This document shows positions 1 through 64,000 of a DNA stretch of 64,000 nucleotides, in pieces. The translations under genes were made by a program, and so were the position numbers. Each line of letters opens with the position of its first letter. Position 1 is the stretch's first letter. The notes under the pieces were generated by a model. That model saw only the letters and a program-made list of their open reading frames with translations, had not been told where the DNA came from and made no database searches. This DNA comes from Escherichia phage vB_EcoM_LMP25, in sequence record MK482688.1; one strand, given 5' to 3'.

Positions 1-1
1 C

Positions 2-133
2 TATGCAGAAGGTATAATAGATGTTGTGCATGATGTTGAAAAAGCTTTAAAGCTTGTTATGCCACATTTAGAATCTGGAAAGCTGACTTTAGAGATGCTT
101 AATAGGGTTATTCGGAGAGCTTATGAAAATTAA
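2..133 (+). CDS. hypothetical protein, C-terminal fragment (5' end outside window)
   Basis: Frame open from window edge to TAA at 131-133; overlaps next gene start by 11 nt; no recognisable motif. Confidence 0.3.
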   Translation, partial: YAEGIIDVVHDVEKALKLVMPHLESGKLTLEMLNRVIRRAYEN

Positions 134-587
134 AGAAACAGTTCGAAAAGCAATGCTTGACAACTCAACTAAAGATGAAATGTACAAAGAAATTTGTGAT
201 AAGCTGAATTGCTCAAGACATGCTGCTAAGGTTCTTGTACATTGTTTTATCTGGGAATGCTCAGAAGCTTATATGCAATATGTAGCGTTTGAGAGTTCTC
301 ACTTACTAGGTGATGTAGAAGTTGGTGAGAAGCTAAAAGAACCTGAAGTGAAAACAGTCCCCAAAGTTGGTAATGTATACCGTCTTAAAGACTTCAAGAC
401 TGGAAAGATTGTTGCAAAAGGTGTAGTAGAATCTGTTTATCACGATGGTAAATACTTACTTAAAATATTTGAGTATGATAGCCACTACACACACTTATGT
501 GGGATTACATTCTTAGTAACAGAAGAAGACCTCATTAAGAACAACGGCAACAAGTTTGCAGTTCCAGCTTACCAAGTTTTACGATAA
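123..587 (+). CDS. hypothetical protein
   Basis: 154-aa ORF, ATG preceded by GGAG at 114-117. Confidence 0.5.
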   Translation: MKIKETVRKAMLDNSTKDEMYKEICDKLNCSRHAAKVLVHCFIWECSEAYMQYVAFESSHLLGDVEVGEKLKEPEVKTVPKVGNVYRLKDFKTGKIVAKGVVESVYHDGKYLLKIFEYDSHYTHLCGITFLVTEEDLIKNNGNKFAVPAYQVLR

Positions 588-600
588 TGGTGTGATAACT

Positions 601-1149
601 ATGGGAAAAGATAACTTAAAAGAAGTTGAAGGTAACTATCTAGTCCTTGACTGGAGTGATATTCGGGAAGCACTCTCCGAAGAAAATCTTGACTGGTTCG
701 AACAAATTATCTTTGCAGTACGGCATAACAGAGAAGTTGAAAATGGTAAAGAGCCGCTTGAAGGAATCTTTGTAGAAAGGTCTTATCCGTTCTATGAAGA
801 TACTTTGCAGAAAGTTAAGATGTACTTTAGACAGAAGAACCGTAAAGTGGTCACTATGGTATCTCTTGGTGGACAGAGTATGTCTGTGATGGAAGATATC
901 AACCCTAAGAGACCGAGTAAAGGTGTTTGTATAAAAATCACAGGTCACGAAGAGTATATCTCAGTGGATGACTTTAGAGCATTCTGTAGTGGTTCTTGTG
1001 TCTTTAATGGTTTTCACTATGATATCCGAGTGTACCCAATCAAGGGAGATGATATCATGATGCAGGTATTCGATAACAACAATGGATTTACTCATTTTTA
1101 TCAGACAACCAAGTCATCACTGAAGACAGTTCTGGAAACACTGATTTAA
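601..1149 (+). CDS. hypothetical protein
   Basis: ORF track 556..1149; ATG at 601 chosen because it avoids overlap with upstream gene; no motif recognised. Confidence 0.45.
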   Translation: MGKDNLKEVEGNYLVLDWSDIREALSEENLDWFEQIIFAVRHNREVENGKEPLEGIFVERSYPFYEDTLQKVKMYFRQKNRKVVTMVSLGGQSMSVMEDINPKRPSKGVCIKITGHEEYISVDDFRAFCSGSCVFNGFHYDIRVYPIKGDDIMMQVFDNNNGFTHFYQTTKSSLKTVLETLI

Positions 1150-1161
1150 AATATCTTAAGA

Positions 1162-1190
1162 GCCTCCTTAATTGGGGGCTTTTTAATTTT
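1162..1190 (+). terminator. rho-independent terminator
   Basis: GCCTCC-ttaatt-GGGGGC stem-loop (one G-U pair) followed by TTTTTAATTTTT. Confidence 0.5.
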
Positions 1191-1199
1191 TATAAAATT

Positions 1200-2732
1200 T
1201 TATCGGTTGTCCCAACCTCTGGGTCACCATCATATGTGAACAAAATATCTACCCTTCTTAACAACCTTCTTAAGCTTACTCTCTATATATAGTTATATAG
1301 TACTATATAGTATCTTAGTATCTATCTAGTGGTCTTAATAGCCCTCTGTATAACCCTTCTAACAAGCCCTCTAACAAGCCTTCTTAACAACCTATACAAT
1401 CACCTTAACCACCTCTCTATACCCTCTTAGAAGCTCCTATACACCTCTTAATCTCTAGGTTAGCTATGACACTCTCTATAGGTGTTCACTAGGTATTACT
1501 AAGCCTCTATATAGACTGTTTTAACAAACTTAACAGGAATATCTTCACAGACCTTATCTCACAAGGTCTAACACGGTACTAACAAGGTATCTTATAAGCC
1601 TGTTATTACCTGTATTTTAGAAAGGCTGTATAGGTAATTATTCAGAATCTTAAAATTTTTATAAAATAGGACTATCAAGTCATTTTTTAGGGTCTTTGAA
1701 GGAACTGAAAAATATCTGTAGAAGATGTATATCTGCTTGGTAGCCCTTAACAACTCCCTTACAAGTACTTTGCAAAATTTTAAATATCATTAACAATTCC
1801 TTAACAACTCTCTCAAGTTCTTAACATCTCTTCAGAGGTCTTAACAGATTCTTAACAGAACTAACAAGGTTGTAACAAGTTCTTAACAGTTGATACATAG
1901 GCTTTACAGAATCTTAACAGATGACTAACAAGAGCTAACAAGTTAATTTTTAAGAGTTATTTTGTTAAGATAATTAACAAGTTTCTAACAAGTGTTTAAT
2001 CTTTTTAACAAGCTATTAACATGGTCACTACTCTTTTCTTATCGTTCCCTTTCCCTCTTAGTGATTCTCTAAACATACCTCTTAAAAGCTCTCTATAGCT
2101 CTTTATAAGCTCTTTTAAGCCTCTTCCTAGTAATTACACCCCAACTGTACAGATACCTCTTTATAAGGCTTTACAGGGGCTTTAAAGGCTATGTCAAAGG
2201 TTCTTACAAGGCTTTTACGTTGTCTTAACAGAGATTTAACAAGGGGCTAACAAGTTGCTAACAAGCATAACTATGTAGGGATTGTTAAGAAATTGTTAAG
2301 AAAATGTTAAGGGGGCTAGCATTTACGTAACTTTTAAGCAACTTCAAAGTAACTTTATAGCCCCTATAACATACTTTTAAGACACTAACAAGCCCTTTTT
2401 AGATATTCACAAGATAGCTAACGAGATAATAAAGCTTATAACCTTATAAGATTCTTTTAAGCCTCTATAAAGCCCTGTAAAGAGCTTTTTAAGGTTGGTT
2501 AATGCAATCCCTTAAGTTAGGTTGATAAGGCTGTTATAGAGCTTTATAGAGCATTTAAATGGGCCATCCCCTTTCTGGGGTTATTGGCTTTTATTTAAGT
2601 TGATTTGATAAAAGGTTATAGAGTAGACTATAGAGTTATTGCTTTTTAAGGTATGAGATAGATTCTATCGAATTAGTGGGATAGATTCTAGGAAGGAAAG
2701 GGAAAGGGTTGTATAGAGGCTATTACATAGAC
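1200..2732. repeat. ORF-free, G-depleted (on + strand) region dense in degenerate short words (CTTAACAAG, CTCTATA, CTTTTAAG) in both orientations
   Basis: No ORF of 60 aa or more on either strand over about 1.5 kb between convergent terminators; words counted by eye. Confidence 0.6.
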
Positions 2733-2787
2733 GTAAAAAAGCCCCTATGAGAAGGAGCTTTTCAGGTATCTGGGGCTATTTAGCCCC
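2733..2787 (-). terminator. tandem stem-loops ending the - strand early array
   Basis: On - strand GCTCCT-tctcat-AGGGGC followed by TTTTTT (plus 2735-2758), and GGGGCTAAATAGCCCC at 2772-2787. Confidence 0.45.
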
Positions 2788-2797
2788 GTTGCGTCGA

Positions 2798-3046
2798 TTA
2801 GTTGTAACCTTGTTTGCTGTAGTATAGGGAGACGATTTTTTCTCCCCAGTAGTGGTAGTGATATTCCTCGTTTATGGCTTCTTTTACAGCGTCCTTCCAA
2901 AAGTCATCGGTAGGGTTATAATCTGGTAGCACCTGCTGAATCAGCATTTTGATAAGGTCAAAGGTGTTATCTGTTCCACCGATATCGAATTTTGCATCAA
3001 GTTCGTGGCAGCCATAAGCATTAACAGTTACGCGGATAGTTGACAT
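2798..3046 (-). CDS. hypothetical small early protein
   Basis: 82 aa, ATG verified, preceded by F1 cassette with GGAG. Confidence 0.55.
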   Translation of the reverse strand: MSTIRVTVNAYGCHELDAKFDIGGTDNTFDLIKMLIQQVLPDYNPTDDFWKDAVKEAINEEYHYHYWGEKIVSLYYSKQGYN

Positions 3047-3112
3047 AATTTAGATTCTCCAGTTTAGGACTTTACTTAGTGGGGGGGAGGTCATCCCCCG
3101 TTGATTAGTAAT
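3047..3112 (-). promoter_or_regulatory. F1 intergenic cassette (TAAATT -10-like, GC stem-loop, conserved leader with GGAG)
   Basis: About 66 bp conserved block, one of 7 F1 copies; read on - strand. Confidence 0.5.
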
Positions 3113-3376
3113 TTACTGCATATTGGCGTATGTTGCAAGCCTTTTTTCGTTGTATTTTGTAAGAATCTCACAAGATACAACATCATACTTTGTAACAGCG
3201 TTGCCTTTATCGAGGTCAAAAAAGCCAAACGCTTTACCATCTTTGAATCCGACAACTTCGTAAGATTCTTTGATGATTTCACCATTGAACAAATCACTTT
3301 CGATACGGTGAAATAATGCTACATCTTCTTTGTCGGTTGCAATTTGTAAAAGTGTGGTTAATTCTACGTTTTCCAT
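3113..3376 (-). CDS. hypothetical small early protein
   Basis: 87 aa, ATG verified, F1 cassette upstream. Confidence 0.55.
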   Translation of the reverse strand: MENVELTTLLQIATDKEDVALFHRIESDLFNGEIIKESYEVVGFKDGKAFGFFDLDKGNAVTKYDVVSCEILTKYNEKRLATYANMQ

Positions 3377-3442
3377 CTTGATAACTCCAGTTTAGGATTT
3401 TATTTAGTGGGGAAGGTCATTCCCTCCCCGTTGATTGACAAT
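3377..3442 (-). promoter_or_regulatory. F1 intergenic cassette
   Basis: ctgTAAATTgtcaatcaacGGGGAGGGaatgaCCTTCCCCactaaataaagtcctaaactGGAGattcaaaATG on - strand. Confidence 0.5.
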
Positions 3443-3973
3443 TTACAGACTTTTGATTGTCTCGTCAATATCTTTTTCAATGTCTTTTAAAGTTTTTTCT
3501 AAGTTCTTGATATTAAAGGATAAACCTTCACCAAGAGTCTTAGAGTAACCACTAGGACGTAAATTATACAGCTTAATTTCTTCCACTTTAAAGAGACTAA
3601 CTAACTCACCGTTTACATCATAAGCCATTGAAACAGTATTTGCAGGTGCATTGTAAAACTTGTTTAAGGACTTGATAGAGCGTTCATAAGCCATTTTATA
3701 ACCGTTTAAAAGGCTTTTAACGTGGTTGTGAACGTTTTTACACTCATCTAAGTAAATCTCTAAGAATAACGGTAATAATTCCGCTACAGCTTGCATAAAG
3801 TGAGAGACTACAACGGTTGAAACATTACGACGATGAACGTAATAAGCCCCGTTTTCTGATTTGGTGATTGTTGCGAAATGTACCCCATTACAACGGAATT
3901 CGTATGTATCTTTTACAGGCTTAGACATTACAGCATTTGAACGAATGAAGTTGATAGCTTGAAATTTGTTCAT
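3443..3973 (-). CDS. hypothetical early protein
   Basis: 176 aa, ATG verified. Confidence 0.55.
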   Translation of the reverse strand: MNKFQAINFIRSNAVMSKPVKDTYEFRCNGVHFATITKSENGAYYVHRRNVSTVVVSHFMQAVAELLPLFLEIYLDECKNVHNHVKSLLNGYKMAYERSIKSLNKFYNAPANTVSMAYDVNGELVSLFKVEEIKLYNLRPSGYSKTLGEGLSFNIKNLEKTLKDIEKDIDETIKSL

Positions 3974-4045
3974 TTTAGAATCTCCAGTTTAGGACTTTAT
4001 TTAGTGGGGAGGTTATTGCCTTCCCGTTGATTAGTAATTTACTTG
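3974..4045 (-). promoter_or_regulatory. F1 intergenic cassette (variant stem)
   Basis: Conserved block with variant stem GGGAGG..CCTTCCC; followed by an extra 150 bp AT-rich spacer to 4193. Confidence 0.45.
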
Positions 4046-4193
4046 TTTTGATAGTTGATTGCAAGTAATTTTTTGAGCTTATCTATAAAGAATCTTTTAA
4101 GTGAATCCCTTTTAGATAACCCCCTCGAACAAAGTTACCAATGTCAATGGGTATTGTCAACACTTTTTTAAAAGTTTTTTTGTAAGTTATTGA

Positions 4194-4535
4194 TTAACTG
4201 ATGAATATTTTTTCAGGTTTTACATAGCTGATACGCTGACTTTTTAGCAGGTCATCCCAGATTAACGCGGCGATATGGGCATAACCGGATTCACGTAAAA
4301 GTTTCATTGTTTTACTTCTCGTTTCAAAACGGCTTGCATAGTACTCACTATTCAGCGTCGTTTTATTCCCTTCGTTGTCTACATGGATAATCTGCATCAC
4401 TTGAAAGGGGCTTGTGTCCTCGCCTTTGTTCCACTGTTCAAAGTATTTTAGGCACTGCATAGGTGACATCTTATCACTAACCTGAGTTGACCAAGATGCG
4501 CCAGCTTTATCGGTAATTACGGTTACATAAGCCAT
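4194..4535 (-). CDS. hypothetical early protein
   Basis: 113 aa, ATG verified. Confidence 0.55.
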   Translation of the reverse strand: MAYVTVITDKAGASWSTQVSDKMSPMQCLKYFEQWNKGEDTSPFQVMQIIHVDNEGNKTTLNSEYYASRFETRSKTMKLLRESGYAHIAALIWDDLLKSQRISYVKPEKIFIS

Positions 4536-4612
4536 TTTTTGAATCTCCTAGTTTAAGGACTTTATTTAGTGGGGAAGGTCATTCCCTCCCCGTTGATTGA
4601 CAATTTACAGAT
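4536..4612 (-). promoter_or_regulatory. F1 intergenic cassette
   Basis: Near-identical to copy at 3377-3442. Confidence 0.5.
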
Positions 4613-4627
4613 TTTTATCAGGCTTGT

Positions 4628-4861
4628 CTAGTCTTTTTCAATGATAATTTCATACTGACCGTCAACACTGTCGAAATAGATTCCGTCGTCATCTTCTGTC
4701 TTAAAGTAACATTGTATATCATCACTAGCGGGATAGTCTTTCCTTGCTATCTGGCAAACTTGAATAGCATTTTCTTTACTTCCTGTAAACTCTTCAAGCC
4801 CTTTAAAGTCACATGAATGGCCATTACAAATTGAGAGGATGAGATAAACGGTTGTAAGCAT
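4628..4861 (-). CDS. hypothetical small protein with N-terminal hydrophobic segment
   Basis: 77 aa, MLTTVYLILSICNG hydrophobic N-terminus, acidic C-terminus. Confidence 0.5.
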   Translation of the reverse strand: MLTTVYLILSICNGHSCDFKGLEEFTGSKENAIQVCQIARKDYPASDDIQCYFKTEDDDGIYFDSVDGQYEIIIEKD

Positions 4862-4927
4862 GATTTAAGCCCTCTAAAAGCCCCTACAAGGGGCTGATTA
4901 GTGTTTATAAGGTGATTGCATAGGTTT

Positions 4928-5470
4928 TTAGAAAAAGCTCTTTAAATCCTCTTCTGCAATGTTTCCTGTCAGTGTATCCATGATGTCACAAAAAACATGA
5001 ATACTGTCCGACTGTTGTACACTTTTAGCAAGAAGCTCCAGAGACTCGTCAAGATAGTTTAAATTTGGGTTATCCAATGAAGGAAGACAAAAAGGCGAAA
5101 ACATCGCATTAAACTCTGTTGTATAGACCTTTTTAATCCAATTTACATCAAAGTACTCTGTAAAACTTGCTACACTCGACATATTATCACAAGAATAATC
5201 ATCATTTAGCTCATCCTCTGGAATATCGAGTTCTAAGATAACAATATTTTGAGTCTTCATCTGAAAAGCTGCGGTGATAGTGGCATTGCCTAGAGCTTGC
5301 TGAATGCCCTCTGATGCTATTTCTTCCTCATCGTCGCCATAGATTTTATTTTCTGGATACACGTAAAAATTGCCGTCCATATCCGAACAATTCCATGCGC
5401 CTGATGGTTTATCACCGTTATTAATCAGGTTGAGGAAATTTTCTTGAGTAGTTCCGTGATAGCATTTCAT
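4928..5470 (-). CDS. hypothetical early protein (acidic)
   Basis: 180 aa, ATG verified. Confidence 0.55.
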   Translation of the reverse strand: MKCYHGTTQENFLNLINNGDKPSGAWNCSDMDGNFYVYPENKIYGDDEEEIASEGIQQALGNATITAAFQMKTQNIVILELDIPEDELNDDYSCDNMSSVASFTEYFDVNWIKKVYTTEFNAMFSPFCLPSLDNPNLNYLDESLELLAKSVQQSDSIHVFCDIMDTLTGNIAEEDLKSFF

Positions 5471-5557
5471 TTTTGAATCTCCTAGTTTAAGGATTTAGTG
5501 GTAAAGCTCTTTATCTGGGGCTTACTTTATCGAACTATAAGCCCCTTGTAAAGTACT
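5471..5557 (-). promoter_or_regulatory. F2 intergenic cassette (TAAAGT including upstream stop codon, GGGGCTTA..TAAGCCCC stem-loop, conserved leader with GGAG)
   Basis: One of 6 F2 copies; 8 bp perfect inverted repeat. Confidence 0.5.
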
Positions 5558-5806
5558 TTATTTAACTTTCTTTGAGAAAATTAGTTTAACTGCAACCGTA
5601 GGAACCTCGTCAGCGATTGTAACCAGCATCACTTTTTGAGTAACCAACCTATAGCCGTTCTTTGCAGCGTATGCGGTGAAACGGTTAACATTGTAACTAT
5701 AAGTTTTTGCCGTGTTATCTGGCATGTGGTAAATGAAAGGTTTACCCAAATTTTCTTCTTGTGTCAATAATCTACAGGTATCGGGAATGTTAAAGTAGTT
5801 CATCAT
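5558..5806 (-). CDS. hypothetical small early protein
   Basis: 82 aa, ATG verified. Confidence 0.55.
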   Translation of the reverse strand: MMNYFNIPDTCRLLTQEENLGKPFIYHMPDNTAKTYSYNVNRFTAYAAKNGYRLVTQKVMLVTIADEVPTVAVKLIFSKKVK

Positions 5807-5892
5807 TTTTAGAATCTCCAGTTTAGGATTTAGTGGTAAAGCTCTTTATCTGAGGCTTAAGTTATCAACTTTTAAGCCCCTTGTAAAGTACT
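5807..5892 (-). promoter_or_regulatory. F2 intergenic cassette
   Basis: Variant stem GAGGCTTAAG..AAGCCCC. Confidence 0.45.
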
Positions 5893-6096
5893 TTATTTGT
5901 TATTTTTGACAACTTTTAAAACTGCAAGATAGCCTAAGCAATAAGAATCACCGAAGAGAGTCCTACCCATGAAAGAATCCTCTTTGATATCCTTTGCAGT
6001 GACAGTTTTTTCTACGCCGTGGGAAAGGACTATATCACCAACTTTGATATCTTTGATGTGTGTAGTTTCAATGGTTAAACCATTAATAATAGCCAT
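5893..6096 (-). CDS. hypothetical small early protein
   Basis: 67 aa, ATG verified. Confidence 0.5.
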   Translation of the reverse strand: MAIINGLTIETTHIKDIKVGDIVLSHGVEKTVTAKDIKEDSFMGRTLFGDSYCLGYLAVLKVVKNNK

Positions 6097-6197
6097 TTTT
6101 GAATCTCCAGTTTAGGACTTTATTTAGTGGGGAAGGTCATTCCCTCCCCGTTGATGTGTAATTTAATCTATCTAAAAACCAGTGTCAACAAAATTTT
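6097..6197 (-). promoter_or_regulatory. F1 cassette with complete sigma70-like promoter
   Basis: On - strand TTGACA (6188-6183), 17 nt spacer, TAAATT (6165-6160), then F1 stem-loop and leader. Confidence 0.5.
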
Positions 6198-6602
6198 TTA
6201 GAGTTCTGCATAAATTGCATCACAGATATCGCGGAAGTCATGATTAGTCAAATTACGCTGCAACCAAGTGGCGAAAAAGTCAGCGATTGCAAAGTTAGCA
6301 TCATACTCGACAGATAGCCACACTTTAACAGCAAATCGGAACATTTTCAAATCTAACTCTTTATTCATTACCTTAGATTTGCCTAACATGTCGGACATTT
6401 CATATTGCGCACCGTCTAGTGTGATACCTGCTGCAACGTCAGCCAATGAATTTTTTACGCTTTCAACGTCTAAGATAACACTTTGAATCTTCCCAATAAT
6501 GTTTTGCAGTGTTTCATCTGGTGCTGATGACGTGATAACATTAATCCGGTTAACGGTCAAACGTGCTTTTAAAATTGATAATTCACGGTTATTAATAGCC
6601 AT
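6198..6602 (-). CDS. hypothetical early protein
   Basis: ORF track start 6617 is TTG; ATG at 6602 (MAINN) follows GGAG of cassette. Confidence 0.5.
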   Translation of the reverse strand: MAINNRELSILKARLTVNRINVITSSAPDETLQNIIGKIQSVILDVESVKNSLADVAAGITLDGAQYEMSDMLGKSKVMNKELDLKMFRFAVKVWLSVEYDANFAIADFFATWLQRNLTNHDFRDICDAIYAEL

Positions 6603-6688
6603 TTTTAAGTTCTCCAATTTAGGATTTAGTGGTAAAGCTCTTTATCTGGGGCTTACTTTATCGAACTATAAGCCCCTTGTAAAGTACT
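6603..6688 (-). promoter_or_regulatory. F2 intergenic cassette
   Basis: Near-identical to copy at 5471-5557. Confidence 0.5.
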
Positions 6689-6961
6689 TTACATTAAATG
6701 CAGTTTTTTGCCTTTTACTATAATGTAACTCGATGCGCTATTGCTTTGCACATCTTGATAAATTCTGCGCAAACGGCCTTCATAGTGTACTTTCCAGCTA
6801 GTTGGAATCTTTTTCCCGTATCCGGTAGCAGTTTTTTGGAGTCCTGCTACTTGCCAATCTAAGATGTGTTGCTCAGCTTGTAAATCATCAAAGCACATTA
6901 CACCATCAACATAGTGACGTAGAGTGACATTTAAAGTACGACCGTTGTTAGTAGTATACAT
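6689..6961 (-). CDS. hypothetical small early protein
   Basis: 90 aa, ATG verified. Confidence 0.55.
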   Translation of the reverse strand: MYTTNNGRTLNVTLRHYVDGVMCFDDLQAEQHILDWQVAGLQKTATGYGKKIPTSWKVHYEGRLRRIYQDVQSNSASSYIIVKGKKLHLM

Positions 6962-7050
6962 TTTTGAATCTCCTAGTTTAAGGACTTTATTTAGTAGGGA
7001 GGTTATTACCTCCCCGTTGATGTGTAATTTAATCTATCTAAAAATCAGTG
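6962..7050 (-). promoter_or_regulatory. F1 cassette (variant) with sigma70-like promoter
   Basis: TTGACA (7054-7049, overlapping upstream stop), 17 nt spacer, TAAATT (7031-7026). Confidence 0.5.
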
Positions 7051-7383
7051 TCAACAGTTTTGTTTTCGTTTGCTCAATTCTTGAACAATTACAGCGTGAT
7101 AATCTTTTAAGTCACTAATATTTAAAGCATTTATCAGAGAATTATAATCATCGACTAATTGAAAATTATCTTTGAAAATGTCACTGATTTGATAAGTTCT
7201 CGCCCTGAATCTAAAGCTCATTTCTAGCCGTTTTAATTGTTCATCACTTAAACGCTCTAGAAAGCTCATTACAAGGTTATTATTAACCTGTTGTGTGATT
7301 GCCTTACTTGCCAGATTATAGGCTTTATATGCCTTATATAGCGCGAAAATGGCAATGATTGCAGTGATACCAGTCATTAACAT
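7051..7383 (-). CDS. hypothetical membrane protein
   Basis: 110 aa; N-terminal hydrophobic helix ITAIIAIFALY; overlaps upstream gene. Confidence 0.5.
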   Translation of the reverse strand: MLMTGITAIIAIFALYKAYKAYNLASKAITQQVNNNLVMSFLERLSDEQLKRLEMSFRFRARTYQISDIFKDNFQLVDDYNSLINALNISDLKDYHAVIVQELSKRKQNC

Positions 7384-7673
7384 GGTGTTTCCTCTTTACG
7401 TGATACTTTGCCATTTACAGTTATCTCATAGGATTCTAATAAATCGCTTTTAGACTTTACAGGACTTTTAAAAGTATCATCATAAATATTGACTTGCAAT
7501 ACAGGTTTTTTATACTCCCTGCAACTGTTCCATAAGCAAATCACTACACGACGGCCTTTGATTTTTCCGTGTAACCATTCCATAACATCATGACTATTCC
7601 TTGATGTTTCAATGAAATCAATTTTATTAAGTAACTTGCTTAAATTTTCACGGACTTTATTTGATAATTTCAT
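7377..7673 (-). CDS. hypothetical small early protein
   Basis: 98 aa, ATG verified. Confidence 0.5.
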   Translation of the reverse strand: MKLSNKVRENLSKLLNKIDFIETSRNSHDVMEWLHGKIKGRRVVICLWNSCREYKKPVLQVNIYDDTFKSPVKSKSDLLESYEITVNGKVSRKEETPC

Positions 7674-7765
7674 TTTAGAATCTCCTAGTTTAAGGGTTGA
7701 TTTGAATAAAGCTCTTTATCTGGGGCTATCTTATCAGTCTGGTAACCCCGTGTAAAGAAATCTAT
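7674..7765 (-). promoter_or_regulatory. F2 intergenic cassette (divergent variant)
   Basis: Shares ctttatctggggc core; stem GGGGCTAtc..GGTAACCCC. Confidence 0.4.
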
Positions 7766-8278
7766 TTAGTTCTTAAAGATATTCATCACTGAGTCTTTCA
7801 ACGATTCCAAACGTTCTAATACTTCAGATTCTGCGTCTGCGTTGTTCACCTCTTCTTTTAGTCTATCCTCTAAATCATCGCCGTCACGATAGCACCAATC
7901 GAAAGCATAACCAATATAAAAACTCTCTAAAACCGTGCTACCGTTTGCATCTACAACTTTCGCGGCGATGTTATATTCTGAAGCCTCTAAATCTCTTTCT
8001 AGTTCTTTCTGTAAGCTGATGTAAGCCTCTTTTGATGGGTTTTCCCGGCCTTGTTTTGCATAGTCACTTGAAAGCTGTTTAAGGCTGTAATGTAAAGGGA
8101 TTGCATATTTAAATTCATTACGCTGACAGCTAGGATTTTTAATCGTCACACCGCCTTGATGGTCATCTGTAAATTCCCAATTATCAAGATTATGGCTTGC
8201 TTCAAAGCAATTAACTGCTTCGTAAATGATGGAAAATTTTTCTTTTACAACTTCAAAGGTAGCGTCTACAGTTTTCAT
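7766..8278 (-). CDS. hypothetical early protein (acidic)
   Basis: 170 aa, ATG verified. Confidence 0.55.
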   Translation of the reverse strand: MKTVDATFEVVKEKFSIIYEAVNCFEASHNLDNWEFTDDHQGGVTIKNPSCQRNEFKYAIPLHYSLKQLSSDYAKQGRENPSKEAYISLQKELERDLEASEYNIAAKVVDANGSTVLESFYIGYAFDWCYRDGDDLEDRLKEEVNNADAESEVLERLESLKDSVMNIFKN

Positions 8279-8363
8279 TTTTGAATCTCCAGTTTAGGAT
8301 TTAGTGGTAAAGCTCTTTATCTGGGGCTTAAGATATCAGCTTTTAAGCCCCCTGTAAAGTACT
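8279..8363 (-). promoter_or_regulatory. F2 intergenic cassette
   Basis: Conserved block. Confidence 0.5.
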
Positions 8364-8657
8364 TTATTTGTTAATTTTCAGCTTTGCATAACTTCTCATT
8401 GTACGAATGGGGGATGTTAATGCTACGCGTCTAATGTATGCCTTTTTCGTGTATACATTTGTCTTCCCGATAGTGTTTACACATGTAAAAAGGTTTATCG
8501 GTGAATTTTTTAACTTCAACTGTTTATCAACCTTCACGCCCCACCTTACAGCAGATTGTTTTCCGTTGTCAACCACTTTCCCGCATAACTTTTTAGCCAT
8601 AACGCGAGCGTCATCACGAGTCTTTGCAGTAATTACAACGTTTTTGATAATAGCCAT
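8364..8657 (-). CDS. hypothetical small basic early protein
   Basis: ORF track start 8672 is TTG inside the cassette; ATG at 8657 (MAIIKN). Confidence 0.5.
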   Translation of the reverse strand: MAIIKNVVITAKTRDDARVMAKKLCGKVVDNGKQSAVRWGVKVDKQLKLKNSPINLFTCVNTIGKTNVYTKKAYIRRVALTSPIRTMRSYAKLKINK

Positions 8658-8743
8658 TTTTAAGTTCTCCAATTTAGGATTGAGTGGTAAAGCTCTTTAT
8701 CTGGGGCTTACTTTATCGAACTATAAGCCCCTTGTAAAGTACT
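8658..8743 (-). promoter_or_regulatory. F2 intergenic cassette
   Basis: Conserved block. Confidence 0.5.
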
Positions 8744-9127
8744 TTATTTGTTAATTTTGAAGATAGTTACATAACCATCGCTGCCGATGATTTGTGATGC
8801 TCCAGCTTTTTCTACTTGATAGCCCATATTTTCAAGATGGTAAACAGCATCATCATAACCATATGCGCCGCCCTGATAACGTCTCTTATCACATCTTACT
8901 AATACCTTTCCACGTCCTGCCAGTGCATTTAGTACGGCTTTTTCACTTGAAAGTGTACCATCTAACATGGTTGCCGTGTAATGGTTGATTCTATTCCCGT
9001 TTACATCATACTTAAAATTGAATGCGTGAACAACGATAATGTTACCTTTAAAATTCTCATCAAGTGACTTCTCCAGTGCGTTGCGAAAGTTGTCTTTGTT
9101 GATGAATTTAGGTGCACGATATGCCAT
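8744..9127 (-). CDS. hypothetical early protein, first gene of array
   Basis: 127 aa, ATG verified. Confidence 0.55.
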   Translation of the reverse strand: MAYRAPKFINKDNFRNALEKSLDENFKGNIIVVHAFNFKYDVNGNRINHYTATMLDGTLSSEKAVLNALAGRGKVLVRCDKRRYQGGAYGYDDAVYHLENMGYQVEKAGASQIIGSDGYVTIFKINK

Positions 9128-9190
9128 TTTTGAATCTCCAGTTTAGGACTTTATTTAGTGGGGAAGGTCATTCCCTCCCCGTTGATGCAA
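9128..9190 (-). promoter_or_regulatory. F1 intergenic cassette
   Basis: Conserved block upstream of first array gene. Confidence 0.5.
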
Positions 9191-9219
9191 ATACTAGATA
9201 ACCACGTTCAAAGAGTCAA
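9191..9219 (-). promoter_or_regulatory. sigma70-like promoter for early array
   Basis: On - strand TTGACT (9219-9214), 17 nt spacer, TAGTAT (9196-9191). Confidence 0.4.
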
Positions 9220-9341
9220 GAAAAAATTTTAAAAATATTTTTGGCAAAACTGTAATGAAACGGGCGCACACAACTACCACAAAACAGAACACAAATCAAG
9301 AATTATTTTTCAATCCGCTACAAATTTTTCTCTTGACTTTT

Positions 9342-9372
9342 GGGGAGAGGGGGAGTAAGAGGGGGAGAGGGG
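9342..9372 (+). repeat. polypurine mirror repeat / G-quadruplex motif
   Basis: GGGGagaGGGGGagtaagaGGGGGagaGGGG; four G-runs of 4-5 with loops of 3, 7 and 3 nt. Confidence 0.6.
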
Positions 9373-9395
9373 TTGGTCTGGCTCTCTATAAAAAC

Positions 9396-9590
9396 CTACC
9401 TGCACAAATCTAAAATGATTTTTCTTGCCCGACCTGAGTGTGGTCTGCACGTTTTGAAAATGAAAAAGCTCTTTGGAGATTATCTGCACAGTTTGAAAAT
9501 GAATTTTCTCTTTGGAGTTCAAAATTCTCTCTACAGATTTCTCTACAGAACTCTACCTGCACAATTCTGAAATGAAAAAGCCCTCCTTAC
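9396..9590. repeat. four direct repeats CTGCAC-N3-TTGAAAATGA at about 40 bp spacing
   Basis: Copies near 9405, 9440, 9484 and 9560 on + strand; no ORF. Confidence 0.5.
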
Positions 9591-9648
9591 CTGAAAAATT
9601 TACCAGATAAGAAAGGCTTAGGCTATTGTGAATATCCTACAGAGTTTC

Positions 9649-10434
9649 TTAGTTCTTTGCGTCTAAGAAGGTAACTTCTGGTGAAGAGAAAACTGTCTCG
9701 ATATCCTCATCAGTTCTTGCATAGATATAAGTATCTGCATCACTGCCAAATGTTACTGCAATCCTGTGATTGCTCTTCGACAGGTGGGTAACTAGAGCGT
9801 TACTTAGAGACATCTTTTCAACCGGAGGGTTACTTTGATGTATCTTACCTTTTCTTCGTCTGAAGAGGGTAACTGCGTTATCTGTGAACACTGCTACACC
9901 TGCAAAGTATTCTGGTTCACAGTAGTTCTTCCAACCTGAGCGTAACTTGTGGTACATCTCTCCTTCGTAGACATAAAGATACACATCTACACTCTTCATC
10001 ACCTGATTAATGATAACTGTGACGGCTTGAGGGTCTAGTCCACCGATACCTGCACCAATCATAGGTAACCCAACTTTCTTCAACTGATTGACTTCACAGT
10101 ATCTGTTAAGTTGTTTCAAAGATGACTCTAAAGCACTGTATCGGGCATCTTTACCAGTCTTAAGCTGAGTGTAAAGGTTAGCTATACGGCCTTGTTCTAA
10201 ACGTGCTACAGAGAAATTACCCAGTAGATTTTCACAGGGTTTGTGACCTATACCACCTGCATAGAGGTAAACTTCTGTATCGGTCTCATATGCTTTTGGG
10301 TAAAGTTTAGAAATCTTGTCAGCGATACCTGCACCCATTAAATTCATACAGTTGCAACCGTGACCAATGATGTCAAACTTACCTTTATCAAATGCTGCAA
10401 AGATATCGCCATTGATGATTTTTACAATACCCAT
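9649..10434 (-). CDS. macro-domain-like protein (putative ADP-ribose binding/processing) with unknown C-terminal domain
   Basis: N-terminal GDIF..DIIGHGCNCMNLMGAGIADKI and GLPMIGAGIGGLD resemble macro-domain Gly-rich motifs (from memory). Confidence 0.45.
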   Translation of the reverse strand: MGIVKIINGDIFAAFDKGKFDIIGHGCNCMNLMGAGIADKISKLYPKAYETDTEVYLYAGGIGHKPCENLLGNFSVARLEQGRIANLYTQLKTGKDARYSALESSLKQLNRYCEVNQLKKVGLPMIGAGIGGLDPQAVTVIINQVMKSVDVYLYVYEGEMYHKLRSGWKNYCEPEYFAGVAVFTDNAVTLFRRRKGKIHQSNPPVEKMSLSNALVTHLSKSNHRIAVTFGSDADTYIYARTDEDIETVFSSPEVTFLDAKN

Positions 10435-10635
10435 TTAACATCTCTCCCAAGATTCTTTATCTTCTGAAGGTTTTACACGTTGCCCTTCGTGGTCTACCCA
10501 GATGCACCCACAACCTTCACAGATTACTGGCATTGCGTAGCCAGCTTTAAAGTCATCTTCAGTGATAAGACCTTTTAAGTCACCTGTATCACGTCCGAAC
10601 ATTTCGATAGAACAATCTTTACAGAAGTCAGCCAT
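10435..10635 (-). CDS. small zinc-ribbon protein
   Basis: CKDC...CEGCGC cysteine pairs; ATG at 10635 (track start 10713 is further upstream). Confidence 0.4.
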   Translation of the reverse strand: MADFCKDCSIEMFGRDTGDLKGLITEDDFKAGYAMPVICEGCGCIWVDHEGQRVKPSEDKESWERC

Positions 10636-10855
10636 GAATAATTGCCTCTTGAATGATGATACCTTTACCACAACGACTTTTAAAGTCTTCCAATGGTTCA
10701 GAGATGAAGCCACGTAAGCAGTCAGTGAATACTAAGTTCTTCCTGTAAGCTATCACATCATTTGCTGTAAATGGGATGACCTCATTTCGTCCAATGAACA
10801 CTGCTGACCTGATAAGCTTTCGTGTCTTTTTATCTCTGGCTAGTATTACTTTCAT
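10628..10855 (-). CDS. hypothetical protein
   Basis: 75 aa, ATG verified. Confidence 0.45.
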   Translation of the reverse strand: MKVILARDKKTRKLIRSAVFIGRNEVIPFTANDVIAYRKNLVFTDCLRGFISEPLEDFKSRCGKGIIIQEAIIHG

Positions 10856-11156
10856 AGTTTACCTTCTCAGTTAGCTCATATAAATCAACATGCTCAATAC
10901 TATCAATGTTGATATCAATCTTTTTGAAGCGTTCTATCACTTCGTTGTCAGTCATCCATATCAGACACCAATGATTCTGAATGGATTCTTCAAGAAGGTC
11001 AACACAATCTTTAAAAGTTTTTGTGTCACTTCTTGTTCCGACCACTGCAATTGTTCCATATAGCCACTTACCATTGCCGTAAGTTACTTGTGCTACGCCA
11101 ACTTCTTTATCTTTCTCGTAGTAAACGGCTACAAAGTCTCTTCCATTAATCTGCAT
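10830..11156 (-). CDS. hypothetical protein
   Basis: 108 aa, ATG verified. Confidence 0.5.
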   Translation of the reverse strand: MQINGRDFVAVYYEKDKEVGVAQVTYGNGKWLYGTIAVVGTRSDTKTFKDCVDLLEESIQNHWCLIWMTDNEVIERFKKIDINIDSIEHVDLYELTEKVNYESNTSQR

Positions 11157-11158
11157 AG

Positions 11159-11428
11159 TTACTTCCTCGTTTTAAGAACTGCTAAGATTTCTTTAGAATC
11201 TGGTAAGAACCATGTGTAGTGATTCTCTTTGATTTCTGGATGAGTGTCAACCTTTATTTTGCAATCTTTACCAACATGCTTAAGCTGTGCTGTGACACCT
11301 TGCATAAAGATATGACACATCACATTATCCATAATGGTTGGTAAGAAATCGATTCGCATATAAGTTTCTTTTGGTCGTGGCAACAGTAAGTAACCTTCTA
11401 CATAGAAAGTGTCTTGATTCTCTGTCAT
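11159..11428 (-). CDS. hypothetical protein
   Basis: 89 aa, ATGA overlap with upstream gene. Confidence 0.5.
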   Translation of the reverse strand: MTENQDTFYVEGYLLLPRPKETYMRIDFLPTIMDNVMCHIFMQGVTAQLKHVGKDCKIKVDTHPEIKENHYTWFLPDSKEILAVLKTRK

Positions 11429-11694
11429 TGCTGCTTATTCCCTAATAAAATCATGTCAATAAGGTTATTAGCTTTAATTGTACACTGGTAAAAGCCGTCA
11501 CGGTAGAACTCAAGTGCTGCTGCTACATCACTGCCTGTGTTGCCTTTGATGATATACCGTGATTCTTCTTGAGTGTACTTATCACTCTCACTTACTTGGG
11601 AGTTTTTGAATGTACTGTTCACTTTGTTCGTTGAACATCCTGACATAATTATCAGTAACACAAACATTATAAAACTCTGGCTTAGTTTTTTCAT
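11425..11694 (-). CDS. putative lipoprotein (possible o-spanin-like)
   Basis: Signal peptide with lipobox LIIMSG-C; start lies 107 nt inside the 3' end of the upstream membrane-protein gene in another frame. Confidence 0.45.
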   Translation of the reverse strand: MKKLSQSFIMFVLLIIMSGCSTNKVNSTFKNSQVSESDKYTQEESRYIIKGNTGSDVAAALEFYRDGFYQCTIKANNLIDMILLGNKQQ

Positions 11695-11935
11695 ATGTTA
11701 GTACCTCTTTTGTGTGCTTATTCTTAGCAAGCACATCTTTCAAATCATTTTTGTAATTGGCGCTCAGTGTAACTAATCCTTCCTGATAAGCATCTTTAGC
11801 AACACTTATGAGCTTTTGATTGTTTAGCTCAGTTTCAGCAACTTGGTAGTCTCTGTAAGAGTACCCTCCCCAGACACCCGCCCCAACTAAGAAAACAATT
11901 ATGAAAGTAGCTTGACAGAACTCTTTAAATGTCAT
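11588..11935 (-). CDS. type II membrane protein (possible i-spanin-like)
   Basis: N-terminal TM FIIVFLVGAGVWGG then helical domain; overlapped by lipoprotein gene. Confidence 0.45.
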   Translation of the reverse strand: MTFKEFCQATFIIVFLVGAGVWGGYSYRDYQVAETELNNQKLISVAKDAYQEGLVTLSANYKNDLKDVLAKNKHTKEVLTYEKTKPEFYNVCVTDNYVRMFNEQSEQYIQKLPSK

Positions 11936-11955
11936 TTAACAATCTCCTGAAATGA

Positions 11956-11980
11956 AAAAGGCTCCCGAAGGAGCCTGTAT
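11956..11980 (-). terminator. rho-independent terminator
   Basis: On - strand AGGCTCC-UUCG-GGAGCCT followed by TTTTTCATTT. Confidence 0.6.
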
Positions 11981-11987
11981 CTTAACC

Positions 11988-12452
11988 TTAACCGAGGACT
12001 TTAGCAAGGATATTCGCAGCCATCGAAGAAGCTTTTGCAGCAGCAACTACGCCAGCTTTGACAGTGCTATCCTTAATAGCAGATACCGTTGCAGCATCAG
12101 TAAAGAGATAAGTGATTGTTTTGGAACCACTTGTAAAGGAAAGCATAAGAGTAGTTTCCAGATTGAAAGAGCGATACGGAGCACCTTCTTTAACGATACC
12201 TTCAGCACCTAACTCTGAAGCCTTACCCATATCATAGATAGTCATCAGGTTTTCTTTGTGTGCAGTCGTTGAACCAACACCTTTTACGTGCTTCTTAACG
12301 TTCAACAATGCACGATATTCACGAATGCTGCCATCAGCTTTTACATTAACAGCACGAAAAATTTTACCTTCAAAGTTACCTTGAATCATTTTACGAACTA
12401 CTGCGGATTTGTTTACCGTATCGTCCAGTGCTACCGTAATGATATTGTTCAT
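11988..12452 (-). CDS. hypothetical protein
   Basis: 154 aa; strong terminator immediately downstream. Confidence 0.5.
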   Translation of the reverse strand: MNNIITVALDDTVNKSAVVRKMIQGNFEGKIFRAVNVKADGSIREYRALLNVKKHVKGVGSTTAHKENLMTIYDMGKASELGAEGIVKEGAPYRSFNLETTLMLSFTSGSKTITYLFTDAATVSAIKDSTVKAGVVAAAKASSMAANILAKVLG

Positions 12453-12462
12453 AAGTTTTCTC

Positions 12463-13158
12463 TCAATGTTTAACTAACATGGTTTTAATGTGTGGAAGGA
12501 TTCTGTTCACCTTTTGCACATTCTTCTCTGTGTCTTCTATAAAACATACTATATTAAAGTAAGGCAGAATGCAAGACTGAATCATCCTCACTTTCAAACT
12601 TTCTGCACTTATAGAGTTAGTCCCAAAACCACGCATAAAAAGCATGTAATCATGCTCTATGTAATGCCTTAAAAACATCTCAGTAGGTATTCTCTGAGAT
12701 TCACCTCTCGCTGTCAAGAGTCCAATGGCGGCATGATTAGCAATTGCATCAATAATATTGAAAACATACGTTGGTTTTGCTCTTACAGAGTCAAGCAAAT
12801 TAGTGTACTGTGAAAATGACCCATCAATCAATTCCGTTGAGTAATCTTCGTGATTAAAATTTGTAAGAACACCATCAATGTCTGCTAAGATAAGGTTACC
12901 TTTTTCTACAAGGTCTTTATTGACTATGACTAAGCTGTCACGCCTTACACCTATAGTTTGTCCAGTCTCTTTATCTACAACATTCACAATTGTCTCTAAT
13001 GTGTGGAACTCTTCGAGTGAACATACAACTTCTCTTGCGGTATCTTCAAAATCCCTACACTGTTCTGGAGTCCATACACAGGAATCAAGACCTAACTCAT
13101 GAGGATGTAAGTCATAAGCATGACACAGTACTTCATCAGACTTTCTTAATTTTTTCAT
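12463..13158 (-). CDS. HAD-superfamily phosphatase / nucleotidase-like
   Basis: LADIDGVLT matches HAD motif I (DxDG). Confidence 0.5.
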   Translation of the reverse strand: MKKLRKSDEVLCHAYDLHPHELGLDSCVWTPEQCRDFEDTAREVVCSLEEFHTLETIVNVVDKETGQTIGVRRDSLVIVNKDLVEKGNLILADIDGVLTNFNHEDYSTELIDGSFSQYTNLLDSVRAKPTYVFNIIDAIANHAAIGLLTARGESQRIPTEMFLRHYIEHDYMLFMRGFGTNSISAESLKVRMIQSCILPYFNIVCFIEDTEKNVQKVNRILPHIKTMLVKH

Positions 13159-13684
13159 GATTTACCTTAGAAATGTTTGTTGCAAATTCACATTGAGCAA
13201 TAACTTTCATGTTGTTATAGACATCTTGAGAATATTTCTTAGCTTTAGGGATTCTGTACGAATACCCAGCATTATATGATGCTAAAACTTTTTGTAAAGT
13301 TTTCTTTGACTTTGGCTGACCATGCACCTTTGTCCAAAATTCAAGTTCTTTGTGCGTTTCCTTTGCAGCATAGTCAAAGTCTCTTAAGAGTTTCTTTTTA
13401 GCCACATTAGGACTAATTTTGTTACGCTTTACAACAGTCTTCAAGTGATTCTGGAAAATACCATAATCATGTGTCTTTTTATTCTCTACCTTCAGACCTA
13501 ACTCTGACTCTTGTAAGGCTATAGCAGCTAGAGTGATACCCCAACCTTTACCCATGTTATTCTCACCATACTGGTAAGCTTTTAACATGTTTACTTTTTG
13601 GCTAATTGATAGCTCTGGGCAGTCAACTGCATAAGATAAGTGTGCTGTAAACATTAAGCACAAACCTAGAATCAATTTCTTCAT
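13136..13684 (-). CDS. secreted lytic transglycosylase (SLT domain)
   Basis: Cleavable signal peptide, catalytic-region ALQESELG, and ASYNAGYSY (AYNAG-like) motif. Confidence 0.55.
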   Translation of the reverse strand: MKKLILGLCLMFTAHLSYAVDCPELSISQKVNMLKAYQYGENNMGKGWGITLAAIALQESELGLKVENKKTHDYGIFQNHLKTVVKRNKISPNVAKKKLLRDFDYAAKETHKELEFWTKVHGQPKSKKTLQKVLASYNAGYSYRIPKAKKYSQDVYNNMKVIAQCEFATNISKVNHEKIKKV

Positions 13685-13747
13685 TGGTTCTCCTGTTTAG
13701 TTTATCGTGACAACAATTATACAGCACTCTGCACAAAATACAAATAA

Positions 13748-13778
13748 AAAAGGCCGCCGAAGCAGCCTTTTAAGAAAT
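13748..13778 (-). terminator. rho-independent terminator
   Basis: On - strand GGCTGC-UUCG-GCGGCC followed by TTTTTTATTT. Confidence 0.5.
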
Positions 13779-13784
13779 TACTTA

Positions 13785-14894
13785 TTAGATTTCACGTTTA
13801 CGTTGAGAGATGAGTTCACCAGCAGTGCCAACGATGACATGCAAAGCTTCAGTCTTACCGTCCCATGCTTCCAGCACTTTACGTTGATTATCAACGATTG
13901 CTGCAACTTCATAACGAGAGGAACGCATCTTCATATCGTTGTAATCAGTTGGAACAGATACAACATCTCGTGGATGTACGCGAACCTTCAGGATTGTATC
14001 ACCTGAGAAGCAACGAACATAATCCCAAGCACCAACATGAAGACCTTGAGAGCAAGTTACGTTACGGTTATTATCAACCATCCAACGTGGCATTTCTACA
14101 ATGTTACCCAAATCATTAGGCACTTTGTAGGTGTGAGAGTCAACCAGCTTGCCTTCACGAGTAGAGACTTTCTTCCAACCAATGATGTAGCCTTCTTCAT
14201 CAATCTCAACATCAAGGTGAGATACAAATCCCCAAAGTTGTTCTACAGAATCTTTAGATGGGTTTTCCATCAGTTTTTCGAAGAACATTACAAGTCGTTC
14301 AAAACCTTTATCGCCAGTTTTCATCATGTGAAGAATACGGTCAACCAGAGTAGAACGCATCTCAACAGCACCGTAGAATAGCTTGTCACCTTTGATTGTG
14401 ATAGCACCCTGAGTGAAGTTTTCGATAGACTTACGAATGTTCATCAGTTCAAAGGCTTTCTTAAACTCACCTTTCACAACATGAACTACAATCTCTTGAT
14501 AGTTCGGATGAGTAGATTCAACAATTTCAGACTCTGAACCGTAAGTCATAATTACAGAGTCACCAGTAATCATGTACTCAATCTTGTCATCTTTCTGCAT
14601 AGCTTCATGCAGTTTATTTACTGGAGCTTTCTGTACAGCCTCTTTAACAACCTTTTCAACTGGTTTGCCAGTTTTCTTTTTAACTGACTTAGCAACTTGC
14701 TTTAGGGTCTTCTTAGCTGGCTTAGAAGTTGCCTTTTTCTTACCTTTTAAGGTTGCTTCATGACGCTCTACAGCACGACCAACTGAACGGGTTGAAGTAT
14801 TGAACTTCTGTGCGATAGCTGTTTTAGTCAGCTTACCTTCTTTAACCAGTTCGTAAATTTCTGCGTCAATCTGTGCTTTAGTTTTAGTAGTCAT
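13785..14894 (-). CDS. rIIB: rIIB-like protein (putative)
   Basis: Immediately downstream of rIIA-like gene on same strand, 369 aa with N-terminal HTH-like and Lys-rich linker; assignment by synteny only. Confidence 0.4.
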   Translation of the reverse strand: MTTKTKAQIDAEIYELVKEGKLTKTAIAQKFNTSTRSVGRAVERHEATLKGKKKATSKPAKKTLKQVAKSVKKKTGKPVEKVVKEAVQKAPVNKLHEAMQKDDKIEYMITGDSVIMTYGSESEIVESTHPNYQEIVVHVVKGEFKKAFELMNIRKSIENFTQGAITIKGDKLFYGAVEMRSTLVDRILHMMKTGDKGFERLVMFFEKLMENPSKDSVEQLWGFVSHLDVEIDEEGYIIGWKKVSTREGKLVDSHTYKVPNDLGNIVEMPRWMVDNNRNVTCSQGLHVGAWDYVRCFSGDTILKVRVHPRDVVSVPTDYNDMKMRSSRYEVAAIVDNQRKVLEAWDGKTEALHVIVGTAGELISQRKREI

Positions 14895-14944
14895 CTTATT
14901 ACTCTCTCTTGTTAGTTAATAAATCATTTTGTAATGCTATTCTA

Positions 14945-14964
14945 AGGGGCTTTGAAGCCCCTTG
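14945..14964 (-). other. intergenic stem-loop GGGGCTTCAAAGCCCC
   Basis: Perfect 7 bp stem between rIIA-like and rIIB-like genes. Confidence 0.4.
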
Positions 14965-14973
14965 TCAAACACT

Positions 14974-17340
14974 TTAATCGTAAATTGTAGTCCCTTCTGG
15001 AACACACTTCACATCAAAGCCTAAGAACTTACTCACTTCGATGGGTGACACTTTATTCCAATCTAAATGAGAAAGCAAGAAGTTTTCTTGTTTTCTTTTT
15101 GAAAGGTAGTTTGTCACCTTAATGACCATACGGTCACCAGCTTTCTTAATTTTCTTGTACAGCTTTGTATCATTGTCAAGGCAGTCTTTCAAAGTTTGCA
15201 ACCTACTAATAGTGTAAGTATATGCAAACGGTGCAGCAACGTATTGGATTTTACCAAACATTGCCTCTACAGCATCTTCATTGCCTTCTAAGAAGATAGT
15301 TTTGTTTGTATCCCGTGAATAACAATAGCCACGAGAAATCTTCCTGTTATTGAACGTAAAGTTTCTGGCAATAATCCAACTGCTTGTAAGGTCGAGGACA
15401 CCATTCATATAGATACGTGTCATATACCTGTTATGATTAATCCAATGAACATCAGTTAAGCTGTCGTTCAAGAGCTTCTCATCTACTTCAATCCAGTCTT
15501 CTGGTATCTTTTTCCAATTTGCTTTTCGGAAAACATAGACTGTCTTACCTGTAACATTAGCAACTGACTTAGCTACATCTTCTGGAGATGAGCAAAAACA
15601 TTCGCCATCAACTGTGTCACCAACTGCCTTAATGTAAAGCTGAGGTTCTTCAATTGTATCAAAGTCCTCTGAAACCTCTTTATAGGAAGCTACACCTTCT
15701 GCTGGAACAGCTTTCCAGAGTTTTACAACACCTCTTACAGCTTCTTTACGCTGATAATGGTGTTCCTTATCAGACATCTTCACAATCTTTAACAAGCTTT
15801 TATCAAGTTTGTGCAGATTGATTAGGTCGTCTAACTCTTTTTCAGTCGAGAATACAAAGACAATACCATTGTATCTGTGAAACAGACTAGACTCACTGGC
15901 ATAGTCTCGACATGCACCACGCAAGATTTGATTGCGTCCTACAGTTTTCTCAGTACCATTTTTATTGCGACGGTCATTTATAACAAACAAAAACTGTTCA
16001 ATTTGGCTTTTACGCATTGCGCCAAAGATATTGAACATACTTGCCTCTTGAGTGTAGGAAAGCGATGTTGCACGAATCTTACTCTCTAAAGAGTTGAACT
16101 TGACATAAGCAACTGGGTCATAAAGATAATCTACTTTAGGTATATTGTTCCCGTTCCTATCAACCTTAATATTACCTTTACCGTCACGTTCATAAATGAC
16201 TGAGCCGTCTTCTGCGTAGATAATTCCACGACGAATGTTTAGTAATTCTTCTTCCAGAGAATCAAGCTTAACACCACCCCACTCTAGCTTTGGACACACA
16301 GCATTAAACATCTCTCGTGAGTTCAAACGTAACTCAGCATAAGCCTGTGCAGCATCCATGAGTGTAGGTTGGCTATTAACTTTCTTGATAACATCCTTTG
16401 TAATGGCTTCAGTTATCTTTTTAGTAGCCTCAATGATAACATTTTTTGTCGTGTCATTCATCTGCAATGCTTCACGAGAAGCTGCAATAGCAACTGAACC
16501 AATAGGCATGTAGATGTTTACAAGGTCTACGCTCCTGCGGAAAAATTCTGGTAATACTTTGAAGAAATCATCACCAAGTAATGCCTCCATATTAACTGGG
16601 TAGGCAATATTACCCATAACCACGTTAAACTCTGTTCTATTGCTGCTTGAACGCCAGCTATGCTTATGAGTCATGGCATCATAGACACCTTCTTCACGAG
16701 CAATCACATCCATATCTGCTAATATATCATTATACTCCACATTACTCTCTGGTTTTACAGCAAAGTATGAGTATACATTACCAGCCTCTTCAAAGAACTT
16801 TGAAATACGGTGGTCAGCAACTGCCACACGTACAGCTAAACCATTAGGTTCTTTTGTTGGGTTAGTGGTAAGCTTAGTTACTTGAGGGATACCATTCTCA
16901 AGATAAACAGAGTACTTATTAACAACACCGTCAACATAGCTAGACACTGTGAATGACTGAGCAATTGCAAATGGAGATTTTGAGCCGATACCCATTGCAC
17001 CAATGTAGTCATTAGAGTCATTCTTCGTAGAAGCCCCGTAGTTTAGGTACAAACTCATAACTTTATCATGAGTCAATCCAGTTCCAAAATCACGGACTTC
17101 AAAGTAAGGTTCAAAACGAGTAGGTAAATGCACATGGAACGGGATATTCTCTTTTCCAGCTTCTTTCTGAGCATCTACTGCGTTACATGACAGTTCACGA
17201 ATCACTGCCCTTTCTTTAAAGGTATATACACCAGAACTCAAAAGGCTGAACATTTCAGGTGTCATTGTAATCTGTGCTTGAGACGTCTCTAAAGAAGTTG
17301 AACTCTTAATCACTTCTGCGTGGTCATTTACCATGCGCAT
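14974..17340 (-). CDS. rIIA: rIIA-like protein with GHKL-type ATPase domain
   Basis: N-box ELSCNAVDA, G1 box RDFGTGL, G2 box GAMGIGSKS; 788 aa. Confidence 0.6.
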   Translation of the reverse strand: MRMVNDHAEVIKSSTSLETSQAQITMTPEMFSLLSSGVYTFKERAVIRELSCNAVDAQKEAGKENIPFHVHLPTRFEPYFEVRDFGTGLTHDKVMSLYLNYGASTKNDSNDYIGAMGIGSKSPFAIAQSFTVSSYVDGVVNKYSVYLENGIPQVTKLTTNPTKEPNGLAVRVAVADHRISKFFEEAGNVYSYFAVKPESNVEYNDILADMDVIAREEGVYDAMTHKHSWRSSSNRTEFNVVMGNIAYPVNMEALLGDDFFKVLPEFFRRSVDLVNIYMPIGSVAIAASREALQMNDTTKNVIIEATKKITEAITKDVIKKVNSQPTLMDAAQAYAELRLNSREMFNAVCPKLEWGGVKLDSLEEELLNIRRGIIYAEDGSVIYERDGKGNIKVDRNGNNIPKVDYLYDPVAYVKFNSLESKIRATSLSYTQEASMFNIFGAMRKSQIEQFLFVINDRRNKNGTEKTVGRNQILRGACRDYASESSLFHRYNGIVFVFSTEKELDDLINLHKLDKSLLKIVKMSDKEHHYQRKEAVRGVVKLWKAVPAEGVASYKEVSEDFDTIEEPQLYIKAVGDTVDGECFCSSPEDVAKSVANVTGKTVYVFRKANWKKIPEDWIEVDEKLLNDSLTDVHWINHNRYMTRIYMNGVLDLTSSWIIARNFTFNNRKISRGYCYSRDTNKTIFLEGNEDAVEAMFGKIQYVAAPFAYTYTISRLQTLKDCLDNDTKLYKKIKKAGDRMVIKVTNYLSKRKQENFLLSHLDWNKVSPIEVSKFLGFDVKCVPEGTTIYD

Positions 17341-17368
17341 AATACTTTCCTCTTAGTTTACTGTTAAA

Positions 17369-17545
17369 TTACTTATTAAACATTTTACCAGAACCACCAC
17401 ACATAGGGCAACAACCTGCTCTTGTATACCCTTCTCCGTTACAGTAGTCACACTTCTTGTGTTCTGCAAAGTACTTACAAAGAAGATAAACAAGAACTGC
17501 TACACTACCGAGTGACAGTAAAATTTCTATCCAATATGCTTGCAT
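17369..17545 (-). CDS. small membrane protein with DnaJ-type CxxCxGxG zinc-finger motifs
   Basis: 58 aa not in ORF track: TM helix then CDYCNGEG and CPMCGGSG; GAGGTG 5 nt before ATG. Confidence 0.4.
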   Translation of the reverse strand: MQAYWIEILLSLGSVAVLVYLLCKYFAEHKKCDYCNGEGYTRAGCCPMCGGSGKMFNK

Positions 17546-17862
17546 GACTCACCTCTCATATTCTTGTAAAGGATAAAGCTTCTGTCATGGACGATACTTG
17601 TAGATACTGCAAAGTTACTTTCAAGCATCTGTTTATTTGGATTGTAGAAGCTTTCTTTAAACTCGTCAAGTGCAAATTGGTGATTGTCTGGAAGACCTTT
17701 TACACAGACCTTTATTGTGATTGCTGCTGCAATCTTACCAGTCAGTTCTTCTTTAGCTGCTACTAAAATTTTGTTAAGGAACTTATGACCATTTTCAGGT
17801 TTCTTGATGTTCTCCCAACGTTCCTCTAAGACGATGTTGATGTTCATCTCTTTGATTTTCAT
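17527..17862 (-). CDS. hypothetical protein
   Basis: 111 aa ORF. Confidence 0.45.
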   Translation of the reverse strand: MKIKEMNINIVLEERWENIKKPENGHKFLNKILVAAKEELTGKIAAAITIKVCVKGLPDNHQFALDEFKESFYNPNKQMLESNFAVSTSIVHDRSFILYKNMRGESCKHIG

Positions 17863-17883
17863 AATCTTCTCCAGAAATTAAAA

Positions 17884-17901
17884 AGGCTCCCGTAGGAGCC
17901 T
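17884..17901 (-). terminator. rho-independent terminator
   Basis: On - strand AGGCTCC-UACG-GGAGCCT followed by TTTTTAATTT. Confidence 0.55.
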
Positions 17902-17915
17902 CTTATCATATACTT

Positions 17916-19697
17916 TTAAAGCTGCTTGTCAATATTATTTCGAATATCACCAAGAGTTGTGTAGCCGAACTGCTCAGAGTCACTAAAGACTAGACGTAAA
18001 GCACAAGCTGGATGTTCAAGTGCATCTGCAAAGCTCTGGAACCCATAGCCATCTACAGCTTTCAGATTTTCACCATCCCACATAGGTGCTACACCACCAA
18101 AAGCAGACTTCTTAACACCACTATCTGTTTTAGGGTCTTTTGCAAGCATAATCTCTTTACCACCAATGCTTGCAAGGGTTGCTTTGACAGCAAATGCAAA
18201 GGTGTCACGAGTCATGTACTGGTAAGTGTAAGAGCCTACGCCAAACACTACGTTAGAGCTTGCAAAACCCATTTCATACAGGCGCTTCAGGATTTCGTTT
18301 GCACGTTCCAACGTGATAGAGTCGCCATAGATAAGGCCAATGTGCTCATCCAGTACCTTAAAACCTTTAGAGTTGATAGTTCCTCCAAAGATGTTATACA
18401 AGGTCTTAATAGCTCCATCAATCTCTGCTACAGGGCGTGTTACAACGTTTGCAGAGCCAACCATATAAGCGTTCTTCAACATCACTGTGTCAGCAACTTC
18501 AAAGTCTTCTCTATCAACAACCATTTCGTAGCCTTCTGACAGTAGCCATCCAGCAATACCATAGTTGATGTTTTCAAGCTTCATGTTAAGAACAGCATTC
18601 AACATTGTGTCACTGGCTTCCAGCTTGCTTAGGTGCTCGTAATAAGCCTTCTTAGCACATTCTAAGTGGATTGCTTTATAACCTGTGACAATATGTACAG
18701 GGTCTCCAGAGTCAGGACGAATTACCAGTTTGCCATCACGTTCCATAATTTCTTTACGGAGTGCTGGTAAAATTTCTGACACAGTTCTCCAGAAGTTATA
18801 AGTGTCTGAAACAATGCTTGCAATACCTGTTGGGTAAGTTTCTGTTAAGAAACGACGGAAGGTTTGTAACTCACCTTTAAAGCGTCTTTCTTCTTCAATC
18901 AACTCATTACCACCTTCCCAAGCAATGTTTGCACACATTACAGAGTGCTCAGTGGCTGGTACAGAACTACCAATATCAGAGATTGGGTAGGACTGTCCAT
19001 AGATTCGTTTAGCCGTGTATACAGCAGGGAAGCTATCAGTCCCTTTAAAGCTGGTTAAGTGACCTACAGCGTTAAATGCGTCATCAGTAAAGCCGGACAT
19101 ACCACGCATAGCAAAATCATGGCACTGATAAGGTAAATGTAAGTCATTGTCACAAGTAAGGTCAGCCCACTTCTTACAGATGCGTTTGTAATGCAATGCA
19201 ATAGTTGCAATGGTGCAAGCCTTCCAAATTTCAGCAGAGAAAGCATCTTCCAGATAACCTGCTACCCAATGAAAACCTGAAACAGTGTTCTGAAAGACAA
19301 TCATCGGGACACGCATTGGAACAACTGTGCCTTCTTCTACAGCGTATACTTCAACTGGTAGATAACCTAAGTCGTGAAGTGCTTCCCAATGCTCTCGACC
19401 GATAGCATCTTTACCCAGAACACCATTCATGACTTCTAAGATTTCATCAATGGCTTCTTTTTTATCACGTTCAAAGAAAGTGGCATTCCAGTGGTCTATC
19501 AAGTAATCTTTAACAAAACGTTGAATACCAAAAGCCACTACACCGTCAATTGCTAAGGGGCTGTTAAACCATTTGTCGCTACGTGGTGTCAGATTGAACA
19601 TCAAGTACTCTGTTGCGCTAGGATACTGGTAAACATGACCAGATTTGTAAGCATCTGCATTTAAACCTGCTGGTACTGCATAAAGTGATTTAGTCAT
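17916..19697 (-). CDS. nicotinamide phosphoribosyltransferase family protein (NAMPT/NadV-like; possibly Namat-like)
   Basis: DAYKSGHVYQYP, HDFAMRGMSGF..SFKGTD, VPATEHSVM, IRPDSGDPV, IYGDSI motifs match NAMPT family (from memory); ATG and SD verified. Confidence 0.8.
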   Translation of the reverse strand: MTKSLYAVPAGLNADAYKSGHVYQYPSATEYLMFNLTPRSDKWFNSPLAIDGVVAFGIQRFVKDYLIDHWNATFFERDKKEAIDEILEVMNGVLGKDAIGREHWEALHDLGYLPVEVYAVEEGTVVPMRVPMIVFQNTVSGFHWVAGYLEDAFSAEIWKACTIATIALHYKRICKKWADLTCDNDLHLPYQCHDFAMRGMSGFTDDAFNAVGHLTSFKGTDSFPAVYTAKRIYGQSYPISDIGSSVPATEHSVMCANIAWEGGNELIEEERRFKGELQTFRRFLTETYPTGIASIVSDTYNFWRTVSEILPALRKEIMERDGKLVIRPDSGDPVHIVTGYKAIHLECAKKAYYEHLSKLEASDTMLNAVLNMKLENINYGIAGWLLSEGYEMVVDREDFEVADTVMLKNAYMVGSANVVTRPVAEIDGAIKTLYNIFGGTINSKGFKVLDEHIGLIYGDSITLERANEILKRLYEMGFASSNVVFGVGSYTYQYMTRDTFAFAVKATLASIGGKEIMLAKDPKTDSGVKKSAFGGVAPMWDGENLKAVDGYGFQSFADALEHPACALRLVFSDSEQFGYTTLGDIRNNIDKQL

Positions 19698-19716
19698 CTT
19701 TTAATCTCTCTCAAAA

Positions 19717-19734
19717 TGGGGCTTGGAAGCCCCT
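19717..19734 (-). other. intergenic stem-loop between Prs-like and NAMPT-like genes
   Basis: GGGGCTT..AAGCCCC hairpin, short U-run only. Confidence 0.35.
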
Positions 19735-19742
19735 ATAAAGTT

Positions 19743-20624
19743 TTAATCAAGGTTTGCTACAGTAACTTGGCTATAATGTGTTAAGCCACGGTCTTTAGCT
19801 TCCCCTAAAGAGTTTGTAGTGTAGATATGGTCAATACCATTGTCAAGCAAGTTTTCAACATCTTTAGAGAAAATACCATGAGTTACATAGAGTTCCACAC
19901 GTTTTGCACCTGCTTCACGAAGATGTTTGGCTGCTTCTATGAAGGTTCGACCTCCATCACAAATATCATCCAGAATCATGACAGTTTTATCTGTCAAATC
20001 AACATCGTCAAGGATTCGCATACCAGTAATTTCACCAGTCTTAAGGTTACGCACCTTAGACATTGTGATGTATGGTTTATCCACCTCTTTAGCAGTCTCT
20101 GCAATCTTCTTAGCAGCACCTGCATCTGGGGCTACTAAGTAATCAATCAGTGGGTCATTTGCGTAGTGAACTGCAATCTCCTTTTGAGGAATACTCTGGA
20201 AGCAGTTAAACAGGTTATCTGGAACGTAACTGTGAGGGTCAACTGCACAGACTGCACCAAATCCCATTGCATTTACCTGTTTAGCAAAAACCTTTAAAGC
20301 TGCTGCGTCGCCTTTAAACATGTGACGGTCATAACGTGCATTTGGTAAGTAGTAAAAGATGACAGTCTTTAAAGCATAATCATGAGGAATTAAATCATCA
20401 ATTGCTTCTTTAGCAAGTGCCACAGCAAACAATGTATCCTTATCATAACCTTTTACAATCATAATCACATTGTTGATGGATGATGCTGCATAAGCAGTGA
20501 AATCAACAAACTCTGGCGAAAAGTGCCCACCAATCTCACCAGAAGGAAATTGGATGATGTTAAACTCTTCTTCATGAGTTCCTTTAGTTGGTGAATGAAC
20601 TGTAACACGGATAGATGTTTTCAT
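19743..20624 (-). CDS. ribose-phosphate pyrophosphokinase (PRPP synthetase) family protein (possibly ADPR-PP synthetase-like)
   Basis: VMILDDICDGGRT PRPP-binding loop and Prs-like N-half; ATG at 20624 (track start 20639 is TTG). Confidence 0.7.
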   Translation of the reverse strand: MKTSIRVTVHSPTKGTHEEEFNIIQFPSGEIGGHFSPEFVDFTAYAASSINNVIMIVKGYDKDTLFAVALAKEAIDDLIPHDYALKTVIFYYLPNARYDRHMFKGDAAALKVFAKQVNAMGFGAVCAVDPHSYVPDNLFNCFQSIPQKEIAVHYANDPLIDYLVAPDAGAAKKIAETAKEVDKPYITMSKVRNLKTGEITGMRILDDVDLTDKTVMILDDICDGGRTFIEAAKHLREAGAKRVELYVTHGIFSKDVENLLDNGIDHIYTTNSLGEAKDRGLTHYSQVTVANLD

Positions 20625-20635
20625 AGTTTTCTCTC

Positions 20636-20914
20636 TCAATCAAAAGTTACGTTTGTTACTGCCATTGCAGATTTGCATTTTGCAGGGTCTACAACGTGAT
20701 AAAGTACACTACAGTTACCTGTGCTGTCTGGTACAGGTTTAACCCATTGTTGCTTGACAGTTGGTTCGCCTAAGTCTTTGTAAGAACCATCTGTAAAGTT
20801 GTTTACCATCTCAAGTGCAATTGGCTCTGGAACATGACCACGTATCATGTACATTTCACAACCATTACCTCCTTCACTGACTAATGGTAAAATCTCCCAC
20901 TTTTCTTTAGCCAT
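20636..20914 (-). CDS. hypothetical protein
   Basis: 92 aa ORF. Confidence 0.45.
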   Translation of the reverse strand: MAKEKWEILPLVSEGGNGCEMYMIRGHVPEPIALEMVNNFTDGSYKDLGEPTVKQQWVKPVPDSTGNCSVLYHVVDPAKCKSAMAVTNVTFD

Positions 20915-21422
20915 TATAAGTTGCCCTATAAACTGTCTCGAACTTCAACAGGAGAGATATTGCCAAATCTGTATAGTTGTTGTCAAGCACATCTGGCATA
21001 TTATTTTTGATATATTTCTCTTGCTCTTCATAGGTCATCTTGGGGATACTTAGGAGGCTATCTCCTTGCTTCTGGTTATCAGTTTTAGTTTGGATAAACC
21101 AGTTTGCACAGTGGTGTTCACCACCTTTTGTAACAGGTTTGTGATGACCTAATGTAAATGTTTGCTTACCCGTATACCTGCAAAGATTGTTCAGTGTTGC
21201 AATGGTGTTCTTCACAACACACCATTCATACAGGTTATCTATTGTGTAGTGTGGGTAATAACGGACAAGTGCTCTTTCACGGAAGTTATCACGATTCCAA
21301 AGAACCATGTGATTAGAATTTGAAGGGTCATATTTGTGGGAGTCTATAAACTCTTGACGCTCATCAAAGCTGAGTCTTAGAACTGACATTGCAGCAGAAC
21401 GTTTTAGGTTTGACAGATACAT
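20907..21422 (-). CDS. hypothetical protein
   Basis: 171 aa ORF. Confidence 0.5.
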   Translation of the reverse strand: MYLSNLKRSAAMSVLRLSFDERQEFIDSHKYDPSNSNHMVLWNRDNFRERALVRYYPHYTIDNLYEWCVVKNTIATLNNLCRYTGKQTFTLGHHKPVTKGGEHHCANWFIQTKTDNQKQGDSLLSIPKMTYEEQEKYIKNNMPDVLDNNYTDLAISLLLKFETVYRATYNG

Positions 21423-21472
21423 ATCATCTCCAAAATAAAAGGGAACCTTTACAGTTCCCTTATAGTATCTGT

Positions 21473-21793
21473 TTACTGAGCTACTTTCAAGATGCTTGTG
21501 AATGAAATCTCACTCTCATCCATAAACTCTTTTGCTTCCCCAGTAACTTTTACAAAGTTATCTAGGCAGATAATCTTCTTATCTTTCTTGCTGTAGGTTA
21601 GCTTAACCTTTTCAATATCTTTCTTAGAGCTTTTCTCTTCATTAAAGAGTTTTACAGCTTCTTTGAATGGTAGGTATGAGCCATCATCATCGCTAATAAA
21701 ACCTGTACCACAATAGTAGAAGTTATATTCTTTAGCCATAAACTGGCACAGTACGAAAATCTGTAATTTACGAGTGTTATAAACTTTGCTCAT
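21473..21793 (-). CDS. hypothetical protein
   Basis: 106 aa ORF. Confidence 0.45.
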   Translation of the reverse strand: MSKVYNTRKLQIFVLCQFMAKEYNFYYCGTGFISDDDGSYLPFKEAVKLFNEEKSSKKDIEKVKLTYSKKDKKIICLDNFVKVTGEAKEFMDESEISFTSILKVAQ

Positions 21794-21795
21794 GA

Positions 21796-22053
21796 TTATT
21801 TAGCCTTCTTATTACGTTTACGGTTACGAGCTTTCTTAGCTGCTCGTTTAATAGCTGCTGCACCAGACGGACGGTGGGCTTGTTTCTTACCACCTTTGCC
21901 ACGGCCTACATAGATACTTTTCATAATCTCATTAGCCAGCTTCTCATCCATCTTAAAGTTCTGCATAAGATGAGTCACATCAACACCAGTGAGCATACCT
22001 AATGAAGCTAGTGCTGCTTTTACTTTTGATTTAAAACTATTCCAGAGTCCCAT
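21796..22053 (-). CDS. hypothetical small basic protein
   Basis: 85 aa, Lys/Arg-rich C-terminus. Confidence 0.45.
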   Translation of the reverse strand: MGLWNSFKSKVKAALASLGMLTGVDVTHLMQNFKMDEKLANEIMKSIYVGRGKGGKKQAHRPSGAAAIKRAAKKARNRKRNKKAK

Positions 22054-22178
22054 TTCATATCTCTCTCAATCTTTTCACAAAAGATTTTAAGTTCTTCTTC
22101 AGTGACACCAAACGGTTAAGTTTGTTCTGTAGAACATTGTAAAGTGGCCTTTACCGATAACCTACTTTACGACGAGAC

Positions 22179-22664
22179 TTACTCGGCTCGCCACTGACAA
22201 TCACCTTGCCACCCATACTCTTTTCTCCAGAGGTTTTGGTTATCAGAACCACGATACGGTTTAACTGTTGGTTTAGATGAATCATACTTACCATCAATCA
22301 CCACGTCAACATATTTCATTACATCTAGGTGAATTTTTTCGTGTAACTGAAAACCTGTCCAGAGCCAGATAGACTTCTCTGGGTAAACAGTTTTAATACG
22401 TTTACATATATTGGTAACCTCTTGAATATTTCTATCATCCAGAGGTTCTCCACCAAGTATTGACAACCCACTGACAGCATCGTCACCCATTAACTGGATG
22501 ATTCCATATAGGTTTGCATAAGTGAACACTTTACCAGCATTAAACTTCCAAGACTCCCTGTTAAAGCAGCCTTCGCAGTGATGCTTACAACCAGCTACGA
22601 AGAGGCTTACACGAACCCCTTCACCATTAGCTGTGTCAAATGGTCGAATCTCCATGTAATTCAT
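22179..22664 (-). CDS. nrdG: anaerobic ribonucleotide reductase activating protein (radical SAM)
   Basis: CKHHCEGC = CxxxCxxC radical-SAM cluster motif near N-terminus; adjacent to nrdD. Confidence 0.75.
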   Translation of the reverse strand: MNYMEIRPFDTANGEGVRVSLFVAGCKHHCEGCFNRESWKFNAGKVFTYANLYGIIQLMGDDAVSGLSILGGEPLDDRNIQEVTNICKRIKTVYPEKSIWLWTGFQLHEKIHLDVMKYVDVVIDGKYDSSKPTVKPYRGSDNQNLWRKEYGWQGDCQWRAE

Positions 22665-22673
22665 CTAGTTACC

Positions 22674-22973
22674 TCACCAATACATATAAGTGTTCTTAGC
22701 GGCTTTCTTTGGAGACTTGCTATCAATGTCAAAGTCTTCATCTAAGAAGGATGTCTTAGAAAGCTGCCTGATTTGTGTTCTTGTAAGACGTTTAGTAGCC
22801 TTCTTAATCTCCCTACAAGGTTGACTTGTAAAGTCATAAGAGCCACCTTTTCTGGACATCATATCAGAATGGAAGTAGACATCTGAAGCATTTTCTCTGT
22901 TACGTACCTCATTTCTCCACTCATAGAGTCCATGAACGTTCTTTAAACCTTTTCTTCGAATTGTTTTACTCAT
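22674..22973 (-). CDS. hypothetical protein
   Basis: 99 aa ORF. Confidence 0.45.
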   Translation of the reverse strand: MSKTIRRKGLKNVHGLYEWRNEVRNRENASDVYFHSDMMSRKGGSYDFTSQPCREIKKATKRLTRTQIRQLSKTSFLDEDFDIDSKSPKKAAKNTYMYW

Positions 22974-23365
22974 TCAAACACCACCTGACAAGGAACCTGT
23001 TTAGTAATAAATTCTTCACAGTGCTCTTTAATGAAGTTTTGTAATGGTACACAATCTTGTGCGCAAGTCATTAGCATAATGTACTCTGGATTCATGATGT
23101 TTTCAAGACTGTAGAAGACAACATCATCAGATAGTTCGTGACCATCTTCTTCAGACCAAGTTCCAGTGACTACAGCTAATTTGTCAAGCAATTCATTAGG
23201 CAATGCTACACCATCTTCTACAGAATCACTTAGAACATTGTCGCCGATATACAATGTGAAGACCGTGTGGAATGTTGAGTATCTTACGTGATTCTTTTCA
23301 CAAGAGCCACACTCTGAGGCATAATCTTTAATCCACTCTAACTGTTTTTGGCTCAACTTAATCAT
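22970..23365 (-). CDS. hypothetical protein
   Basis: 131 aa ORF, ATGA overlap. Confidence 0.5.
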   Translation of the reverse strand: MIKLSQKQLEWIKDYASECGSCEKNHVRYSTFHTVFTLYIGDNVLSDSVEDGVALPNELLDKLAVVTGTWSEEDGHELSDDVVFYSLENIMNPEYIMLMTCAQDCVPLQNFIKEHCEEFITKQVPCQVVFE

Positions 23366-23562
23366 AATTTCACCTTAGTTGGTAATGCACTGAATGCTAT
23401 GACTAACCCTAAAAATGGTTTGAAGCATGACCATAAATCCATCTGACCATGATATGAGAAACTCCATTGTGGGTCTGAAAAACCCCATACCATAACACTA
23501 ACCCCAAAGAAGAAGACTAGAATATGGAGTATGTATATCAACGCTTTTGATATCTTAAACAT
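23362..23562 (-). CDS. small membrane protein
   Basis: 66 aa, two hydrophobic segments. Confidence 0.4.
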   Translation of the reverse strand: MFKISKALIYILHILVFFFGVSVMVWGFSDPQWSFSYHGQMDLWSCFKPFLGLVIAFSALPTKVKL

Positions 23563-23716
23563 TTTAACTTACCTTTCAATTCACAATAAGAGAGTCCTAA
23601 AAAGAACCCTAGTAAGACAGAACCTATGAACAACCCAATAATACTCTCTGCCATATCTAACATCCAATAAAAAAGGTGATGTAAGCCTATCAAGACTCAC
23701 ACCACCATGTCAAGTT

Positions 23717-25861
23717 TTACATAGAAACTCTGTCACGAATCTCAGCGATTTTTGCATCGTTCATTCGGGATTCACCTTTAATCTTAGTCCATCCAAGATA
23801 CCCACACACCCTGTTAATCACAGAGATATCATGTGAGTGACAAACTTCACATTCTTCAACATCAGCCTTTGGCCTGTTACCACAATGTTCACAGATTGCT
23901 AAGTCAAAGTTAAGTCCCTGATAGAAACCTTTCAACATTCCTCTTGTAATACAGCTCTTAAGTGCTGATAAGTTTTCTGGGTTAGCTACTCTTACATACT
24001 GGATTCTACCGCCTCTACAGATATGGAAGAAGGGTTCTTCTAAGTCCTGCTTCTCAAATGGTGAGATGTTTGCTGCAACATTCATATGGAAACTGTTTGT
24101 AAAGTATTCCTTGTCAGAAACGCCTTTGATAACACCAAACATATCTCTGAACTGTTTTAGCTGAGTTCCACACAATGACTCTGCTGGAGTACCATATACT
24201 GCATACAAGAAGCCATCTTCATTTTTAAACTCTTCAGTTTTCATGTTGATGTACGCCAGAACATCGTATGCAAAACTATAGCTTCCAACTTCATGAAGTC
24301 GTTTACCCTCAGCAAGAACAGATAGCTCATCAAGAGCAGTAACCCCAAAAGAAGCTGTGAAGGACTTCACGATATCCCAACCAACCTTGTCAGTAGGTTT
24401 CTTAGTCCCTTTGTACAGACCACCTTGTGTGAATGCAAGAGGGTTAGAACTTGCTGGCATATTAGCAATCATTTCGTAGCGTTTCTTGTGGAAGCTGCGA
24501 ATCATCTCTAGGTACTTATCAAGCTCTTTCCAGAAATCTAAACCACTCTCTTTAGAATACTGGTAAATCATTGGTAAGTTCAAAGATACAGCACCAATGT
24601 TAGCACGACCAACGTAGAACTCTTCCCCATTCTCGTTAAGATACGGAGATAAGAAGGCTCTGCAACCCATCGGTGAAATTACCTTACCAGAACGCTCAAA
24701 AGCCTCTGCTACAGCACCATGACCAGATACACTTAAGAAATCTGGATACATTGCTTTAGAGCAACACTCAATAGCTTTACTGTACAGGTGACCTTGACAG
24801 ATATTCTCATTGTGTCTCTTCTGGTCATAAATATAAACCAGTTTAGGGAATACAACAGGTTTCTTGCTCTTACCTTGACCATTCATACGAACATCTAGGA
24901 GAGTACTTGCAATCATATATTGCAGTCGGTTATCTTCATTGGACATATCTGAGTCAAGTAACCCGAATGTCAAAGTTGTGAATGCAAAATCACCACGGCT
25001 ACAAGGCACGGTATTTAGTTTCATCTCAAGTGACTGAAAACCTTGAGTCAGTTCAATTTGTAACTGCTCCATTACATAATTGTGGTAATGCTCTTTAGGA
25101 ATACCATAAGATGATGCTTTCTCAGCATGATAGCGTAGAGACTTCTTAGCATACGGTACAAGTACCTTATCAATCTCTGCTAAAGTAAAACCACCAAATT
25201 GCTGTGCAGTTGCTGAAAGTACTACGTCACCAATAACCTGCAACGCTGACAGTACAGATTTAGGTTCACAGTACTCAATGCCGGACATTTCAAAGCCACC
25301 TTTTAGTACTTTACCAATGTCAAACAGGCAACAGTTAATACCACCAAAAATCAGGTCTCTTAAATCATGGATATAGATAAAGCCTTTCTCAATGGCTTCA
25401 AGTTCCTCTGGTGTTAGATGATACTGTTTAAAGATTTCTTTAGTCAGGTAACCACGGATAATTGAACCTTTCGTAGAAATTAAACTGCTGTCAAAGTTAG
25501 CATTTTCACGGTCACCTAAGAAGAGTGTATCTTTAGTCTTCTGGTAGAGTTCATCCCAATTTTGAGCAACCTCTTTACGGTAATTTCTATATGTTGAGTA
25601 AGACTCATAAATCTCGTGATTGACTTCTGCCAAAGCACCCTCAACAATACTGTGAATATCATTTACCGAAATTAGCAAATTATTCTGCTTAGTGGACTTT
25701 ACCAGAATCCTCATAAATGCTGACTCAAGAGCTTGAGTAACATCTGGTGGAAGCTCTTTATAACCAACTCTGTTAGCTGACTTTGTGACTGCTGCTAAAA
25801 CTTTTTTGATATCAGGTTCTTCAAGTGAGCCATTCTTTTTAATAATCTGTACTTTGTTCAT
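23717..25861 (-). CDS. nrdD: anaerobic ribonucleoside-triphosphate reductase
   Basis: 714 aa; C-terminal Cys cluster CEHCG..CEVCH and glycyl-radical motif RVCGYLG. Confidence 0.85.
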   Translation of the reverse strand: MNKVQIIKKNGSLEEPDIKKVLAAVTKSANRVGYKELPPDVTQALESAFMRILVKSTKQNNLLISVNDIHSIVEGALAEVNHEIYESYSTYRNYRKEVAQNWDELYQKTKDTLFLGDRENANFDSSLISTKGSIIRGYLTKEIFKQYHLTPEELEAIEKGFIYIHDLRDLIFGGINCCLFDIGKVLKGGFEMSGIEYCEPKSVLSALQVIGDVVLSATAQQFGGFTLAEIDKVLVPYAKKSLRYHAEKASSYGIPKEHYHNYVMEQLQIELTQGFQSLEMKLNTVPCSRGDFAFTTLTFGLLDSDMSNEDNRLQYMIASTLLDVRMNGQGKSKKPVVFPKLVYIYDQKRHNENICQGHLYSKAIECCSKAMYPDFLSVSGHGAVAEAFERSGKVISPMGCRAFLSPYLNENGEEFYVGRANIGAVSLNLPMIYQYSKESGLDFWKELDKYLEMIRSFHKKRYEMIANMPASSNPLAFTQGGLYKGTKKPTDKVGWDIVKSFTASFGVTALDELSVLAEGKRLHEVGSYSFAYDVLAYINMKTEEFKNEDGFLYAVYGTPAESLCGTQLKQFRDMFGVIKGVSDKEYFTNSFHMNVAANISPFEKQDLEEPFFHICRGGRIQYVRVANPENLSALKSCITRGMLKGFYQGLNFDLAICEHCGNRPKADVEECEVCHSHDISVINRVCGYLGWTKIKGESRMNDAKIAEIRDRVSM

Positions 25862-25884
25862 TATTGCCCCTTTACATGCTAAAA

Positions 25885-25900
25885 AGGTCTCCGAAGAGAC
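25885..25900 (-). terminator. rho-independent terminator
   Basis: On - strand GGTCTC-UUCG-GAGACC followed by TTTTTAGCATG. Confidence 0.5.
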
Positions 25901-25909
25901 CCTTTCATT

Positions 25910-26116
25910 TTAAATCTTTTTAGAAAACTTAGAAACGAGTTTTCTCAGTTTTTCAGTGATGCCTAACTGTATCTCTAATATTTCAAAGATAACCCATAGT
26001 AACATGGCTCCAAACAATGAACCTTGTTCAAAATCAGTAAATAGGTTAACAACAAGCATACCAATCACAATGGCTGGTGCATCAACAACCAGACCTTCCC
26101 AAAGGCGTTTAAGCAT
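25910..26116 (-). CDS. small membrane protein
   Basis: 68 aa, hydrophobic. Confidence 0.4.
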   Translation of the reverse strand: MLKRLWEGLVVDAPAIVIGMLVVNLFTDFEQGSLFGAMLLWVIFEILEIQLGITEKLRKLVSKFSKKI

Positions 26117-26351
26117 TATTCACCTCTGCCATAAAATTCTGTAGCGTTCCAACAGGTTTTAGGTTTTGTCCATCAGTTTTCATGATGAATGGCATCTGAC
26201 GAACTGGCATCTGTGCAATATCCATCAGGTCTGATAGTTCATAGTCCTGCCCTAACATTCTCACAACATGGTCAATACCACGAGCTTTTGCAAAATTCTT
26301 TGCAGTCTCACACTGAGGGCATCCAGTTTTGGAGTAAATTACATAAGTCAT
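26109..26351 (-). CDS. glutaredoxin/NrdH-like redoxin
   Basis: CPQC active-site motif at residues 11-14; located beside nrdB. Confidence 0.7.
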   Translation of the reverse strand: MTYVIYSKTGCPQCETAKNFAKARGIDHVVRMLGQDYELSDLMDIAQMPVRQMPFIMKTDGQNLKPVGTLQNFMAEVNNA

Positions 26352-27424
26352 TAAGGAACCTCTAAAAATCCACTATTCAAATCATCTACAACAGTATTCA
26401 ACAGGTACGCACCGTTCTGTTGCTCCTGATTAGCATTCTGCTCTTTATCAATTTCCATCTTCTTAATCATGTACTTCAAAGGTGGTTCTTTAGGAGCTAC
26501 AAAATCTCTGGGAATGCCAAACATATCATACAGTGGGGCAGCATTATAGTAAACCCACTCATGAAGAAGCTTTGTATTCAAGCCAACTACAGCACGTCCT
26601 TCGGAGAAGATATAATACGACCATTTCTCTTCACTTTCAACTACTTCATCTAAGATTACTTTAATCTCTGGAAGAATTTGTTGAAAAGCTTTCTGCCATT
26701 CATCATCTCTTAAAGTTTCTTTTAAAACTTCAATATCAATTTTAGTGTGAAGGATTTCGTCAAGCATAATTTTCTGGACAGCTTGAGCAATACCCTGAAA
26801 TTTATCTTGAGCATCAAGTGCAAAAGTACATGCAAAGGATGCCATAAAAGATATGCCTTCAAGTGCAGTCACTGCAAACAGCCCTTTCAGAATCACTTTA
26901 TGGAAGTGCAAAGGGTCTTTGTCCAGAAGTGAATCACGTACATAACTCAGACGGTAGTTTATACCTTCATCCAGTAATTCTTCAAGAACACGATTCACAG
27001 TTTTTAATCGGTCTTGCACAGCAACATTCTGGTTAATCTCATCTAAGATTGTTTCAGGGTTTTTAATACATTGTCTTACAATCTCTGAGTAAGTAAGAGC
27101 ATGTAGGTTTTCAATCTCAGACTGCTTCATAATTGCAGTTGCATAGATGTCATCAGAGATAAAGGGTGCAAAGGCAAATGCCAAGCTCTTAGCAACTTGA
27201 GTATCTGCTTCCCATTGCCACTTAAGAATCTCAAGCATTACACCTGACATTGATGCTGGGACACTCTCAAAATCAAGACGTGATTGTTCAAAAGGGAACT
27301 CATCTTCTGACCAGTCTTGTGCTTTTTGTTGTTTATAAAGTTCAAAGATTTTTGGGTAGTGCTTATTGAGTGAGTCAAAAGTTTTTCTCTCACCACCTAA
27401 AAAGATTGGGTGCTGGTTAATCAT
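26351..27424 (-). CDS. nrdB: ribonucleotide reductase small subunit (class I, beta)
   Basis: Ferritin-like helical protein directly downstream of nrdA; ATGA overlap start at 27424 chosen over track start 27484. Confidence 0.75.
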   Translation of the reverse strand: MINQHPIFLGGERKTFDSLNKHYPKIFELYKQQKAQDWSEDEFPFEQSRLDFESVPASMSGVMLEILKWQWEADTQVAKSLAFAFAPFISDDIYATAIMKQSEIENLHALTYSEIVRQCIKNPETILDEINQNVAVQDRLKTVNRVLEELLDEGINYRLSYVRDSLLDKDPLHFHKVILKGLFAVTALEGISFMASFACTFALDAQDKFQGIAQAVQKIMLDEILHTKIDIEVLKETLRDDEWQKAFQQILPEIKVILDEVVESEEKWSYYIFSEGRAVVGLNTKLLHEWVYYNAAPLYDMFGIPRDFVAPKEPPLKYMIKKMEIDKEQNANQEQQNGAYLLNTVVDDLNSGFLEVP

Positions 27425-27678
27425 AGCGTGATTTCTCCTTTCTTTATCATTTCTAAGGCTTGTTTTCTGTCTAAAACTTCCCAATTTTCTTTGTTAAACA
27501 TCTCATAAGGTCTTGCGTAGATTTTACCATCTGCTGTAGAGATGTAAGAGATACCAGCAACCCATGAGTCATCATTTTGTTTTATCATCATGTCTGTGCT
27601 ACTCACATAGTACATCGTTTTCCGAGGCTTATGGAGCAAGTATATAGGTCGCTCATGTTTTTCTATTAAATCTTTCAT
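27421..27678 (-). CDS. hypothetical small protein between nrdA and nrdB
   Basis: ATG at 27678 with GGAGAG upstream; track start 27756 would overlap nrdA. Confidence 0.4.
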   Translation of the reverse strand: MKDLIEKHERPIYLLHKPRKTMYYVSSTDMMIKQNDDSWVAGISYISTADGKIYARPYEMFNKENWEVLDRKQALEMIKKGEITL

Positions 27679-27734
27679 GGTCTCTCCAAAGTTATTTTTA
27701 GAGGGTCTTTTACGACCCCCCATAGTTGTTAAAA

Positions 27735-29969
27735 CTAAACACCACAACCCTCGCAATAAGCATCTTGCAGTGCAGATTTACCTACACCAATGCGACTATT
27801 AAGGTAGTACATGGTTTTCATACCTACCGAGTTGGCATAAATCATGTACTTCAGAGCTTGAGCCAATGATACCTTCTTAGACTTTGCATAGTCAACATAG
27901 AAGTCTGAAGAAATAGCTTGACCAGTGAACTTTTGAACAATTGCATAACAATCAATCATGTCAAAGGTGTCAATATCCCAAGCAATTTCATAAACATACT
28001 TCAACTCTTCATAATCTGGAACAATAAACAGTACGTTACCAGTTGCAGACTTTTTAGTTAAAATAAAGTCACGAATTGGGTACAAGCCATTTGTCGTGTT
28101 AGTTGCTAGTGAAGAACTCTCATTAGGCATGTAAGCTTCTAATACAGAGTTTCGGATTCCACCATTTTCTTTGATACGTTGTGCTAAGTCATCCCAATCA
28201 TATCGTAGTTTTGCATCATGCTTTTCATCAATCTTCTTGTTAGCTGTCTTTGGAGGAACCCAGCCTTCAGGATACTTAGTGAACTTCATGTACTCTGGAA
28301 CGCCACGCTCTTTAGCAAGTCTCAGAGAGGCTTCATGCAGATAGTAAGAGTGCATCTCTGCCAGTTCATGAAGTTTCGTTTTACCTGCTCGTGAAGAGTA
28401 GTTCACATAGTTCTTCGCAAGGTAATGAGCCACATTTGTAAGGCCAATCCCAACAGAACGACGCTTCTGAACATGGTTACGCATCGACGGATACGGATAA
28501 TCCATAAGGTCAATAACGGAGTCAACCATTGCAAGAGCATAATAAGCAACGTCAGCGTATTCATCTTCTGAAATTCTCCCTGCAACCAAACTAGCTAGGA
28601 AGCAAAGAGCCACCTCACCATCCTCTTTCACAGCATCGTCTCTGTAAAGGTCTGTCTCTTTCTCAAAACCATACACTGGCAATACAATTTCCATACAAAG
28701 ATTTGACATCTTCAATGGTTCTTTAAATGGTGTATGTGTGTTTGCATTGTTAGTGAAGAATGGATACACACGACCTGTAGCATAACGCTGTTGAATAAAC
28801 AGCTTAGCAATTTCACGAGCCTTGACTCGTCTGTGCTTAACTCCTGAATGTACTGCGTGACCAACTGCCATAGCAAACTCATCAGCAGATGCTGTGTAGA
28901 ACATGTCATAGAGTTTTGGTGCATCTTTGTAAGAGAATAGCAACCAATCTGTATCATACTGAACACACTGCCAGAAGTAATCGTTTGTGCCGAATGAGTA
29001 GTCCATCTCATTAATACGTTTAGAAGGAACCGTTGTAGGGTGCTTCAAACGCAGTAAATCTTCAATCTGCGGGTCTAGAGCAGTGTAGAAGTTGTTAGCT
29101 GAACCACCACGACTCTTCTGTTTGTTTGCCTCTACAGATGAACGTACAAGCTTGTAATAAGGTAGCTTACCCATGTGTTCAATAGTATTTTGACGGATAC
29201 CATCACCAATAGTGCGAGTCTCCATCAGCATCCCGATACCAGCTTGCTTTGTAGTCATATCATAAGCAACCTTTGCAGCAATACCGAGAGATTCAGCGGT
29301 ATCATTCGCCTTAATCAAACAGCATGACGCATAACCTGATTTAGTGGCTCTTAAACCATTCAGGTAAGGAGTAGGAGCGTTAATCTTCAGGTCAGATAGG
29401 TAAGTGTACAGCTTGATAACATCTTGCAGTCTACGGTGCTTTGGTTGCTTCTCAAAGGCTTTCATAGCCATACCCATAAACATAAATTGTGGTGACTCAA
29501 AAAGTCTTCCCGTTTTAATATCACGGATACCATACTTGTCTCTGAACTGTTTCAGGACTGCATAACCATAAGAGATATCTTTTGAGTGCACAATGTACCC
29601 TTGCAGGTATTCAAGCTCTTCCTGAGAATAGTCCATCTTCTCCCAAAGTCCTGCTCTCTCCATATTTTTAACGAAGGTAACCAGCGTAGGAACCTTAGTA
29701 AAACCTCCAAAGGCTTCTTTGTAGATAATTCCCAGAAGTAGCCGTCCAGCCATATCTGAGTACTCTTGAGTTTGTTTATCAACACAAACATCAATCATGG
29801 CTTGGTGCATCTCTTTTGTAGTGCAACCTTCATAGACACGTTTCATGGCTTCCATAGTGACTTCTGACCAGATGATTCCGCGCTTATCTGCCCATGATGC
29901 CCACTTATTCAGTCTTTCTGGGTCAAAGCTTACTACTGTACCGTTTGATTTTTTAATTGTCTTAATCAT
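27735..29969 (-). CDS. nrdA: ribonucleotide reductase large subunit (class I, alpha)
   Basis: 744 aa, N-terminal ATP-cone-like region, C-terminal CEGCGV tail. Confidence 0.85.
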   Translation of the reverse strand: MIKTIKKSNGTVVSFDPERLNKWASWADKRGIIWSEVTMEAMKRVYEGCTTKEMHQAMIDVCVDKQTQEYSDMAGRLLLGIIYKEAFGGFTKVPTLVTFVKNMERAGLWEKMDYSQEELEYLQGYIVHSKDISYGYAVLKQFRDKYGIRDIKTGRLFESPQFMFMGMAMKAFEKQPKHRRLQDVIKLYTYLSDLKINAPTPYLNGLRATKSGYASCCLIKANDTAESLGIAAKVAYDMTTKQAGIGMLMETRTIGDGIRQNTIEHMGKLPYYKLVRSSVEANKQKSRGGSANNFYTALDPQIEDLLRLKHPTTVPSKRINEMDYSFGTNDYFWQCVQYDTDWLLFSYKDAPKLYDMFYTASADEFAMAVGHAVHSGVKHRRVKAREIAKLFIQQRYATGRVYPFFTNNANTHTPFKEPLKMSNLCMEIVLPVYGFEKETDLYRDDAVKEDGEVALCFLASLVAGRISEDEYADVAYYALAMVDSVIDLMDYPYPSMRNHVQKRRSVGIGLTNVAHYLAKNYVNYSSRAGKTKLHELAEMHSYYLHEASLRLAKERGVPEYMKFTKYPEGWVPPKTANKKIDEKHDAKLRYDWDDLAQRIKENGGIRNSVLEAYMPNESSSLATNTTNGLYPIRDFILTKKSATGNVLFIVPDYEELKYVYEIAWDIDTFDMIDCYAIVQKFTGQAISSDFYVDYAKSKKVSLAQALKYMIYANSVGMKTMYYLNSRIGVGKSALQDAYCEGCGV

Positions 29970-29991
29970 TTTTGAATCCTACAGATGAAAA

Positions 29992-30009
29992 GAGCCTCCG
30001 AAGAGGCTC
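29992..30009 (-). terminator. rho-independent terminator
   Basis: On - strand GAGCCTC-UUCG-GAGGCTC followed by TTTTCATCT. Confidence 0.55.
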
Positions 30010-30015
30010 CCTAGT

Positions 30016-30351
30016 TTAAATCTTGAAAATTTGCTCATTCTGCCACATATCGTAAAACTTATCACTTACTTTTGTGACTGAAGAGGCGTGCATACAATTT
30101 AGGAACCATGACGGTGTACTAGCATCCATAATTGTTTCAAGTTTTTGTGTGACATTCACATCCATGTCTGCAACAACGTAATTGCCTCGCATCTTGCAAA
30201 CAATTCTTCCAAACAAGATTGCACTTCTGCCTCTTCTGTCGTCACAGTACATAACTGTGTCTCCGTGCTTAACATCTTGTCCGATACTATCAACACCTAA
30301 TTTAGCACCTGAGATAATGTCATCATAAGATAGCTTTTTTGCTTTAGACAC
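30016..30351 (-). CDS. hypothetical protein
   Basis: 111 aa ORF. Confidence 0.45.
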   Translation of the reverse strand: MSKAKKLSYDDIISGAKLGVDSIGQDVKHGDTVMYCDDRRGRSAILFGRIVCKMRGNYVVADMDVNVTQKLETIMDASTPSWFLNCMHASSVTKVSDKFYDMWQNEQIFKI

Positions 30352-30676
30352 GGTATTTCTCCAAGTTTCTTTTTAGATATAACCAACCATAGTCAGTTCT
30401 TTCTACACCCATGAAGAGTGGAGCCATTACAACTTTACCAAAAGTATTCCTGTGTTGACAGATTTCAAAAGAATACTCTTTCTCAATATCAATCCCGTAT
30501 TTGTACAGGACTGCTTTTAAAACTTGTTCATTATCCAGAAGTGTATCTGGAGTCTCACCATACTTCTCAAGTAACGGGTCATTCATAAACACCGTCATAG
30601 AGATATTGTAGTTTGAGAAGTGGCTCTTCTGAGCCACACCTTCTTTATTAATGTTCTGTGAATCCATTATAACCAA
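30344..30676 (-). CDS. hypothetical protein
   Basis: 110 aa ORF. Confidence 0.45.
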   Translation of the reverse strand: MVIMDSQNINKEGVAQKSHFSNYNISMTVFMNDPLLEKYGETPDTLLDNEQVLKAVLYKYGIDIEKEYSFEICQHRNTFGKVVMAPLFMGVERTDYGWLYLKRNLEKYRV

Positions 30677-31403
30677 CCCCTTTTAACCAGCACTTCAGGT
30701 TATTAGCATCATAATTCAGTTTCGGGTATGAGGTTACATGGAACTGCTCACCATCATAGTAGACAATATCTGCAATCCATAGTCCATTCTCTTTACAGAA
30801 GTCTTTATCTGCTTTAGAGGTAATTGGATTAACTTCTACAAAACCATCTACACCCAAATCCTTTAAGCTACATACAATACCTTTGCAGATAACGCATGTG
30901 TCAGATACTACCACAAAAAGTTCTTGGCTTTCAAGTTCTACAATGTATTCACCAAGCTGAACTTTAGGGAGATTAGATTGCTTCATAACCTTCCCATCGG
31001 CTGCGCGAACAATTGCATACCACTCTTTACCATCAACTACTGACATTCTGATGATACACTCTTGACCAGTACGCTTCTCAATATCTGCAAGACGTTTTAA
31101 AGCTTCTTCATAGTCGTCTGTGTACTTCAGGTCATTATTATGGCAAACGGCTTCCATAGCGCCATTGTGGTCATGCTGTGACAGATAAATCAGACCGTCA
31201 AGAACATATTGCAAATCTGCCTGAGCATCCAGTGTCTCAATGGGGTCTTTCTCTTCAATTGCTTTTACAAGCTCTTTTGCTTCTTCAAGCATACATAGAG
31301 ATTGAGATTTCAAAGACTCCCAATACTCATCACTGTAAGGTTGCTTTTGAGTGTTTCCACAACGAAGATTCCAGTTTTTTACTGATTCTCTTGAGTTAAA
31401 CAT
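30648..31403 (-). CDS. hypothetical protein
   Basis: 251 aa ORF. Confidence 0.5.
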   Translation of the reverse strand: MFNSRESVKNWNLRCGNTQKQPYSDEYWESLKSQSLCMLEEAKELVKAIEEKDPIETLDAQADLQYVLDGLIYLSQHDHNGAMEAVCHNNDLKYTDDYEEALKRLADIEKRTGQECIIRMSVVDGKEWYAIVRAADGKVMKQSNLPKVQLGEYIVELESQELFVVVSDTCVICKGIVCSLKDLGVDGFVEVNPITSKADKDFCKENGLWIADIVYYDGEQFHVTSYPKLNYDANNLKCWLKGVGYNGFTEH

Positions 31404-31642
31404 TTGGACTCCTTAAAATATCTGTTAACCTTTAGCTCTCGTGTTTCAATATATTCCAGATGTTCACGTAGCTCTTGACGTTTAAGCATTAGGTGCTGCA
31501 TTTGAGATTCAACAGCTTCAACCTCTTTAATTATTGACTCTCTGGCATTTGCAAGAATGCGCTCAAGTTCTTCAATCTTGCTGTCAACTTTTGCTACATG
31601 ACTCACAGCTTTACTTTTGTTAAACATTTTATTCTCTCTCAA
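31379..31642 (-). CDS. hypothetical coiled-coil protein
   Basis: 87 aa, heptad-like charged sequence. Confidence 0.4.
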   Translation of the reverse strand: MRENKMFNKSKAVSHVAKVDSKIEELERILANARESIIKEVEAVESQMQHLMLKRQELREHLEYIETRELKVNRYFKESKCLTQENQ

Positions 31643-31648
31643 TAGTTA

Positions 31649-32146
31649 TCAAGCACAGTTTGCTTTCATTACCTTATGGATTCTTTTTTCAGCATCTTCA
31701 TAAGTTTCTTTAGTAATAAACTTAATTGCTGCAATATTGGCATTGTAGAAGAGCCTGAGCTTCGAGTCAATCCTTTTTGTCATTACATCGAATTTATGTT
31801 GAAGGTTTGCTTCACCATAGACTAGACCACCTTTTGTGTAGTAGGTTTGAATAATGTAAAAATCAAAAGATTCTTTTCCAAAGCTTTCAATATCTTTTTT
31901 AATATACTCAGAAGAGGTTTCGTAAGTCATCCAATCACTCTCCTTAGTGACTACCTTCTTCCGAGTCTTCCCAGCAACTTTTCTTTTTGTCACACTGTTA
32001 AGCTGTTTCTTTCCGATATAATATTGTCCAGTCTTCTTACAGTGCACTAAATAGACAAAGCCAAAATGTTTAGTGGGGTCAACTTCCCCACATAAAGATA
32101 CCCAATGACCGTAGGTAGGGCAATTGCCAAATCCTTTAATCTTCAT
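31649..32146 (-). CDS. GIY-YIG-like endonuclease (putative homing endonuclease)
   Basis: GFVYLVHCKKTGQYYIGKK resembles GIY..YIG motif. Confidence 0.45.
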   Translation of the reverse strand: MKIKGFGNCPTYGHWVSLCGEVDPTKHFGFVYLVHCKKTGQYYIGKKQLNSVTKRKVAGKTRKKVVTKESDWMTYETSSEYIKKDIESFGKESFDFYIIQTYYTKGGLVYGEANLQHKFDVMTKRIDSKLRLFYNANIAAIKFITKETYEDAEKRIHKVMKANCA

Positions 32147-33176
32147 TCATACACGGCTCCCAATTATATTTCTTGAAAGAGAAATTGTCTTTTGGATTTC
32201 TCTCTTGATATGCTATCCAGAAATGCTGTTCCATTAACTCTAATGGTGTTTTGGTAACAGTCTGTCCATCCCATGATACATAGGTGTAAGAGTCTTTTTT
32301 AGCATAGAGTTCATAGATAGCATCAAGACACTCTTTATAGGTCTCTTTACCCTCTAAAGCATTCATCACAGCTACTTTACCAGCACCTTTAAGGCCGAAG
32401 TAGTTGTCTGCATTATCTCCAGCAACAGCCTGATAACACAAAAATTTAAAACCTACACCAACTGTTTTTGCAGCTTTTGGTTTTGATTTGATAGGACAAT
32501 CCCAGATATCACCAACATTATTATCAGCAATAAAAATTAGTGGTGACTTTTCATAAGTCATATCAATACAATAAGTCCCTTCAGCTTGTCGAAGGTCTTT
32601 GTCAATACTCATGAGAGCAGCCTTCTTACCCATCTTTTCAGCTTTAGCAATTACAATTGAATCGGCTTCGAATCCTCCCTTTAAGAGTTTGAACTCTGGT
32701 CTTGACAGAAGATACTCACGACAAGCGACTAAATGTGTTGGTGTGACAGCATCTTTACGGTTACCTTGATATTGGTGCTCAAGACCTTTCACATCTTTAT
32801 GTTTATGCACACCCTTCTCTGTTAAATAACCTACCCAAGTTCTTTCTTTACCAACAACCTTAAGCCATTCCTGAAGAACCTGCTGAGTAGCCATGATAGC
32901 TTCTTTTTCACTCTTAGCTTCTTTCCAAGTCTGTCTTTCCCATTCATCTTCATCAAATGCTAGGCCAAGCTCTTCTACAAGGATTCTCTGGTCTGCTAAC
33001 CATCTTGCAGCATCTTTTGCATTATCAAATGATTCAGATTCTTCTGCTGTGAGCTTATTAACGTATTTATACTTTGCTTTCTCAACTACACAAGCACCTT
33101 TATAGGCAATGCTGTCAGAGTCAATAAAGACATGTGTAACTGAATCGGGAAGCTTTGTTAATGTGTACTTCTCCAT
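32136..33176 (-). CDS. 5'-3' exonuclease / flap endonuclease (RNase H-like)
   Basis: N-terminal VFIDSDSIAY resembles FEN/Pol I 5'-exo motif; acidic clusters. Confidence 0.5.
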   Translation of the reverse strand: MEKYTLTKLPDSVTHVFIDSDSIAYKGACVVEKAKYKYVNKLTAEESESFDNAKDAARWLADQRILVEELGLAFDEDEWERQTWKEAKSEKEAIMATQQVLQEWLKVVGKERTWVGYLTEKGVHKHKDVKGLEHQYQGNRKDAVTPTHLVACREYLLSRPEFKLLKGGFEADSIVIAKAEKMGKKAALMSIDKDLRQAEGTYCIDMTYEKSPLIFIADNNVGDIWDCPIKSKPKAAKTVGVGFKFLCYQAVAGDNADNYFGLKGAGKVAVMNALEGKETYKECLDAIYELYAKKDSYTYVSWDGQTVTKTPLELMEQHFWIAYQERNPKDNFSFKKYNWEPCMNED

Positions 33177-33238
33177 TATGGCTCTCCATATGAAAAAGCC
33201 CCATACTAAGTACAGGGCTTTAAAGTAACTTTTAGAGA

Positions 33239-34096
33239 TTAGTCTTCTGTATCGAAGTCTTCATCTTCTTCGTCATCTGGGTCTGGCAAGTCTTCATCGT
33301 CACCATCATCAGAATCATTCGAAGATTTATGGTCTGTTGCGTCTTCTTCAGTGATTTCACCGTTATCTTCGACACCATCAAGACCAAGCATAGCCAGTTC
33401 ATCTTCATCCAGTTCAGGTTCACCGTTAGCACCGTTACCACCAGTGTAAGGTACAAGAGTATCAATGATAAACTGTTCCTGAATAGGCTTTGTCAAGACA
33501 TTGTTCTCAAAAGTGTAGAAGTGAGTAGAAAGAATCACACTACCAAAAGAACCGTTACCAACTGCAATATCTGGATGAATTACATCATAGTTCTTATCAT
33601 CTTCATGTTTGTCAGATGCTTGAGCTTTGATTTTCTTCATCGGCTGCTTAACAGCTACACGCTTACCATTTACTTCTTCAATCAGCATTACAGGGAATGA
33701 CTGTTTAGCTGTCCATACAGCACCATCTTTATAAGCTGCTGCACGACTTACTTTCAAGATGTAGTAAGTGTCTGCTTCAAATGGTGGTTTGCAACCAAAC
33801 TTCTCTTCGAAGTCATCTGCATCAACTGCTTCAGTGGTAACTTTATCCCAACCTTCTGGGTTTTTCTTAGACTTAGTAAACTCTTTAAACAGCTTGTTAC
33901 CATCTTCTGCCAGAATTGAAACGCTGTAGTTACAGTCTTTGCCTGGGAATTTCTTATCAATGGACTTGCCTTTTCCCGGACGTGGTGAAGTGTTCAGGTA
34001 ATAAAACCAGACATCTTTCAGAAGGTAACGCAGAGTTTGACGTTCAGTACCGTTGTACTTCTCTACCGGAGCTTTCATTTTAACAACTTTAGACAT
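33239..34096 (-). CDS. single-stranded DNA-binding protein (putative)
   Basis: 285 aa with extremely acidic C-terminal tail (DSDDGDDEDLPDPDDEEDEDFDTED), typical of phage SSBs. Confidence 0.45.
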   Translation of the reverse strand: MSKVVKMKAPVEKYNGTERQTLRYLLKDVWFYYLNTSPRPGKGKSIDKKFPGKDCNYSVSILAEDGNKLFKEFTKSKKNPEGWDKVTTEAVDADDFEEKFGCKPPFEADTYYILKVSRAAAYKDGAVWTAKQSFPVMLIEEVNGKRVAVKQPMKKIKAQASDKHEDDKNYDVIHPDIAVGNGSFGSVILSTHFYTFENNVLTKPIQEQFIIDTLVPYTGGNGANGEPELDEDELAMLGLDGVEDNGEITEEDATDHKSSNDSDDGDDEDLPDPDDEEDEDFDTED

Positions 34097-34168
34097 TATT
34101 TAAACCTCTATCTCAATTTATGAAGAGTACCAATTCTAATTTGTTGATACTCTATTGTCAAATATTAA

Positions 34169-34318
34169 TTACTGGAAGTTGTGCTTATCTTTAGAAGCTG
34201 CTTTACGTGCAGTTTTTCCAGTTCTTACACGCTTCTCTTCATAGTATTTTGCTGGTTTTCCAGCAGTGGCTTTTAAGGAATCCCCAAAAACTTTTTCAAA
34301 TGCTTTAGAGTGTTTCAT
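34169..34318 (-). CDS. small basic protein (49 aa)
   Basis: Not in ORF track; GGAGAA 5 nt before ATG; ATGA overlap with upstream ORF. Confidence 0.35.
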   Translation of the reverse strand: MKHSKAFEKVFGDSLKATAGKPAKYYEEKRVRTGKTARKAASKDKHNFQ

Positions 34319-34596
34319 GATATTCTCCGATATACTTGATATTCAAACACATTTTCTTTTATTACAAACAGCCAACCAATATTATGTTCAGGTATAGTAA
34401 TAGTGACTGTGATAATACTGTGATGGAACTTTTCTTCTACCTCAACACCTCCATCACATTTCATGTAGAGCATTCTATAGAACCTATCAACCTTTGTCAA
34501 ACACTCTTCCTGAAATTTATTTAAACTTTTTTCTTCAAAGAAGGGTGTGAACCCCTCTCTTTTATAGCTATCACTCAGTTTCGAACGGGCAGTCAT
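34315..34596 (-). CDS. hypothetical protein
   Basis: ATG at 34596 with GAGGA upstream (track start 34608 is GTG). Confidence 0.4.
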   Translation of the reverse strand: MTARSKLSDSYKREGFTPFFEEKSLNKFQEECLTKVDRFYRMLYMKCDGGVEVEEKFHHSIITVTITIPEHNIGWLFVIKENVFEYQVYRRIS

Positions 34597-36556
34597 CTGC
34601 ATCCTCACTTAATACAGGTGGAATCGTTGAGCTTTGACGCTGCTCTTCAGTATAGACTTCACCAGTCTCACGGTCAAACACTTCATCCTCATAATGTGGC
34701 AAAGAGTCATCATAATGGTCTTCAGCTTCACCAATACCAAACTGCTGGCGAATGTTTTCTGCTGCACCATCAATGTCAACTCCACAACCAGATGCTTTGA
34801 TGAGACGTCCTGTATCTGGATTGTACCAAGTATGACCAGCAATACCAGTTGACTTACCATGACGACGACACTTAGTTAACTTGATTTTTGTCAAGTTTTT
34901 CTTAACTGGGTCTGGGTCAACCTTGTTACGCATTAACAGAATGTTATTCATAGAAATCTGAAAATACGCACCAGAACCTTTGATATCCTCTTCAGAGATA
35001 TCTCCACCTTCAGAGTTAGCTTTCTGACCACCTGCACTCTTACGAACGTGACATACGTTTACCTGCGCATACTGGTAGCGTTTGCAACGACGCAATAGCT
35101 CAGACAAAACTTCTTCTTCATCCGTATCAGAACGTGACAGGGCTAACGTGATAGGGTCAAGAATGATAATCTTACAGTCTAAACTGTTAACAAGATAGTC
35201 AACAAACTCTAGCAGGTTATCTTGGTCAATTGCCCCTTGATGGTCAACGATATGGATACGACGGCCTTTAGATAGTTCTGCGTGTGCTCCTTTTAATTCA
35301 TCCCAATCCCGTTCATCATAAGGAATCTCAGAAATCTGCTTGCTCAGGTGGATTGCACAGAGCATCTCCATCAACTCTTCATAGGTATCTTCTACAGGAA
35401 TTACACCGATATTATAATCAGTTTCTTTCCAAGCTGAGTAAATCATCTCACGAGTGTAAGCTGACTTACCTACTGAAGATGGTGCTGCAATAGTTGTAAT
35501 CTCACCTAAACCGTAACCACCATAAGTCAGCCTGTTCAAATCTCCGAAAGATTCTGGGAAAGGAATCAATGGAATCTGACCACGATTCTTCATTGCCTCA
35601 AAACCATCTGCAAAGTTCTTGATACCAGCAGGACAGTAACGAGGTGCATTGTAGATACGCTGCTTAAATCCTTCCAGAACTGTATCTTTCTCTTTATAGA
35701 ACTTTGTCCACCACTCGTTAAGGTCTTTTACGCCTTCTGGATACTGGAATAAACGAACCTTCTCAATAGGTAGGATACCAGCAGCCTCTTTAGTGGCTTT
35801 AGCACCTGCTTCATCGTTATCAAAGCACAAGTAAATCTCATCAAATGATGTAATGTACTGATAGTTATCTTTGATAGACTTGATGTTTGCACCTGATGGA
35901 ACAGATACGTGACAGTAATTCTTACGACGAGATTTGTCCTTAATCGCAAGAGAAGTCATATAGATTGCTGTCGCACATTCCATCTCACCTTCCCAGATGA
36001 ATAGACGGTTACCACCTTCTGGAGCAATCCATGAACCGAACATTGCCAGTTCACCTTTAATGTCTCCAACACCACCAGAAAAGTCTTTTAACTTACCTCG
36101 TAGGTGCTCTTTTGGATGGTCTTCTGGGTAACGGTGACGAACACGGTAGCCAACATGCTCTAGCTTGCCATCTTCATTGCGTTTGTAAGTTGGGTAGAAA
36201 TGCGCGTCAATTTCACCATCACTGTCAATGTCAACCTTGATACCCAAACGCTCAAGAACTTTTGCAGGAATCTTCCTGTCCTTTAAGTCCATTGCTTCAA
36301 GGTTTTCTTTCACATCGTCTAAATCCATTCCACGGAAAGTACGGTTTTTATTGTCTGAACCAGTAGAATAAGTGCTCACGATTTGTCCTTTATCAAAATC
36401 CCACTCTGGGAAACCTTTGTTACAACTAAAGCAAGTCATTGAATAAGAACCATCGTCATGATGATAGATTGAACCAGCATCTGATGAACCACAACGTGGA
36501 CATGCGCAATGACCAACAAACTGACCAGCCTCTTTCAATTTACGACCTTTAGACAT
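34571..36556 (-). CDS. DNA primase-helicase (zinc-ribbon/TOPRIM primase fused to DnaB-like helicase)
   Basis: CPRCGSSD...CFSCNKG zinc ribbon; Walker A APSSVGKSAYT; ATG at 36556 (track 36562 is GTG). Confidence 0.8.
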   Translation of the reverse strand: MSKGRKLKEAGQFVGHCACPRCGSSDAGSIYHHDDGSYSMTCFSCNKGFPEWDFDKGQIVSTYSTGSDNKNRTFRGMDLDDVKENLEAMDLKDRKIPAKVLERLGIKVDIDSDGEIDAHFYPTYKRNEDGKLEHVGYRVRHRYPEDHPKEHLRGKLKDFSGGVGDIKGELAMFGSWIAPEGGNRLFIWEGEMECATAIYMTSLAIKDKSRRKNYCHVSVPSGANIKSIKDNYQYITSFDEIYLCFDNDEAGAKATKEAAGILPIEKVRLFQYPEGVKDLNEWWTKFYKEKDTVLEGFKQRIYNAPRYCPAGIKNFADGFEAMKNRGQIPLIPFPESFGDLNRLTYGGYGLGEITTIAAPSSVGKSAYTREMIYSAWKETDYNIGVIPVEDTYEELMEMLCAIHLSKQISEIPYDERDWDELKGAHAELSKGRRIHIVDHQGAIDQDNLLEFVDYLVNSLDCKIIILDPITLALSRSDTDEEEVLSELLRRCKRYQYAQVNVCHVRKSAGGQKANSEGGDISEEDIKGSGAYFQISMNNILLMRNKVDPDPVKKNLTKIKLTKCRRHGKSTGIAGHTWYNPDTGRLIKASGCGVDIDGAAENIRQQFGIGEAEDHYDDSLPHYEDEVFDRETGEVYTEEQRQSSTIPPVLSEDADDCPFETE

Positions 36557-36749
36557 TAGCACCTCTTCGTTGTAGTTCTGCCTTCAATCCATTTTCAATC
36601 TTGTCCAGTTCATGAATTTCATCTGCAATCTCTTTCCTTCTTGATTCAACTCTCTTAAGACGTTCAATCATTACCTCATTGGAAAGAGATGAGAGTTCCA
36701 CTAAACGGTGGTCAATAACTTTAAAATTGTCTTTTACTCTCATCTTCAT
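36549..36749 (-). CDS. hypothetical small coiled-coil protein
   Basis: 66 aa ORF. Confidence 0.4.
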   Translation of the reverse strand: MKMRVKDNFKVIDHRLVELSSLSNEVMIERLKRVESRRKEIADEIHELDKIENGLKAELQRRGANV

Positions 36750-36757
36750 TCTCTCTT

Positions 36758-37501
36758 TTAAACTTTAATGATGGCTCTTAGCTTGTTCTCAAGGTCTGCA
36801 AGAGTACCATTATTATGAATAATGTCACGCGCATATTTGGTAGAAATCCCATTTTCTGAAACATGTGACGAAACCTTATCCACATTGTCTCTTTTTACTT
36901 CGATAGTTTGGTGTGCAAATCTGCTCAGCCACTCAGCTTCAGAGTCAAACCTTAAGTCACTGATTAAAACAACACCGTATTGATTCTTAAGTGAGCAAAC
37001 GTCAAAGAAATTTGCCATTCGTTTTTCGAGGTCTTTAGCCCAGAATTTGTCACCCATAACTTTACGGATAACTTCAGTACCCCAAATCTGTTGAACCTGT
37101 CTTGATGAGAATTTATACTTTTTACTAAACCCCAGACGTGTTAATAAAGTTGGTTTAGCAACCTTCTTTAGTTCCATAATCAGTCGTCCGGTTAACTCTG
37201 ACATAAGTTTAAAGTCCGTATGATAACGTTCACCTCTGAAAGTAAACTCCATAGCTTCTGTGACTTTGAACATCAGTTCAGGGTATGATAAATCAAAAAC
37301 CTGTGGAGTCTCTTTAGTTTCACCGTACAGGTCATTCCAAGTCAAGTCAAATATCTTTGATGCAGAGAGTTTAAGGTTGTCTGCATAGGCCATTACTGCA
37401 ACATTGTAGCCATACTCATCTTCTAGAATATTCTTAACAATAGAACATGAGGTGTCTTTTCCAGAACGCGCCTTTCCAGTAAATGCGATAATATTACTCA
37501 T
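36758..37501 (-). CDS. deoxynucleoside monophosphate kinase-like P-loop kinase
   Basis: N-terminal IAFTGKARSGKDT P-loop, similar to phage dNMP kinase N-termini (from memory). Confidence 0.55.
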   Translation of the reverse strand: MSNIIAFTGKARSGKDTSCSIVKNILEDEYGYNVAVMAYADNLKLSASKIFDLTWNDLYGETKETPQVFDLSYPELMFKVTEAMEFTFRGERYHTDFKLMSELTGRLIMELKKVAKPTLLTRLGFSKKYKFSSRQVQQIWGTEVIRKVMGDKFWAKDLEKRMANFFDVCSLKNQYGVVLISDLRFDSEAEWLSRFAHQTIEVKRDNVDKVSSHVSENGISTKYARDIIHNNGTLADLENKLRAIIKV

Positions 37502-37563
37502 TCTATCTCCCTTAATTACTAAAAAGCCCCCAACTAAGGAGGCTTGTAAGTTTTTATAAAGAC

Positions 37564-38376
37564 TTAGTGCAGTTGGTCAGTATTAGTCTGTGAATACTCT
37601 TTTTCAGCCATAGCTGAGATTTGCTTCACAAAATCATCACCAAAGTTAATGCGCAGCTTCTCTTCAATGATTGAAGCACCAATGCTCACCAGAACATCAT
37701 TGATTGCTTGCATACTCACACCACCAGTCATACTCTCAATGAACTCAATGCTTGTGCCCATCATCTGTGAAAGCTGGATTAGTGCAACGATATTCATCAT
37801 CGTAGAGATGGCTGGAATCATCAATGCAACTTTCACCTGAAGTGGTTCTACATCAGCTACAGAATCATCTTTCACAGCTTCTTCTAGAGAATCTTTGGTT
37901 TGCTGGATAATCTCTTTGATTCGTGGGTTTAATTCCTCTACACCCCAATCAAGCTTTTCATATCGTGACAGCTTCTCTTCCATTCGCTTCTCAAGAGCAG
38001 CCATAACAGCACTCGTTGACGAAATTAACAGGTCAACTAGCTCATTATTATCTAAGAGCAGTAGCGAGTCTTTTTCTTCAGAGGTCATGGCAATATAGTC
38101 ATTTTTCTGCATCTCATAAAAAATGAACTCTGCAAGAGCATCAACACCTACAACAATAGATGCTAAAGCAAGTGTTTTGTCACACAGCATCATATTAACC
38201 TGTTCTGCAAAAGCACCGTTATCAGACTTGTCTTTAGGCAGGTTATAGCTTGCAGGCATAAACTGTTCTGTGTAGTTGTTTCCACGAAGAATCATAGCCA
38301 TGCTTTCTACGGCATTGATTAAGAATGCTTCGTCAATACCTTTTTCTTCAAGCATCTGGTCTACAGTAGTATTCAT
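37564..38376 (-). CDS. hypothetical protein
   Basis: 270 aa ORF. Confidence 0.5.
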   Translation of the reverse strand: MNTTVDQMLEEKGIDEAFLINAVESMAMILRGNNYTEQFMPASYNLPKDKSDNGAFAEQVNMMLCDKTLALASIVVGVDALAEFIFYEMQKNDYIAMTSEEKDSLLLLDNNELVDLLISSTSAVMAALEKRMEEKLSRYEKLDWGVEELNPRIKEIIQQTKDSLEEAVKDDSVADVEPLQVKVALMIPAISTMMNIVALIQLSQMMGTSIEFIESMTGGVSMQAINDVLVSIGASIIEEKLRINFGDDFVKQISAMAEKEYSQTNTDQLH

Positions 38377-38377
38377 A

Positions 38378-38800
38378 TTATTTCTCTCTCAGTTGGTTAA
38401 GTTTCTTTCTAGAACATTTTAAGTTTTCGGATGAAGAAAAGTCAAGTGTCTTTTCAGAACGTGGATAGTAATGTCTATCCCAAGAAGTTTCAACATCATT
38501 AATCAGTGACGCTAGATTACACAGGTCTGTACCACTTTGCAACCTCTTTTTAAGAGAATCTAGTAAAGCAACTGTGTCTTTAGCTTTACGTCTCGCTGTA
38601 GCAACATCTTTCATATGCTCAAATACAGAGCATTTTAAGTCATCTTCATAGTTTTCAGACAACTCTATTTCATGTTGTATATCAACCATTCTCCTGTGAT
38701 GGTGAGCATATTCCCGTTGAGCAGCAATGTCAAGTTCTTCCAACTTCTGCAAAGCTCTAACAAAGTCAGCTATGTCTGGGTGAACAAACATTTTCTGCAT
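38378..38800 (-). CDS. hypothetical protein
   Basis: 140 aa ORF, first gene of - strand block. Confidence 0.5.
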   Translation of the reverse strand: MQKMFVHPDIADFVRALQKLEELDIAAQREYAHHHRRMVDIQHEIELSENYEDDLKCSVFEHMKDVATARRKAKDTVALLDSLKKRLQSGTDLCNLASLINDVETSWDRHYYPRSEKTLDFSSSENLKCSRKKLNQLREK

Positions 38801-39057
38801 GTAAGCCTCTTTTAAGTAACTATTAAGTTTTAATCTTTTATCTTAACGTATTCTATACGTTATACTTTAAAGCTTTTTAAAAGCTATTAAATAATCTTTT
38901 AAGAGTTTTAAAGTATCTGTATAGTTAAACTGTTAAGTAACCTTTTAAGTAAAAACCCACTTCGCAAAGATTAACACCTTGTCAAGTACATTGTCAACTT
39001 GCTTTTTATAATTTTTTGCAGTAATGTATGAGGTTAATGATTTTAGAGGGAGTAAAA
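38801..39057. promoter_or_regulatory. divergent promoter region
   Basis: AT-rich 257 bp between divergent blocks; TTGTCA..TATAAT-like elements; repeated CTTTTAAG words. Confidence 0.5.
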
Positions 39058-41757
39058 ATGGAAAACGTAGATTTTAAAAACTTACATTTAGTTGGTGATA
39101 CAGAAACTGATGGTTTACTCCTTGAGTTCACTAAAGTGCACGTAATGGCTTTCGCAGACTATAAATCTGACGATGAAGAGCCACCTGTATGGGTCTTTAC
39201 AGATGAGCCTATCCTCGGTCACAAGTACACTAAGTACATCAAGGGTGGTTTACGTGAAGGTGTTGAGTTTGCGTTAAAGGCAAAACGACTTTGCATCCAT
39301 AACGGCCTCGGTTATGACTGGTGGGTTTTCAATCACATTGCACCTGATTTATGGAACTTTGATAATCCAAAGTGTAAACCGTGGAGTAATTTCTTTCAGG
39401 ATTCTCTTATCCAGTCTCGTGTTCAGTGGATGGATAGACCAACTCCAAAGGGTTATAAAGGTGCTCATGGTTTGGCTGCATGGGGTGCTCGTGTTGGTGT
39501 TCGTAAACCAGAGATTGAACATTGGGGTGTGTGGAATGCAGAAATCTTCACTCGTGTTGTAGAAGATATCCGTATTAACGCCAAAACTAAACGGGCACTT
39601 GATAATGAATATCTCAAGCTTAAGAAGTGTGGCATAGACACTTATGAAACCTACATGCGAGCTAAAGAAACATCTTTCTGGATGAGTCAACAAGCTATCA
39701 ATGGCTGGAAAGCTGATAAAGAGCTTATGGAGTTCCATGTAAAGGAACTTGACAAGTTGACTAATGAGCTTGCTTCAGAGGTTGAACCACATCTACCTCC
39801 AACTATTAAGACTAAAGGTAAAGTCACTGGAGAAGAGTTTGCAAAAGCTTGGAATGAGTATGTTGAATCGTTCGGTCATGCAGATGGACTGAAGAGAATT
39901 ACCAAGTACCCTAAGACAAAGTACCGTCAGCAGGTACGTAACGGTGAGATGCAGACATATGAAATCAAGCCATTTGGTAAGCCAACTACAAAGATTTTTA
40001 ACATTGAAAAGAGAAATTGCTATACACCAACCAACTCTGTAACTGGTGAAGAGTACAAGGAAGGCTTTGTAGCAATGAAGGATGCTCGTGCAATTTGCAA
40101 TGAGTTGAATGCAAAGATTGGTAAGAAATGCAAAGACTGGAAGCCAGTAAAAACAGTCAAAACTGTGAAGTACTACAACAGTCATGTTGTTAACCACTTT
40201 GAACTTGAGTCAAGTCGCTATACAGGTTTGATTGATGCACCATATACACCAATTGAGTTCGAAGTTTCTCGTATGACTCAGGTAGCAGTTGTTAAAGACT
40301 ACTTGAAATCAGTTGGTTGGATTCCAGATGACTGGAACTACAAGAAAGACTCAGATGGTCGCCCTGTCAAAGTTTGTCGTTTCAAAGACAACAAAAAGAT
40401 GATTACAAAGCATCCTAAGTGGCAGGAGATGGTTGAACGGTGTGGCTTGAGTTATGTTGAACATGAAGGTGTCCAGTACATTGAGCATAACTGGTCTGTG
40501 AAGAAGTACACAGATTTGCTTGAGCCTTGCTTAATCCGTACTTCACCAAAACTTACTGAATCATCTTATGATACGATTGAAGGCGAGCTTGGACAGAAGA
40601 TTGCTAAATACTATACTTTGATGCACCGACGTAGAACTATTGAGAACTCAAAGGATGATGAAAAAGGTTGGTTGAACCAGATTCGTCCTGATGGTCGCCT
40701 TAGTGCTGGTGCAATGGTGTTTGGTACTTCAACTGGACGTATGACACAATATGGTATTGTAAACGTACCGTCTGGTGCTGCTGTCTATGGGGAACCAATG
40801 AGGGCAGTGTGGATTTGTGAAGAAGGTACTAACGTCGTCTCTGTAGACATGAACTCAGCCCAGCTAGTTCTTCTTTGTAACTTTATGGGTGACAAAGACT
40901 TCACCAAAGCGGTGACGCAAGGTAAAGAAGAGATTGAGTTTATTCGTCAAGAAGATGGACGCTATTACTGCAAACATTTTGATGAGTACCTCAATCCAGA
41001 GATTGATAAGTACCTTCGCTATGACTCTGAGAATGACCTTTACGTTGTCTATTCAGGGACTGATGCACACACACTGAACAGTATTTACTTTAGCTTGAAT
41101 GATGAGCAGGATATCTTGACTTGTCGAGCTACTCAGGATGAGAATCTTCTTCATGAGATTAGTAAAGGTCGTAAGAAAGCTAAGAATGGTATCTATGCAC
41201 TGCTGTTCGGTGCAGGGGATGAGAAGTTTGCTAAGACGATTAAAGCTGCAACTACTCAGGAAGGTGCACTGACTAAACAAACTTACTTTATTCGTTTGCC
41301 TAAAATTAAGAAGCTACTAGATGACTTGGAAGCTGACTACAAAGCAACTAAAAAGGCACTTGAAGAGGTGTTTGGTAAGACTGCTGCAATCTCTAAAGGG
41401 GGTTTTGTAAAGGTTGCTGGAGCTTGGTTGTGGTGTAAATCTCCACATAAGTTATTGAATTATTTGCTCATGGGTTCAGAGGCTCAGATTCAAAATGAGG
41501 CAATTAACCTTGCTTGTAGAAGAGCATGTGAAGAAGGATTGACAAAATTAAATGGACGAAAACCAGCAATTGGTGCTAGGCTTTTGCTGGCATACCACGA
41601 TGAAAACAGTTGGGAATGCCCAGAAAGTATGACTCAAGAAGTTAAAGCCATAACTGACTGGATGTATGGTCAGGCATCTAAGAATTTAGGTTTGAAGAGT
41701 GAGACGCTTGTAACTGGCACAGGTAAGGTTGGTAAGAGCTGGTTGGAAGTACATTGA
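39058..41757 (+). CDS. DNA polymerase (family A, with 3'-5' exonuclease domain)
   Basis: Exo motif VGDTETDGL; motif A VVSVDMNSAQL; motif B KAKNGIYALLFG; motif C YHDE; ATG at 39058 after AGAGGGAG. Confidence 0.85.
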   Translation: MENVDFKNLHLVGDTETDGLLLEFTKVHVMAFADYKSDDEEPPVWVFTDEPILGHKYTKYIKGGLREGVEFALKAKRLCIHNGLGYDWWVFNHIAPDLWNFDNPKCKPWSNFFQDSLIQSRVQWMDRPTPKGYKGAHGLAAWGARVGVRKPEIEHWGVWNAEIFTRVVEDIRINAKTKRALDNEYLKLKKCGIDTYETYMRAKETSFWMSQQAINGWKADKELMEFHVKELDKLTNELASEVEPHLPPTIKTKGKVTGEEFAKAWNEYVESFGHADGLKRITKYPKTKYRQQVRNGEMQTYEIKPFGKPTTKIFNIEKRNCYTPTNSVTGEEYKEGFVAMKDARAICNELNAKIGKKCKDWKPVKTVKTVKYYNSHVVNHFELESSRYTGLIDAPYTPIEFEVSRMTQVAVVKDYLKSVGWIPDDWNYKKDSDGRPVKVCRFKDNKKMITKHPKWQEMVERCGLSYVEHEGVQYIEHNWSVKKYTDLLEPCLIRTSPKLTESSYDTIEGELGQKIAKYYTLMHRRRTIENSKDDEKGWLNQIRPDGRLSAGAMVFGTSTGRMTQYGIVNVPSGAAVYGEPMRAVWICEEGTNVVSVDMNSAQLVLLCNFMGDKDFTKAVTQGKEEIEFIRQEDGRYYCKHFDEYLNPEIDKYLRYDSENDLYVVYSGTDAHTLNSIYFSLNDEQDILTCRATQDENLLHEISKGRKKAKNGIYALLFGAGDEKFAKTIKAATTQEGALTKQTYFIRLPKIKKLLDDLEADYKATKKALEEVFGKTAAISKGGFVKVAGAWLWCKSPHKLLNYLLMGSEAQIQNEAINLACRRACEEGLTKLNGRKPAIGARLLLAYHDENSWECPESMTQEVKAITDWMYGQASKNLGLKSETLVTGTGKVGKSWLEVH

Positions 41758-41767
41758 TGGTGTTGAA

Positions 41768-42280
41768 ATGATTACAGAAATTCGTCTTAAGGAGCTATTG
41801 GACTACGACCCCGAAACAGGGGTCTTTACTTGGAAGTTTAGAGAAGGTAATGCAAACTTTAACTCTAGATTTGGAGGTAAGAGGGCTGGAAACTACAGAA
41901 CAAATACTGATGGACACAAGTCAGTTCAGTTGCTGATTGATGGAAGGGGTTACCAAGCAAATCGTTTAGTTATCTTGTATATGGATGGATATCTACCTGA
42001 TAAAACCTTACAGGTTGACCATAAGAATGGGGACGGTTGGGACAATAGGTACTTGAATTTAAGGGTTTGTACAGCTTCACAAAACTCTTGCAATCGGTCA
42101 AGAGAGTCCCCATCTGGGTTGCCAAAAGGTGTACAGAAGATAAGTAAAAGGTTTCGAGCAATGATACGTTTACAAGGTAAAAACTATCATCTTGGTATGT
42201 TTGACACACCAGAAGAAGCCCATAAAGCTTACTGTGAAGCTGCTATTAAACTCCACGGAGAGTTTGCAAAACTAAGTTGA
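41768..42280 (+). mobile_element. HNH homing endonuclease with AP2 DNA-binding domain
   Basis: HNH motif DHKNGDGWDNRYLNLRVCTASQN plus AP2-like GVQKISKRFRAMIRLQGKNYHLGMFDTPEEAHKAY. Confidence 0.75.
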
Positions 42281-42331
42281 CAAGGTGCTCAGGGAAGAGT
42301 ACCTTATACTACATCTTGTATAGGAGGGCTT

Positions 42332-42541
42332 ATGAGTCACCGTGGAAGAACCCATGCAGCGATGATGAAAGGTGCTTCAAAGGAAACTATCAAGAACCGT
42401 AAGCAGAAGTTGTTTGAGAGAATGAACAGGCTAATTGATAATACTTCCCTGTCTGGTGGTGAGAAAGTTTTCCTTAAAAGTAACCTTAAAAGCATTGCAC
42501 AAGAACTTGTAGATATTGAATATTGGAGACATCAAAAATGA
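42332..42541 (+). CDS. hypothetical small basic protein
   Basis: 69 aa; AGGAGGG 5 nt upstream of ATG. Confidence 0.5.
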   Translation: MSHRGRTHAAMMKGASKETIKNRKQKLFERMNRLIDNTSLSGGEKVFLKSNLKSIAQELVDIEYWRHQK

Positions 42542-42756
42542 CACTTGCAGACGTTATTCAGCAACTTCATGATAACTGCTATACTCCAGAGCTGATTCAG
42601 GAGATGTGCATTGTAGTCATGCCTAGTAGGTTCGTAAAAACCTTTAACAGCGACACTTTAAGGTCTGCACACATTCTTATTGTTGAAGGTAAGATTGCAA
42701 AAGACCGTACTGGAGTACTCAAAGGTGAACGTATTGATATTCTGGAGTTGCTATGA
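42538..42756 (+). CDS. hypothetical protein
   Basis: ATGA overlap; GGAG upstream; track start 42523 is TTG. Confidence 0.45.
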   Translation: MTLADVIQQLHDNCYTPELIQEMCIVVMPSRFVKTFNSDTLRSAHILIVEGKIAKDRTGVLKGERIDILELL

Positions 42757-43022
42757 AGAAAATGTACAGTCTCTGGGGAAGTATTATGTGGAAAGCAGTA
42801 ATTGCGCTTGGTGTTGTTTTTCTATCTGGCTGCAACCCTTCTTATGAAGATAAAAATGCTTCTTACAGTCTCCCACCAGAGATGCAAGATTGCAGAGTAT
42901 ACAAGTTACATGGTGATGCTATAAGCAGGGATATTGTTGTTGTCAGATGCCCAAACTCTCAAACAACAACATCTTATAGCTATGGCAAAAATGGTCAATC
43001 ACATACTACGGTTATTGAGTGA
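42753..43022 (+). CDS. putative lipoprotein
   Basis: Signal peptide ending in lipobox FLSG-C; GGAG upstream. Confidence 0.5.
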   Translation: MKKMYSLWGSIMWKAVIALGVVFLSGCNPSYEDKNASYSLPPEMQDCRVYKLHGDAISRDIVVVRCPNSQTTTSYSYGKNGQSHTTVIE

Positions 43023-43032
43023 GGTTTTCACG

Positions 43033-43239
43033 ATGGAAGTATTAGTAAACTATATCTACCGTTATGATACTGTTCACACCACTACAACCGTAGCTCAACG
43101 TAACCCAATCGTCCCACGAGAAGGTGAGTTGGTTCGCATCGAGGGTTGGACTTACACTGTGGAAAGTATCATTCATAAGTTTGATGTTGCTGGTGATGTT
43201 CAAGTTATCGACGTGGAAATTGGCGGTAAGAGAAAATGA
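43033..43239 (+). CDS. hypothetical protein
   Basis: ATG at 43033 after GAGG; track start 42934 overlaps the lipoprotein gene. Confidence 0.4.
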   Translation: MEVLVNYIYRYDTVHTTTTVAQRNPIVPREGELVRIEGWTYTVESIIHKFDVAGDVQVIDVEIGGKRK

Positions 43240-43403
43240 AATCTAAGCAAACAATGACAGATGCAATCTTCACAGTACACAGTTTCGAAAGGTTGCACAT
43301 TAAAGATGCAAAAAATACACCAAAATGCGTTGTACATTTCATTAAAAGACGTAGTGATAGGTCTTATATAAAATCTGACACAGGCGAGAGTACAAATGGG
43401 TAA
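43236..43403 (+). CDS. hypothetical small protein (55 aa)
   Basis: Not in ORF track; ATGA overlap with upstream stop; fills otherwise empty gap. Confidence 0.3.
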   Translation: MKSKQTMTDAIFTVHSFERLHIKDAKNTPKCVVHFIKRRSDRSYIKSDTGESTNG

Positions 43404-43614
43404 AGATAATAAATTTCAGAACGCAGTTCTTACAGAAGATGGTGAGCTTGAAGCATTCATTCTTCGTGTTGATGGTAAGTTATTCCGGTGTCGTTGTGGG
43501 TCAAACTGTTTCCATAAACCAGATAAAAACGACTTAGAGCTTTACGCATGTAATGCTTGCAACACTTGGTATCACTCAGAGGTTAAAAATGACAATTCTG
43601 TACAAACAAAATAA
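43396..43614 (+). CDS. small zinc-ribbon protein
   Basis: CRCGSNC ... CNACNTWYH cysteine pairs. Confidence 0.45.
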   Translation: MGKDNKFQNAVLTEDGELEAFILRVDGKLFRCRCGSNCFHKPDKNDLELYACNACNTWYHSEVKNDNSVQTK

Positions 43615-44692
43615 AGATGGTTCCTTCAACGTCTGGTCATGTGTTGCTGTAGGTGACAAAGTTATCACAACCTATGGTAAAGAAAATGGCAAGATGATGT
43701 TTGAAGAGTACACAGCAGAGCCTAAGAACATCGGTAAAAAGAATGAGCGTAATGCTGAACAGCAAGCTCTCTTTGAAGTTGCTGCTAAGTATAAAAAGCA
43801 AGTTGACCGTAAAGGGTATGCTTACACAAAAGAGTCTGCACAGAATACTGAGAAGGTAGGTGTACAGCTTGCTCATGATGCTGCAAAGGTTAGTCATGCA
43901 AAGTATCTGAAGTTCCCTGCTGATGCTCAACCAAAACTGGATGGTGTACGTTGTAGAATTTCAAGACACTTAAGTATTGGTAGTGTATTTACAGCATATT
44001 CTCGTGAGAACACTATTTATAAAATTCCTACTGAGCTAATACCTGACATTATGGCAATGTTGAGGCTCCATAAAGACGTTGATGAATTTGATGGTGAAAT
44101 CTATGCTCATGGGTTGGACTTAGAAGATATTGTCTCCATGATTAAAAATGAAGACAATCCTGACCGACATCTACTCAAGTTTTACTGGTATGATATCTGT
44201 GACAGTACTAAGACGTGGCCTGAGCGTAGAGATATTATTGAGACTTCACCATTGAATGACTTCAGAGACGGCTGTAAAGTTGTTCCTGTTAAGTCTCGTC
44301 GTGTAAATTCTTGGGAAGAGTTTGATGAAGCCCATGATAAGTGGGTTGAAGCTCAGTTTGAAGGTGCAATGTACCGTTCAATCTCTGAAGACTCATTCTA
44401 TGAGTGTTGTCACCGTTCATACTTCTTGATTAAGCACAAGAAGATGCACACTGAAGAGTTTAAAGTGACTGGTGTAAAGACTGATAAACGTGGTCATGGT
44501 AAGTTCGTTGTAGAGACTCTTCCTAACGTCTTTGTAGATGTTTCATGGAAAACTACACACGAGAAGAAACAGTATCTTGCTGAACATCCTGAAGAGTTTA
44601 TCGGGAAACCTTTAACTGTTCAGTTCCAGAAGATGACTCGTAAGGGTTCTTTACAGTTTCCTGTAGGGCTAGTTATTAGGGATTATGAGTAA
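43589..44692 (+). CDS. ATP-dependent DNA ligase
   Basis: Adenylation motif KLDGVRC; ATG at 43589 after GAGGT (track start 43553 also possible). Confidence 0.65.
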   Translation: MTILYKQNKDGSFNVWSCVAVGDKVITTYGKENGKMMFEEYTAEPKNIGKKNERNAEQQALFEVAAKYKKQVDRKGYAYTKESAQNTEKVGVQLAHDAAKVSHAKYLKFPADAQPKLDGVRCRISRHLSIGSVFTAYSRENTIYKIPTELIPDIMAMLRLHKDVDEFDGEIYAHGLDLEDIVSMIKNEDNPDRHLLKFYWYDICDSTKTWPERRDIIETSPLNDFRDGCKVVPVKSRRVNSWEEFDEAHDKWVEAQFEGAMYRSISEDSFYECCHRSYFLIKHKKMHTEEFKVTGVKTDKRGHGKFVVETLPNVFVDVSWKTTHEKKQYLAEHPEEFIGKPLTVQFQKMTRKGSLQFPVGLVIRDYE

Positions 44693-44695
44693 ACT

Positions 44696-44842
44696 ATGTT
44701 CAGTACAGTCATTCTGTTTATACTGGTTGTCTTTGTATTATCATACATTGCAAGTAAGCTTTTGGACACATCTTTTGCAATGGGTGTTTTGTTCACAATC
44801 TTTTGTTTTGTAACACATATAGCTATCAGGACTTTTATATAA
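44696..44842 (+). CDS. small membrane protein (48 aa)
   Basis: Not in ORF track; two hydrophobic helices; starts 4 nt after ligase stop. Confidence 0.35.
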   Translation: MFSTVILFILVVFVLSYIASKLLDTSFAMGVLFTIFCFVTHIAIRTFI

Positions 44843-44879
44843 AAAGTTGTTGACATAGAAAATTTGGTGAGTATACTGA

Positions 44880-45850
<971 letters not shown>

Positions 45851-45852
45851 TT

Positions 45853-46293
45853 ATGAATACAAAAGCATTAGCAGCAAAGTTTAGTTACGGTGACACTGTA
45901 TCACATTCTGAGATGGATACCTTCTTAGGTATTGTGAAGCCAACTTATCAAGGTGACATTGTTAAGTACGAAGATGAAATGAAGGCTTATGCACTTACAC
46001 GACTAAACCGACTTGAGAAGTTTATTGAAAAGCTTCTTAAAGAAGAGAAGATTTATCTGGTTGCTTCAATGGGTGTTGGTTATCGTGTTGTTGAACCTAA
46101 GCATCAAGCAACTATTGCAAAACGTAAAATGTCTGGTAAGATTGGTCGAGCTTTAAAGCAAGCTACTCAAGCGATTGAGAATGTGAACACTATGGCACTT
46201 AGTCACCAAGAACGTTCACGACTGATTGAACAGCAAAATCACTTAGCTGCTATGAAAGCTAATATTAACAAGCAACGCAGAAAACCTTTCTAA
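45853..46293 (+). CDS. hypothetical protein
   Basis: 146 aa, tightly coupled to upstream gene. Confidence 0.5.
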   Translation: MNTKALAAKFSYGDTVSHSEMDTFLGIVKPTYQGDIVKYEDEMKAYALTRLNRLEKFIEKLLKEEKIYLVASMGVGYRVVEPKHQATIAKRKMSGKIGRALKQATQAIENVNTMALSHQERSRLIEQQNHLAAMKANINKQRRKPF

Positions 46294-46303
46294 GTTGACT
46301 AGG

Positions 46304-46326
46304 TAGCCTCTTCGGAGGCTCCTTTT
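46304..46326 (+). terminator. rho-independent terminator
   Basis: GTAGCCTC-TTCG-GAGGCTCC followed by TTTTT. Confidence 0.6.
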
Positions 46327-46660
46327 TAAAAGGTCTTTAAACAGGGTCTTTTAACAAGGCTTAGCTTGGTTAGGTATGGTAAGGTGGTGTTTGGTGTTGT
46401 AAGGTATGGGTAGTTAATCGGAGCTACATAAAAATTCGATTACATCACTTAAGAGTCTTTTAAGAGGGTTTTTAAGTGAGGTGTGGCACAGTAATGTTAG
46501 GTAGGGTCAGGTCAGGTCAGGTGAGGTAATGTATGGAAGGATGGCAGTAGCCTTATAAAAAATCTGCCAAATAAGCTATAAAATCTGTTGACAAGTCAGG
46601 TGTTATAGCTTATTTTTATACTCAATGTAATACAAAATTTAATATAACTTTGAGGTCATT
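46327..46660. repeat. C-depleted GT-rich modular repeat region B
   Basis: Same leader motifs and stem-loop tails as region A but in swapped order; TTGACA-like promoter near 46580. Confidence 0.55.
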
Positions 46661-47044
46661 ATGAAAAAGATTTTATTAGCTGCTGCAATGGTTATGGCAA
46701 TGAATTTACCAGTCAATGCAACAGAACTTCCAAATGTGGACTTATCAGGTGTTCCAGAAGACACTTGCCAGATTGTAAAAGGTGTTGCTCTAGCTAATGG
46801 TGAGTTACTTAAACCAATCTCTGAAGAGTCTTTGACAGAGATGACTGATAAGGTGACTGACTATCAATATCGCGTTCTTGCAGAGTATTTCCTGCAATCT
46901 GCAAATATTAAAGAGAAACACCATGATGATATTGATGTACAGGCGATGCTCAATCATCGTATCCAGTTTAAAGAAGATTTGATGCAAAAAGCTATGTACG
47001 GTGTTGAGTATTTCTTAGAAAACAGAAGCTGCACAGGTATTTGA
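46661..47044 (+). CDS. secreted/periplasmic protein
   Basis: Signal peptide MKKILLAAAMVMAMNLPVNA; GAGG upstream. Confidence 0.5.
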   Translation: MKKILLAAAMVMAMNLPVNATELPNVDLSGVPEDTCQIVKGVALANGELLKPISEESLTEMTDKVTDYQYRVLAEYFLQSANIKEKHHDDIDVQAMLNHRIQFKEDLMQKAMYGVEYFLENRSCTGI

Positions 47045-47045
47045 T

Positions 47046-47258
47046 ATGGCTCTTAAAAAGTTACATCCCAGAAGCGGTTATGGTAAGATAATTGACGATA
47101 CAGACGGCTTTACAGTCTTTACAGTTATCTGTCAAGATGATTCACAGATTGAAAAGGCTCTTGATGATTATCTTAACGATGAACGTGAAAAGGTTAGGGC
47201 TACAAACATAGATTCATTGATTGACACTTCACGCAAACGGAAGAAGAAAGATGAATGA
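47046..47258 (+). CDS. hypothetical protein
   Basis: 70 aa ORF. Confidence 0.45.
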   Translation: MALKKLHPRSGYGKIIDDTDGFTVFTVICQDDSQIEKALDDYLNDEREKVRATNIDSLIDTSRKRKKKDE

Positions 47259-47550
47259 AGCTTTTGACCCTTATGCTCCACAAGATGATTGGGAGGCTGA
47301 TAGAGAGGCTGAAATGGAGAGTTATATTTGTCCAATGGATGTAGACGAAATGAGAGACTTCGTTGCACATCGTTTTAAGAGAGAGATTAAATCCAGAGGT
47401 CTTTCTCAAGAGCAAGTTGCTAAAATTTGTGGCATCTCTCAAGCTCGTGTATCCAACATAATCCACCTCACTGGTAATGTTTCCCTTGAGTATATGTTGG
47501 AAGTATGTGAAAAATTTGGTGTTAATTTTAATTTAAGGTTGGCAGATTAA
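47251..47550 (+). CDS. helix-turn-helix DNA-binding protein (XRE-like)
   Basis: LSQEQVAKICGISQARVSNI HTH; ATGA overlap start at 47251. Confidence 0.5.
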   Translation: MNEAFDPYAPQDDWEADREAEMESYICPMDVDEMRDFVAHRFKREIKSRGLSQEQVAKICGISQARVSNIIHLTGNVSLEYMLEVCEKFGVNFNLRLAD

Positions 47551-47551
47551 T

Positions 47552-47911
47552 ATGAAACGTGAAAACATTATCCACTCTGAAAACTTCGCATTAGGCTTTT
47601 ATGGTGTCCCTACTCACCTTGAAAAGTATTATGGTGTGAAGATTCTCTCCAATCTCATTATGGCTTACAAAGATGGTAAGATTAAGCATACTGAGAAGAA
47701 ACGTGTCATGGGCTATATGGCTGTTGGTTCAGCAATCTCGAACATTAAGTTGGAAACAACTAGCAGTCAGATTGTAAAAGACCACTTCATCAAAGAGCTT
47801 TACCAAAATCTTGATGGTGTAGATGTTCAGGCTGTTTGGCTAGATGTTGATGGTCACAACTACACAAGTTTCGTTTTCAAAAACGATGACATTAAGTGTC
47901 TGTTCCCATAA
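47552..47911 (+). CDS. hypothetical protein
   Basis: 119 aa ORF. Confidence 0.5.
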   Translation: MKRENIIHSENFALGFYGVPTHLEKYYGVKILSNLIMAYKDGKIKHTEKKRVMGYMAVGSAISNIKLETTSSQIVKDHFIKELYQNLDGVDVQAVWLDVDGHNYTSFVFKNDDIKCLFP

Positions 47912-47924
47912 TAGGTGATTAACG

Positions 47925-48440
47925 ATGATTGATATCTACTTACAAGATGCTCATGCAGATTTCCTTAAAGAGATGCTTAAAAAGTTTATGGCTTCACAGT
48001 ATGAGAATGAAGCATCTTTTAAAATAGTTACATGTGGTGACGAAGCTGGTTTTGTTGAGATTGAACATGAAGGTACTGGAAAGACTGTTTGTAAGCTACC
48101 TGATAGCATGTTCTCTAAAACGTTCTTAACAAAGACTAGTATAAATGTTAAGCTTGTTCCTCAGATTGAAACATACTCTGGTACAGATTACCCTAAAGGC
48201 TTCAAGTCACTGATGAAACACTTCTTAGATGACTTTGTGAGTAATCTTCTAAGTGAGGTAACAGAAAGCCGTACAATATTAACTGTAGAGAATATAGGGA
48301 ACACTATCAGGGTTACTTCTGACCGATATTCTATGAGCCTCTTCGACTTTGTACCTAAGAACTTTGATGGTATTCTGGATGAAGAAGATGACTGTGTAGA
48401 CTTTATATTGGTTCTTGAACCAGTTTTTGAGGTTAAATAG
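47925..48440 (+). CDS. hypothetical protein
   Basis: 171 aa ORF, GGTG upstream. Confidence 0.5.
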   Translation: MIDIYLQDAHADFLKEMLKKFMASQYENEASFKIVTCGDEAGFVEIEHEGTGKTVCKLPDSMFSKTFLTKTSINVKLVPQIETYSGTDYPKGFKSLMKHFLDDFVSNLLSEVTESRTILTVENIGNTIRVTSDRYSMSLFDFVPKNFDGILDEEDDCVDFILVLEPVFEVK

Positions 48441-48701
48441 ATGAAAATTGAACACTGCTATGAGTCTGATGGAACACCTATCCGTTGTCCACATTGCGGG
48501 TGTACAGACTTACAAGGTGAGGTAAGTGAAATAGTCAACGGTCATATTGCTGAAGAAAGTACCCGATGCACAGGGTGTAATGAAATTATCGCTTTCTGGG
48601 CTTATGGTTCATACCAACCATCTCCACATTTTATCTACCATCGTAGTAAAGTTGTGAAGAGTGTTATCAACTGGTTCATTAAGAAAGGATTTACAAAATG
48701 A
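48441..48701 (+). CDS. small zinc-ribbon protein
   Basis: CPHCGC ... CTGCNE cysteine pairs. Confidence 0.45.
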   Translation: MKIEHCYESDGTPIRCPHCGCTDLQGEVSEIVNGHIAEESTRCTGCNEIIAFWAYGSYQPSPHFIYHRSKVVKSVINWFIKKGFTK

Positions 48702-49243
48702 TTAAATTAATCTTTGCAAGTGGTGAAAATGGTGAGTTTGGTACTCCAACTGGTATGCCGTGGCCTCGACATAAACAGGACATGCAAGAGTTTAAGAGAC
48801 TCACTAAAAACAACTTAGTAGTGATGGGTAATGAGACTTTCAAGACTCTGGGGAGTAAGCCTTTACCAGAACGCGCAAACCTCATCTTAACAAACTCTGT
48901 ACCATACTTAGGCATAGACTTTGGCAAAGATGATGTAATGTATGCTAAGGCCAGCAAAGAATCCTTTGGAGCATTTTTGAAGTATCTTGATAGCTCTATT
49001 GATGAAGATGTCTTTGTAATTGGTGGTGCAGGTGTTCTTGTCGATGCTTTGCCGTATGCTGGTGTGGTGTTCCATACAGTCTTCCATAAAGTTACTGAAG
49101 AGGCCACTGTGCATTTACCTTTTGAAAACTTCTTTGCGAAGCTGTATGATAACCGTGTATTTACAAAGGTACAGTCAAAACCATCAGAGGATGGTAAAGC
49201 AACTTTTGAAATTTATGTTCCACAAGTAAAAGGACACTTTTGA
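48698..49243 (+). CDS. frd: dihydrofolate reductase
   Basis: GENGEFGTPTGMPW and VVMGNETFKTL match DHFR motifs; upstream of thymidylate synthase. Confidence 0.8.
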   Translation: MIKLIFASGENGEFGTPTGMPWPRHKQDMQEFKRLTKNNLVVMGNETFKTLGSKPLPERANLILTNSVPYLGIDFGKDDVMYAKASKESFGAFLKYLDSSIDEDVFVIGGAGVLVDALPYAGVVFHTVFHKVTEEATVHLPFENFFAKLYDNRVFTKVQSKPSEDGKATFEIYVPQVKGHF

Positions 49244-49244
49244 T

Positions 49245-50144
49245 ATGTCACAAGCAGATTCAAGTTACAAAAATATCCTGAACCATGTTTTATCCGTTGG
49301 TGAACTGCGTACTACACGAACTGGAGATGTTATCTCTGCATTTGCTCCACCTCAGTTTCGTTTTGATATGCGAACTGGTTTCCCGCTCTTAACATCTAAA
49401 CAGGTGTTTACACGGCAAGTCATTGGGGAAGCTTTATGGTTCCTGAATGGTGAGAATAAACTTGGTGAACTCCGTTATCGCACTTGGGGTGAAAATGATG
49501 GAGAACGCTGGACTATCTGGTCAGATGATTTTAAACGCTGGTTAAGCTCTAATTATTCCTCTGAACAAGACTGGTTAGAAGATGCAGGTGGTAGAATCTA
49601 CGGGGTTCAGTGGAGAAACTTTGAAGGTCATAATGGTTGTGTTGTAGACCAGTTAGAAACCTTAGTAACGAAGATGAAAGGTGATATCACAGACCGTTAC
49701 ATGCTTGTTAATGCTTGGAATGCAGCAGATATTGCAGCAAACTCAATGGCTTTAGCACCTTGTCATGTTCTGTTTCAGATTTATATCACCAACGAAGGTG
49801 AAGTTGACTTGCAATGGTATCAACGTTCTGTAGACACCTTTTTAGGACTTCCGTTTAATATTGCATCTTATGGTTTTATTCTGGAAGTTCTTTGTAAGAT
49901 GACTGGATACACTCCACGGTACTTGATAGGTGTCTTTGGAGATACTCAGATTTATCAGAATCATATGAAGCAGGTTTATGAACTGATGAACAATGAAGAG
50001 TTCCATGCACCAACTTTTGAGATTGGTATCCCACTTAACACTTTAAGTGACCTAAAACATCTCACTGCAAGTGACTTTATCGGTGGAATTAACAACTACC
50101 AACATGCAGGAAAGATTGAAGCGCCTTTGTCAGTAGGTAAGTAA
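49245..50144 (+). CDS. thyA: thymidylate synthase
   Basis: Active-site PCH and QRSVDTFLGLPFNIASYG motifs. Confidence 0.85.
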   Translation: MSQADSSYKNILNHVLSVGELRTTRTGDVISAFAPPQFRFDMRTGFPLLTSKQVFTRQVIGEALWFLNGENKLGELRYRTWGENDGERWTIWSDDFKRWLSSNYSSEQDWLEDAGGRIYGVQWRNFEGHNGCVVDQLETLVTKMKGDITDRYMLVNAWNAADIAANSMALAPCHVLFQIYITNEGEVDLQWYQRSVDTFLGLPFNIASYGFILEVLCKMTGYTPRYLIGVFGDTQIYQNHMKQVYELMNNEEFHAPTFEIGIPLNTLSDLKHLTASDFIGGINNYQHAGKIEAPLSVGK

Positions 50145-50149
50145 AAAAC

Positions 50150-50190
50150 AAAAAAGGCTCCCGTCAAAAGGAGCCTTAAAATTTTATTTT
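50150..50190. terminator. bidirectional rho-independent terminator
   Basis: GGCTCC-cgtcaaaa-GGAGCC with A-run before and T-run after, between convergent genes. Confidence 0.6.
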
Positions 50191-50555
50191 TCAGTATTCT
50201 TTGTGTTCTTCTCAGTAATAGCTTGGAGGGCTGATACTGATTGAGCCAGATTATTTACACTGTCAGAGAATTTATCAAGAGTTTTGGTAAGTTTTGCGTT
50301 TTCGCCCTTAACATTCTCTAACTGAACTTTCTGGTTCTCCATCCCTAGCTGAATCAATCTCATGTCAGACTGTAAATCACGAATAGCTGAATAGTTACTT
50401 TTGGAATAATTATCTAGCTGCTGTAACTTTGTTGTGACAGACACTTCTTGTTTACCACTTGAAACTTGCATGGTGGTATACATCCCAATAACACTAAAAA
50501 TACCAACTACAATTGCACCAATATTATTTTTAAAAGCTTCCTCTAGCCACTTCAT
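50184..50555 (-). CDS. membrane protein with coiled-coil domain (possible lysis-associated)
   Basis: N-terminal TM GAIVVGIFSVIGMY then coiled coil. Confidence 0.45.
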   Translation of the reverse strand: MKWLEEAFKNNIGAIVVGIFSVIGMYTTMQVSSGKQEVSVTTKLQQLDNYSKSNYSAIRDLQSDMRLIQLGMENQKVQLENVKGENAKLTKTLDKFSDSVNNLAQSVSALQAITEKNTKNTEK

Positions 50556-50749
50556 TTATTCTCCCCCTTAAAAGCTTTTTCTAAGTTATCTACGAACTCA
50601 TCATCAATAGGTGTGTCTGTTTTACTCGCAAGGTATCTTGCAAGCCTAAAGAACACTTTCTCAATCATGTATTCACTTAGAAGGGATAAAATGAGTTTCC
50701 AGAAGAAGCTACCTAGATTTTTTAGAAGAATTGCTAGGATTGTAGGCAT
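50552..50749 (-). CDS. small membrane protein (possible holin-like)
   Basis: 65 aa, one hydrophobic helix, charged C-terminus. Confidence 0.35.
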   Translation of the reverse strand: MPTILAILLKNLGSFFWKLILSLLSEYMIEKVFFRLARYLASKTDTPIDDEFVDNLEKAFKGENK

Positions 50750-50828
50750 TTAATCACCTCATCAGCCAAGATGGTGAGAATACCCATAAAGAATATTAAC
50801 ACCATCTTAACAATCAGTCAACAAGGGA

Positions 50829-53213
50829 TTAAGCAGTTCTCACCCAAGCCATTAACTTGTAGAACTGGTTAGTAACACTAAATGCTGAACCAGAACCTGT
50901 ACTACCAGTGTTACCACTGACTGTGTGGCTGTGAGCACCAATACCTACAGAGTGGGAATGGTCACCAGCACCGCTTGTAGTACCAGACCATGTGTGTGTA
51001 TGGTTACCAGTTGTGTTAGTGTTAGGGAACTTGTTATCAGTTCTGTCAAGCCAGTCAAGAGTTCTTGTCTTGTTGTTACCAATAGTGGTATAACCGTACT
51101 GAGCATCACCACCATTAACCAATAGTAGACCTAAGTGGTGAGCGTGGTTACCAGCAGCACTTGTTGTACCACTTACAGAGTGAGTATGACCACCAGTACT
51201 ATTAGTGCCCTTCGTACCATAATCAAAAGATGAAGTGGTGGCAGAGAAACTGTGAGTGTGCGATGGTAAGTTACCAACAGCTAAAGTTACAGAGTCTGAA
51301 CCACCAGTTGTAGCAACATCTGAACCGTTTGCTGCTGCGATTCTGATAGTTCTACCAACACCATTGTTCAGGTACGTCCAAGTTAACCCAGGCAACGCTG
51401 TGTTAGGGTTAACATTACTGTTAAACCATGTTACAATACCAACTGGGTAGATTTTATTAAGGTCTGTAGAGTCACTAATTGCTTCTGCAATTTTCTGGTC
51501 AGTTTCAGCTTTAGTGTATGCACCAATCTCTGAAGGGTTTGGTCTCTGAGCTTCAGTGTAAACCTTAGACCATTCAGCCTCAAAACCCTGCCTATCTCTA
51601 GCTGTTCTATACCATAAACCACTATTCCTGTAATCAAACCTTAATTGTGCAGTTGGTGTTGATGCTAACGTATTAGCGAATAGGTGTAAGACTAAACGGC
51701 TTGAACCACCACCCTTGATAGTCTCTACATAAATTCCTGAAGGTTGGTTCCAAGCCACACCACCATCAGACTCCTCCACTAAAGCTCTGGATGCTGGCCA
51801 TAAGTACTTTGCATCGGTTGCAGATTTAACGTAGTATCTATCATCTAAGTTAGACCAATCAGATGGTTGTACCTGACCAGTGATTCTAACAGTTTTATTC
51901 AGTAAGAAATCACTCCCCATGTAAATGGTGGTAGCAGTCCTGTCATTGTGAATAATGAGTCTGGTCGGGTCTGCTGTTTCTCCATTCCCAATATACCACC
52001 TTCTCACATCGTCAGCATTATGGGCAGAGAGATACACCTCTTTATCCTGAATAGTATTCCTTAGTTGCAATAATGGGCCATTCTGTTTAATAACCTGTGC
52101 AGACCTGAAAGTGTTTACATCACTTAGCTTAGCAAGATTACTCAAAGTTCCTGCTGGAATATATCTAGAGTCGATGTTAGTCCAATCAGAAGGTTGAACT
52201 TGACCAGTGATTTGGACTGTTCTGCTCATGGCAATGGTGTTACCTAGTGAGATTTGTGTATTTGCTAAGTAGTTATAGATGTTTACAGTGTTTTCATCGG
52301 TATCATTACCAATATACCACTTACAAGTTCCATCTGATTTTTTTGCTTGGATATACAAAGCAGCAGTTGTATCTACATTTTGCAGAGTGATAGCATTAGC
52401 ATTCTTCTTAACAACAAAGTTAGTGAAAATATTAGAGCCACTAAAAGTATTATCACCAGCCAACTGTGCAAATTTCTGATTAGCCACTGTCTGAGTAAAA
52501 TATCTAGCATCTAAGTTAGAGAAGTCAGAAGGTTGAACTTGACCCATAACTCTTAGTGTCTTGTTAAACGATGCTGTTGCATCAAGTGTCAACATTGAAC
52601 CGGTGGCATGATTGTACAAATAAACATTAGTATTATTTGCATTTCCTTGCCCAACATACCAAGTTTGCTGGTTATTAGCATCCCTACCTTGAATATATGA
52701 AGCACCTGCATTGGTTGCTTTCTTAAGGGTTAACTGCTCACCATCAGTTACAATTGCTTGCCTAATGCTGAAGTTATTTGTAACAGCAAGCCTTGCATAT
52801 CTTGCATCATTCTCTTCATTAGTTCTCATCCCAAGTTCATTAGGACTTGGTTTATTCAGAGTATGGTAAACAGTTGCTGACCTTGAAGCATCTGCAATAG
52901 TTAGTTTAAGACCATTTGCGTTAATTTTAAAAGTCTTTAAAACATCCCCAATAGTAATCTCAGAAGAGCCTGTCGGGTTAAATACTACCTTACCACCATA
53001 AAGTAACTTAATAATCCCTAAGTCACCAGTCATAGTGCTACCAGCAATCTGAACAAATCTTTCAAGTTTAAAAGATGCTAAGAAGTCTTGATAGGTCATT
53101 CGACGGTCTTCATCACCCAGCATTTCAGGTCTCTTTTTAACTCTGACATGAAGAAGGTCATCTGAACGGATTGTGTCGATTGAGTTTAATTCACTCAATT
53201 TGTAATCTGCCAT
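50829..53213 (-). CDS. tail fibre protein (long)
   Basis: 794 aa; three internal repeats with GQVQPSD(W/F)(S/T)N(L/I)D.RY; C-terminal His-rich HxH repeats (GHTHS, NHAHH, NHTHT, DHSHS, AHSHT). Confidence 0.7.
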
Positions 53214-53230
53214 TATATATTATCCTCTCA

Positions 53231-53248
53231 AAAGGGGCTATAAAGCCC
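53231..53248 (-). terminator. intergenic stem-loop between tail fibre genes
   Basis: AGGGGCTTTATAGCCCCT on - strand, short T-run. Confidence 0.4.
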
Positions 53249-53259
53249 CTGTAAAGAAA

Positions 53260-54447
53260 TTAAGCTGTTCTCTGCCATACATACAGTACGAAGGATGGCT
53301 GCTCAATGTTGAAAGCTTGTCCACCACCAACACTATTAGTGTTCCCGCTATGCGTATGTTCAGAAGAAGAAACTGTTACAGTACCATTGTGTGTATGTGA
53401 ACCAATACCAACTGTGTGGCTGTGAGCACCAATACCAACCGTATGGTTGTGGTTACCAGTTGTGTTAGTGGTAACACTGAAAGAGTGGCTGTGAGCACCA
53501 GCGACTTCACAGACAGCATCTGCTGAGTACCATGATTGGTCATTCCTTGAAGACCAAACCATTGCAGGTCTTTCCGATAAACCACCACCTGCTTCATAGG
53601 TCAATCTGTGGTTGTGAGCACCATCCGCATTTGTTGACCCACTACCCACATGGTTGTGGTTACCAGTCGTGTTAGTGGTCTTTGTCCCATAGTCAAAAGA
53701 GTTGGTAGTCTTAGTTCCATAATCAAAAGCTGAAATTGACACCGTTGCATTATGGGTGTGACCACCACCACTAAGAGACACAGAGTGTGAGTGTTGTGGC
53801 ATGTTATTAACTGACAAAGTGACAGTTGAAGCACCAAATACAGAGCCTGCTGGTCTTGTATCAGAGTCATAACCAACCAACGCTCTACCTTTTGAAACTA
53901 ACTCCCAAGTTCCTCCACAAATTAAATACGTAGAAGGGTTTGCAGAGTTCATGGAAAGATGGATAGTACCTACTGGATAAGAAGCCTGAACAGCCTTGTA
54001 CAAGTTATTTACTGCTCTTGCTGTAGCATACTTATCTGCATCTTCATTATAAAGGTTAGATGTTGTCCAGTTCTGAACATTACTCAATCCTACCTGTGCC
54101 TTAGTTGTATTATGTGGGTTGCTCTTGTCCTGAATATGCTGTTGAACAAGATTATTAACCTCTTCTGAAGACATAATCTGTAGATTTGCTCTTGCCTGAG
54201 CTACATTAGTAACGTCTGATAAGTTATTTGCAGCAACTAACTGAAGAGCATTGATAACGTTATCTAAACCAATTTGTGTTTTAGTAACACCATGAGGGTT
54301 ATTTCTTAGGCTTGAGTGTGGAGCAAGTAATTGCTCAAGAGTACATCTCTTATCCTCAATACCCTGCTTAAGATGGAAGATATCACTAAGGTCAATTGGT
54401 AAGGCTGCTTGAGGCAAGGCACTAATTTGAATTTCACCTACCGCCAT
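53260..54447 (-). CDS. tail fibre protein (short) with His-rich tip
   Basis: 395 aa; HSHSVS, GHTHNAT, NHNHVG, AHNHRL, AHSHSF, NHNHTV, AHSHTV, SHTHNG repeats; C-terminus similar to 50829..53213. Confidence 0.65.
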   Translation of the reverse strand: MAVGEIQISALPQAALPIDLSDIFHLKQGIEDKRCTLEQLLAPHSSLRNNPHGVTKTQIGLDNVINALQLVAANNLSDVTNVAQARANLQIMSSEEVNNLVQQHIQDKSNPHNTTKAQVGLSNVQNWTTSNLYNEDADKYATARAVNNLYKAVQASYPVGTIHLSMNSANPSTYLICGGTWELVSKGRALVGYDSDTRPAGSVFGASTVTLSVNNMPQHSHSVSLSGGGHTHNATVSISAFDYGTKTTNSFDYGTKTTNTTGNHNHVGSGSTNADGAHNHRLTYEAGGGLSERPAMVWSSRNDQSWYSADAVCEVAGAHSHSFSVTTNTTGNHNHTVGIGAHSHTVGIGSHTHNGTVTVSSSEHTHSGNTNSVGGGQAFNIEQPSFVLYVWQRTA

Positions 54448-54449
54448 TA

Positions 54450-62474
<8,025 letters not shown>

Positions 62475-62475
<1 letters not shown>

Positions 62476-62714
62476 TACATTTTTCCTGCTCTTCTAAGTT
62501 CGTTGTAAGCAATTTCCTCTTTATACGACCTCTGAATCTCAAGAAATTGTCTCAATGATAATAAATCAGAGAATGTCATAGCAAAGAGTTGGTCAAGTGT
62601 TTCTTTACACCCTTCCATACCATAAATAGCAAGCACAAATTTCATCTCGTCTGCTTCTTCATAGGTTGCCTCTACAGCAGCATCAGTCAGTGGTGTCTGT
62701 AGAGTGTTACCCAT
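62475..62714 (-). CDS. tail assembly chaperone, -1 frame extension ORF
   Basis: 79 aa ORF in -1 frame relative to upstream chaperone; frame open upstream across the slippery site. Confidence 0.55.
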
Positions 62715-62716
62715 GT

Positions 62717-63115
62717 TTACTGAGAAGTTAGGCTTTTGAAAATGCTTGCTTCGAAAAAACTTCCGAAGTTTGCCTCCAGCGCAAATGCTAAGTAATCAAT
62801 AAATTCACCATAGTTTGCTTGGAAGTATGTATCAATATTAAGTGGGAAGTCATCAACAGTTGCCCCTTGAAATAACAGGGTAGCCATTTCTTCAAGGTTA
62901 ATTTCTTCAATTCTGTCAAAACAAGCTTCAACAAGTTCTTTAAATGGAACCATTGGAGCTTCTTTCTTACCCTTGTCAGTCAGACTTGACAGCATCTGTG
63001 CAAAAGTTGGAACAACAATTTTACCCAACTTCATAGACATCTTAATACCATCTCTTGCCCCAAGCAGAACGATATTTACTTTCTTACCATTAATTACTCT
63101 AGATTCTGTTTTCAT
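62717..63115 (-). CDS. tail assembly chaperone
   Basis: 132 aa ORF between tube and tape measure; slippery heptamer near 3' end. Confidence 0.55.
   Translation of the reverse strand: MKTESRVINGKKVNIVLLGARDGIKMSMKLGKIVVPTFAQMLSSLTDKGKKEAPMVPFKELVEACFDRIEEINLEEMATLLFQGATVDDFPLNIDTYFQANYGEFIDYLAFALEANFGSFFEASIFKSLTSQ
62753..62759 (-). other. candidate -1 programmed ribosomal frameshift site (T TTT TTC)
   Basis: Heptamer in zero-frame register X XXY YYZ, 34 nt before chaperone stop; -1 frame open into 62475..62714. Confidence 0.5.
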
Positions 63116-63147
63116 TGTGATTCCTTAATACTTTTAAAAGAAACAAA

Positions 63148-63180
63148 AAAGGGGAAGACCTTTTAAAGTCTCCCCCTTAT
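63148..63180 (-). terminator. rho-independent terminator after tail tube gene
   Basis: On - strand GGGGGAGAC-tttaaaa-GGTCTTCCCC followed by TTTTTTGTTTCTTTT. Confidence 0.5.
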
Positions 63181-63188
63181 AGGATTTA

Positions 63189-63635
63189 TTAAACACTTGA
63201 CGCTGGAATTGTAGAAGTGTAGTCTAGCTTCTCACAACCAAAAATCCAAGTTTTAGAGTTCTGGTCACGACCAAGTTCAATCTGTGGTAATTCCTGCAAC
63301 CAAGCATTAATACCAGTTGCCAGAACAGAGCCTGATGGGTCGTAGATTACGAAGTTAGAAGAGATATCTTCTTCAAGTTCCATATTGTCTTGTTTAGCTT
63401 GAATTGCAGAAAGCATCTGGTTAGAGAGAGAAGTCTGCATTAACTCAATCTCAATAGTACCTGTCTTGTCTGCATTTCTTGTCAGAGCAACCTGACCACC
63501 TGCACCAACAACTGGTGTCACAAGTGGTGATGTTCTCTGTAGACGCAAGAATGAGTCTGGAGCAAAGCCTTCAATAGCAATGCCGTTCCAGCTACATACA
63601 ACGTCTTTAGGGGAATATTGCTGATACATAGCCAT
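63189..63635 (-). CDS. tail tube protein (putative)
   Basis: 148 aa, between sheath-like partial ORF and chaperones. Confidence 0.45.
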   Translation of the reverse strand: MAMYQQYSPKDVVCSWNGIAIEGFAPDSFLRLQRTSPLVTPVVGAGGQVALTRNADKTGTIEIELMQTSLSNQMLSAIQAKQDNMELEEDISSNFVIYDPSGSVLATGINAWLQELPQIELGRDQNSKTWIFGCEKLDYTSTIPASSV

Positions 63636-63650
63636 TCCAATTTACCTCTA

Positions 63651-64000
63651 TTATTCGTAAGCCACTGTACCTTTCAAGTCAACATCCAAGATAGCCCCTG
63701 CTAAGATACCTGCGAAGGTAACGTCTTTCAGGATACGTGCTTTCTTGTCTGCCAAAGCAACTTGAGAGGCTTTAGGAACATTAACTGTGTAAGATGACAG
63801 GAAGTTTCTGTTGACTGCTCTTTGCAGAGAGGTTTCAATGACTTGACGAATACGGGTAATACCAGTATCATCATAAGTAATCTTACCACCCTTCTGGTTA
63901 ATTAGCAAGTCTCTCAGAGAAGTTTTCAGGTCTGATTCTAACCAGTCAACACCACGGACGATATCAATCCATTCCCCACCAGAAGTAATCCCTCTACGAA
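63651..64000 (-). CDS. tail sheath protein, C-terminal part (5' end outside window)
   Basis: Frame stays open from 63908 to the window edge; track start at 63908 is TTG. Confidence 0.4.
   Translation of the reverse strand, partial: RRGITSGGEWIDIVRGVDWLESDLKTSLRDLLINQKGGKITYDDTGITRIRQVIETSLQRAVNRNFLSSYTVNVPKASQVALADKKARILKDVTFAGILAGAILDVDLKGTVAYE

What the first reader, a model, noticed from the sequence alone, without database searches (positions are those of the whole stretch)
62475..63115. Candidate -1 programmed frameshift in the tail assembly chaperone
The heptamer T TTT TTC (62753-62759, - strand) sits in exact zero-frame register 34 nt before the stop of the 132-aa ORF. The -1 frame is open from there into the 79-aa ORF, so a fusion product is predicted. 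This is the conserved G/GT-type arrangement and supports the tape-measure assignment.
Basis: partly seen in the sequence, partly recalled or inferred. Interest (0 to 1): 0.45.

Follow-up and report, generated by a model that had tools for sequence, protein, structure and literature searches.

The report
Known tail-chaperone frameshift site, FelixO1-like phage
The window comes from a FelixO1-like coliphage, and the flagged T_TTT_TTC site is the ordinary, already annotated -1 frameshift that makes a longer version of the tail assembly chaperone just upstream of the tape measure gene.

Summary
On the minus strand, T_TTT_TTC (62759-62753) sits in zero-frame register (AGT TTT TTC) 34 nt before the stop of the 132-aa ORF. 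The -1 frame runs from there through the 79-aa ORF to a TAA that overlaps the tape measure ATG. The predicted fusion is 213 aa.

The window is a Felixounavirus, 100% identical to Escherichia phage vB_EcoM_LMP34. The 132-aa protein is a Pfam Phage_TAC_15 tail assembly chaperone. It lies between the tail tube gene and a 742-aa tape measure gene.

Comparative evidence is strong:
- The heptamer is in register inside the 0/-1 overlap in all 15 loci examined, spanning nine lineages and down to 27% protein identity.
- Third-codon-position identity peaks at 0.98 on the site, against about 0.45 elsewhere.
- The downstream ORF has no conserved start codon and no Shine-Dalgarno sequence.

No stimulatory RNA structure follows the site.

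It is not new. RefSeq records of phages Mushroom, Moogle and Mordin/Michonne already carry the joined CDS. My predicted fusions match their deposited proteins exactly, and three genome announcements state the frameshift. No experimental test was found in the searchable literature.

Verdict: real, ordinary, already known. Interest is low.

The parts
62717..63115 (-). Gene G: tail assembly chaperone, 132 aa, the product of standard zero-frame decoding
   Evidence: ORF. Pfam Phage_TAC_15 E=1.7e-19, 71 bits against cut-off 22. phrog_1613 'tail assembly chaperone' E=2.9e-48. SD-like TAAGGA lies upstream of the ATG.
62753..62759 (-). Slippery heptamer T_TTT_TTC in zero-frame register (AGT TTT TTC = Ser119 Phe120 Phe121)
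   Evidence: Read directly. It is the only in-register heptamer in the 0/-1 overlap and the only in-register TTTTTTC in 16,848 codon positions of the window. It is conserved in 15 of 15 loci.
62475..62753 (-). The -1 frame extension (T part): 92 codons plus TAA. C62753 is read twice. Predicted GT fusion = join(63115..62753, 62753..62475), 213 aa
   Evidence: The analogous fusions built for Mushroom, Mordin/Michonne and Moogle equal the deposited proteins YP_009600435.1, YP_009177317.1 and YP_009145710.1 exactly.
62475..62714 (-). The 79-aa ORF as mechanically called and as annotated separately in most records. It is the C-terminal 79 residues of the T part
   Evidence: phrog_4963 'tail assembly chaperone' E=2.8e-55. 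There is no SD-like sequence upstream of its ATG, and the start codon is not conserved in other genera.
62730..62770 (-). 41-nt island of nucleotide conservation spanning the heptamer and 23 nt downstream (the dual-coding stretch)
   Evidence: It is the only segment of the 641-nt query that blastn still aligns to the Erwinia phiEa21-4-like records, at 92.7%. It matches 294 phage records, all at 90% identity or more and 201 of them at 99% or more. Third-codon-position identity among six Ounavirinae lineages is 0.98 here against about 0.45 background.
60247..62475 (-). Tape measure protein gene, 742 aa. Its ATG overlaps the TAA of the -1 frame (TAATG)
   Evidence: Pfam TMP_3 E=2e-17 and phrog_4036 E=0. 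SD-like AGGA upstream. The -1 stop ends at the TMP start.
63189..63635 (-). Tail tube-like virion structural protein, 148 aa, immediately upstream of G
   Evidence: Pfam KPP10_Orf10 E=3.2e-07 and phrog_280 E=1.2e-47. Related records annotate it as a structural or DUF3277 protein following the tail sheath gene.
63149..63178 (-). Intrinsic terminator between the tube gene and G (context, not part of the shift signal)
   Evidence: 13-bp stem, 6 G-C pairs, followed by a T-run. A terminator is annotated at the same place in the Mordin record and in the KhF2 and KhF3 records.
62660..62715 (-). Distal conserved hairpin inside the T coding region, starting 38 nt 3' of the heptamer. Its outer stem includes the ATG of the 79-aa ORF. 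Role unknown
   Evidence: z = -3.35 in the window, -2.0 in Mordin and -5.5 in SUSP1. RNAalifold gives -17.9 kcal/mol with 4 of 18 pairs showing compensatory change. 94% of cells are paired, against 31-47% when the partners are slid. It is absent in six other lineages.

Best explanation
This is the G/GT tail assembly chaperone gene pair of a FelixO1-like myovirus. Most ribosomes translate the 132-aa chaperone G and stop at TAA 62719-62717. A small fraction slip back one base on U_UUU_UUC, with P-site tRNA-Phe moving from UUU to UUU and A-site tRNA-Phe from UUC to UUU. They continue in the -1 frame through 92 more codons and stop at the TAA that overlaps the tape measure ATG, giving a 213-aa GT protein (121 + 92 residues, junction ...ANFGSFF|RSKHFQKPNF...). 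By analogy with lambda, the G parts would coat the tape measure protein and the T part would recruit the tube protein; neither would remain in the virion. What is shown here: the anatomy, the family assignments, the conservation of the site, its register and the open -1 frame, and the lack of an independent start for the second ORF. What is inferred: that the shift is ribosomal, that it is inefficient, and what G and GT do. The site appears to work without a nearby 3' RNA stimulator.
For: Anatomy and register. Chaperone and tape measure assignments. The heptamer is T_TTT_TTC (T_TTT_TTT in Alteromonas phage PT11-V22). It is the only in-register heptamer in the 0/-1 overlap in all 15 loci, which cover Felixounavirus, Mooglevirus, Suspvirus, Yersinia phage P778, Kolesnikvirus, Hafnia phage SarahDanielle, Myoalterovirus, Certrevirus and Vequintavirus (G identity down to 27-31% in tblastn). 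It lies 117-125 residues into G in every case. The -1 frame ends on the first base of the tape measure ATG, or 4-6 nt before it, in all 12 Ounavirinae loci and in PT11-V22. A -1-frame motif R-x-K/R-x-F-Q/R-K-P directly follows the shift site, recurs in FV3 (HTRRFRKP) and partly in phiTE (RQERFRDH), and lies upstream of any start codon. The first in-frame start of the second ORF is not conserved: +165 nt in Kolesnikvirus, +180 nt in PT11-V22, +189 nt in phiTE, and only a TTG in Yersinia P778. Only one of the listed candidate starts, a later internal ATG in Hafnia phage SarahDanielle (AGGTGA), has an SD-like match longer than 4 nt, whereas the G and tape measure starts have SD-like sequences in almost every lineage. 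Third-position identity peaks at 0.98 on the site, and the 41-nt island is at least 90% identical in 294 records. Given the window's codon usage (TTT 0.62 of Phe; T-ending Ser codons 0.53), xxT TTT TTY would be expected in about a third of lineages if the choice were neutral, yet it is found in all nine. U_UU.U_UU.C is shift-prone in E. coli above 0.1% without any stimulator and is used by IS elements (PMC4066793). Curated joined CDSs exist in Mushroom, Mordin and Moogle, and their proteins equal my predicted fusions. The frameshift is stated in print for Moogle, Michonne and Mijalis.
Against: No protein-level evidence was found for any FelixO1-like phage. The Felix O1 genome and proteome paper mentions neither a chaperone nor a frameshift. 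Taken alone, the single-genome occurrence is only P of about 0.04-0.09. No 3' stimulatory structure exists within 50 nt in any lineage (z about 0 in eight of nine lineages), so efficiency may be very low. The product of an extra U inserted by RNA polymerase on the T6 run would be identical, so sequence analysis cannot separate the two mechanisms. In Felixounavirus and Suspvirus an ATG lies 2 nt after the G stop, so some free T made by reinitiation cannot be excluded.
Confidence: 0.85

Rival explanations
1. The same GT protein is made by transcriptional slippage. RNA polymerase inserts one extra U while copying the T6 run, and ribosomes then read the edited mRNA normally into the T frame.
For: The site is a homopolymeric T6 run (T7 in PT11-V22). 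A weak hairpin, CUGGAG-gcaaa-CUUCGG at -5.2 kcal/mol, ends 3 nt before the run and was flagged as terminator-like. Hairpin-assisted slippage is a known mechanism (PMC5009743). The protein product would be indistinguishable from the ribosomal one.
Against: From general knowledge, not tested here: appreciable slippage by E. coli RNA polymerase needs runs of about 8-9 A or T, and six is short. 14 of 15 loci keep C rather than T at the seventh position, although T would lengthen the run and is synonymous. The upstream hairpin is weak and is not conserved in Kolesnikvirus, Hafnia phage or FV3. The motif is a canonical, experimentally shift-prone ribosomal heptamer kept in exact register.
Confidence: 0.07
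2. There is no recoding. The 79-aa ORF is an independent small gene translated from its own ATG (62714), for example by termination-reinitiation 2 nt after the G stop, and the heptamer is incidental.
For: An ATG lies 2 nt after TAA in Felixounavirus and Suspvirus. Most GenBank records annotate two separate genes. The single-genome chance of a heptamer in the overlap is not negligible.
Against: The start codon is not conserved. Kolesnikvirus, PT11-V22 and phiTE have no in-frame start for 165-189 nt, although the -1-frame protein aligns from the heptamer onward. The ATG has no SD-like sequence. The 13 -1-frame codons upstream of the ATG are conserved at protein level. The heptamer is conserved in all nine lineages at synonymous positions.
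Confidence: 0.05
3. The -1 shift takes place not on the heptamer but on the in-register tetramer U_UUC (ATT TTC, 62741-62738) 12 nt downstream, giving ...SFFEASIF|QKPNF...
For: U_UU.C is the second most shift-prone tetramer in E. coli (PMC4066793). It lies inside the conserved 41-nt island and recurs in phiTE as GGT TTC.
Against: [quoted passage not shown] FV3 has GGT TTA there and PT11-V22 has no equivalent. The -1-frame residues between the two sites (R-x-K/R-x) are conserved in distant lineages, which implies that stretch is translated in the -1 frame.
Confidence: 0.03

Closest known systems
Annotated tape measure chaperone frameshift of FelixO1-like phages: Salmonella phage Mushroom (YP_009600435.1) and Citrobacter phages Moogle, Michonne/Mordin and Mijalis
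   Same: Same genes, same heptamer and same junction. The Mushroom locus is 97.8% identical over the 641 nt and carries a joined CDS over the equivalent span. Fusions built by slipping on T_TTT_TTC reproduce the deposited proteins exactly. The frameshift is stated in PMC4319497, PMC4591319 and PMC5543628.
   Different: The window's own fusion differs from Mushroom's at 2 residues and is not in the protein collection. The 100%-identical record LMP34 lists both ORFs as hypothetical proteins.
Bacteriophage lambda G/GT (Levin 1993; Xu, Hendrix and Duda 2004, 2013, 2014, as summarised in PMC5009743)
   Same: The gene order is tube/major tail gene, then G, then T in the -1 frame, then tape measure. 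There is a slippery heptamer near the 3' end of G, a longer fusion is made at low level, and neither product is expected in virions.
   Different: The lambda heptamer is G_GGA_AAG (from memory) and relies on tRNA-Lys; here it is U_UUU_UUC with tRNA-Phe in both sites. Lambda is a siphovirus, whereas this is a contractile-tail phage with sheath and tube. G here belongs to a different Pfam chaperone family (Phage_TAC_15). The efficiency and the G:GT ratio are unknown here.
P2 E/E+E' frameshift in a myovirus tail operon
   Same: A contractile-tail phage with a -1 frameshift in the chaperone upstream of the tape measure gene. From memory, the P2 site is also a T-rich run (T_TTT_TTG).
   Different: No detectable sequence relationship was tested or claimed here. 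P2-type efficiency is reported as 2-3 fold higher than lambda's (PMC5009743); here it is unmeasured.
Stimulated bacterial -1 frameshifting (dnaX, IS911/IS3: upstream SD-like element plus downstream hairpin or pseudoknot)
   Same: A heptamer of the X_XXY_YYZ class. In the window a GGAGG lies 13 nt upstream of the heptamer.
   Different: There is no downstream hairpin or pseudoknot at 5-9 nt. The GGAGG is not conserved: GGAGA in mistaenkt, GGAAG in Yersinia P778, and absent in Kolesnikvirus, Hafnia phage and phiTE.

Membership tests
G/GT-type tail assembly chaperone with conserved programmed -1 frameshift (Xu, Hendrix and Duda 2004) | The gene pair lies between the major tail/tube gene and the tape measure gene | tested here: met
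   The order on the minus strand is sheath (cut by the window end), tube-like 148 aa, G 132 aa, T ORF, tape measure 742 aa. Related records show the same order.
G/GT-type tail assembly chaperone with conserved programmed -1 frameshift (Xu, Hendrix and Duda 2004) | The second ORF overlaps the 3' end of the first in the -1 frame and lacks its own conserved start and ribosome binding site | tested here: met
   The overlap is 79 nt. The start codon is not conserved across genera, and only a later internal ATG in Hafnia phage SarahDanielle has an SD-like match longer than 4 nt.
G/GT-type tail assembly chaperone with conserved programmed -1 frameshift (Xu, Hendrix and Duda 2004) | A slippery sequence in zero-frame register inside the overlap | tested here: met
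   T_TTT_TTC at 62759-62753. This motif is experimentally shift-prone in E. coli (PMC4066793).
G/GT-type tail assembly chaperone with conserved programmed -1 frameshift (Xu, Hendrix and Duda 2004) | The arrangement is conserved in relatives despite sequence divergence | tested here: met
   15 of 15 loci in nine lineages. Synonymous-site conservation peaks at 0.98 on the site. 294 records keep the 41-nt island at 90% identity or more.
G/GT-type tail assembly chaperone with conserved programmed -1 frameshift (Xu, Hendrix and Duda 2004) | The first ORF is homologous to a recognised tail assembly chaperone family | tested here: met
   Pfam PF21822 Phage_TAC_15, 71 bits against cut-off 22; phrog_1613. 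No solved structure is related by sequence.
G/GT-type tail assembly chaperone with conserved programmed -1 frameshift (Xu, Hendrix and Duda 2004) | A fusion protein is actually produced at a low, fixed ratio to G and is required for tail assembly | not testable with these tools
   No experimental report for FelixO1-like phages was found in the held literature.
G/GT-type tail assembly chaperone with conserved programmed -1 frameshift (Xu, Hendrix and Duda 2004) | G binds the tape measure protein, the T domain binds the tube protein, and both are absent from virions | not testable with these tools
   Inferred from lambda only (PMC5009743).
Stimulator-dependent bacterial -1 frameshifting (dnaX / IS3 / IS911 type) | A stable hairpin or pseudoknot starting about 5-9 nt 3' of the heptamer | tested here: not met
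   The 53 nt after the site fold at -3.4 kcal/mol with z = +1.0. There is no consensus structure. z is about 0 in eight of nine lineages, and the one exception (PT11-V22, z = -2.2) starts 22 nt away.
Stimulator-dependent bacterial -1 frameshifting (dnaX / IS3 / IS911 type) | A conserved SD-like element about 10-14 nt 5' of the heptamer | tested here: inconclusive
   GGAGG lies 13 nt upstream in Felixounavirus, Mooglevirus, SUSP1 and FV3, but it is degraded or absent in mistaenkt, Yersinia P778, Kolesnikvirus, Hafnia phage, PT11-V22 and phiTE. It also encodes a conserved Leu-Glu.

The most novel reading that the evidence does not exclude
In Felixounavirus, Mooglevirus and Suspvirus, the covarying hairpin 38-93 nt downstream of the heptamer (62715-62660) is a functional tuning element. 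It could mask the in-frame AUG so that free T cannot be made. Alternatively it could pause a leading ribosome so that a queued trailing ribosome sits on the heptamer, a collision-assisted frameshift that would set the G:GT ratio without a classical adjacent stimulator.
Probability: 0.1. Interest if true: 0.4.

Novelty: already known. Interest (0 to 1): 0.12.

Why it matters
It matters little beyond annotation quality. The site confirms the chaperone and tape measure assignments. It also shows that most Felixounavirus records, including the one identical to this window, should carry a joined GT CDS rather than two 'hypothetical' genes. Two modest extensions follow. First, the same U_UUU_UUC heptamer is kept at the same position of the chaperone in Vequintavirinae, Certrevirus and an Alteromonas myovirus, where the three reference records examined (FV3, phiTE, PT11-V22) list separate ORFs. 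Second, the site seems to work without an adjacent RNA stimulator. Neither would surprise a specialist.

Tried and rejected
1. Downstream stimulatory structure. Folding of the 53 and 93 nt after the site, RNAalifold over six genera and z-scores in nine lineages found nothing adjacent to the site. Only a distal hairpin appeared.
2. Rfam scan of 62300-63300 at E<=1 gave only two sub-threshold chance hits.
3. Protein search with the 213-aa fusion returned only 124-136-aa G proteins and no fused entries. The exact-sequence look-up answered the junction question instead.
4. PDB sequence search with the fusion found no meaningful relative.
tblastn with the Alteromonas G added no new lineage worth fetching.
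6. Literature searches for experimental proof in FelixO1-like or rV5-like phages found none. Xu et al. 2004 is not in the held library, so I could not check whether Felix O1 was in their original table.
7. The upstream hairpin as a transcriptional-slippage aid is weak and not conserved.
8. The +1 frame closes after 6 codons.

Full report
**Identity of the window.** The 1-kb region around the finding is 100% identical to Escherichia phage vB_EcoM_LMP34. It is 95% or more identical to about 210 other records, which are named as Escherichia, Salmonella and Shigella phages; the close relatives I inspected are classified in Felixounavirus, subfamily Ounavirinae. All genes discussed are on the minus strand.

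**Checking the observation.** The minus strand reads ...GCA AAC TTC GGA AGT TTT TTC GAA GCA AGC ATT TTC AAA AGC CTA ACT TCT CAG TAA AC ATG GGT....
- The 132-aa ORF is 63115-62717 and the 79-aa ORF is 62714-62475.
- T_TTT_TTC occupies 62759-62753 in X_XXY_YYZ register and ends 34 nt before the TAA.
- After a -1 slip the frame reads CGA AGC AAG CAT TTT CAA AAG CCT AAC TTC TCA GTA AAC ATG..., which enters the 79-aa ORF. It ends at TAA 62477-62475, whose last A is the first base of the tape measure ATG.
- The -1 frame is open from 62795. The +1 frame closes after 6 codons.
- The predicted fusion is 213 aa, made of 121 zero-frame and 92 -1-frame residues.

Every coordinate and number in the finding is therefore correct.

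**Chance.** In 65 non-overlapping long ORFs of the window (16,848 codon positions) there are 63 in-register XXXYYYZ heptamers. The probability of at least one in the 24 codons of the overlap is 0.086, or 0.035 for the motifs found shift-prone in E. coli. This is the only in-register TTTTTTC in the window.

**What the genes are.**
- The 132-aa protein matches Pfam Phage_TAC_15 (71 bits, cut-off 22) and PHROG tail assembly chaperone families.
- The 79-aa ORF matches phrog_4963, also labelled tail assembly chaperone.
- The 742-aa protein downstream is a tape measure protein (TMP_3; phrog_4036, E=0).
- The 148-aa protein upstream is the tube-like structural protein.
- Further downstream lie a Dit-like protein, a Pam3 gp18-like plug, a baseplate hub and a spike-type protein.
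- A strong intrinsic terminator separates the tube gene from G.

**Comparative test.** I fetched 14 related loci and analysed them with one script. They cover Mushroom; Mordin, Moogle, Sf17 and HP1 (Mooglevirus); SUSP1 and mistaenkt (Suspvirus); Yersinia phage P778; phiEa21-4 and SPARTY (Kolesnikvirus); Hafnia phage SarahDanielle; Alteromonas phage PT11-V22; Pectobacterium phage phiTE (Certrevirus); and FV3 (Vequintavirus). G identity to the window falls to 27-31% in tblastn.
- In all 15 loci, counting the window, the only in-register heptamer inside the 0/-1 overlap is T_TTT_TTC (T_TTT_TTT in PT11-V22). It lies 117-125 residues into G.
- In the 12 Ounavirinae loci and PT11-V22 the -1 frame ends on the first base of the tape measure ATG or 4-6 nt before it.
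- The fusion proteins align from end to end. A -1-frame motif R-x-K/R-x-F-Q/R-K-P directly follows the junction, recurs in FV3 and partly in phiTE, and lies upstream of any start codon.
- The first in-frame start codon of the second ORF is not conserved: +39 nt in Felixounavirus, +54 in Mooglevirus, a TTG in Yersinia P778, +165 in Kolesnikvirus, +180 in PT11-V22 and +189 in phiTE. Apart from one later internal ATG in Hafnia phage SarahDanielle, no candidate start has an SD-like match longer than 4 nt.
- By contrast, the G and tape measure starts carry SD-like sequences in almost every lineage.

**Nucleotide-level selection.**
- blastn aligns the Erwinia phiEa21-4-like records to the 641-nt query only over 41 nt, at 92.7%. 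Those 41 nt are window 62770-62730, spanning the heptamer and the 23 nt after it.
- In a codon alignment of six Ounavirinae lineages, third-position identity to the window is 0.98 for codons 118-126, against roughly 0.25-0.6 elsewhere.
- The 41-mer matches 294 phage records at 90% identity or more, 201 of them at 99% or more.
- With the window's codon usage (Phe TTT 0.62; T-ending Ser codons 0.53; Cys TGT 0.72), a neutral lineage would show xxT TTT TTY only about a third to a half of the time. All nine lineages show it.
- The conservation just 3' of the heptamer is most simply explained by dual coding, since both EASIFK(S/N)L and RSKHFQKP are conserved.

**Stimulators.**
- The 53 nt after the site fold at -3.4 kcal/mol (z = +1.0).
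- RNAalifold over six genera finds no downstream helix.
- The first 50 nt downstream have z about 0 in eight of nine lineages.
- A GGAGG lies 13 nt upstream in several genera but is not conserved.
- A weak hairpin (-5.2 kcal/mol) ends 3 nt before the U-run. It is what the terminator scan flagged, and it is not conserved either.
- U_UU.U_UU.C is among the heptamers that frameshift above 0.1% in E. coli without any stimulator. It belongs to the efficient H_HH.U_UU.Y class and is used by IS elements (PMC4066793).

The site therefore most likely acts alone at low efficiency, as expected for a G/GT system in which GT is needed in small amounts (PMC5009743).

**Prior knowledge.** The RefSeq records of Salmonella phage Mushroom (same genus, 97.8% identical here), Citrobacter phage Mordin and Citrobacter phage Moogle carry a two-piece joined CDS named 'tail assembly chaperone' over exactly this span. 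I built fusions for these phages by slipping on T_TTT_TTC. An exact-sequence look-up found them identical to the deposited proteins YP_009600435.1, YP_009177317.1 and YP_009145710.1, so the annotators chose the same junction. [quoted passage not shown] 2004.

Most other records list two separate genes, including the one identical to this window. The window's own fusion sequence is not in the protein collection. I found no experimental demonstration for this phage group.

**Rivals.**
- Transcriptional slippage on the T6 run would give the same protein and cannot be excluded from sequence. The run is short, however, and 14 of 15 loci keep C at position 7 where a synonymous T would lengthen it.
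- Independent translation of the 79-aa ORF is contradicted by the non-conserved start and by conserved -1-frame coding upstream of it. Some reinitiation in Felixounavirus remains possible.
- A shift on the downstream in-register U_UUC tetramer (62741-62738) is unlikely without a stimulator, and it is disfavoured by the conserved -1-frame residues between the two sites.

**Side observation.** A hairpin at 62715-62660 starts 38 nt after the heptamer, and its outer stem contains the ATG of the 79-aa ORF.
- It is conserved in Felixounavirus, Mooglevirus and Suspvirus with compensatory changes: 4 of 18 pairs change on both sides, 94% of cells are paired against 31-47% when the partners are slid, and z reaches -5.5.
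- It is absent in the six more distant lineages.
- It is too far from the site to be a classical stimulator.
- Its role is unknown, and only three independent lineages support it.

**Verdict.** The feature is the standard, already annotated chaperone frameshift of FelixO1-like phages, so novelty is 'already known' and interest is low.

Noticed in passing
window 62660-62715 (- strand): A hairpin inside the T coding region starts 38 nt 3' of the heptamer. Its outer stem (CAUGGGU/ACCUAUG) contains the ATG of the 79-aa ORF. It is conserved with compensatory changes in Felixounavirus, Mooglevirus and Suspvirus and absent in more distant relatives. Its function is unknown.
   Followed up: partly
window 63149-63178 (- strand): A strong intrinsic terminator (13-bp stem plus T-run) lies between the tail tube gene and the chaperone gene. 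It would lower transcription of G, GT and the tape measure gene relative to sheath and tube. It is annotated as a terminator in the Mordin, KhF2 and KhF3 records.
   Followed up: partly
window 62763-62779 (- strand): A weak hairpin, CUGGAG-gcaaa-CUUCGG (-5.2 kcal/mol), ends 3 nt before the U6 run and gives a terminator-like pattern inside the gene. It is not conserved outside close genera. It is relevant only to the transcriptional-slippage alternative.
   Followed up: yes
L017 (FV3) 1327-1333; L016 (phiTE) 1348-1354; L015 (PT11-V22) 1357-1363: The same T_TTT_TTC/T heptamer sits in register at the equivalent position of the chaperone in Vequintavirus, Certrevirus and Myoalterovirus. Their RefSeq records list the downstream frame as separate 'hypothetical protein' ORFs, so these are probably unannotated GT frameshifts.
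   Followed up: partly
window 62475-63115; GenBank records: Annotation is inconsistent. Most Felixounavirus records list G and T as two hypothetical proteins. Some name them 'head closure protein' (C600M2, SUT_S820/S920, VpaE1_ev78) or 'tape-measure protein' (BPSELC-1).
   Followed up: no
records MG065664.1, OK283618.1 and WP_252560994.1: Records named 'Campylobacter phage A132' (98.8% identical to this region) and 'Listeria phage LPML1', and a 'Staphylococcus hyicus' protein, carry Ounavirinae chaperone sequence. These are likely mislabelled hosts or contamination.
   Followed up: no
window 62473-62477 (- strand): The stop of the -1 (T) frame and the tape measure start overlap as TAATG, whereas the G stop lies 240 nt upstream. 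Only the rare frameshifted ribosomes terminate at the tape measure start, which also has its own SD-like AGGA.
   Followed up: no
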